A stretch of DNA of 43,222 nucleotides from Acidobacteriota bacterium. Its GTDB lineage: Bacteria; Acidobacteriota; UBA4820; DSQY01. Positions 1 to 43,222 of the stretch are shown one piece after another; position 1 is the stretch's first letter, and each line of letters starts with the position of its first letter. The position numbers were made by a program, and so were the translations under genes. Where the stretch lies: contig JBMFSH010000023.1 in NCBI GenBank assembly GCA_049967655.1, positions 1 to 43,222 on the forward strand, written 5' to 3'. The notes beneath the pieces are model-generated. The model did not search any database. It had not been told where the DNA came from and saw only the letters and a list, made by a program, of their open reading frames with translations.

Positions 1-24
1 TCCAGGAGACAACGCCTTTCCCCG

Positions 25-225
25 GTGAACCCGAGCGGTAGTCGGAGGCACCCGCGTTTCCATCGCGGAATTTGGGAATTGCTGCGAGAAGGAGCGCGCC
101 ACTCCTGGTGGCACAACCCGTCTCTGCACAAGCGCTCCGCCATTCCCCGGCACATCGAGATCGTGGATCAGCTCGCGGCGAAGATCTGCCGCGACCTCGG
201 GGTACCCACGCCGAAGAAGCCCTGA
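25..225 (+). CDS. hicA: HicA-family toxin, diverged N-terminus (possibly degenerate)
   Basis: C-terminal two-thirds ELLREGARHSWWHNP...SAIPRHIEI...AKICRDLGVP fits the HicA/YcfA pattern (G-x-H, then PRH). The N-terminal helix is proline-rich and atypical. The GTG start overlaps a TGA at 26-28, possibly the end of an upstream gene. Confidence 0.65.
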   Translation: MNPSGSRRHPRFHRGIWELLREGARHSWWHNPSLHKRSAIPRHIEIVDQLAAKICRDLGVPTPKKP

Positions 226-594
226 GTTATTCCTCCAAATCCGCCACCGTTCTCGCAGCGGTGCCCCCCCTTTTTACCGCATACCCGCCATCCTTCTCCT
301 GGCCGTCCTTCCGGCGACCGCAGGGAGTCCGGAATCGCGTGTTTCACCCACTCACCCACTCACGGCGCGAACCCCGAAGCGCTTCACCTGCCGGGGTGAC
401 CGGCTGAAAAAGCCGCAGCGGCCGCGTGCGTGCGGCCGATCACCGCTCCGCCGCCGCGCCCGGCTGCCTTGCGGCCAGAGTGTCGGTTGGCCTGCGCGCT
501 GGCAAAGCCAGGCGCTCGGCCGTGCCGTCCGCGCTCGCGCCTCGCCCGGCTCGGCGCGCGACATCTCGAGCGCCAATGCCTTCTCGCGTCAGGC

Positions 595-631
595 TGGACA
601 AGCCCGGTAGTACACGTTATACATGTTGTAC
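595..631 (+). promoter_or_regulatory. Putative sigma70 promoter and operator of the TA operon
   Basis: TGGACA (595-600), 17 nt, TATACA (618-623). The inverted repeat GTACA-N12-TGTAC (610-631) overlaps the -10, as expected for antitoxin autorepression. Confidence 0.5.
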
Positions 632-644
632 GAGGAGGCCGCCC

Positions 645-920
645 ATGATCGGTGTCCGGCTGGACAAAGAGACGGAAGACCGGCTCGAACGGTTGGCGAA
701 GGAGACGCGCAGGAGCAAGAGCCACTATGTGAAAGAGGCCATCGCCCAGTATCTCGCGGAGAAGGAGGACGTTCTTCTCGCCGTCGCCCGCCTGGAAAAA
801 GGCGAAACGCCGGTTTCCGCCGAAGAGTTATGGAAGAGCCTCGGTTGGGACCAACGGCGCGCAGCCGCGCCGAAGAAGCCCGTCCGCCGTTCCGCCCCGC
901 GCAAGAAGGCCGAGAAGTGA
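645..920 (+). CDS. Ribbon-helix-helix (CopG/RelB-like) antitoxin
   Basis: SD GAGGAGG, then ATG at 645. MIGVRLDKETEDRLERLAKETRRSKSHYVKEAI is an RHH pattern. GTGA overlap with the toxin gene. Confidence 0.85.
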   Translation: MIGVRLDKETEDRLERLAKETRRSKSHYVKEAIAQYLAEKEDVLLAVARLEKGETPVSAEELWKSLGWDQRRAAAPKKPVRRSAPRKKAEK

Positions 921-1195
921 AGCCCGCTTGGAGGGGCCTATGGGACCCTGAAACGGCCAAGGACTTGAGGCGCCTCGGCCGCCCGGCGGCGGAGCGCATC
1001 CGCGAGGCCGTACTTTCGCGCCTCACCAAGAACCCCCATCTCGGCAGTCCCTTGGAAAGCACTGCACGGTGGCCTCTCTTCCGTTTCCGCGTGGGCGACT
1101 ACCGTGTCGTCTACACCCTGCACGAGGAGGAGCTGGTCATCCTCGTCTTGCGAATCGGCCATCGCCGCGAGGTCTATCGCCGCCTGCCTGGATGA
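917..1195 (+). CDS. relE: RelE/ParE-family toxin
   Basis: GTG start coupled to the antitoxin stop. FRFRVGDYRVVY...LVLRIGHRREVY is the RelE C-terminal signature. Confidence 0.9.
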   Translation: MKPAWRGLWDPETAKDLRRLGRPAAERIREAVLSRLTKNPHLGSPLESTARWPLFRFRVGDYRVVYTLHEEELVILVLRIGHRREVYRRLPG

Positions 1196-1205
1196 TGCGC
1201 CCCCC

Positions 1206-1220
1206 GCCTGCTTCGCAGGC
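1206..1220 (+). terminator. Short GC hairpin downstream of relE, the likely IIC intron target stem-loop
   Basis: GCCTGC-TTC-GCAGGC, 13 nt upstream of the intron 5' end. No strong U-tract. Confidence 0.55.
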
Positions 1221-1233
1221 CCTCCATTCACTG

Positions 1234-2110
1234 GTGTGCCGGGCATGTTCAGCAGCTTGGGGGTGCAAGTCCCCTACCCAACCTGATGGAGGTGAAGGGT
1301 TAGCGAAGCGCAAGGGCGTCACCGTGAGGTGGGGTCTGAAGGAAGCGTGGAGCAAACGCGCGGGCCGATGGACAAGAACCAGATAAGGGGCCCATCTCCG
1401 CAAGCTGCGAAGCAGCGAGCGGGAGGGCCCTCCGGTGGAGGGTCCGATAGATGGGATTGCGTGAGCGCCGGACGAGCGGGCCAGTGACCGCGAAGTCCAT
1501 ATCCATCAAGGGCGCAAAGCGACAATCTGGCGGTAGTGCGCGGAAGGCGGCTGGACTTACCCCGGGAGGCCTGCGCCGTGTCCCGGAATCGGGACTGGGA
1601 AAGCCGCGAGGCTCTCCGATCGCGGTGCAGGAGTCAGCAGAGGGCATAGTAGGGGAGAGGTTTCCCGAAGGCCCGAACGGTGGGAGAGGCGAGTAGGACG
1701 CGGCCATGGCGGATGCAGAGCGGCGGAAAATCCGGGGTGACCTGACCTTCGAAGCGACGCTTGAGGGTGAAGCCCGAGGGCGCGTGGAGGGAAGGGCCGA
1801 AGCGGCTACCGCAGGGCGCGGGACCGAAAGCCCGGCGGAAACAGCGCGGCTCATGGAGAAAGTGCTGGCGGCGGAGAATCTAGGGTGTGGGCAAGCAACT
1901 GTCGGCGAGACCTGCCGGTAGCGCGCACCGCCCCTGGCGCATCAGCAAAAGCCCAGCATTAAGCTACGCTCTTCCCAACGCCTTCTTCACGAGACTCGGC
2001 CTGCCCTCTCTCGCACCGGGCTGAGCGCACAACTCACCGAACCGCCGTGTACGGACCCTTACGCACGGTGGTGTGACAGGGAAAGCCCACGAGGGCTTAT
2101 CTATGCCGAT
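1234..2110 (+). mobile_element. Group IIC intron ribozyme, effectively ORF-less
   Basis: 5' end GTGTGCCGGGCATG. Class C landmarks GTTAGC..CGCAAGGG..TCTGAAGGAAGCG, CTTACCCCGGGAGG and GAGTCAGCAGAGGGCATAGTA. Short D5 with CGC triad, GAACCGCCGTGTACGGACCCTTACGCACGGTGGTGT (2039-2074). D6 ends ...CTATGCCGAT. EBS1 region CAGTGA (1482-1487) is complementary to the 5' exon TCACTG (1228-1233). Confidence 0.93.
1706..2024 (+). pseudogene. ltrA: Internally deleted intron-encoded RT/maturase
   Basis: The N-terminal piece ends LMEKVLAAENL (typical IEP start). It is joined out of frame at ~1882-1884 to GVGKQLSARPAGSAHRPWRISKSPALSYALPNAFFTRLGLPSLAPG* (typical class C IEP C-terminus, stop 2022-2024). No RT core or YADD. 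Confidence 0.85.
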
Positions 2111-2192
2111 TGGGCAGAGAGGCCCTCCGGGAGCTATTCTGCGGGGCTGGCCGCGACCCGAATGGTCAACGGATCGGCTTAGTCGGCTGGGA

Positions 2193-4517
2193 TTAGGTGC
2201 GGAGATTGAGCAGGAGGTAGCCCCCGGCGCAGCCGAAGAGGATGGCCGGAGCCCAGACGGCCAGGGCTGGGTTGAGCCAGTCCATGGCGCCTACGGAGTT
2301 GAAGATCGCCATCATGACGTAGTAGGCGATGGAGAGGCCCAGGGCGATAGCCATGCCGTACAGCGAGCCTCGGCGGCCCGTTGCGAAGGCGAAGGGAAGC
2401 CCCAGCAGGAGGAGAATCAGGGGGGCCAGGGCGTCGGGGAGCTTCTCGTAGTAATCAACCACCTGCTGCCGCGACGGGTACCCCTTGGCTCGCAACTCGC
2501 GAATCAGGGCCTTGAGCTCCCGGGAGGAGAAGTACTGCCCCTCCAGGAAGGCCGGCGCCACGAAGTAGTGCAGTGGCAGGCCCAGTTGCCGGGTGCCCTT
2601 GGGCAGCTCTTTGAACACGGGTGAGCCACCGCGCCGCCAGCTCCATCCCTCTGTGAAAGCAAGGTCTCCGGGGTCGGAGCTGGGTGCGGGAAAGTGGGCC
2701 TGTTTGGCGAAAAAGCGCGAATCGAGCCTGAAGCGCTCGGGAGAGAAACGGTACTCCGAAAAGCCCTGGAAACTCTTGGTGCGCGAGTCGTAGTGGTTGT
2801 AGTGGAAGAGGACGTGGCGGTCGGGGGCGAAAAGCCAGACGTCCATGGTGCTGGAAAGGTTTCGGCCCACGAGTCCCTTGATGTGATCGCGCGTGGACTG
2901 CGCCCTGCGGCTCGTTCCAGGCACCACGGCCTCGCCCATAGCCCAGAGGAACAGGCAGGCCGCGGCGGCCAGGGCGAAGGCCGGAAGGCTGATGCGGTAG
3001 ACGGAGACTCCCGAGGCCTTCATGGCCAGGATCTCGTTGGTGCGCTCCAGTACCCCGAAGGTGACGAGGACGGTCATAAGGACGGCCAGGGGGACGAGCA
3101 TGACCAGGACGCCCGGGGATTGGTTGAGAAGATAGCTCCCCAGGAGCTTTAGCTTTTGGCTCCCGGTGATGAACTCCGAGAGGCCCCGTATCTCGATGAT
3201 CCAGTCCAGCAGGAGGACTGAGGAGCTGATGAGCAGGAAGGTCTTCAGCATCCTGGCGAGAAGGTACCGATCCAGGATAGGCAGCCCTCGGCCGGCGGCG
3301 ATTTTCGGCGATTCGGGCGGAGCCGCGCCGGAGGCCGCCTTCTCCTGGCGGGCCGGAAAGAGAAGGGCGAGGGGGCGCATCCAGGTCGGCGTCGTGATGC
3401 GGTCCCGCGTGGTCACCAGGAGGAGGCCCACGAGCATCAGCAGCAGGTCGGGCAACCAGGCGGCCAGGGAGGGGGTCAGCCGCCCCGCCTGGGCCATGTC
3501 GCCGAGGGCTGAGGTGAGAATCCAGTATCCCAGGAGCACGATGAGCGAGAGGCTGAAGCCGGCCCCCTTGCCGCCGCGGGTGTTGACCATGCCGAGCGGG
3601 ACGCCGATGAGCACGAAGAAGAGGGGCACCAGGGAGGCCGACAGCCGGCGGTTGATCTCGTAAAGCAGGGCGTAGCGCTGCCTCCGGATCAGGGCGGGAT
3701 CGCTCTCCTGGGGCGGCAGGTTCAGCGCGCCCAGGAGCTCGGCCGTGGAGTACTCCATGATCCCCTTCTGCGGGGGGCTGACCTGCCCCCCCTGGGTTTC
3801 GACGGTCAGGGCCTGTTCCCGGAAGGTGGAGGTCTGGACGGTGCCGGGTCGCTTCCGGTCGAACTGGACCGTCTCCCCGTCGGAGAGGAGGAACTGGAGG
3901 CTCTGACCGTCCGCCGAGCGGATGGCCCGGCCGTAATCCGCCAGGGTGAGCAGGTCCTGGGAGGGGCTCCCGTGCTGGAAGACTAGGATGTGCTCGTATC
4001 GGCCCGCCTTTACGTCGGCCCGGCCGGCGTAGAGCAGGACGCCCGGAATCCTGTCGAAGAAGACCCCCGGTCGCAGCAGCCGCACGACGTTGAGCCCCTG
4101 GCTCGCCTCCGACTGGATCTCGTCCGAGGCGCTGCGGCTGGCGGGGATGAGCCAGAGATTGATGGCCAGCAGCAGGAGAGTCATGACCGAGGCGAACAGA
4201 AGGGGCGAGGTCAGGAGCCGGGTGCTGGAGACCCCGCCCGCCCTGAGGGCGATGATCTCGCTGTCTCCCGAGAGCCGGCTGAAGGCGATGATGGTACCCA
4301 GGAGGAGTGCCACGGGGAGGGTGTAGCTGAGCAATCCCGGCAGTCCCAGGAGGAAGAGCATGCCCGAGGCCCCCGCCGAGAGCCCCTGCTGGATCACCAG
4401 GCTGGCCAACTGGAAGAGCAGGTTGATCAGGAACAGGAAGGAGTAAACCACGAGGCCGATCAGGAAAGGCCCCGTCATCTCCTTCAGCACGTAGCGATGC
4501 AGAATCTTGAGGTTCAA
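2193..4517 (-). CDS. lptFG: Fused LptF-LptG LPS export ABC permease
   Basis: Two tandem YjgP/YjgQ units (ILHRYVLKEM...DSEIIALRAGGVS and ILDRYLLARM...TNEILAMKASGVS). Likely TTG start at 4517 after SD GGAGG. Confidence 0.9.
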   Translation of the reverse strand: MNLKILHRYVLKEMTGPFLIGLVVYSFLFLINLLFQLASLVIQQGLSAGASGMLFLLGLPGLLSYTLPVALLLGTIIAFSRLSGDSEIIALRAGGVSSTRLLTSPLLFASVMTLLLLAINLWLIPASRSASDEIQSEASQGLNVVRLLRPGVFFDRIPGVLLYAGRADVKAGRYEHILVFQHGSPSQDLLTLADYGRAIRSADGQSLQFLLSDGETVQFDRKRPGTVQTSTFREQALTVETQGGQVSPPQKGIMEYSTAELLGALNLPPQESDPALIRRQRYALLYEINRRLSASLVPLFFVLIGVPLGMVNTRGGKGAGFSLSLIVLLGYWILTSALGDMAQAGRLTPSLAAWLPDLLLMLVGLLLVTTRDRITTPTWMRPLALLFPARQEKAASGAAPPESPKIAAGRGLPILDRYLLARMLKTFLLISSSVLLLDWIIEIRGLSEFITGSQKLKLLGSYLLNQSPGVLVMLVPLAVLMTVLVTFGVLERTNEILAMKASGVSVYRISLPAFALAAAACLFLWAMGEAVVPGTSRRAQSTRDHIKGLVGRNLSSTMDVWLFAPDRHVLFHYNHYDSRTKSFQGFSEYRFSPERFRLDSRFFAKQAHFPAPSSDPGDLAFTEGWSWRRGGSPVFKELPKGTRQLGLPLHYFVAPAFLEGQYFSSRELKALIRELRAKGYPSRQQVVDYYEKLPDALAPLILLLLGLPFAFATGRRGSLYGMAIALGLSIAYYVMMAIFNSVGAMDWLNPALAVWAPAILFGCAGGYLLLNLRT

Positions 4518-4789
4518 CGCGCCTCCCGGGAGACCATGGTACCGCCCGCCGCCCCTCGAACGGAAGGGAAGGTCCCGAATTCCGCGATGGGGGCGGGAAG
4601 GGGCTGGTCTGAGGGTGTTCGTGGGGAGGAACAGGGACACGGAGGAGCCTGGAATCTGGCTCCCATCGATGGTTTGGCGTCCCCCATCTCGTGTCTCGCC
4701 CTCCCCTGTCGTTTGACCGCCATGGACACCCCGCCTACACTGTTTGGGCACCATGTCCTTGAAGAGGGCCGGTGCTCAGGAGGATCGGT

Positions 4790-6502
4790 ATGCGCAAGCT
4801 CAAGATGGCAGGGCTGTTCGTTCTGGTCTTATGGGTGGGCCTCACTCCCGTGGCGGCCCGCACCAAGGTGGGCGAGACCATCGACGTCCGAGTCGGCTCG
4901 CCGCACCCCATCCAGGCGAAATCGTGGCATCAGGAGCTGGCGTTCCCCGGCTCCACCTTCGTGAAGCTCCACTTGGCCAAGCTCGCTCTCGGCCCCAAGG
5001 ACGTGCTGCTGGTGATGGACGGAACGGGGAAGGAAATCTACCACCACGAGGGGTCGCTGACCGAAGGGACCTGGATCCCGGCGGTCCTCACCCAGGTCGT
5101 AACCCTGGAGATCCGGGCAGCCAAGGGCTCCAATCCCTGGGGCGTGGAGATCGACCGGGTGGGCTTCGGCTTCGCCCCGCTCGCCGAGGCCGCACTCGTG
5201 CCCGAGTCCATCTGCGGGAACAACGACATGCAGGACGCCGCCTGCTACGCCGGCGACGCCGGCAAGACGCGGGCGGGCGAAGCGGTGGGGCGCATGCTCT
5301 TTCAGGAGGGGGGAGCCTGGTATCTCTGCACCGGCTTCCTCGTGTCCAAGTACAATCATTTCTTGACCTGCAATCACTGCATCAGCGACCAGTCGGGCGC
5401 GAACTCGCTGGAGGTCTGGTGGGAGTACCAGACGCCCGCCTGCGGCTCCGGGACGGCGGCCTACGCTTCCGCCAGCGACGGCGCCACTCTGGTCACCACG
5501 AACTACGACCTGGACTACTCCCTGCTGGCCTTCTCCAACGACAACCCCGCCCAGCGCTACGGTTGGCTCACCCTGAGCGGCGCCGCGCCCACGGTGGGCG
5601 AGACCATGTGGATCGCGGGCCATCCCGGCGGGCAGCCCAAGCAGTTCTCTGTCAACTCCGACATGGACGGCGGCCTGGCCAAGGTGGACGGCGTGGGGCT
5701 AACCGGCAACGTGCCCGGCAGCGACATCGGCTACTACGCGGACACGGAGGGCGGCTCCTCGGGCTCGCCCGTGATGGACGACGCCACCAACCTGGTCATC
5801 GCCCTTCACCACTTCGGGATCAGCGGGTATACGTGCACGAGCACCGACATGAACCAGGGCGTGGAGATGGCGCAGATCCTTCCGGAGATCGCGTCCTACA
5901 TCAGTCAGCCCTACTTCGGGGTGACCGCCAGCGCCTCCGTGGGCCAGGGCGACGTCCCTCTCACCGTGGATTTTACGGCCCAGCCCGTCCAGGGAACGGC
6001 CCCCTACACGTACGACTGGGACTTCGGGGACGGCTCGGCCCACGGGAGCGGTCCCTCGGTGAGCCACACCTACACCGCAGCCGGCAACTTCACGGTTGTC
6101 CTCACGGCCACCGATGGTTCCGGCGCCACTGCCACGGACAACCACCTCTTGATCACTGTGAGCGTCACTTCTCCCACCATCAGCGGTGTCAAGAAGCTGC
6201 AGAACCCCTTCCGCCTGAAGGTCCTGGGCACGCTCTTCCAAGACGGGGCGAAGGTACTCATCGGCGGGACCGAGGTGCCCGAAACGACCTTCAAGAATGC
6301 CGGGACCCTGATCGCCAAGAAGGGCTCTGCCCTCAAAACCATGGTGCCCAAGGGCCAGGTCGTCTCCATCCAAGTCCAAAACCCCGACGGCGGCGCCTCG
6401 GCGCCCTTCTCCTACCAGCGGGCAGCCCCGGCGACGCTCTCTCCGGGCGGGCAGGGAACGCTCCCGCGGCCCAAGGGGGCCGTGCCCAGGGACCTCGAGT
6501 AG
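4790..6502 (+). CDS. Secreted trypsin-like serine protease with PKD domain and C-terminal IPT/TIG-like domain
   Basis: Signal peptide. Triad motifs LTCNHC, DYSLL, GGSSGSP. PKD motif YDWDFGDG...SHTYTAAG. SD AGGAGG before ATG 4790. Confidence 0.88.
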   Translation: MRKLKMAGLFVLVLWVGLTPVAARTKVGETIDVRVGSPHPIQAKSWHQELAFPGSTFVKLHLAKLALGPKDVLLVMDGTGKEIYHHEGSLTEGTWIPAVLTQVVTLEIRAAKGSNPWGVEIDRVGFGFAPLAEAALVPESICGNNDMQDAACYAGDAGKTRAGEAVGRMLFQEGGAWYLCTGFLVSKYNHFLTCNHCISDQSGANSLEVWWEYQTPACGSGTAAYASASDGATLVTTNYDLDYSLLAFSNDNPAQRYGWLTLSGAAPTVGETMWIAGHPGGQPKQFSVNSDMDGGLAKVDGVGLTGNVPGSDIGYYADTEGGSSGSPVMDDATNLVIALHHFGISGYTCTSTDMNQGVEMAQILPEIASYISQPYFGVTASASVGQGDVPLTVDFTAQPVQGTAPYTYDWDFGDGSAHGSGPSVSHTYTAAGNFTVVLTATDGSGATATDNHLLITVSVTSPTISGVKKLQNPFRLKVLGTLFQDGAKVLIGGTEVPETTFKNAGTLIAKKGSALKTMVPKGQVVSIQVQNPDGGASAPFSYQRAAPATLSPGGQGTLPRPKGAVPRDLE

Positions 6503-6601
6503 GACGGCGGGAGCGGCTTCTAGAACCGCCGGGTGCGAGGGTGCCGCGGGGCGGCGGCCGGATGGCCTGGAGAAACCGTTGGCGGAAGAGGGGAGGGGAG
6601 C

Positions 6602-7783
6602 GTGAAGCTGGCTTCGGGCGCGGCCATCGCCGCCAAGGGGGGCGTCCTCAACGCCCTCTGGACCTTCCCCTCCATCATCGGCAGCGCCCTCATGCTGGCC
6701 TGGGCCGCCGAGTCGGCCCAGTTCTTCATCTCACAGGGTCTCTCGCTCGCGATCCTGGCCTGGGTGCAGACCCTGCCCGAGTTCGCCGTGGAGGCCGTCA
6801 TCGCCTGGGAGGCCCCGCGCACGCCCCACGGCATCGCCCTGATCTCCGCCAACTTCACGGGCGCCATCCGCCTCCTCATCGGCCTGGGCTGGCCCATGAT
6901 CTACGCCACCGCCGCCCTCTTTCACCGACGCAAGCACCGGCGCCCGCTGAAGGCCATCCACCTGGAGAAGGAGCACAGCGTGGAGGTGGTGGGGCTCATC
7001 GCCTCCATGGCCACCTTCGTGGTCATCGCGGCCAAGGGCACCCTGACGATCTGGGACGGCCTCATCCTCATGGCCGCCTACGGCCTCTACATGGTCGTGC
7101 TCAACAAGATTCCGCCCAAGGAGGCGGAGTCGCCCGAGGAGGAGGAGTGGCCGGTGCGGCGCATCATCGTCATGCCCAAGGTCCGGCGCGTGCTCACCAT
7201 CACGGGCCTCTTCGTGGGCGGCGCCGTGATCATCTACTTCACGGCCGAACCCTTCCTCCACTCCCTGCTGATCCTCGCCGCCTCCCTCGGCGTCTCCCAG
7301 TACGTCTTCGTCCAGTGGGTCGCCCCCTTCCTCAGCGAGTTCCCCGAGAAGGTCTCGGCGCTCTACTGGGCCCGCAAGGTGACCGGGGCCCCCATGGCCC
7401 TCATGAACATGGTCTCCTCCAACATCAACCAGTGGACCATGCTCGCCGGCATGATCCCCTTCGTCTTCGCCCTCTCCGCGGGGCACGTCGGCCCCATCGT
7501 CTTCGATTCCGAACAGCGCATGGAGATCATCCTGACCCTCGCCCAGTCCGCCTTCGCCATGTCCCTCCTCGTCAACATGAGCTTCGCCTGGCACGAGGCC
7601 CTCGTCTTGTTTGTCCTGTGGCTCGCCCAGTTCCTCGTCCCCGGCCTCCGCGAAGGGGTCACCTTCCTCTACCTCGCCTGGTTCCTCTTCGAGGTGATCA
7701 CCTGGCTGGTGTGCTACCGCAAGCCCATCGCCTTCACCGAGTTCGGCCGCCTCTTCAGGGCACGCGTTTTGGGGCGGCCCTGA
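6602..7783 (+). CDS. Ca2+/cation antiporter (CaCA, Na_Ca_ex)
   Basis: About 10 TM segments with two alpha-repeat motifs, QTLPEFAV...SANFTGA and SEFPEK...SSNINQ. GTG start after GGAGGGG. Confidence 0.8.
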   Translation: MKLASGAAIAAKGGVLNALWTFPSIIGSALMLAWAAESAQFFISQGLSLAILAWVQTLPEFAVEAVIAWEAPRTPHGIALISANFTGAIRLLIGLGWPMIYATAALFHRRKHRRPLKAIHLEKEHSVEVVGLIASMATFVVIAAKGTLTIWDGLILMAAYGLYMVVLNKIPPKEAESPEEEEWPVRRIIVMPKVRRVLTITGLFVGGAVIIYFTAEPFLHSLLILAASLGVSQYVFVQWVAPFLSEFPEKVSALYWARKVTGAPMALMNMVSSNINQWTMLAGMIPFVFALSAGHVGPIVFDSEQRMEIILTLAQSAFAMSLLVNMSFAWHEALVLFVLWLAQFLVPGLREGVTFLYLAWFLFEVITWLVCYRKPIAFTEFGRLFRARVLGRP

Positions 7784-7861
7784 AGGCCCTTCGGCGCCGG
7801 TTTGGCTCTTCGGAGCGAGTGGTTTAGAGAGGGGCAGTCTCGGCTGGCTGGGTGGCTGGAG

Positions 7862-9856
7862 CTAGGGCTGCAAAACAAAAGAACGCGGGGGAAGCTCGGC
7901 CCTGTTGCCGGCGAAGTCGCTGATGGAGCCCGCTAGTACGTGCCGGCCTCGCGCCACGCCCCTGAGATCGAGGCGGATGGTGCGGGTGTCCATGTCCCAG
8001 TCGGGATAGACGGCCTTTCCGTCGAGGGTCAGCCTGAGGGTGCGGGCGTCCGGACCGCTGCCCAAGTCGGTGACGCGGATCCAGACCTGGCGGTCGCCGA
8101 GGTGGGGAACCGTCACGAGCTGCGGCTGGCCCCATGATGGCGCCGTGTCGTCCACGCGCAGGGCGTAGAGGCCGGCGTCCAGGTAGGGCACCGGCTTCCC
8201 CGTCCAGTTGTCCAGGAACAGGTCCCGGCTCCCGAAGTAGACGCCGAGCCCGCGGCGGGGTGCCGCGGCTGGGAAGGTGACAGCGGCCCGCGCGCAGACC
8301 GAAAAGGGCTCCACCTTCAGGGCCACGGCGCCATCGCGCACGGCGCCGCCCTCGGCGGGGGCGGCGGTGCCGAGGGCCCCCTCGGGCAAGGTCAGCAGCG
8401 CTCCCCCGGCGCTGATGCGGCCCGGCCCCGCGGCCACCCGCCAGGGCGTCATGACCTCGCCGATCGTGAGCGCTTCTCCCTCGTGGGGCAACGCCTCCCG
8501 GGGGATCAAGGCCAGGACGCGGCTTCCCGATCTCTCCTCCACGTACAGCGCGGCGACGGGCGAGGCGCCCAGGCGCAGGGGCGTGACGCCTCGATTGGAG
8601 GCGCGCGAGAGCTTGAGCACCAGGCCGTCGGGAAGGAGGCTCTCGCCTTCGAGCCGGTAGCCGGAACCCGGCAGGGAGAGGCGGGATTCGGCGGCGGGCC
8701 GGGCGGCCTCCTCCACCTCGCCCGAGACCACCGAGCGCTGGCCGGCGCGGTTCTCCGCCACCACCTCCAGCGCGTGGCGGCCCGGCGCGAGATCGCCCGG
8801 CAGGCCGGAGCCCTCCACGTGGGGCACCTGGAGCCAGGGCAGGCGCCGGAGGCGGAAGGTGTTGGTCCCGGGCCGGTCGTACTGGGGATCGAAGAGGGCC
8901 GGGGCCTCCTTGAAGCGGGCCAGGCTGATGCGCCTCAGGTCCATGCTGAAGAAGCCCTTCCCGTCCAGGCTCGCGGTGACGATGGGAAGGCCCGTGGCGA
9001 TGCTGGCCACGCCGAGGTGGTCGCCCGCCACGAGCTCCGCGTCCACGGCGCCCGAGAGGCGCACCGGCTCGGCCAGCCGGTAGCCGCCGCGGCTCCGCAC
9101 GGCGGGCACGAAGCGGGGCTCGAAGCTCCCGTCCACGGTGGCCGGCGCCTCGCGCGGGACGAAGACGAGGCCCGCGATGGCGGGAGGGGTCATGCCAGCG
9201 GGGAGCGGAAGCCCCTCCACGAAGGGGTCGCAGAGGTCGTCCCCGCGGCGGATCTCGAAGTGCAGGTGGGGAAAGCCCACGCCCAGGTCGCCCGAGTAGG
9301 CCACCACCTCGCCGGCCCTGACCGGCGCGGGAGGGGTGATCTCCACGTCGCCGGGGAAGGAGGTGCCGGCGCGCTCGCAGGCGGCGAGAAGGCGGCTCTC
9401 CAGGTGGAGGCGCTTCTCCTCGAAGCGGCAGAGGTGGCCGTAGACCGCCGTCCGCCCGTCGTTCAGTTCGAGGTAGAGCACCCGGCCGTAGCCGCCCGGC
9501 TCCCTCCGGACGCGCACCACGCGGCCGTCGGCCACGGCGAAGACCGGCCAGCCGATCTCCTGGTGGGTCCGGATGTCCACCCCTCCGTGGAAGTGCGTCC
9601 GGCGGTACTCGCCGAAGCTCGACGTGCAGCCCTCGTGGATGGGCAGGGGCCAGAGGAGCGGAGGCGGCCCGGAGGCGGCGGCGAGCGTGGCACAGGCGAG
9701 GAGCGCCGAGACGAGCAGGAGCGGAGAGGAGCGCCGAAGCCGGAAGCGCGACCCCGGCGAAGCCCCGCCTCCGCCGCGCCCGCCCCTGGCCGCGTTTAGC
9801 GTCTCACGTCTAGCGTCTTGCGTCTCCCCTCTCGCCTTTCGCATTTCGCCTCTCAC
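7862..9856 (-). CDS. M23-family metallopeptidase, exported (start uncertain)
   Basis: HFHGGVD (HxxxD), GGYG, YGHL, PHLHFE (HxH). Hydrophobic signal LLLVSALLACATLAAA. The first ~20 codons translate a heptamer repeat, so the true start may lie downstream. Confidence 0.82.
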   Translation of the reverse strand: MRGEMRKARGETQDARRETLNAARGGRGGGGASPGSRFRLRRSSPLLLVSALLACATLAAASGPPPLLWPLPIHEGCTSSFGEYRRTHFHGGVDIRTHQEIGWPVFAVADGRVVRVRREPGGYGRVLYLELNDGRTAVYGHLCRFEEKRLHLESRLLAACERAGTSFPGDVEITPPAPVRAGEVVAYSGDLGVGFPHLHFEIRRGDDLCDPFVEGLPLPAGMTPPAIAGLVFVPREAPATVDGSFEPRFVPAVRSRGGYRLAEPVRLSGAVDAELVAGDHLGVASIATGLPIVTASLDGKGFFSMDLRRISLARFKEAPALFDPQYDRPGTNTFRLRRLPWLQVPHVEGSGLPGDLAPGRHALEVVAENRAGQRSVVSGEVEEAARPAAESRLSLPGSGYRLEGESLLPDGLVLKLSRASNRGVTPLRLGASPVAALYVEERSGSRVLALIPREALPHEGEALTIGEVMTPWRVAAGPGRISAGGALLTLPEGALGTAAPAEGGAVRDGAVALKVEPFSVCARAAVTFPAAAPRRGLGVYFGSRDLFLDNWTGKPVPYLDAGLYALRVDDTAPSWGQPQLVTVPHLGDRQVWIRVTDLGSGPDARTLRLTLDGKAVYPDWDMDTRTIRLDLRGVARGRHVLAGSISDFAGNRAELPPRSFVLQP

Positions 9857-10725
9857 CCCAGCCCCGCCACCAGGCGCTTGAGGTAGGCGGCGAAGGGCCC
9901 CTGGAGGTCGGGCCGCGAAAGGGCCATCTCCACGCTGGCCTCGAGGAAGCCCAGGCGATCTCCGGTGTCGTAGCGCCGCCCCTCGAAGGTGAGGGCGTAG
10001 ACGGCCTCCTGCTCCATGAGCAGGCGGATGGCGTCGGTGAGCTGGATCTCGCCGCCGGCGCCGCGGCCGGTGCGGCCGAGCGCCTCGAAGATGGCGGGGG
10101 TGAGGATGTAGCGGCCCACCACGGCGGTGGTGGAGGGGGCCTCGTTGGGTTTCGGCTTTTCCACCATGTCCCTGACGCGGATGAGCCGCTCGCCCGCGGG
10201 TTCGCCGGCCACGATGCCGTACTTGCCCGTCTGTTCGCGCGGCACCTCCATCACGCCGAGCACGCTGGCGTGTCTCTCCTCGAAGACGTCCATCATCTGG
10301 CGTATGCAGGGCCGTTCGGAGACCACGATGTCGTCCCCCAGGAAGACGGCGAAGGGATCATCCCCGGCCCAGGTCTTGCCACAGAGCACGGCGTGGCCCA
10401 GCCCCAGCGCCTCTCTCTGACGGATGTAGGAGACCTCCACCATGGCCGCGATCTCCCGGACCACGGCCAGCTCCTCCGTTTTGCCCTTCTCCTCGAGGAA
10501 GCGCTCCAGCTCGTAGGAGACGTCGAAGTGGTTCTCGATGGCGTCCTTGCCCCGGCCCGTCACGATGAGGACCGACTCGATGCCCGCCGCCACGGCCTCC
10601 TCCATGACGTACTGGATGACCGGCTTGTCCACGACGGGGAGCATCTCTTTCGGTGAGGCCTTGGTAGCCGGCAGGAACCGCGTCCCCAGGCCGGCCGCGG
10701 GGATGATCGCCTTGCGGATGCGCAT
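9853..10725 (-). CDS. galU: UTP--glucose-1-phosphate uridylyltransferase
   Basis: MRIRKAIIPAAGLGTRFLPATKASPKEMLPVVDKP, GLGHAV, VEKP, GEIQLTDA. SD GGAGGAG. Confidence 0.96.
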   Translation of the reverse strand: MRIRKAIIPAAGLGTRFLPATKASPKEMLPVVDKPVIQYVMEEAVAAGIESVLIVTGRGKDAIENHFDVSYELERFLEEKGKTEELAVVREIAAMVEVSYIRQREALGLGHAVLCGKTWAGDDPFAVFLGDDIVVSERPCIRQMMDVFEERHASVLGVMEVPREQTGKYGIVAGEPAGERLIRVRDMVEKPKPNEAPSTTAVVGRYILTPAIFEALGRTGRGAGGEIQLTDAIRLLMEQEAVYALTFEGRRYDTGDRLGFLEASVEMALSRPDLQGPFAAYLKRLVAGLG

Positions 10726-10958
10726 GGGCTCCTCCTGAAGGCCGCTGCTGGGCCGAAGGGCGCAGTGTAGCACGAGCGGAGGGGGGATTGAGTGAAAAGT
10801 AAAAAGTAAAAAGTAAAAAAGTGAAAGGAAAAAGCTCGCCTTCCGAGGTGGGTTCTGGCCTGCGGCTGTGTCGCGGAAGGGCATCACGATAGGTCCGGCC
10901 CCTTGCGTCCCCTTGCGTCCTTGACCCGCCACGCCCGGCTGGGCTAGAGTACCGGCCC

Positions 10959-11258
10959 ATGGCGATGGCGCGAGTGCGACGCACGCTCAACCTGCTTTTG
11001 CCTCTTCTCCTGCTGGTGGCCCTTCTGCACGGGCACGCGGAGCAGAAGGGGACCCTGCGCCATCCGGGCCTCTCGGCGGACGAAGGGCCGTGCCCCATCT
11101 GCGCCGCCGTCCGCGGCGGGATGGAGGGGCCCGCCCCCCTGGTGCGCCTGCCGAGCCTCCCGGCTCCCGTCGTGCCAGTGGTCCTCCTCCCCGCCCTCTC
11201 GCCTTTCCACACCGCGCCGGCCCCCTCGCCGGCCCGCGGTCCCCCTCCCACGGCCTAG
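10959..11258 (+). CDS. DUF2946-like leader peptide (TM/signal, His, CxxC, Pro-rich linker, RGPP)
   Basis: LLLPLLLLVALLHGH...CPIC...Pro-rich...ARGPP near the C-terminus. Lies directly upstream of a TonB-dependent receptor. Confidence 0.8.
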   Translation: MAMARVRRTLNLLLPLLLLVALLHGHAEQKGTLRHPGLSADEGPCPICAAVRGGMEGPAPLVRLPSLPAPVVPVVLLPALSPFHTAPAPSPARGPPPTA

Positions 11259-11397
11259 GCCGCACCCAGTTGGAGGAAACCGGTCGCCCCCCGCTCGGGT
11301 GCGGAGACCGGAATGCAGCCGTTTGTCGAATTCATGAGGAGCGCCCGCGGGGAGCCCATGCACGCCTCGCCCCGCTTGGCGCCCGAGGGAGTGTGTG

Positions 11398-13770
11398 ATG
11401 CAGCGACTTTGGAAGGGAGCCCTCTGCGCGCTCCTGCTCTGCCTGCCCCTGGCCGCTTTGGCCACGGGGTCCACCGGGTCGGTCCGGGGAACGGTGATGG
11501 ACCGCCACGGCCAACCGGTGCCCGGCGCTTCGCTCCGCCTGTCGGGGCCCGCCTTGCCCCACGCGCTCAGGACGGCGAGCGACCTCAAGGGCGCTTTCCT
11601 GTTTGCCTCCGTGCCCGAGGGGAAGGGCTACCAGTTGCAGGTCTCGGCCGTGGGCTACACGAGCGTGGGGCTCAGGGGCGTGGTGGTGAGCGGAGGACGG
11701 GAGACGAAGCTCTCGGTCCAGCTCTCCTCCGGTGAGACCTCGGTCACCGTGACCGCCGATACCCCCAGGGCGAGCCTCCGGCAGAAGACGACGGGAGCCA
11801 GCGTCTACCGCCTCACCTCCGAGTCGCTTCGCGCGCTGCCCCAGGGACAGAGCACGCCGCTCAACCAGGTGATTCTCCAGGCGCCGGGGGTAGCCCAGGA
11901 CTCCTTCGGCCAGCTCCACGTGCGCGGCGACCACGGAGACGTGCAGTACCGGATCGACGGCATCCTCCTGCCCGAGGGGATCAACGGCTTCGGCCAGACC
12001 CTGGACACGCGCTTCGCCCAGCGGCTCGACCTGCTGACGGGGGTGCTGCCGGCCCAGTACGGCTACCGCACGGCGGGCGTGGTGGACATCACACCCAAGA
12101 GCGGCGCTCAGGAGGCCGGTGGGACGACGGAGGCGGGAGGAGGGATCGACCTCTACGGCGGCGCCCGCGGCACCTTCCAGACGAGCGTGGACGCTGGAGG
12201 CTCGCAAGGATCGTTCCTCTACTACGCCACCGCCACGGCGCTCACGAACGACCTGGGGATCGAGTCCCCCACGCCCGCCGTGGATCCCCTCCACGACCAC
12301 ACGAACCAGCTCAAGGGATTCGCCTACCTCAACTGGCTGCTCTCGCCCGCGCTTCGCCTGAGCCTCATCACCGGCAGCGCCGCGGGGGAGTTCCAGATCC
12401 CCGACAATCCGGGCCAGCAGCCGGCCTTCTCCTTCGCGGGGCTCCCGCCGGACCGCCTCGCCCTCCTCTACCCGAGCGCGGAGCTCAACGCCACCCAGCA
12501 CGAGGTGAACCACTACGCCATCTTGGCCCTCAAGGGCGAGCCCTCCTCGGACCTCAGCTACCAGCTCGCCCTCTTCTCCCGCTACAGCAGCGTCCACTAC
12601 CACCCCGACCCCGTGGGCGACCTCATCTACAACGGCGTCGCCTCGGACGTCTTCCGAAGCGATACGGCCACGGGGGTGCAGGGCGACGGGAGCCTGAAGT
12701 TGGGCAAGCACACGCTCGGGGCCGGCTTCTTCGTGAGCGGGGAGAACGCCGTGAGCGACAACACCTCCTCGGTCTTCCCCGCCAACGCCTCGGGAGAACA
12801 GACGGGGCAAATTCCCTTCTTCATCACCGACGACCACTCCAAGCGGGGCTGGCTCTACGGCCTTTATCTCCAAGACCGCTGGCAACCGACGAAAAAGCTG
12901 AGCGTGCTCTATGGGGTTCGCCTGGACCGGGTGTCGGCCTACGTCCAGGCGAGCCAGCTTTCGCCGCGGCTCATCGCCACCTACGAGCTTTCGCCCGCCG
13001 TGAGCCTGCACGCGGGCTACGCCCACTACTTCACGCCTCCACCCCTGGAGCTCATCGCGCCCACGAGCATCGAGAAGTTCCAGGGCACGACCAACGCCCT
13101 GCCCACGCAGGTCAACACGAACGTGGTGCCCGAGCGGACCGACTATTTCGACGCGGGGGCCTCCTTTCGGGTGACGCCGCGCCTGCAGCTCGGCCTGGAC
13201 GGCTACTACAAGGAGGTCCACGACCTTCTGGACGAGGGGCAGTTCGGCCAGGCCCTGGTCTTCTCGCCCTTCAACTACCGGAGGGGAAGGGTCTACGGCG
13301 TGGAGGGGACGCTGGAGTATCGCGAGGGGCCGCTCGATCTGTACGGCAACCTCGCCTACGGCACCGCCCTGGGGAAGGAGGTGGTCTCGGGCCAGTACAA
13401 CTTTGATCCCGCCGAGCTGGCCTACATCGCCACCCACTACGTCCACCTAGACCACGACCAGACCCTCACCGGCTCAGCGGGGCTCTCCTACCAGTGGAGC
13501 AGGGTGCGGGCCAGTCTGGATGCACTCTACGGGAGCGGCCTGCGTCGGGCCTTCGCCAACACCAAGAGCCTGCCCTCCTACCTTCAGGTCAACCTCGGCC
13601 TCACGGGCCAGATCCCCACGCGGCGCCTCGGCCCCTTCTCCTGGCGGATCAGCCTCGTCAACCTGCTGGACCGGGTCTACGAGATCCGGGACGGCTCGGG
13701 CATCGGCGTCGGGGCCCCGCAGTACGGCCCGCGCCGGGCGCTCTACGTGGGCCTGAGCAAACGGTTTTGA
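11398..13770 (+). CDS. TonB-dependent outer membrane receptor with N-terminal carboxypeptidase-regulatory-like domain
   Basis: Signal peptide, GSVRGTVMD..GQPVPGA domain, plug (APGV...HVRG...YRIDGI), beta-barrel strands, NLLD motif, C-terminal Phe. Confidence 0.92.
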   Translation: MQRLWKGALCALLLCLPLAALATGSTGSVRGTVMDRHGQPVPGASLRLSGPALPHALRTASDLKGAFLFASVPEGKGYQLQVSAVGYTSVGLRGVVVSGGRETKLSVQLSSGETSVTVTADTPRASLRQKTTGASVYRLTSESLRALPQGQSTPLNQVILQAPGVAQDSFGQLHVRGDHGDVQYRIDGILLPEGINGFGQTLDTRFAQRLDLLTGVLPAQYGYRTAGVVDITPKSGAQEAGGTTEAGGGIDLYGGARGTFQTSVDAGGSQGSFLYYATATALTNDLGIESPTPAVDPLHDHTNQLKGFAYLNWLLSPALRLSLITGSAAGEFQIPDNPGQQPAFSFAGLPPDRLALLYPSAELNATQHEVNHYAILALKGEPSSDLSYQLALFSRYSSVHYHPDPVGDLIYNGVASDVFRSDTATGVQGDGSLKLGKHTLGAGFFVSGENAVSDNTSSVFPANASGEQTGQIPFFITDDHSKRGWLYGLYLQDRWQPTKKLSVLYGVRLDRVSAYVQASQLSPRLIATYELSPAVSLHAGYAHYFTPPPLELIAPTSIEKFQGTTNALPTQVNTNVVPERTDYFDAGASFRVTPRLQLGLDGYYKEVHDLLDEGQFGQALVFSPFNYRRGRVYGVEGTLEYREGPLDLYGNLAYGTALGKEVVSGQYNFDPAELAYIATHYVHLDHDQTLTGSAGLSYQWSRVRASLDALYGSGLRRAFANTKSLPSYLQVNLGLTGQIPTRRLGPFSWRISLVNLLDRVYEIRDGSGIGVGAPQYGPRRALYVGLSKRF

Positions 13771-13865
13771 GGGGATGAAAAATCCACCACAGAGGAACAG
13801 AGGCCCAGAGGAATCAGAAAAGAAAAGCGATTCACGCTGAAGGACAAGAAACGAAAAAGGATAAG

Positions 13866-13893
13866 GGCGCGGGGCGTGGTCGTACCCCGCGCC
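13866..13893. terminator. Hairpin between convergent genes
   Basis: GGCGCGGGG...CCCCGCGCC inverted repeat. The adjacent A-rich tract reads as U-rich on the minus strand. Confidence 0.6.
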
Positions 13894-13896
13894 TGC

Positions 13897-14949
13897 TCAC
13901 TTCCTCACTTCCTCACTTCCCCTTGCCACCTGGAGCACCTTGGCGCCGCGGATCTTTCGCTCCTTGAGTTCCCGGAGGGCCCGGTTGGCCTCCTCCAGCG
14001 GGTAGAGCTGAACCTCCGGACGGATGGGGACGGCGGCCGCCAGGTCGAGGAAGTCGCGCACGTCGGCCCGCGTCACGTTGGCCACGCTCTTGATCTCCTT
14101 CTCCATCCAGAGGTGCCGGGCGTAGTCGAGGCCGCCAAGCACCGCCTGGTCTCTAGACTCCTTCCGGATGGCGTTGATGACGAGGCGTCCCCCCGGTTCC
14201 AGGCACTCCAGCGCCCGCACCACGGGGCGCCAGACGGGCGTCGTGTCGATGATGGCCCGGCAGAGGCGTGGAGGCGCCTCCTCCGTGTCGCCCGCCCAGG
14301 AGGCACCCAGTTCCCGCGCGAAGGCCCGCTCTTGCTCGCTTCGGGCGAAGACGATGAGGGGACTGCGCGGGTAGAGGTGGTGGGCTAGGGAGAGTACTAA
14401 GTGGCCCGAGGCCCCGAATCCAGTAAATCCTAGCACGTCGCCGTCGCGCAGACCGCACAGTCTCAGCGAGCGGTAGCCCACGGCGCCGGCGCAGAGAAGC
14501 GGCGCGGCCTCGGCATCGGAGAAGAACTCCGGGATGGGGTGAGCGAAAGCCTCGGGAACGACCATGACCTCGGCGTAACCTCCGTCCGCGTCCCGGCCCG
14601 TGGCCTGAAAGGAGGAGCAGAGGTTCTCCTCGCCCGTCCGGCAGTGGTCGCAGCTCCCGCAGGCCGAGAAGATCCAGGCCACGCCCGCGCGCTGGCCGGG
14701 GGCGAAGGAGAGCGCTCCCGGGCCGCGTCTCGCCACCCGTCCCACCACCTGGTGACCCGGCACGACCGGCAAGCGCGGCGGCGGCGTGCGCCCCTCGATC
14801 TCATCCAGCTCCGTGTGGCAGACCCCACAGACCGAGACGCGAAGAAGGAGCTCCCCGGGCCCGGGGACGGGCACGGGCAGATCGGCCAACTCCAGCGGTT
14901 CCGGCTCCGTGGCCATCTCCGTCAGCCGTTTTAGCACCATGGCTCTCAT
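13897..14949 (-). CDS. Zinc-dependent alcohol dehydrogenase family protein
   Basis: MRAMVL start, CGVCHTELD, PGHQVVG, structural Zn site CGSCDHC...ENLC, APLLCAG, GFGASGH. Confidence 0.92.
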   Translation of the reverse strand: MRAMVLKRLTEMATEPEPLELADLPVPVPGPGELLLRVSVCGVCHTELDEIEGRTPPPRLPVVPGHQVVGRVARRGPGALSFAPGQRAGVAWIFSACGSCDHCRTGEENLCSSFQATGRDADGGYAEVMVVPEAFAHPIPEFFSDAEAAPLLCAGAVGYRSLRLCGLRDGDVLGFTGFGASGHLVLSLAHHLYPRSPLIVFARSEQERAFARELGASWAGDTEEAPPRLCRAIIDTTPVWRPVVRALECLEPGGRLVINAIRKESRDQAVLGGLDYARHLWMEKEIKSVANVTRADVRDFLDLAAAVPIRPEVQLYPLEEANRALRELKERKIRGAKVLQVARGSEEVRK

Positions 14950-15192
14950 CAGCGATCCTCCCGGCAAGGCTTCATCCGCCGTTCTCCACTCTCCACTCTC
15001 CACCTTCAGTATGGCTCTTGCCTGGAACCGATGCACGGATCTCCGAGGGATAAGCCCGAGGGTCCGATCCTGAATTACAGCGGTGGCCGCCGCCCCGGGC
15101 CGAGCCCGGCGCCGCCCGGGAGGCTTGCCGGCACGCCGGTGGGGGCGCATCATGAGGCGCCGGCACGGGGCCGGTCGTGGCGAGGGGGAACG

Positions 15193-16068
15193 ATGGCCGT
15201 CGTTTGGACGCTGCTGGTGGTGATCTGGGGGTCCACCTGGCTGGTGATCAAGGTGGGGCTGGGGGAGCTGCCGCCGTTCCTCTTCGCGGGCATCCGGTTC
15301 GCCATCGCCCTGGTGCCGCTCCTCTTCCTCTTGTCGGCGAGGGGTTTGCGCTGGCCGCGGCCCCGGGAAGACTGGATGCTCCTGGCCGGCACGGCCTTCC
15401 TCTCCTTCACCCTGGGCTACGGGCTGGTCTTCTGGGCCGAGCAGTACATCCCCTCGGGCCTCACGGCGGTCCTCTTCACGACCTATCCGCTCTTCGGCCA
15501 GCTCTGGGCCCACGCGCTCCTGCCCGCCGAGCGGCTCACCCTGAGGAGGCTGGCCGGAGCGGCCCTCGGGCTCGGAGGCGTGGTCCTGATCTTCGCGGGG
15601 AGGCTCAGCCTGGAGGGACCCATGGCCGTGTGGGGCGGCTTGGCCGTGGTGGGCTCGGCGGCCTCGGGGTCGCTGGGATCGGTGCTCATCAAGGCGCGCG
15701 GCGGCCACCTCGATCCGGGGGTGGTGACGGCCGTGCAGATGAGCCTCGGCGGGCTCCCGCTACTGCTGATCGGGCTGGCGGTCGAGGGAAACCCCGCCCG
15801 CCTGCATTGGACGCCCACGGCCGTCCTCTGCCTGCTCTACCTGGCGCTTGTGGGCTCCTCCCTGGCCTTCGTGCTCTGGTACCGGCTCCTGAAGACCACC
15901 GAGGTCACGCGGGCGCAGGTGATCCCCCTGCTCAACACCGTGGTGGCCGTGATCCTGGGCTGGCTGGTGTTGGGGGAGACCTTCGGCCTGCGCGGCGCCG
16001 TCGGCACCCTGGCGGTGCTGGCGGGAACGGCCCTCGTCCTCCGCAGGCCCGCGACCCGTCCCCGCTGA
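15193..16068 (+). CDS. EamA/DMT family transporter
   Basis: IWGSTWLVIKVGL...PPFLFAGIRF, two EamA repeats, LGWLVLGE. Confidence 0.9.
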   Translation: MAVVWTLLVVIWGSTWLVIKVGLGELPPFLFAGIRFAIALVPLLFLLSARGLRWPRPREDWMLLAGTAFLSFTLGYGLVFWAEQYIPSGLTAVLFTTYPLFGQLWAHALLPAERLTLRRLAGAALGLGGVVLIFAGRLSLEGPMAVWGGLAVVGSAASGSLGSVLIKARGGHLDPGVVTAVQMSLGGLPLLLIGLAVEGNPARLHWTPTAVLCLLYLALVGSSLAFVLWYRLLKTTEVTRAQVIPLLNTVVAVILGWLVLGETFGLRGAVGTLAVLAGTALVLRRPATRPR

Positions 16069-16217
16069 GGCAGACCCCTCTGCCCGTCGGCGCTGGGACG
16101 CGCGCTTTTCGCTTGCAGCGAAAAGCGAAGCCGACTGCACAATCGTATGCTGAAATTGCTGTGGGCACCAGTGGTTCAGACGTGCTTCCTCTCCCTTCGC
16201 CTCACCCGGTCCTCAGT

Positions 16218-16289
16218 CTTTGCGAAATCTTGAGGTTCCCCGGTCCGCCGTTTATGCCTCCCTGACGCGGCGGGCCCTACTCTCACCAT
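16218..16289 (+). promoter_or_regulatory. Candidate KdpE-binding direct repeats and kdp promoter
   Basis: CTTTGCGAAATCTTGAGG and TTTATGCCTCCCTGACG resemble OmpR-type TTTA-N-TTGAC half-site pairs, just upstream of the kdp operon. Confidence 0.35.
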
Positions 16290-16311
16290 CGGAGGAGAGA
16301 GGAGGTCCGTC

Positions 16312-16392
16312 GTGGACGCCCTGCTGGTTGCCCTGCTCCTCGTTTCGTTCTGGCTCCTGGCCAGGCTGGTGGACGCCCTGGACAGGCTGTGA
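16312..16392 (+). CDS. 26-aa hydrophobic peptide preceding kdpF
   Basis: Strong SD AGGAGG, GTG start, MDALLVALLLVSFWLLARLVDALDRL*. Ends 4 nt before the first kdpF ATG. Confidence 0.7.
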   Translation: MDALLVALLLVSFWLLARLVDALDRL

Positions 16393-16402
16393 GGCGATGG
16401 CG

Positions 16403-16495
16403 ATGAACGTTCTGCACCTCCTGGGCGGGTTGCTCGCCGCGGCCCTCCTGATCTACCTCTTCTTTGCCTTGCTCAAGCCCGAGGCCCTGCAGTGA
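16403..16495 (+). CDS. kdpF: K+-transporting ATPase subunit F
   Basis: [30 protein letters not shown] has the YL..AL..PE motif. GTGA overlap with kdpA. Alternative ATG at 16397. Confidence 0.9.
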
Positions 16496-18294
16496 CGACC
16501 AACGGTCTGCTCCAGGTCGCACTCTTCATCGGGCTGCTGCTGGCCCTGGTCAAGCCGCTGGGCTGGTATATGGCGCGCGTTTACGAGGGGCAGCCGTGCG
16601 GACTCGACCGGCTCCTCGGGCCCCTGGAGCGCCTGATCTACCGGGCATGTGGCGTGAAGCCCGAGGAAGAGATGGATTGGAAGACCTACGCCAAGGCCAT
16701 GCTCCTGTTCAACCTCTTCGGGCTCCTAGCCGTGTACGCCCTGCAGCGCATGCAGGGGTTCCTGCCCCTCAACCCCCTGCACCTGGGCGCCGTGGGCCCC
16801 GAGTCGGCCTTCAACACGGCCGTGAGCTTCGCCACCAACACCAACTGGCAGGGCTACGCGGGCGAGAACACGATGAGCATCCTGACGCAGATGGCGGGCC
16901 TCACGGTGCAGAACTTCCTCTCCGCGGCCTCGGGCCTGGCCGTCCTCGTGGCCTTGATCCGCGGCATCGTGAGGCGGCGCCAGGAGACTATTGGCAACTT
17001 CTGGACCGACGTGATCAGGAGCATCCTGTACATCCTCCTGCCTCTGTCGCTGGTGCTGGCCGTGGCCCTGGTCTCGCAGGGGGTGGTTCAGACGCTGGCC
17101 GGGAAAAGATCGGTGGCGCTCCTCCAGCCCGTGACTTACGAACAGCCCAAGACGGACGCGGCGAGCAAGGCCCCTCCCCATGCCTCGGGAAAGCCCGAGG
17201 TAGAGAGGGTGACCCTCACGAGGCAGTCCCTGGTGTTGGGCCCCGTGGCGTCCCAGGAGGCCATCAAGGAGCTGGGCACCAACGGCGGCGGCTACTTCAA
17301 CGCCAACTCGGCCCACCCCTTCGAGAACCCCACTCCCCTGTCGAACCTCCTGGAGATGGTCGCTATCCTGGCCATCGGAGCGGGGCTCTGCTTCACCTTC
17401 GGCGCCATGGTGGGCGACAGGCGGCAGGGCTGGGCGCTCCTGGTGGCCATGCTCATTCTGCTGGTTCCGCTGCTCCTCTTCTGCGCGTGGCAGGAGCAGG
17501 GCGGCAATCCGGCGCTGTCCCGCCTGGGCGCCGACGCCAAGACCTCGCCGCTTCAGCCCGGCGGGAACATGGAGGGCAAGGAGGCGCGCTTCGGCATCAC
17601 CGACTCGGCCCTGTTCGCCTCCGTCACGACGGCCGCCTCCTGCGGCGCCGTCAACTCCATGCACGATTCGTACACGCCCCTGGGCGGGCTGGTGCCCCTC
17701 TTCCTCATGCAGCTCGGCGAGGTGGTCTTCGGCGGGGTCGGTTCCGGTCTCTTCGGGATGCTCCTCTTCGTGATCGTGGCGGTCTTCACCGCGGGGCTCA
17801 TGGTGGGGCGCACGCCCGAGTACCTCGGCAAGAAGATCGAACCCTACGAGATGAAGATGGCCACCCTGGCCATTCTGGTCATGCCCCTCGCGGCCCTGCT
17901 GGGCACGGCCGCGGGAGCCGCGTCCAAGGCGGGGCTCGCCGGCCTCGGCAACCCGGGCGCCCACGGCTTCACCGAGATCCTCTACGCCTTCACCTCCTGC
18001 GCCAACAACAACGGCAGCGCCTTCGCGGGCCTCAACGCCAACACCCCTTTCTACAACTTGCTCTTGGGATTCGGCATGCTAGCCGGACGGTACCTGGTGA
18101 AGCTACCCGTCCTGGCCATAGCCGGTTCGTTGGCCCGCAAGAAGATCACGCCCGTGAGCGCGGGCACGCTGCCCACGCACTCGCCCCTCTTCGTCATCTG
18201 GCTCGTGGCGGTGGTGCTCATCCTGGGAGGCCTCACCTTCTTCCCCGCACTCGCCCTGGGCCCCATCGCCGAGCACCTGGCGATCCTTCGATAG
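16492..18294 (+). CDS. kdpA: K+-transporting ATPase subunit A
   Basis: [33 protein letters not shown] filter motifs. Confidence 0.97.
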
Positions 18295-18305
18295 GAGCTC
18301 TCTCC

Positions 18306-20378
18306 GTGCCCTCGCAACCCCAATCGCGGCTCCTCTTCGACCCTGCCATCGTTCGGCAGGCCGCCTGGGAATCCCTCCTGAAGCTCTCCCCGCGCCACAT
18401 GATCCGCAACCCCGTCATGTTCGTGGTGGAGGCGGGCGCGGCCTTCTCCACGCTCCTGCTCGTCGAAGCCCTCCGTGGCCTGGGCGAGGCGCCGACGGGA
18501 TTCGTCTTCGCCGTCAGCCTGGGCCTTTGGTTCACGGTGCTCTTCGCCAACTTCGCCGAGGCCATGGCCGAGGGGCGGGGCAAGGCCCAGGCCGCCTCGC
18601 TCCGCAAAGCCCGTCGGGACATTCCGGCCAAGATGCTCCTGGAGCCCAAACGGGGAGCGAGCCACGTCGTGACCCCCTCGGCCAACCTGAGGAAGGGCCA
18701 CTGGTTCCTCGTGGAGGCGGGGGACGTGATCCCCTGCGACGGCGAGGTGGTGGAGGGCATCGCCTCGGTGAACGAGGCGGTCATCACCGGGGAAAGCGCC
18801 CCCGTCATCCGGGAGAGCGGCGGCGACCGAAGTGCTGTCACCGGCGGGACTACCGTGCTCTCCGACTGGCTCGTGGTGAGGGTTACGGCCGATCCGGGAG
18901 AGACCTTCCTGGACCGGATGATCCATCTCGTGGAGGGAGCGCGCCGCCAGAAGACCCCCAACGAGATTGCCCTGGACATCCTGCTGGCGGGCCTGAGCAT
19001 CGTCTTCCTCCTCGTGACCGTCACCCTGCTGCCCTTTTCGGCGTACGCCGTCCGCGCCAACGGCTCCGGCTCCGTGATCACGCTCACCGTCCTGCTGGCC
19101 CTCCTCGTCTGCCTGCTCCCCACGACCATCGGGGGACTGCTCTCGGCCATCGGCATCGCGGGCATGGACCGGATGCTCCAAGCCAACGTGGTGGCCATGT
19201 CCGGGCGCTCCGTGGAGGCGGCCGGAGACGTGGACGTCCTCTTGCTGGACAAGACCGGCACGATCACCCTGGGCAACCGAGAGGCCGTGGCCTTCCGCCC
19301 GGCGCCGGGCGTCCTGCCGGAGGAGCTGGCCGAGGCCGCCCAGCTCGCCTCCCTGGCTGACGAGACCCCGGAGGGCCGGAGCATCGTGGTCCTCGCCAAG
19401 GAGGAGTTCGGCCTGAGGGGGAGGGACGTGGGCTCTCTCGGCGGGCGCTTCGTCCCCTTCACGGCCCAGACCCGGATGAGCGGCGTGGACGTGGACGGGA
19501 TGAGGATCCGGAAGGGGGCCTCGGACGCCATCGCCTCCTTCGTCCGCCAGCTCGGCGGGACGATCCCCAGGGAGGTCCAGCGCTCCGTGGAGGCCATCGC
19601 TCAGGGGGGAGGCACGCCCCTGGTGGTCGCCGACGGCCCCAAGGTGCTGGGTGTGGTCCAGCTCAAGGACATCGTCAAGGGCGGCATTCGCGAACGCTTC
19701 GGGCAGCTCAGGCGCATGGGTATCCGAACGATCATGGTCACGGGCGACAACCCGCTGACGGCGGCGGCCATCGCCGCGGAGGCCGGCGTGGACGAGTTCC
19801 TCGCCGAGGCCACCCCCGAGACCAAGCTCGCCCTCATCCGGCGCCTCCAGGGGGAGGGGCGGCTGGTAGCCATGACGGGCGACGGTACCAACGATGCGCC
19901 CGCCCTCGCTCAGGCCGACGTGGCCGTGGCCATGAATTCGGGTACCCAGGCGGCCAAAGAGGCAGGCAACATGGTGGACCTGGATTCAAATCCAACCAAG
20001 CTCCTGGAGGTCGTGAACATCGGCAAGCAGCTTCTCATGACGCGGGGAGCGCTGACCACCTTCTCCATCGCCAACGACGTTTCCAAGTACTTCGCCATCA
20101 TCCCGGCCGCCTTTGCCTCCACCTACCCGGGCCTGCGAGCCCTCAACATCATGCACCTGGCCACGCCCCAGAGCGCCATCTTGTCGGCGGTGATCTTCAA
20201 TGCCCTCATCATCGTGGCCCTCATCCCGCTGGCCCTCAGGGGAGTGAAGTACCGGCCCGTCACCGTTCCCGCCCTTCTGAGGCGCAACCTGCTCCTGTAC
20301 GGCCTGGGCGGACTGCTCCTTCCCTTTCCTGGAATCAAGTTGATCGACATGGCCCTCTCGGCCCTGCACCTGGCGTGA
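18306..20378 (+). CDS. kdpB: K+-transporting P-type ATPase subunit B
   Basis: [26 protein letters not shown] start at 18306 after AGGAG. Confidence 0.97.
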
Positions 20379-20385
20379 GGCTCCG

Positions 20386-21036
20386 ATGAAAAGGCAGGCG
20401 CTCTCCGCTTTTCTCTGCGTTCTGGTGCTGACGGTCCTGCTGGGAGTAGCCTATCCCCTCATCGTCACGGGCTTAGCCGATCTCCTTTTCCCCCGGCAGG
20501 CCTCCGGAAGCCTCATCCTGCGAAACGGCCGAGCCGTGGGCTCAACCCTCATTGGACAGCCCTTCAGCGAAGCGCGCTACTTCTGGGGTCGTCCCTCGGC
20601 CACCTCGCCCTTTCCCTACAACGCGGCTCTCTCCGGCGGCTCCAACCTGGGGCCCACCAATCCCGAGTTGGCCGCGCGGGTCGAGGCACGGATCAGGGCG
20701 CTCCGCGAGGCCGACCCCGCTCAATCCGCCCCCGTCCCCGTGGACCTCGTGACCGCCTCAGCCAGTGGCCTCGATCCCGACATCAGCCCAGCCGCCGCCC
20801 TCTACCAGGTGCCCCGCGTGGCCCGCGCCCGAAACCTGTCCGAGGCCCAGGTTCGAGCCTTGGTGGAAAAGCACGTGACGGGCCGTGCCCTGGGCCTGTT
20901 CGGGGAGCCGACGGTGAACGTCCTGGAGCTGAACCTCGCCCTGGACACCCTCTCGGAGAGGGGCTCCCAAAGCTCGGGGGCGCGTATAATGGCCCCAAGC
21001 ACAGGAGAGAGCCGTGGAAAGGCGCCCATCCCCTGA
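20386..21036 (+). CDS. kdpC: K+-transporting ATPase subunit C
   Basis: [38 protein letters not shown]. Short atypical C-terminal tail overlaps kdpD. Confidence 0.95.
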
Positions 21037-23731
21037 CGAGGCCCTGGCTCGAGCCCAGGAAGAGGAGGCACGGAAAGGCCGAGGCAGCCTGAGGATCTTC
21101 TTTGGAGCCGCCCCCGGGGTGGGGAAGACCTTCGCCATGCTCGAAATGGCCCGGCAGAAGAGGGCCGAAGGGCTGGACGTGGTGGCGGGCTGGGTACAAA
21201 CCCACGGACGGGCCGAGACGGAGGCGCTGCTGGAGGGCCTGGAGCTGCTTCCCCCGCGCCTCCTCAGCTACCACGGCAGGAGGCTGGAGGAGTTCGATCT
21301 GGACGCCGCGCTGGAGCGGCGGCCGGGCCTTATCCTCGTGGACGAGCTGGCCCACACGAACGCGCCGGGAGCGCGCCATCTCAAGCGGTGGCGGGACGTG
21401 GAGGAGCTCCTTCAGGCCGGTATCAGCGTGTTTACCACCCTCAACGTCCAGCACCTCGAAAGCCTTAACGACGTGGTCGCCCAGGTCACCGGCGTCACCG
21501 TGCGGGAGCGCGTCCCCGACTCCTTCTTCATGGCGGCCGACGAGGTGGACCTAGTAGACCTCTCCCCCGACGACCTTCTGCAGAGGCTCCGCGAGGGCAA
21601 GGTCTACATCCCTGAGGACGCGGCCCGAGCCGCGCAGAACTTCTTCCGCCCGGGAAACCTCATCGCCCTCCGGGAGCTGGCCCTCCGCAAGACGGCCGAG
21701 CGGGTGGACGCCCAGATGGTCCTCTACCGGCGCACGCACGCCGTCCAGGAGACGTGGCCGACGGCCGAGCGGGTGCTGGTCTGCCTGGGCCCCAGCCCGT
21801 ACGGCCAGCGACTCGTGCGCTCGGCCCATCAGCTCGCCCGCCAGTTGAACGCCCAGTGGCTGGCCGTTTACGTGCAGACTCCAGCGCACGCGCGCCTGAA
21901 CGAGGAGGACCTGGAGCAGCTCCACCGGACCATGCGGCTGGCCGAGCAGCTCGGGGCCGAGGTGGTGACCCTGACGGGCCGGAACCAGGCGGAGGAGATC
22001 CTGGCCTACGGCCGCTCCCGCAACGTGACCAAGATCGTCCTGGGCAAGCCCCCGCGCCTTCAAGGGTGGCGCCGGTGGAGCAGGAGTTCCTTCTTCGACG
22101 AGCTCGCGAGGGGGAGCGACCGGATCGACGTTTACCTGATCGGGGGAACCGGGGAGGCCCGCGCCCAGCACCTGCTGGCTGCCATCAGGCGGCCGGGGCC
22201 CCGGCCCGCAAGGCTCCTCACACCCTACCTGTGGGCCGCCGCCACGGCCATCGCCTGCACCCTGGTCTCGGCTCTGCTCGGCCGGTACGTGACCCCCGTC
22301 AACCTCGCCATGGTTTACCTCGTCGGCGTGGTTTTTGCAGCCACGCGCTTCGGCGCCGGGCCCGCCGCGCTCGCCTCTCTCCTGAGCGTGCTCGCCTTCG
22401 ACTTCTTCTTCATCCCCCCCTACCTGACCTTCGCCGTAGGTGACGCGCAGTACTTCATCACCTTCGTGGTCTTCCTCGGGGTGGCTCTTCTGACGAGCGA
22501 CCTAGCGAGCCGGGTGCGCCAGCAGGTAGAGATGGCCCGGCAGAGCGAGAGGCAGACCCTCTCCCTCTTCGAATTGGCCCAGGACCTGGTTAAGGCCGTG
22601 GAGCCCGAGGAGGTGGCCCAGACCGCGGGCCGCCACCTCCACGAACACTACGGGATGCAGGCGGCGGTCCACCTGGCGGAGGAGGGGGGGGAGTTGCGGA
22701 TCGTGGCCAGCTTCGACGCCTCCTTTGCCCACACGGCCGCGGAGATGGCCGTGGCCCGCTGGGTGGCCCAGAACGGCCAGGCCGCCGGGCTGGGCACGGA
22801 GAGCCTGCCGGGGAGCGCCGGCTTCTACCTTCCCCTCCAGGCGTCCGGTGGCATCCTGGGCGTGCTGGCCCTGAGGCCCGCCGATCCCGAGGCCTTCAAG
22901 CTGCCAAGATTCCGGCGCTGGGTGGAGGCGGTGGCCCACCAGTCCGCCGTGGCCCTGGAGCGGGCGGTGCTCGCGAGGCACGCCCGCCAGGCGCAGCTGG
23001 AGGCCGAGTCGGAGCGGCTCCGGAGCTCGCTGCTGAGTACCGTCTCGCACGACTTCCGGACCCCCCTCGCGAGCATACTGGGGGCCGCCACCACGCTCCT
23101 GGGCACCGACCTGCCGGGTGGGGACAGGCGCGAGCTCGTGGAGACCATTCACGAGGAGGCCGTGCACCTTCACCGGCTCATCACCAACCTGCTGGCGGTG
23201 ACGAGGCTGGAGTCGGGCAAGGTGATCCTCCATAGGGAGTGGCAACCGCTGGAGGAGGTGGTGGGGGCGGCCCTGGGACGGCTGCGCGATGAGCTGGAAG
23301 GGCGGCCCCTCGTGCTGGACATCCCGGAGGACCTGCCGGCGGTGGCCATCGACGCCCCCCTCGTCGAACAGCTCTTCATCAACATCCTGGAAAACGCGGC
23401 CAAGTACACTCCCCTCGGGCATCCCTTGGAAATCCACGCGCGAGGGGCCGGCGAGTTCGTGGAGGTGCAGATCGCCGACCGGGGGCCGGGACTGCCCGAG
23501 GAGGCAGTGGAGAAGATCTTCGACAAGTTCTACCGGGCCTCGGAGAGCCGGCCGGGAGCGGGGCTGGGGCTGGCCATCTGCCAGGCCATTGTCAGGGCGC
23601 ACGGCGGGACCATCCGCGCCGCGAACAGACTGGGAGGCGGCGCCCTGTTCACCTTTACTCTGCCCGTGGCTCCCCCCATTCCCGAGGAGGATCGGGCCGG
23701 GAGGGCCGCGAAGGCGGAGGAGGAGGCATGA
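21014..23731 (+). CDS. kdpD: Sensor histidine kinase KdpD
   Basis: [19 protein letters not shown] domain, 4 [13 protein letters not shown], HATPase G-boxes. Confidence 0.97.
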
Positions 23732-24426
23732 GCGGAGCCCCGCCCACGATCCTCGTAGTCGAGGACGATCTGGGCATGCGGCGCTTCCTGCGCGTCACGC
23801 TGGTGCGGGCCGGTTACCGCGTGGTGGAGGCCGACCGCGGCGGCTCCGCACTGGACGCGGCCGCCACCGAGATGCCGGACGTGGTGGTCCTGGACCTCGG
23901 CTTACCGGATCAGGATGGCATGGAGGTCCTCAAGGAGCTCCGCACCTGGAGCGGGGTTCCGGTGATCATCCTGTCGGCCCGCGACCGGGAGGGGGACAAG
24001 GTGAACGCGCTGGATGCCGGCGCCGACGACTACCTGTCCAAACCCTTCTCGGCCCAGGAGCTGCTGGCCCGCATGAGGGTGGCCCTGCGCCACGCCTCCC
24101 GGGTGGAGGGGCCGGACCAGCCCGTCTTCCGGACCGGCGGCCTGGAGGTCGACCTCTACCGCCGCCAGGTTTGGGTGGACGGCCGAGAGGTCCACCTGAC
24201 GCCCAAGGAGTACGGCCTGCTCGCGGAGCTCGCCCAGCACGCGGGCAAGGTGCTCACCCACCGGCAGCTTCTCAATGCCGTGTGGGGCCCCGAGTACGGC
24301 TACGAGGCCCACTACCTGCGGGTCTTCATGGCGCAGCTTCGTCGAAAGATAGAGGCGGACCCGGCCAACCCCCGATACCTTCGGACCGAATCCGGGGTGG
24401 GCTACCGCCTGGCGGCCGAGCCCTGA
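23728..24426 (+). CDS. kdpE: Response regulator KdpE
   Basis: REC (LDLGLPD) plus winged-helix (HLTPKEY, GKVLTHRQLL, TESGVGY). ATGA overlap with kdpD. Confidence 0.96.
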   Translation: MSGAPPTILVVEDDLGMRRFLRVTLVRAGYRVVEADRGGSALDAAATEMPDVVVLDLGLPDQDGMEVLKELRTWSGVPVIILSARDREGDKVNALDAGADDYLSKPFSAQELLARMRVALRHASRVEGPDQPVFRTGGLEVDLYRRQVWVDGREVHLTPKEYGLLAELAQHAGKVLTHRQLLNAVWGPEYGYEAHYLRVFMAQLRRKIEADPANPRYLRTESGVGYRLAAEP

Positions 24427-24619
24427 GAGACTCGGTACCGAGGGGTGGGGGCCTCTCCGCGAGGGAGCGGATTGCCGGCGCCGAGCGAGCCGTGCGATAC
24501 CCGATCACTGTCGAAGGCGGGGCCCAAGCCGGCCGCCTCGTCCCGTGCGCCCCGGCGGGCTCTCGCAGGGGAGGAGTTTCGGTTATACTGAAAAACAGAG
24601 TGGAAGGGGAGGAGCAACC

Positions 24620-25723
24620 GTGAACAAAGGCGTGTTCATGGCGCTGGTTTACTTCGCGGCTCTGGCCGGCGTCGTGGCCCTCATGTTGTTCCTGTTGTCG
24701 CCCTTGCTCTCCTCCATCGCCTGGGCCGGCGTGCTCGCCCTGGGGGCCTATCCGGTCCGGACCTGGTGCTGCCGGCGATGCAGGGGTCGGCGGAACCTCG
24801 GGGCCTTTCTGGCCACCGCCGTCGTGACCTTCATCATCGTGGTGCCCCTCCTGGTCCTCCTCGTCCTCTTCGCCAGCCAGGCCACACAGGTGGTGGGCGC
24901 ACTCCAGCAGGCCGAGGCGTCGGGCCACATCCCCGGTCGCGAGGAGATCCTGGCCAACCCCCACGTGGCCGAGCTGATGACCAAGCTGGAGCCCTACCTG
25001 AAGGGCGTGGACCTGAAGCCCGTCCTCTTCAACGCCATGAAGGCCGTCACGGCCCTGCTGGTGGGGGCCTCCAAGAAGTTCGTGCTAGGGGCCATGGCCG
25101 CCATCTTCAAGTTCTTCATCATGATCGCCGTGCTCTTTTTCGCCTTCCGGGACGGGCAGAAGGTCACCACCGCCTTCTGGGAGATGGTTCCCCTGAAGCA
25201 GGAGGACAAGGCGGTCATCGTGGGAGCCGTGAAGCGCGTGGTGTCGGCGGTGCTCTACGGGATCGTCCTGACCTGCATCGTGCAGGGGGTCCTGGGCGGC
25301 ATCGGTTTCGCCATCGTGGGGCTTCCCTCGCCGGTTTTCTTCGGCGCGGTCATGGTGATCACGGCCTTCATCCCTGTGGTGGGAACGGCCCTGGTGTGGG
25401 TCCCCGGGGTGCTCTACCTGCTGGCCATGGGGGAGATGGGGAAGGCGGCCATCCTTGCCCTCTGGGGCTTGGCGGTGATCTCCTCCATCGACAACTTCAT
25501 CCGCCCCTACTTCATCAGCGGGAAGAGCAAGGTGCCCCTGTTGGTGGTGCTGCTGGGCGTACTCGGAGGGCTGGCCACCATGGGCTTTCTGGGCATCATT
25601 GTGGGCCCGCTGCTCTTCACGGTTTCGCTCGAGGTCTTCCAGGTCTACCGGAGGGAGATCTTCCCGGGCCTCATGCCCTCCTCGGACGCCGGCGCGCAGG
25701 GAGCGGGTGAGCCGCCGGGCTGA
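24620..25723 (+). CDS. AI-2E family transporter
   Basis: FIPVVGTALVW, IDNFIRP, GIIVGP motifs. SD GGAGG. -10-like TATACT at 24584-24589. Confidence 0.9.
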   Translation: MNKGVFMALVYFAALAGVVALMLFLLSPLLSSIAWAGVLALGAYPVRTWCCRRCRGRRNLGAFLATAVVTFIIVVPLLVLLVLFASQATQVVGALQQAEASGHIPGREEILANPHVAELMTKLEPYLKGVDLKPVLFNAMKAVTALLVGASKKFVLGAMAAIFKFFIMIAVLFFAFRDGQKVTTAFWEMVPLKQEDKAVIVGAVKRVVSAVLYGIVLTCIVQGVLGGIGFAIVGLPSPVFFGAVMVITAFIPVVGTALVWVPGVLYLLAMGEMGKAAILALWGLAVISSIDNFIRPYFISGKSKVPLLVVLLGVLGGLATMGFLGIIVGPLLFTVSLEVFQVYRREIFPGLMPSSDAGAQGAGEPPG

Positions 25724-25748
25724 AGAGACCGGCTCTGGGGGAGGGGAC

Positions 25749-26357
25749 ATGGCCCTGACCGAACCGAGCGCGCTGGCCCCGGCGGACGGGGCGGGAGCCG
25801 AGGGCGAAGCGCGGTCCGAAGCCTTCCGGCGCCAGGAGTCCGGCCTCATCTTGCTCCACTTTCCCGTGGGCCTGCTCCTGGTGGTCCCGGTGTTCATCAT
25901 CCTGAGCCTGGTCTCGAAGAGGTCGGGGCGGGCCTACGCCATGGCCGCCCTGGTCCTCATGCTCCTGGGCACGGCGGCGGTGTTCGTGGCCGTCTCCACC
26001 GGCGAGGCGGCGGGGCAGCTCGCCGAAAGGACGCCGGAGATCAACCGGGTGCTCACCCACCACGAGGAGCTGGCGGAGACCACGCGCATCGTTTTCTCGG
26101 TGCTGGCGGCGGCCTTCGCGCTGATCCTCTTCGGCCCCAAGCTTCTCAAGCGCGAACTCGGCCGGGTGCCCTCGGCCGTCCTGACCCTGATCTTTCTCGT
26201 TCTCTACATGGCGGGAGCGCTGGTGCTGACCAACACGGCCCACAACGGCGGCGTGCTCGTCCACGGCTACGGCGTCCGCGCTCTGATGGACACCCCGCCC
26301 GTATCGGGGCAGGCGGCCCTGAAAGAGACCTCGCCTCGCACCTCCGAACCCGACTGA
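25749..26357 (+). CDS. DUF2231-like 4-TM membrane protein with conserved histidines
   Basis: HFPVGLL, STGEAAG, THHEELA, TAHNGGVLVHGYGV. Confidence 0.75.
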   Translation: MALTEPSALAPADGAGAEGEARSEAFRRQESGLILLHFPVGLLLVVPVFIILSLVSKRSGRAYAMAALVLMLLGTAAVFVAVSTGEAAGQLAERTPEINRVLTHHEELAETTRIVFSVLAAAFALILFGPKLLKRELGRVPSAVLTLIFLVLYMAGALVLTNTAHNGGVLVHGYGVRALMDTPPVSGQAALKETSPRTSEPD

Positions 26358-26388
26358 CACGCGCCGCCATTCACGCGCCGGAAAAAGC

Positions 26389-26416
26389 AGGGGGCGGGAC
26401 TGAAGCCCCGCCCCTC
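26389..26416. repeat. REP-like palindrome or terminator
   Basis: AGGGGGCGGG-ACTGAAG-CCCCGCCCCT hairpin in the intergenic region before murA. Confidence 0.55.
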
Positions 26417-26503
26417 CGTGGGTTTTAAGGAGGCAGGTGGTTTCCCCCGTGGACGGCGTCTCATGCTCTTCCCGGCGTATACTGGCCTCTTTGAGGAGGC
26501 ACC

Positions 26504-27772
26504 ATGGACCGGTTCATCATTGAAGGCGGGATACCCCTCAGGGGCCGCGCGGCGATTCGCCCGGCGAAGAACGCGCTTCTGCCGTGCCTGGCGGCGGCCC
26601 TGCTCACGAAAGAAACCGTAGAATTGCTCGATTCGGCGGCCCTCGGGGACATCGTCTCCATGCTCACCATGCTGGAACACCTGGGTGCCGAGGTGGAGGG
26701 GCGGCCGGGCGGCCCGCTCCGCGTGCGGGTGGCGAACGGCGGCGGGGACCTCGAAGCGCCCTACGACCTCGTACGCAAGATGCGGGCGAGCGTGCTGGTG
26801 TTGGGGCCCATGGTGGCGCGCTACGGCCGGGCGCGGGTCTCGCTGCCGGGAGGTTGCGCCATCGGCGCCCGCCCCATCGACCAGCACCTGAAGGGGCTTG
26901 CCGCACTGGGGGCGGAGGTCCGCGTGGATCACGGCTACGTGGAGGTCCGGGCCTCGAAGCTGAGGGGCGGCGACGTGCTCTTTGACCGGGCCACCGTGAC
27001 GGGGACGGAGAACCTCCTCATGGCGGCCACCCTTGCCGGCGGCACGACGACCCTGCGGAACGCCGCCAGGGAGCCGGAGATCATCGATCTCGCCGAGCTC
27101 CTCGCGGCCATGGGGGCGCGCATCGAGGGGGCGGGCACGGACACGATCCAGGTGAAAGGGGTGGAGGGCCTGCACGGCGCCCGCCACGCCTGTATCCCGG
27201 ACCGGATCGAAGCCGGCACCCTGCTCATGGCGGGCTGCATCACGGGGGGCGACGTGACCTGCGCGCCCGCCGTACCGGCCCACCTGGAGGCGCTCCTCGC
27301 CAAGCTGAGGGAGATGGGTGCCGAGGTGGCAACCGGCGACGGCTGGATCAGGGCCGCCAGTCCGAACGGCCTCGCCTCCGCCGACGTGGTCACGGCCGCC
27401 TTTCCCGGCTTCCCCACCGACCTCCAGGCCCAGTTCATGGCTCTGGCCACCCGGACGCGGGGGGCCTCCACCGTGAAGGAGACGATCTTCGAGAACCGCT
27501 TCATGCACGTGCCAGAACTTATGCGCATGGGCGCGGAGGTGAGCGTCGAGGGCAACGTGGCCATCGTGAAGGGCCCCACGCGGCTCACGGGCGCACCCGT
27601 CATGGCGAGCGACCTGCGGGCCTCGGCGGGGCTCGTGCTGGCAGGCCTTTGCGCGGACGGGTGCACGGAGGTCCGCCGAATCTACCATCTCGACCGCGGC
27701 TACGAGCAACTGGAAGAACGGCTCTCCGCCCTTGGCGCGGCCGTACGCCGCGTCGGCGAGGAGGAGAAGTGA
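26504..27772 (+). CDS. murA: UDP-N-acetylglucosamine 1-carboxyvinyltransferase
   Basis: [19 protein letters not shown] (catalytic Cys retained), [25 protein letters not shown]. Confidence 0.97.
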
Positions 27773-27902
27773 GACCGGGATTCGGAACGAAGAATCACCA
27801 CCACGACGCCAAGACGCAGCGGGATGCGGTAGTGGGAATCGAAAAGATGGCGAACCATCGGGTCTCCAACCTTTCGCTTTTCACTTTCCCCTTGAGGTGC
27901 CC

Positions 27903-28535
27903 ATGACCGACCTCCTCTTCGCCACGACCAACCCCGGCAAACAGCGCGAGATCCGAGGGCTCCTCTCGGGTCTGCCGCTGAGGCTCCTCTTCCTGAACGA
28001 CCTTCCCGCGGTTCCCGAGGTGGAGGAGACGGGGACCACCTTCGAGGAGAACGCCCATCTCAAGGCGAGGGGCTATGCGCCCCTGCTTCCCGGCGGCTAC
28101 GTGGCCGCGGAGGACTCGGGCATCGTGGTCCCCGCCCTGGGCGGAGAACCTGGCGTCTATTCCGCGCGCTTCGGCGGGCGCCCCGACGACCTCGCGCGCA
28201 ACGAACTCCTGCTGGAGCGCATGGCCGGCCTCGACGGGGAGGCCCGGGCGGCCTACTACGAGGCCATCGTGGTCCTGCTGGAGCCCAATGGTACGGAGCG
28301 CCTCTTTCGCGGGCGGGTCTACGGCTTCATCGCCAAGGCCCCCGAGGGAAGGCGCGGCTTCGGCTACGACCCCCTCTTTTTTCACCCGGAGCTCGGCAAG
28401 ACCTTCGGCTGCGCCTCCCAGGAGGAGAAGGACCGCCTGAGTCACCGGGGCAAGGCGATGCGGGCCCTGCGATCCTATCTGGACTCGGTTCTGAAAGAGC
28501 GCGCGCCAGACGCGGCGAGGGAAGAGAATGGATAG
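27903..28535 (+). CDS. rdgB: Non-canonical purine NTP pyrophosphatase (RdgB/HAM1)
   Basis: FATTNPGK, EDSG, PGVYSAR, FGYDP, SHRGKA. ATG at 27903 after GAGG. Confidence 0.95.
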   Translation: MTDLLFATTNPGKQREIRGLLSGLPLRLLFLNDLPAVPEVEETGTTFEENAHLKARGYAPLLPGGYVAAEDSGIVVPALGGEPGVYSARFGGRPDDLARNELLLERMAGLDGEARAAYYEAIVVLLEPNGTERLFRGRVYGFIAKAPEGRRGFGYDPLFFHPELGKTFGCASQEEKDRLSHRGKAMRALRSYLDSVLKERAPDAAREENG

Positions 28536-29466
28536 GGAGATCAAGGATTTCGAAGCCTACCTCCGGGACGAGAGGCGCGTCTCCGACCACACACTGCGCA
28601 ACTACCTCTCCGACCTCGACCAGTTCCGCGCCTTCCTGAAGACGCTGTTCCCGGCGGGCTTCGACCTGAAGTCGGTGGACACCCTGACGCTCAGAGCCTA
28701 TCTGGGATATCTCCACCAGCGGGGGCTGGGAAGGTCCACGGTTATGCGCAAGCTGGCCACCATCCGGAGTTTCTTCCGTTTTCTCCACCGCGACGGGCGG
28801 ATCGCCTTCAACCCGGCGCGGGCCCTGCACACGCCCCGGCAGGTGCGGAAAGTGCCGCGCGTGCTCACGGAGGAGGCGGCCGCCGCGCTCGTGGAGGCGC
28901 CGCTCCAGCCGGACACCAAGACGCTCGCGGGTCTGAGGGACCGGGCTCTGCTGGAACTCCTGTACGCCACCGGCCTGCGGGCCTCCGAGGTCGTGGGCCT
29001 GGACGTGGAGAGGCTCCTGCTCGGCGAGCGTTTGGTGCGCGTGGTGGGCAAGGGGCGGAAGGAGCGGATCGTGCCCTTCGGCGAGCCGGCGGCGCGCGCC
29101 CTGGAGGGCTACCTGGCGGCTCGCGCCGAGGCCGGCAAACTGCGCCCAGGCGGCCCCGTCTTCTGCAACCTGCGCGGCGGTCGGCTCACCTCCCGAAGCC
29201 TCCAGCGTATCGTGGAGCGCTACCTGACGGCCCTTCCCGAGGGGGGCGACGCCTCGCCCCACACGCTCAGGCACTCCTTCGCCACCCACCTGCTGGCGCG
29301 GGGGGCCGACCTCCGAACCATTCAGGAGCTACTCGGCCACGCCAGCCTCTCCACCACGCAGAAGTACACCCACGTGGCCACGGCCCAGCTCAAGGCCGTC
29401 TACGACAAGGCCCATCCGCGAGCCAGGAGAAGGGCGCCGGAAAAGGCCCAGGAGCCCGACGCATGA
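28528..29466 (+). CDS. xerC: Tyrosine recombinase XerC
   Basis: GLRASE, GKGRKER, HTLRHSFATH, LLGHASLSTTQKYTH. Housekeeping context. Confidence 0.9.
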   Translation: MDREIKDFEAYLRDERRVSDHTLRNYLSDLDQFRAFLKTLFPAGFDLKSVDTLTLRAYLGYLHQRGLGRSTVMRKLATIRSFFRFLHRDGRIAFNPARALHTPRQVRKVPRVLTEEAAAALVEAPLQPDTKTLAGLRDRALLELLYATGLRASEVVGLDVERLLLGERLVRVVGKGRKERIVPFGEPAARALEGYLAARAEAGKLRPGGPVFCNLRGGRLTSRSLQRIVERYLTALPEGGDASPHTLRHSFATHLLARGADLRTIQELLGHASLSTTQKYTHVATAQLKAVYDKAHPRARRRAPEKAQEPDA

Positions 29467-30242
29467 ACGTTTATCTGGAGGCCATGGCGGCGGCGGCCCA
29501 GGCCGCAGGCCGGATCTTGAAAAAGGCGAGGGCCGAAGGCCCGGCCTGGATCGAGGAGAAGGGCCAAAACGACTACGTGACCTCGGCGGACAAGGCCTGT
29601 GAGGAGGTCATCCAGACCGCTCTCGCCAAAGCCTTCCCGGGCGTTCCCCTCCTCGCGGAGGAGGGGTCGGGGAGCGCCTCGGGGAAGGAGGGCCTGTTCT
29701 TCTGCGTGGACCCACTGGACGGTACCAACAACTTCGTGCACCGGCTGCCCGTCTACTGCGTGTCGGTGGGGCTGATCGAGGGAGGGCGTCCCAAGCTGGG
29801 CGTGATCTACGATCCCGTCCACGACGAGCTGTTCCGCGGCGGGGAGGGAGAGGGTCCGACGCTGAATGGGCGGCCGTTCGCCACCTCGGGCCGGACCGAT
29901 CCGGGGGGCGCCTTCGTGGCCACGGGCTTCCCCTTCAAGGAGCTGGACCACCTGGACGGTTATATGGGGGGATTCCGCCGGATGGTCCTGGCCACCGCCG
30001 GCATCCGGCGCTGCGGGGCCGCCGCCCTGGATCTCGCCTGGACGGCCTGCGGGCGGTTCGACGGGTTCTGGGAGCGGGGCCTGTGGCCCTGGGACGTGGC
30101 CGCTGGTGCCGCCATCCTCAAGGCCGCGGGCGGGGAGTGCTGCGATTTTTCGGGCGGGTCGGACTACCTCTTCGGCCGAACCATCGTGGCCGGGGCCACG
30201 CCCGCCCTCTGCCGCACCCTGCAGGGGCTGGTGGAGGGATAA
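29463..30242 (+). CDS. suhB: Inositol monophosphatase family
   Basis: VTSAD, AEE, DPLDGTNNF, WDVAAG. Confidence 0.92.
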   Translation: MNVYLEAMAAAAQAAGRILKKARAEGPAWIEEKGQNDYVTSADKACEEVIQTALAKAFPGVPLLAEEGSGSASGKEGLFFCVDPLDGTNNFVHRLPVYCVSVGLIEGGRPKLGVIYDPVHDELFRGGEGEGPTLNGRPFATSGRTDPGGAFVATGFPFKELDHLDGYMGGFRRMVLATAGIRRCGAAALDLAWTACGRFDGFWERGLWPWDVAAGAAILKAAGGECCDFSGGSDYLFGRTIVAGATPALCRTLQGLVEG

Positions 30243-30441
30243 GAAGGCGGCGCCGTCCGGAGGTGCATCGGAGGCCGCCCACCCGGGCCCTTTCCACTGG
30301 CGAGGGCCCGCTTCCTCTCTCAATTCAGAAAGAGGCCTATATTTAGGTGTCGGCTGCTCGTCGGGCTTGGGCTCGACCGACGGGACGCGGGAAGGGGCGC
30401 TCCCGCACTCTGCCGAGAGGCCGCCCGGGGGAGAGGCGAGC

Positions 30442-31548
30442 GTGGAAACGGAAAGCGATCCCATCGAAGGAGAGTGGTACCTGGAAGGGCTCCTCCCCGA
30501 CGGCAAGTCGTGGATCATCCCCCTGGTGCCGCTGCCCTTTCGCATCGGACGGCACGCGGACTGCCATCTCTGCCTCTCATCAAGCAAGATCTCCCGTTTC
30601 CACGCCGAGATCTTCAGCGAAGGCGGGCTCCTCAAGGTGAGGGACCTGAGGAGCACCAACGGCACCTTCGTGAACCGGAAGCGCGTGGTCCGGACCGCCC
30701 CTCTCCGCGGCGGGGACCTGCTGCACGTGGGGGACTCGGCCTTCAGGGTTTCACTCAAGACGGCCGGTGGGCAGGAGGAGGAGACCAGCACCTCCCTTCA
30801 GCTCGCGGAGGTCTTCCAGGACCTCTTCCCGGCCTACGAGCGGCAGATGAAGGAGCTGATCGAGAGCCGCTCGGTCCAGTGCCTCTTCCAGCCCATCCTC
30901 AGGCTGCAGGACCGGGAGCGGGTGGCGTACGAGATCTTCGGCCGCGCCGGTCGGCCCGGACTTCCCTCGAATCCGGGGGCCCTCTTTCGGATCGCCGAGG
31001 GGCTCGGTCTGGGAGCGAGCCTGAGCCGGGTGTTCTGGGAGGAGGGCATCCGGCAGGGCTCGTTCCTGCCAGGTCATCCCACGCTCTACGTCAACCTCCA
31101 CCCCGCCGAGACCTTCCGGCCCGACCTCGCGGATTCCCTTCGCGCCGTGCGCGAGCGCTATCCCGAGACGCTGCTCACGGTGGAGATCAGCGAAAAGGCG
31201 GTGACCGATCTGACGTTGATGAAGAGGCTCCGGGACCGCCTGTCCGAGCTGAAGGTGGGGCTGGCCTACGACGACTTCGGGGCCGGGCAGGCGCGCTTCC
31301 TGGAGCTCATCGAAGTGCCACCCAATGTCCTCAAGTTCGACGTCTCGCTGATCCGCGGCATCCACGAGTCGCCCCGCCGCCGTCTCCACCTGGTGAGGAC
31401 GCTGGTGCGCATGGCTGCGGACATGGGTGTGGCGTCGCTGGCCGAGGGAATCGAGTGTGAAGAGGAGGGGGAGACCTGCTCCCAGTTGGGCTTCCGCTAC
31501 GGCCAGGGGTTCCACTTCGGCAAACCCGCCAGAATCGACGTGGCCTGA
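30442..31548 (+). CDS. FHA + EAL domain c-di-GMP phosphodiesterase
   Basis: FHA motifs IGR, SRFHA, STNGTFVN. EAL motifs FQPI, YEIFGR, VEISE, DDFGAG, LKFD, AEGIE, QGF. Confidence 0.9.
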   Translation: METESDPIEGEWYLEGLLPDGKSWIIPLVPLPFRIGRHADCHLCLSSSKISRFHAEIFSEGGLLKVRDLRSTNGTFVNRKRVVRTAPLRGGDLLHVGDSAFRVSLKTAGGQEEETSTSLQLAEVFQDLFPAYERQMKELIESRSVQCLFQPILRLQDRERVAYEIFGRAGRPGLPSNPGALFRIAEGLGLGASLSRVFWEEGIRQGSFLPGHPTLYVNLHPAETFRPDLADSLRAVRERYPETLLTVEISEKAVTDLTLMKRLRDRLSELKVGLAYDDFGAGQARFLELIEVPPNVLKFDVSLIRGIHESPRRRLHLVRTLVRMAADMGVASLAEGIECEEEGETCSQLGFRYGQGFHFGKPARIDVA

Positions 31549-31665
31549 GGCGTCGGGGCCTCGAAGCGCCGGCCCCAAGTGCGGAGGCGCTCAGCCGCGG
31601 CGCGGCCGTCGAAGGGCGTCGTCCCCCGCATCCGCCTCTTCTCGCCCGAAGCTTGCAGCGAAACG

Positions 31666-33615
<1,950 letters not shown>

Positions 33616-33672
33616 CGTGGAAGGCCTCCAGTGGATACGATGCCTCAAACCGGTGGGGTTGTAAATTGTTTG

Positions 33673-33700
33673 GGGGACAGGGGACAGGGGACAGGGGACA
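33673..33700 (+). repeat. (GGGGACA)x4 heptamer tandem repeat
   Basis: Four exact copies in the divergent intergenic region. Confidence 0.9.
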
Positions 33701-33840
33701 GGAAGCGACAACTGCACGGCCTACCAGTCCCTTTCGGCATCTCCTCATCTCCTCATCCCCTCATCACGACCCGACAAGAAACGCGGCAAAAGAGATCGTG
33801 TCCTGGTGACAATGTGTTGGGGGACGTCCTGGGTTGCTGA

Positions 33841-33849
33841 TGGTATACT
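33841..33849 (+). promoter_or_regulatory. Extended -10 promoter for the signalling operon
   Basis: TGgTATACT about 60 nt upstream of ATG 33910. Confidence 0.5.
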
Positions 33850-33909
33850 ATTCACCATAGGACTTTGCCCGGCAAGGGCGCGAGCAGGGGGAGCGCCCGA
33901 GGAGCCAAG

Positions 33910-34554
33910 ATGGCCCACAATCCAACCTCGCGAAACGTGGCCTACATCATCGTCTGTCCCACCTGCCGGAACTCCTTCGATGCGATGCAGGCCCCCTGGT
34001 GCTCCTGCCTGACCACGGCGCGGACCTTCGTCTGCCCCTCCTGCCTGAACTGCTTCTGCCAGGCCCCACGGGGGTATAAGGACCGCTTCTGGTCCCAGGC
34101 CCCGCCCGAACTCTGGCGGCGCAAGATGGAGGAGCGGGGCCTCCCCTTCCAGCCGGAGGCGCCGCCCGGCCCGGAGGCGGTGGTCCGGCCGCTGGTGCTC
34201 GTGGCCGACGATGAACGCGAGATCCAGCGGATCGCCTCCGGCGCCGTGATGAGCCTGGGGTACTCCCTCCTTGTGGCCCGCGACGGCCAGGAGGCCCTGG
34301 AGCTGGCCCGGCGGTACCTGCCGGACCTGGTCCTCACCGACGCCCTCATGCCCAAGGTGGATGGGCGGGAGGTCTGCCGCCGGCTCAAGAGCGATCCCGC
34401 GACGGGGGCCATCAAGGTCGTCGTCATGACCTCGGCCTTCACGGCCGGCCAGTACAAAACCGAAGCCATGAAGCAGTTTCGCGTGGACGACTATTTGGCC
34501 AAGCCGGTGGACTTCAAGACCCTCAGGGCCCTCCTGCAGAAGCACCTGGGCTAG
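33910..34554 (+). CDS. Response regulator with N-terminal 8-cysteine domain
   Basis: CPTC-x11-CSC-x8-CPSCLNCFC, then a REC domain (VADD, LTDALMP, YLAKP). SD GAGGAG. Confidence 0.88.
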   Translation: MAHNPTSRNVAYIIVCPTCRNSFDAMQAPWCSCLTTARTFVCPSCLNCFCQAPRGYKDRFWSQAPPELWRRKMEERGLPFQPEAPPGPEAVVRPLVLVADDEREIQRIASGAVMSLGYSLLVARDGQEALELARRYLPDLVLTDALMPKVDGREVCRRLKSDPATGAIKVVVMTSAFTAGQYKTEAMKQFRVDDYLAKPVDFKTLRALLQKHLG

Positions 34555-34595
34555 GGGACCTTCGGAGTGGAGTACCGGACCGGCCAGAGGGAAAC

Positions 34596-36245
34596 ATGGA
34601 ATCGTGGGACGCCCAAATCGCCTCGCTCAGGGAGCAGTTCCTGCAGGGAGCGCCGGAGCGCATCAGCCAGCTCAGGCGGAGTCTTGATCTGCTGGCGGCC
34701 AATCCCGCCGACCAGGACGCCCTTCGGGATCTCCAACTGGGCTTCCACAAGCTGGCGGGATTGGGTACTACCTTCGGTTTCCCCGAGGTCACGGAGGCGG
34801 GACAGGCCGGCGAGGCCGAGGCGGGGCGGCTGATCCAGGCCGCCCTGCTCCCCGACGCCCGGCAGATCGGCGGCTGGGGCCAGCTCGTGGACAGGCTGGA
34901 GGAGGTACTCTTCCGGACCGCTCCAGCGGCCGCGCCCGCCGCCGCAGATTCGCCAGTCGCCGAGTCCCGCCGCGAACAGCCCTACAAGATCGTGGTGGTG
35001 GAGGACGATGCCGAATTCGCCTCCGCGCTCGGGACCGTGCTGGAGCAGAGGGGCATGACGGTGGCCCTGGCGAAGGGGGCGGCGGAGGCCCGGGGATTGC
35101 TCGAACGAGACCTCCCCGATGCCGTGGTGACCGACATCCGGCTGGGCGACGGCTCGGGATTCGAGTTGGTTCGCTGGTTCAGGCTGCAGCCTGGCGGGGA
35201 GAGCCCGGCGGTGCTGGTCGTGAGCGTCTTGAGCGACTTTCTCGACCGGGTCGAGGCGGTCCACTGTGGGGCCGACGCCTACTTCGCCAAACCGGTCCGG
35301 TGGGAGGAGCTTGTGAAGCGGCTGGAGGGCTTCCTGGAAGACCGCCGGACCCAGCCACCGAGGATTCTGTCGGTGGAGGACGACCCCCTGGAGGGTAGGC
35401 TCCTGGCCGCCATCTTCGAAAGCGCCGGCTACCGCTTCAGGCTGTGCAGCGACCCGGGAAGGCTGGAGGCTGAGCTCGCCGCCTTCCGCCCCGACCTGCT
35501 GCTCATGGATGTGCTCCTGCCAGGCCTCTCCGGCTTCTCCCTCGTGCGCTACCTACGGCAGTCCGAGGCCTTCGCGACCCTACCCGTGATCTTTCTCACC
35601 ACGCAGGGCCAGCTCAGGGACCAGATTCAGGCGCTGAGGGCGGGCGGCGACGCCTACCTGACCAAGCCCGTAAACCCATCGCTCCTGCTGGCGTCTGTTG
35701 CATCGCAGCTGGAGAAGGCCCGGCAGCTCAGCCGCCTCGTGGACCACGACGGGCTGACGGGTCTGCTGACCCACTCGGCCTTCTTCGATCGCGCCGCGGC
35801 CGTCTACTCTCGGCGGGCCAGACCCAGGGGCCGGGGTGTGGTGTTGGCCATGCTCGACCTGGATCACTTCAAGGAGATCAACGACCGCTGGGGCCACCTG
35901 GCTGGCGATCGCGTTTTGGTGGCCCTCGCCGGACTCCTGCGGCAGCGCCTCAGGCAGTCCGACGTGATCGGCCGTTACGGGGGGGAGGAGTTCGCGCTGA
36001 TCCTGGAAGATCTGACCGGCGAGGAGGCGCTCCGGCTCGTGCGGCGGCTGCTCGGGGAATTCAGCGCCACGGCCGTGTCCATCCCCGGCGGGGGAAGCGT
36101 CCGGGCCAGCTTCAGCGCGGGTTTGGCCCTCCTCGCCCCCTCCCTGGCCGGAGTGGATGCGTGGATCGAGGCCGCCGATGAGGCCCTCTACGCGGCCAAG
36201 GTTCAGGGCCGGCAGCGGGTGGTCCTGGTGAAGGGGACGCCGTGA
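34596..36245 (+). CDS. Hpt-REC-REC-GGDEF diguanylate cyclase
   Basis: Hpt FHKLAG. Two REC domains with phospho-Asp (VTDIRL, LMDVLLP). DGLTGL, DLDHFKEIND, I-site RQSD, GGEEF. Confidence 0.93.
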   Translation: MESWDAQIASLREQFLQGAPERISQLRRSLDLLAANPADQDALRDLQLGFHKLAGLGTTFGFPEVTEAGQAGEAEAGRLIQAALLPDARQIGGWGQLVDRLEEVLFRTAPAAAPAAADSPVAESRREQPYKIVVVEDDAEFASALGTVLEQRGMTVALAKGAAEARGLLERDLPDAVVTDIRLGDGSGFELVRWFRLQPGGESPAVLVVSVLSDFLDRVEAVHCGADAYFAKPVRWEELVKRLEGFLEDRRTQPPRILSVEDDPLEGRLLAAIFESAGYRFRLCSDPGRLEAELAAFRPDLLLMDVLLPGLSGFSLVRYLRQSEAFATLPVIFLTTQGQLRDQIQALRAGGDAYLTKPVNPSLLLASVASQLEKARQLSRLVDHDGLTGLLTHSAFFDRAAAVYSRRARPRGRGVVLAMLDLDHFKEINDRWGHLAGDRVLVALAGLLRQRLRQSDVIGRYGGEEFALILEDLTGEEALRLVRRLLGEFSATAVSIPGGGSVRASFSAGLALLAPSLAGVDAWIEAADEALYAAKVQGRQRVVLVKGTP

Positions 36246-39200
36246 AGCAGCCCTCCTATGGGGAAGGCCCCGGCCGGAGGGAGGAGCTGGCTCGCCTCCG
36301 AAAGAGCGAAGCACGGCTCAGGGCCATCTTGCAGCAGGCCTCGGACGGCATCGTCACGGCCAGCGAGGAGGGGGTGATTGAGTCTTTCAACCCGGCGGCG
36401 GAGCGGATCTTCGGCTGGAGCGCCGAGGAGATCGTGGGCCAACCCCTCTCGCTCCTCATGTCCGAACCCGATCGCGGTGAGCACCGCGGTTACATCGAGC
36501 GCTATCTTCGAACCGGCGAAGCCCACGTCATAGGGACCACGGTCCTGGTGGAGGCGCGGCGCAAGGACGGGGCGGTCTTCCCGATGGAATTGAGCGTCAG
36601 CGAGGTTCGGTTCGAAGAGGGGCGGTTCTTTTTGGGCATCCTTCGCGACGCTTCGGCCTCTCAGTCCGCCCAGGAGGCCTTGGCTGACTCCACGGAACGG
36701 CTGCAGACGGTGCTGAATGCGGCCACGGAACTGGCTATCATTACGACCGACCCAAAAGGAACCATCACCCTCTTCAACCGGGGCGCCGAACGGATGCTCG
36801 GATTTACGGCACAAGAGGTGGTGGGCGAGGCTTCTCCGCTGATCTTCCACCGCGCCGACGAGGTGGAGGCGTGCGGCCGCAGTCTGAACCTCCCTGCCGG
36901 TGACCAGATCCAGGGCTTCGCCGTGTTTGAGGAGTGGGCAAGGGGAGGCCGGCGCGGGGAGCGGGAGTGGACTTGGCTGAGGAAAGACGGGCACAGGCTG
37001 CTGGTCCTCTGCACCATCACGCCACTCTATGACGCCAAGGGACTGCCGGCTGGCTACCTTTGGATCGGACGCGACGTGACGCAGATCCGGCGCCAGGAGA
37101 TGGAGCTTCGCGACAGCGAGGAGCGATACCGGTCGATCATCGGCGCGCTGCGGGAGGGGGTCGTCCTGCTGGGAGACGACGGCAGAATCCTGGCTTGCAA
37201 CGCGAGCGCCGAGCGCATCCTGGGGTTGGCACCCGGACAGCTCGAGGGACTCAGCTCCCTGGATTCCATGTGGCAGACCCTGCACGAGGATGGATCCCCG
37301 TTCCCCGTGGAGCGACACCCGGCGACCCTCACCTTGAAAACGGGAATACCGCTCTCAGAGGTGGTGATGGGGGTGCACCGGCCAGACGGCTCCCTTGCCT
37401 GGATCGCCATCAACTCCCGTCCCATGGTTCGCTCGCCAGGCGGCTCCCCCTACGCCGTCGTGGTCTCCTTCACGGACATCACGGAGAGAAAGAATCAGGA
37501 AAAGGCCCTCAAGGAGAGCGAGGAACGCTTCCGCACCCTGGCCACCGCCTCGCCGGTCGGTGTGTTCCAAACCGACGCGGAGGGGCAGTGCCTCTATACG
37601 AATCCGCGCTGGTGCGAGATCACAGGGCTCACTCGAGAGGCGAGCCTTGGGGTGGGCTGGATCCGGGCTGTCCATCCGGATGACCAGGACGACCTCCTCA
37701 TAGCCTGGCGGCGGGCACTGCTCTGGGGCAAGGAACTGGTGCACGAATTCCGTTTTCGTCATCCCGGTGGCGAGGTGCGCTGGGTGCTGGCGAGAGCGGC
37801 GGCCGTGCGGTCCGAGGGAAATTCGATCCGTGGCTACGTGGGCACCGCCGAGGACATCACCGACCGCAAGCGGGCTGAGGAGGCCCTCAGGGACAGCGAG
37901 GCCCGCACCCGTGCCATCATCGAACAACTCCTGGGGGGCCTCATCACCATCACGGAGGAGGGGATCATCGAGTCGGCCAACCCTTCGGCCCAACGCATGT
38001 TCGGGTACACCGAAGAGGAGTTGGTGGGGCGTCATCTCTCGCTTCTGCTGCCCGAGACGGCGGGGGAGGACCCGAAGGAGTTCCTACGGCGCGCCCACCG
38101 GCAGTCCATCGGACGGGTGACTGAATGGGAGGCTCGGCGAAGAAGCGGTGCGGTCTTCCCCGTCGAGGTCTCTCTCTTTGAGTTCCAGACGCCGCAAGGA
38201 CGGCGCTTCGCAGGGGACGTCAGGGACCTGACGCAGCTCAAGGAGGTGGAGCGGCTCAAGCGAGAATTCGTCTCCACCGTGAGCCACGAGCTTCGGACGC
38301 CGCTCACTTCGATCCGAGGCTCTTTGGGGCTTCTAGCCGGCGGAGCCGCCGGGCCGCTTCCAGAGAAAGCCGGGGAGTTGGTCTCCATCGCGCTGAAAAA
38401 CAGCGAACGGCTGATCTTGCTCATCAACGACATCCTGGACCTGGAGAAGATCGAATCGGGACGGATGGACTTCACCATCCAGACCGTCGATGTGATGACG
38501 AGCGTTGAGCTGGCCTTGGCCACCAATGAGGCCTATGCGAGCCAGTTTGGAGTACGACTCGCCCTGGTCAAGGCCGCTCCGGGCTGCCAGATCCTGGCCG
38601 ATCCCAACCGCCTGGCCCAGGTGATGGCCAACCTTCTCTCCAACGCCTGCAAATTTTCTCCGCCGGATGGCACGGTAGACGTATCGGTGGAGGAGGTGCA
38701 AGGGATGGTGCGCATCTCCGTGACCGACCACGGCCCTGGCATTCCGGAGCAGTTCCGCGACCGCATTTTCCAGCGCTTTGCCCAGGCCGATGCCTCGGAT
38801 GACCGAAAGAAAGGGGGGACGGGTTTGGGGCTAAACATCAGCAAGGCCATCGTGGAGCACATGGGGGGGCGGATCGGCTTCGATACGGAAACGGGACGCG
38901 GAACGACCTTCTATTTTGACCTTCCAGCCGCCGGGAGCAGCGGGCTAGGCAGCCTTATGCCGGATCAAGGCGGGAGGCCGGTCCTGATTTGCGTCAAAGA
39001 CGTCGAGACCGGCCGGATTCTCCAGGAGACCCTGGCTCAGGAGGGGTACGCGGTGGAAAGCGCGCGCACGCTTTGGGAGGCCCGGGGCCGGATTGAGCGG
39101 TTACCGTTCGGCGCCCTCCTTCTGAGCCCTGAACTTCCCGACGGAGATGGTCTGACCTTCGTGCGAAACCTGAGAGCCAGCGACGCGGGCCGCTCCCTCC

Positions 39201-39733
39201 CCGTCGTTATGATCTCGGAAGCCAGACCTGGGCCCAACGAGCCCTTGGCGGGGGAGGCCCTCCTCGTCCTCGACTGGCTCAGCCCTCCCCTGGACCGGGT
39301 CCGGCTCGCCTCCGCCATCCACCAGGCAGCCCGCCTTGGGAGGACGAAGGAGCGGCCCCGCATTCTGCACGTGGAGGACGATCCCGATGTGGTGAGGGTG
39401 CTCGCCGTGGTGCTGGCGGGCGAAGCCGGGGTGGCGTCGGCCCGTACCCTTGAGGAGGCGCGGAGGTTGCTCGCCGAGGAACGATTCGATGCCGTCATCC
39501 TCGATCTGGACCTGCCCGATGGCACGGGATTGGACCTCCTGCCTGAACTTAAGGCGCGCGATGGAAGGACGCTGCCGGTCATCATCTTCTCGGCTGCCGA
39601 ACTGCCGAGGGAGTTGGCCCGCAGGGTCGGCGCGGCCCTGGTCAAGTCCAGAAGCACCAATCAAGATCTTGTCGCCGCGGTCCACGCGCTGCTTCGAGGC
39701 GGAGGCAGGGCGGCCGGGAACGGCCAGGAGTAG
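36242..39733 (+). CDS. Cytoplasmic hybrid histidine kinase: 5 PAS, HisKA/HATPase, pseudo-REC, REC
   Basis: Five PAS/PAC repeats, SHELRTPL, NLLSNA, DHGPGI, GGTGLGL. First REC lacks its Asp residues; second has VEDD and LDLDLPD. Confidence 0.93.
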   Translation: MKQPSYGEGPGRREELARLRKSEARLRAILQQASDGIVTASEEGVIESFNPAAERIFGWSAEEIVGQPLSLLMSEPDRGEHRGYIERYLRTGEAHVIGTTVLVEARRKDGAVFPMELSVSEVRFEEGRFFLGILRDASASQSAQEALADSTERLQTVLNAATELAIITTDPKGTITLFNRGAERMLGFTAQEVVGEASPLIFHRADEVEACGRSLNLPAGDQIQGFAVFEEWARGGRRGEREWTWLRKDGHRLLVLCTITPLYDAKGLPAGYLWIGRDVTQIRRQEMELRDSEERYRSIIGALREGVVLLGDDGRILACNASAERILGLAPGQLEGLSSLDSMWQTLHEDGSPFPVERHPATLTLKTGIPLSEVVMGVHRPDGSLAWIAINSRPMVRSPGGSPYAVVVSFTDITERKNQEKALKESEERFRTLATASPVGVFQTDAEGQCLYTNPRWCEITGLTREASLGVGWIRAVHPDDQDDLLIAWRRALLWGKELVHEFRFRHPGGEVRWVLARAAAVRSEGNSIRGYVGTAEDITDRKRAEEALRDSEARTRAIIEQLLGGLITITEEGIIESANPSAQRMFGYTEEELVGRHLSLLLPETAGEDPKEFLRRAHRQSIGRVTEWEARRRSGAVFPVEVSLFEFQTPQGRRFAGDVRDLTQLKEVERLKREFVSTVSHELRTPLTSIRGSLGLLAGGAAGPLPEKAGELVSIALKNSERLILLINDILDLEKIESGRMDFTIQTVDVMTSVELALATNEAYASQFGVRLALVKAAPGCQILADPNRLAQVMANLLSNACKFSPPDGTVDVSVEEVQGMVRISVTDHGPGIPEQFRDRIFQRFAQADASDDRKKGGTGLGLNISKAIVEHMGGRIGFDTETGRGTTFYFDLPAAGSSGLGSLMPDQGGRPVLICVKDVETGRILQETLAQEGYAVESARTLWEARGRIERLPFGALLLSPELPDGDGLTFVRNLRASDAGRSLPVVMISEARPGPNEPLAGEALLVLDWLSPPLDRVRLASAIHQAARLGRTKERPRILHVEDDPDVVRVLAVVLAGEAGVASARTLEEARRLLAEERFDAVILDLDLPDGTGLDLLPELKARDGRTLPVIIFSAAELPRELARRVGAALVKSRSTNQDLVAAVHALLRGGGRAAGNGQE

Positions 39734-39736
39734 TGT

Positions 39737-40126
39737 ATGGACGCATCTCCGTTGGTTCGAATCCTGCACGTCGAGGACGACACCGATATCCAGGCCATCG
39801 CGCGTCTCGCCCTCGCCGGGGTGGGAGGCTTGGAGGTGGAGACGTGCGGTACGGGGGAGGAGGCCCTGCGCCTTGCCGTGACGTTCCAACCCGACTTGAT
39901 CCTCCTGGATGTGATGATGCCGGACATGGACGGAGTGACCACGCTGAGAAAGCTGCGCCAGAATCCACAAACGCAGGCCGTGCCGGTGGTATTCATGACC
40001 GCCAAGGTTCAGATGGAGGAGATGGCGCGCTTGAAGGCGGAGGGCGCCCTCGACGTCCTCGTGAAGCCCTTCGACCCCATGACCCTGGCCGACCAGCTGA
40101 GGCGGATCTGGGCGCGGCGCAGGTAG
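39737..40126 (+). CDS. Single-domain response regulator
   Basis: HVEDD, LLDVMMP, FMTA, VKP. Confidence 0.93.
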   Translation: MDASPLVRILHVEDDTDIQAIARLALAGVGGLEVETCGTGEEALRLAVTFQPDLILLDVMMPDMDGVTTLRKLRQNPQTQAVPVVFMTAKVQMEEMARLKAEGALDVLVKPFDPMTLADQLRRIWARRR

Positions 40127-40284
40127 GACTGGACGCTGATGAGTTAGCGCCAGGTGTCTAAGACCGAGCGCCGAAGCAGGTTTTCTGCTCATCACCACGA
40201 ACCCTTACGGGCGAGAGGCGGCGTGAGGGCGGCTCGCCCTTTGGGGGATCGCGGGTTGAAGGCATCCTCCGAGCCGCTCTATGG

Positions 40285-40293
40285 TGCTACAAT
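40285..40293 (+). promoter_or_regulatory. Extended -10 promoter of glnS
   Basis: TGcTACAAT about 43 nt upstream of ATG 40336. Confidence 0.5.
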
Positions 40294-40335
40294 CATTCGT
40301 GCCCGGCCCGCGCGCGGGCCGCCGAGGGGAAGACC

Positions 40336-42063
<1,728 letters not shown>

Positions 42064-42145
42064 GCCCCTCGCCTCGCTCCTGGCCCCCAGCGTCTTGCCC
42101 GCGTCTCGCGCCTCGCGTTTCGCGTCTCTAACCTAGGAGGAGCGG

Positions 42146-42709
42146 GTGGACCTGTGGACCGTTCTGGCTCTGGCCGTGGCGCTCTCCATGGACGCCCTGG
42201 TGGTGGCGGTGGCGACGGGCGCCTCGCTCCGGCAGGTCTCCCGCCGTCAGACCTTCCGGCTGGCCTGGCACTTCGGCCTCTTCCAGGCCCTCATGCCGGT
42301 GGTGGGCTGGGCCTCGGGCATGGCCGTGGTGCGCTTCATCCAGGCCTATGATCACTGGGTGGCCTTCGGGCTCCTCGGATTCATCGGGGGCCGGATGGTC
42401 TGGGCGGGGCTGAAACCGAAGGACGAGGGGGCCGAGACCAAGGACCCTACCCGAGGCCTCAGCCTCATGCTGCTCTCCCTCGCGACGAGCATCGACGCCC
42501 TCGCCGTGGGCTTCAGCCTTTCGCTCCTGAACGTCTCCATCTGGTGGCCCGCGCTCGCCATCGGTTTGGTCACCGCCTCCATCACCGCCGCCGGCTTCCG
42601 CGCCGGCCAGGTCCTCGGCCGCGTGCGAAGGCTGGGGGCCATGGCGGATCTTCTCGGGGGAGTGGTCCTCATTGCCATAGGCTTTGGCATTTTACTGAGG
42701 CACGGCTGA
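42146..42709 (+). CDS. mntP: Manganese efflux pump MntP
   Basis: LSMDA, FGLFQALMP, DHWVAF, ATSIDALAVG. SD AGGAGG. Confidence 0.93.
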   Translation: MDLWTVLALAVALSMDALVVAVATGASLRQVSRRQTFRLAWHFGLFQALMPVVGWASGMAVVRFIQAYDHWVAFGLLGFIGGRMVWAGLKPKDEGAETKDPTRGLSLMLLSLATSIDALAVGFSLSLLNVSIWWPALAIGLVTASITAAGFRAGQVLGRVRRLGAMADLLGGVVLIAIGFGILLRHG

Positions 42710-42795
42710 GGGGTGGGCGGTGGCCCTTGACAAAGTGCCGGGGGGGGTACCATTACTACGCTAAGAGCCACCGCCCGGAAGACGGAAAGGAGGAT

Positions 42796-42999
42796 GTGCT
42801 GAAGCGTGGTATTCTCGTGGGAACGATCGCCGGAGCTCTGCTGTTGGCATTCACGCTGAGCCTGTGGGCCATCTCTGTACAGCCCATGGCGAAGGGAGTG
42901 TATTACACCAGATTCATGGACCCTCAAGGCAATCTTTGCTCGGGCCCTGCTACGCAAGGGTGCTACACCATCGACGTTCCTCTACCTCCGTGGCCGTAA
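42796..42999 (+). CDS. Small exported 67-aa peptide with two cysteines
   Basis: SD AAGGAGG, GTG start, signal-like N-terminus MLKRGILVGTIAGALLLAFTLSLWA, double stop TAATAG. Confidence 0.65.
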   Translation: MLKRGILVGTIAGALLLAFTLSLWAISVQPMAKGVYYTRFMDPQGNLCSGPATQGCYTIDVPLPPWP

Positions 43000-43077
43000 T
43001 AGGGTCTTTCTGAAGGATTCTCGCTAGGTCTCCTGCTGGGCGGTGGCTCTTGGCAATCTGAGGGAGGAGGTTGAAGG

Positions 43078-43222
43078 ATGCGGATGAGAAGCGTGTTCTT
43101 GGCCGTTGTGGCAGCCACTCTCGGTGGTGCGCTCTGGGCTTCGGGCCCACCAGTTCTGCCCACACTGGGGCCTCCCGTGGAGCTGAAGCTCCCCGGCCGG
43201 CCCGCCGCGGTGGCGGATGTCA
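43078..43222 (+). CDS. Exported protein, N-terminal part only (runs off the window)
   Basis: SD GGAGGAGG, then MRMRSVFLAVVAATLGGALWASGPPVLPTLGPP, a signal-peptide-like start open to the window end. Confidence 0.55.
   Translation, partial: MRMRSVFLAVVAATLGGALWASGPPVLPTLGPPVELKLPGRPAAVADV

Follow-up and report, generated by a model that had tools for sequence, protein, structure and literature searches.

Positions 1234–2110 of the 43,222-nt stretch of DNA analysed here (the window, which is contig C23 of an assembly of 147 contigs and 3.14 Mb rated 99.3% complete) contain a bacterial group II intron of class C (IIC) that carries no open reading frame. Compared with its full-length siblings it has lost 1063 nt from the coding region of the intron-encoded protein (IEP), and it shows mismatches in domains V and VI (D5, D6) that are found in no other copy. 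The window copy is probably an inert relic, and the deletion that produced it appears to have occurred in situ. A separate, much more numerous lineage of short ORF-less introns is present in sister species.

The intron and its full-length siblings

The following features define the element and its 5′ domains.

1234–2110, forward strand: ORF-deleted class C group II intron, 877 nt (Rfam; alignment to 1869-nt siblings)
1318–1555, forward strand: domain I core, RF02001 (group-II-D1D4-3), 59.7 bits, E = 1.4e-9, gathering threshold 32
1386–1458, forward strand: Y-shaped insert in domain I, about 70 nt (present or absent among siblings)
1595–1673, forward strand: domains II–III, RF01998 (group-II-D1D4-1), 53.2 bits, E = 6.5e-7, gathering threshold 35

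As read from the sequence, the intron starts with GTGTG at 1234–1238 and ends with ...GAT at 2110. These ends agree with the 5′ GUGYG / 3′ AY boundary and are concordant with 12 5′ junctions and 17 3′ junctions of sibling copies. The domain I–III architecture recognised by the Rfam covariance models is that of a group II intron ribozyme. With RF01998 the window copy gives 53.2 bits versus 53.1–53.6 in four of five scored sibling copies, the fifth, a diverged G002 copy, giving 45.4. A looser scan of positions 1100–2300 (1.2 kb) places RF00029 (D5/D6) at 2040–2110 with 25.6 bits and E = 0.014, the gathering threshold being 40. The only frames at the element are short ones, 1706–1921 and 1887–2024, and the list of open reading frames holds no long ORF there.

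An earlier reading of this DNA from the sequence alone had described the element as a miniature class C intron that lacks an ORF but has a 5′ GUGUG, domains I–III, D5 and D6, and had proposed a search with the Rfam group II models. All of these landmarks are in place, and the description is upheld both by the Rfam matches and by the alignment to full-length siblings; RF02001 and RF01998 score above gathering, and the D5/D6 match is the weaker one, RF00029 remaining below it.

The search covered the window's own genome and those of 60 relatives. Intron matches are found in 12 of these 61, the window's own genome included, and all three other species of the genus are among them. Full-length siblings of 1869 nt are situated at G010:C216:48159-50027, at G018:C406:19-1887 and in G003:C2, with an IEP frame of 459 or 457 aa. 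The window copy aligns end to end with these siblings save for two length differences, a gap of 1063 nt and the insert of about 70 nt in domain I; outside of these two, the ribozymes in G010 and G018 are 92–96% identical to that of the window. The full-length siblings have the GTGTG start, the EBS1 loop, D5/D6 and the position behind a hairpin in common with the window copy, but the latter is without the 1063 nt (residues 60–413) and displays private D5/D6 mismatches.

The domain I insert is absent from G010, G018 and both the full-length and the mini copy of G003:C2, and is present in G003:C70, G002:C145 and G009:C2 (alignment). Environmental contigs from metagenome runs skip 1385–1459. The insert folds into a three-way junction (MFE −42.7), and 5 of its 25 pairs show compensatory double changes relative to the G029 copies. 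The RF02001 score of the window copy, 59.7, compares with 78.2 in a sibling with the insert and 126–134 in siblings without it.

Assignment to class C

The 459-aa sibling IEP shows the Pfam families RVT_1 and GIIM only and has no endonuclease domain. Its best solved relative is the GsI-IIC reverse transcriptase (RT) (PDB 6ar1), with 504.7 bits over the full length, followed by the E. rectale IIC maturase (7uim, 360 bits) and then by the IIC RT domains 5hhj/5hhl. Scores against other classes are 137 bits for LtrA (IIA) and 118 bits for TeI4h (IIB). Among characterised IIC introns such as GsI-IIC and that of E. rectale (6ar1, 7uim), the IEP family of the window copy is nearest to the GsI-IIC RT.

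In D5, the triad C2043-G2044-C2045 (CGC) is aligned opposite the AGC of the RF00029 consensus. The presence of CGC in place of AGC as the D5 catalytic triad is a IIC trait. Taken together, IEP similarity, the D5 triad and the insertion behind a hairpin place the intron in class C as far as sequence comparison can indicate.

The insertion site

Three features are found at or pair with the end of the 5′ exon.

1206–1220, forward strand: 5′-exon hairpin GCCTGC-TTC-GCAGGC, 6 bp with a 3-nt loop, 13 nt before the intron (sequence)
1228–1233, forward strand: IBS1, TCACTG, last 6 nt of the 5′ exon, with 6 of 6 Watson-Crick pairs to 1482–1487
1482–1487, forward strand: EBS1 loop, CAGTGA, 6 hypervariable nt between conserved flanks

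Upstream of the hairpin, a ParE toxin gene ends at 1195. Each of the 12 complete 5′ flanks in the family folds into a hairpin that ends 1–18 nt before the splice site, and in 9 of these 12 the z value is −2.6 or lower. The window hairpin is the weakest of the 12 (DNA fold dG = −6.1, z = −1.7 versus shuffles), is not distinguishable from shuffles by folding energy alone and, as it has no T tail, was left unflagged by a terminator scan. Although it conforms to the family pattern, it would not be convincing in isolation. Thus the hairpin noticed in the sequence-only reading 13 nt upstream is present, but its folding energy and the missing T tail do not set it apart; the more general expectation, that IIC introns insert behind hairpins, agrees with every complete flank in the family.

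In the sibling alignment the EBS1 hexamer is the most variable spot of the ribozyme, with flanks conserved in all copies. Pairing was scored as the number of contiguous pairs with the last bases of the exon, counted from the splice site, and gave the following values.

Window copy: 6
G010: 4 (also representing G018, whose loop and exon end are identical)
G003:C2, full-length copy: 6
G003 minis, three copies: 3, 3 and 5
G002:C145, diverged or truncated copy: 0
G009:C2, diverged or truncated copy: 0
G001:C144: 0
G001:C102: 1

The copies that look intact, those of the window, G010 and G003, keep the pairing, and the other four lack it. Non-cognate combinations of EBS1 and exon have a mean of 1.06 contiguous pairs (n = 84). 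G001:C144 and G001:C102 end inside a repeat of at least 17 copies, and loop and exon may therefore be mis-phased in these two. The G003:C2 value assumes that a mini interrupts the full-length intron directly behind its initial GTG; with the mini taken out, a GTGTGCC start stands behind TCCTTT, which pairs at 6 of 6 positions with the loop AAAGGA. The exons in front of the three G003 minis all end in GTG, which is complementary to the CAC at the start of the minis' own loop. The assignment of EBS1 to 1482–1487 is well supported, and the 6-bp pairing with exon TCACTG that had been read from the sequence is recovered in full at what proves to be a hypervariable spot in the family.

The most plausible course of events begins with a IIC intron that would have reverse-spliced into the DNA that follows a parDE toxin-antitoxin operon, at a point 13 nt behind the small hairpin; pairing of the EBS1 loop with TCACTG presumably guided the insertion.

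Deletion of the IEP coding region

The deletion is delimited by the following features.

1706–1882, forward strand: IEP N-terminal remnant, codons 1–59, on the DIVa side of domain IV (tblastn)
1881–1884, forward strand: deletion junction (gap between HSPs in G010 and G018; environmental contigs)
1884–2024, forward strand: IEP C-terminal remnant, last 46 codons at 1884–2021 and stop codon at 2022–2024 (tblastn, alignment)

Alignment to the full-length siblings places the missing 1063 nt between ...GAGAATCT (1881) and GGTGTGGGC (1884). IEP residues 60–413 are lost, that is, the whole RT core and the X/maturase domain. The N-terminal remnant has 88% identity to residues 1–59 of the 459-aa sibling IEP, and the same 88% is found for the remnant at the other end (tblastn); a Pfam search with the N-terminal remnant ORF matched no family. 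As 1063 does not divide by 3, the N-terminal and C-terminal remnants are out of frame with each other. In four metagenome runs, environmental contigs enter RT sequence past 1881 and reach 1884 out of RT sequence. The deletion and its breakpoints are thus defined by the siblings and by the environmental contigs alike, and the out-of-frame junction between codons 1–59 and the last 46, with the RT core gone and the ORF start region (DIVa side) retained, is as the sequence-only reading had it.

The two sides of the junction have at most 3–4 nt in common (alignment). After insertion, a single deletion of 1063 nt, most likely in place and with microhomology of no more than these 3–4 nt, would have removed the RT core and X/maturase domain and left an 877-nt ORF-less ribozyme shell. 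That the missing RT segment is instead an artefact of assembly, the real locus holding a full-length intron, is scarcely credible. The assembly is fragmented, and repeats of this intron family do break contigs. However, with so little sequence shared between the two sides of the junction a k-mer graph should offer no path across 1063 nt, the contig runs for 43 kb through both flanks, and no contig with the RT core of this family is found in the assembly.

Occurrence of the junction and of the IEP

In its own genome the junction 1881/1884 is found on C23 only, and among the 60 relatives' genomes no match crosses query positions 648–651. Exact junction patterns of 27 nt and 19 nt have no match in either genome_contigs or metagenome_contigs, scans that may omit records close to this genome, and a 24-nt pattern from the 5′ exon gave 0 exact matches in metagenome_contigs. 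No contig bridges the junction in four metagenome runs from three studies (X1, X2, X5 and X6, as contigs only), none of which is the source sample (best share of sampled words 0.22). These runs hold introns of relatives and not the window locus; the flanks 1100–1222 and 2125–2165 have either no cover or unrelated cover. Multiple copies with shared breakpoints, as in TeI3 or B.c.I7, were thus not found for the window junction in the data searched.

An intact cognate IEP was not found in the window's own assembly, a result that, given the fragmentation, is to be read as not found rather than absent. PF00078 and PF08388 match fragments only, at the end of C5, at the start of C14 and on the 510-nt C144. 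The sibling IEP (tblastn) finds only the window remnants, a relic on C5 and an unrelated sequence on C144 (41% identity). The C5 relic carries IEP residues 36–134 at 100% identity and then residues 214–376, is cut in the X domain and is fused to unrelated DNA. RT residues 135–213 of the window intron family are found nowhere in the assembly (tblastn). C14 belongs to a second intron family, with an IEP 36% identical, whose G001 counterpart shows RF02005 at 84.4 bits; RF00029 gives 37.3 bits at L009:570-646.

Further decayed copies in the genome, which favor the relic reading, consist of a 100-nt stub on C4, a copy with a domain I deletion on C68 and the C5 copy. C68 ends with 77 nt that are 100% identical to window positions 1507–1583; thus a second window-like copy exists, and its interior could carry the same junction, a point against the relic reading. 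C81 carries a 3′ end with an intact-looking D5/D6 (39.2 bits) and an IEP C-terminus, and could belong to an unassembled full-length copy. As the assembly is in 147 contigs and C68, C81 and C5 all end at contig ends, such a copy with an intact IEP could exist.

These observations bear on the main rival to the relic reading, in which the window copy would be an active non-autonomous intron that relies on the IEP of an unassembled or unbinned full-length sibling for splicing in trans and perhaps for mobility. C81, as the possible 3′ end of a full-length copy, is in its favor, as is the complete EBS1–IBS1 pairing, but insertion of a full-length ancestor at this site would account for the same pairing equally well. 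The junction, found once in all data searched, and the missing RT residues 135–213 stand against it, and overall we regard this alternative as unlikely. The sequence-only reading had raised mobilisation in trans as a possibility and had proposed BLASTN searches for copies with the same junction and for a full-length donor. None with this junction was found in the own genome, the 60 relatives, the two collections or the four metagenome runs, and the 147-contig assembly yielded only IEP fragments. With the private D5/D6 mismatches described below, the suggestion is not sustained for the window copy.

Changes in domains V and VI

The catalytic 3′ domains of the window copy are as follows.

2041–2072, forward strand: domain V; T2059, private to the window copy, breaks C2052-G2059, the middle pair of the 3-bp upper helix
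2074–2108, forward strand: domain VI, with bulged A2103 (alignment, fold)

G010, G018 and three G003 copies share one and the same D5-D6 sequence of 71 nt, and elsewhere these copies differ by 8–22%. The window copy has five changes in this segment (2059, 2089, 2097, 2100 and 2106), of which four are private; the change at 2097 is common to the C81 copy of its own genome, which has one difference from the five-sibling sequence. Position 2059 is G in all aligned siblings and in 14, 12, 1 and 8 contigs of the four metagenome runs. The private C2106 produces an A.C mismatch in the basal stem of D6, and A2089 converts the GCGA loop to ACGA.

The sibling D5 shows a canonical fold in which a 10-bp lower helix leads through an AC bulge into a 3-bp upper helix capped by a 4-nt loop. 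In the window copy T2059 gives a C.U mismatch, and the minimum free energy structure of the window D5 is without the canonical upper helix (−16.2 versus −18.8 in the sibling). For D5 and D6 together the values are −28.5 in the window and −34.5 in the sibling. The RF00029 scores parallel the folds, with 39.2–39.5 bits in five sibling copies against the 25.6 of the window, the siblings too being just under the gathering threshold.

Over the whole element the window copy has 18 private substitutions versus 24–34 in other diverged lineages. The whole-element count thus does not single out the window copy, and only the concentration of private changes in D5-D6 is informative. Some of the window-specific changes keep or restore pairs, e.g. 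CCAGAU/AUCUGG in domain I (alignment reading), which suggests that the window lineage was under structural constraint for part of its history. The D5/D6 mutations are expected to impair catalysis, but a single C.U mismatch need not abolish activity.

Loss of the maturase would have ended selection on the element, and the otherwise frozen D5-D6 would then have begun to drift, with T2059 breaking the D5 upper helix and C2106 mispairing the D6 stem as the outcome. At present the copy would most likely be immobile, a relic with poor splicing or none. An intron still served in trans is harder to reconcile with these mismatches, which have no counterpart in mobile siblings.

The mini-lineage and the orthologous locus

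A separate ORF-less mini-lineage of 640–735 nt has its own junction (query 605 joined to 789) and about 44 N-terminal codons left. Its members include a 642-nt copy in G003:C2, a 734-nt copy in G003:C70, and copies in G002:C145 and G001:C28. In G001 the mini junction is present in 17 of 17 retrieved 3′ ends, which lead into 17 different 3′ exons, 15 of them starting with T. The 5′ ends of G001 minis, about as many as the 3′ ends, are located at contig ends, and the copy number of at least 17 is a lower bound. In G003:C2 a mini is nested after nt 3 of the full-length intron. G003 has a cognate IEP; searches of G001 and G002, each rated 97% complete, found none.

It is the mini-lineage, not the window copy, that has the properties of a trans-mobilised ORF-less lineage. 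The general idea of such introns put forward in the sequence-only reading therefore holds for the sister-species minis, with their shared junction, and finds no support in the copy that prompted it. The minis do lend some weight to the possibility that the window copy is served in trans, as ORF-less relatives have clearly moved (all of the G001 3′ ends in different exons, and the nested copy in G003:C2), and the window copy retains the ORF start and the first 59 codons where the successful minis retain about 44. There is also some chance, though a small one, that the window copy represents a second, independent ORF-less birth in a miniaturisation-prone family, after that of the HYER-sized 640–735 nt mini-lineage.

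At the orthologous site, G002:C38 and G003:C43 have another gene beside the end of the lptFG-like gene, with no toxin-antitoxin (TA) module and no intron. In G001:C44 the same intergenic region is occupied by a mini-type intron, but its 3′ flank differs and the insertion is read as an independent one. In G001:C12 the TA module is present and homology stops near window position 1208. In the three sister species searched, no orthologous site can be defined, whether empty or occupied.

Comparison with known ORF-less introns

ORF-less bacterial group II introns, class IIC included, have already been described, and the window element is a further one. According to a 2015 review (PMC4424553), they are rare in bacteria and are nearly always found in genomes with related IEPs that possibly act in trans. 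Two precedents offer some support to the trans-served alternative. The T. elongatus intron TeI3 (Mohr et al. 2010, PMC2882425) is present in 17 copies with the same breakpoints, has ORF remnants on both sides, forms twintrons and was mobilised in trans experimentally. The window copy resembles it in having one domain IV deletion, N- and C-terminal ORF remnants and good EBS/IBS pairing. However, TeI3 differs in its 17 copies, its coexisting driver IEPs, its class and its En-containing IEP. The real analogue of TeI3 is the sister-species mini-lineage rather than the window copy.

The second precedent is B.c.I7 of B. cereus E33L, for which Tourasse and Kolsto 2008 (PMC2504315) report three near-identical ORF-less copies together with a complete copy. 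Like the window copy, B.c.I7 is a deletion derivative that retains only the ends of the RT ORF. In its copy number it is unlike the window copy, whose junction is single-copy and for which no complete copy is assembled in its own genome.

HYERs (Liu et al. 2024) are described in PMC11754743 and PMC12990946 as ORF-less class IIC elements with a 6-nt target recognition site that act as protein-free hydrolytic ribozymes. By analogy, the window copy might have been retained as a ribozyme of this type that cleaves RNA or ssDNA hydrolytically, its 6-nt EBS1 selecting the targets. Its class, the lack of an ORF and the 6-nt recognition loop are compatible with these descriptions. However, HYERs are compact (e.g. 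637 nt) and active without protein; the window copy has about 320 nt of dead ORF remnants and a mispaired D5, and its 877 nt contrast with a compact form of about 600 nt. It is also a single copy, was not found at the orthologous locus in the three sister species searched, and has accumulated 5 changes over the 71 nt of D5/D6, a drift about as fast as elsewhere in the intron. A HYER-like function thus appears highly improbable, and the relic reading is preferred.

Taken alone, the window copy is an ordinary decay product of a mobile element, of a kind that is invisible to gene callers. If it were still spliced by the IEP of an unassembled sibling, it would represent a snapshot of the first step of miniaturisation, with the ORF gone and the domain IV remnants untrimmed. 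One genus displays side by side a full-length intron, an early-stage ORF deletion (the window copy) and a mini-lineage that is trimmed and multi-copy. Together they form a natural series well suited to questions on the origin of non-autonomous IIC ribozymes and the identity of the driving IEP. Within this family the EBS1 loop is seen to change in step with its target, and one insertion is nested in another intron.

Mini-introns in sister species

ORF-less class C mini-introns of 640-735 nt, all with one common domain IV junction, are spread over three sister species, G001, G002 and G003. They were found at the following places:

G001: many contig ends (loci L136-L150, L040 and L017)
G003, contig C2: L030, positions 653-3159
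G003, contig C70: L012, positions 1501-2234
G002, contig C145: L015

The junction is present in 17/17 of the 3′ ends examined in G001, and 17 different exons adjoin these ends. No cognate intron-encoded protein (IEP) for the mini-introns was found in G001 or G002. On C2 of G003 a full-length sibling carries a mini-intron behind its nt 3, and this is a twintron-like arrangement.

Y-shaped module in domain I

Window positions 1386-1458, within domain I of the studied intron, form an RNA module that is Y-shaped and about 70 nt long, and intron copies that are otherwise near-identical differ in having or missing it. The module is seen again in G029, a genome from another class, where it lies within a 234-nt rod-like repeat (at least 6 copies, loci L130-L135) that displays a long closing stem and an MFE of −129.9. 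Compensatory double changes are found in 5 of the 25 pairs of the module, and a search of Rfam showed no match to it at E ≤ 1. The module is a candidate for a shared structural or protein-binding module; a piece captured from another RNA is likewise a candidate explanation.

Insertion site and possible target

The studied intron is situated between a toxin-antitoxin (TA) pair and the end of a convergent permease gene:

426-1195, on one side of the intron: RHH-antitoxin/ParE-toxin pair (PF05016, 59.5 bits)
2193-4754 (−): fused LptF/LptG permease, 853 aa (PF03739, 448 bits, two stretches)

The block of TA pair plus intron is absent from the corresponding place in G002 and G003. The 5′ exon, window 1215-1233 (…GCAGGCCCTCCATTCAC…), is similar to …GAAGGCCCTCATTC…, a motif with three copies downstream of a TA module in G001 contig C12 (L041). 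The window's genome has 6 occurrences of the core GGCCCTCATTC. The exon motif may belong to a small repeated hairpin family that serves as intron target.

Other intron pieces in the window's genome

Four more pieces belonging to the studied intron's family are present in the window's genome:

C5, 123101-123773: IEP 3′-truncated, with an in-frame internal gap
C68, 1-151: copy with some 190 nt missing from domain I
C4, 69738-69843: 100-nt 5′ stub, upstream of a tRNA cluster
C81, 3532-3660: 3′ end, D5/D6 intact-looking

At residues 36-134 the C5 IEP has 100% identity with its counterpart in G010 and G018, which belong to a different genus.

An unrelated second group II intron family is also present, at contig C14, 1-650 (L009), and in G001 contig C218 (L045). 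Its 441 aa IEP shows 36% identity to the class C IEP. RF02005 gives 84.4 bits in G001; D5/D6 give 37.3 bits at L009, positions 570-646, in the copy from the window's genome, which is cut off by the start of C14.
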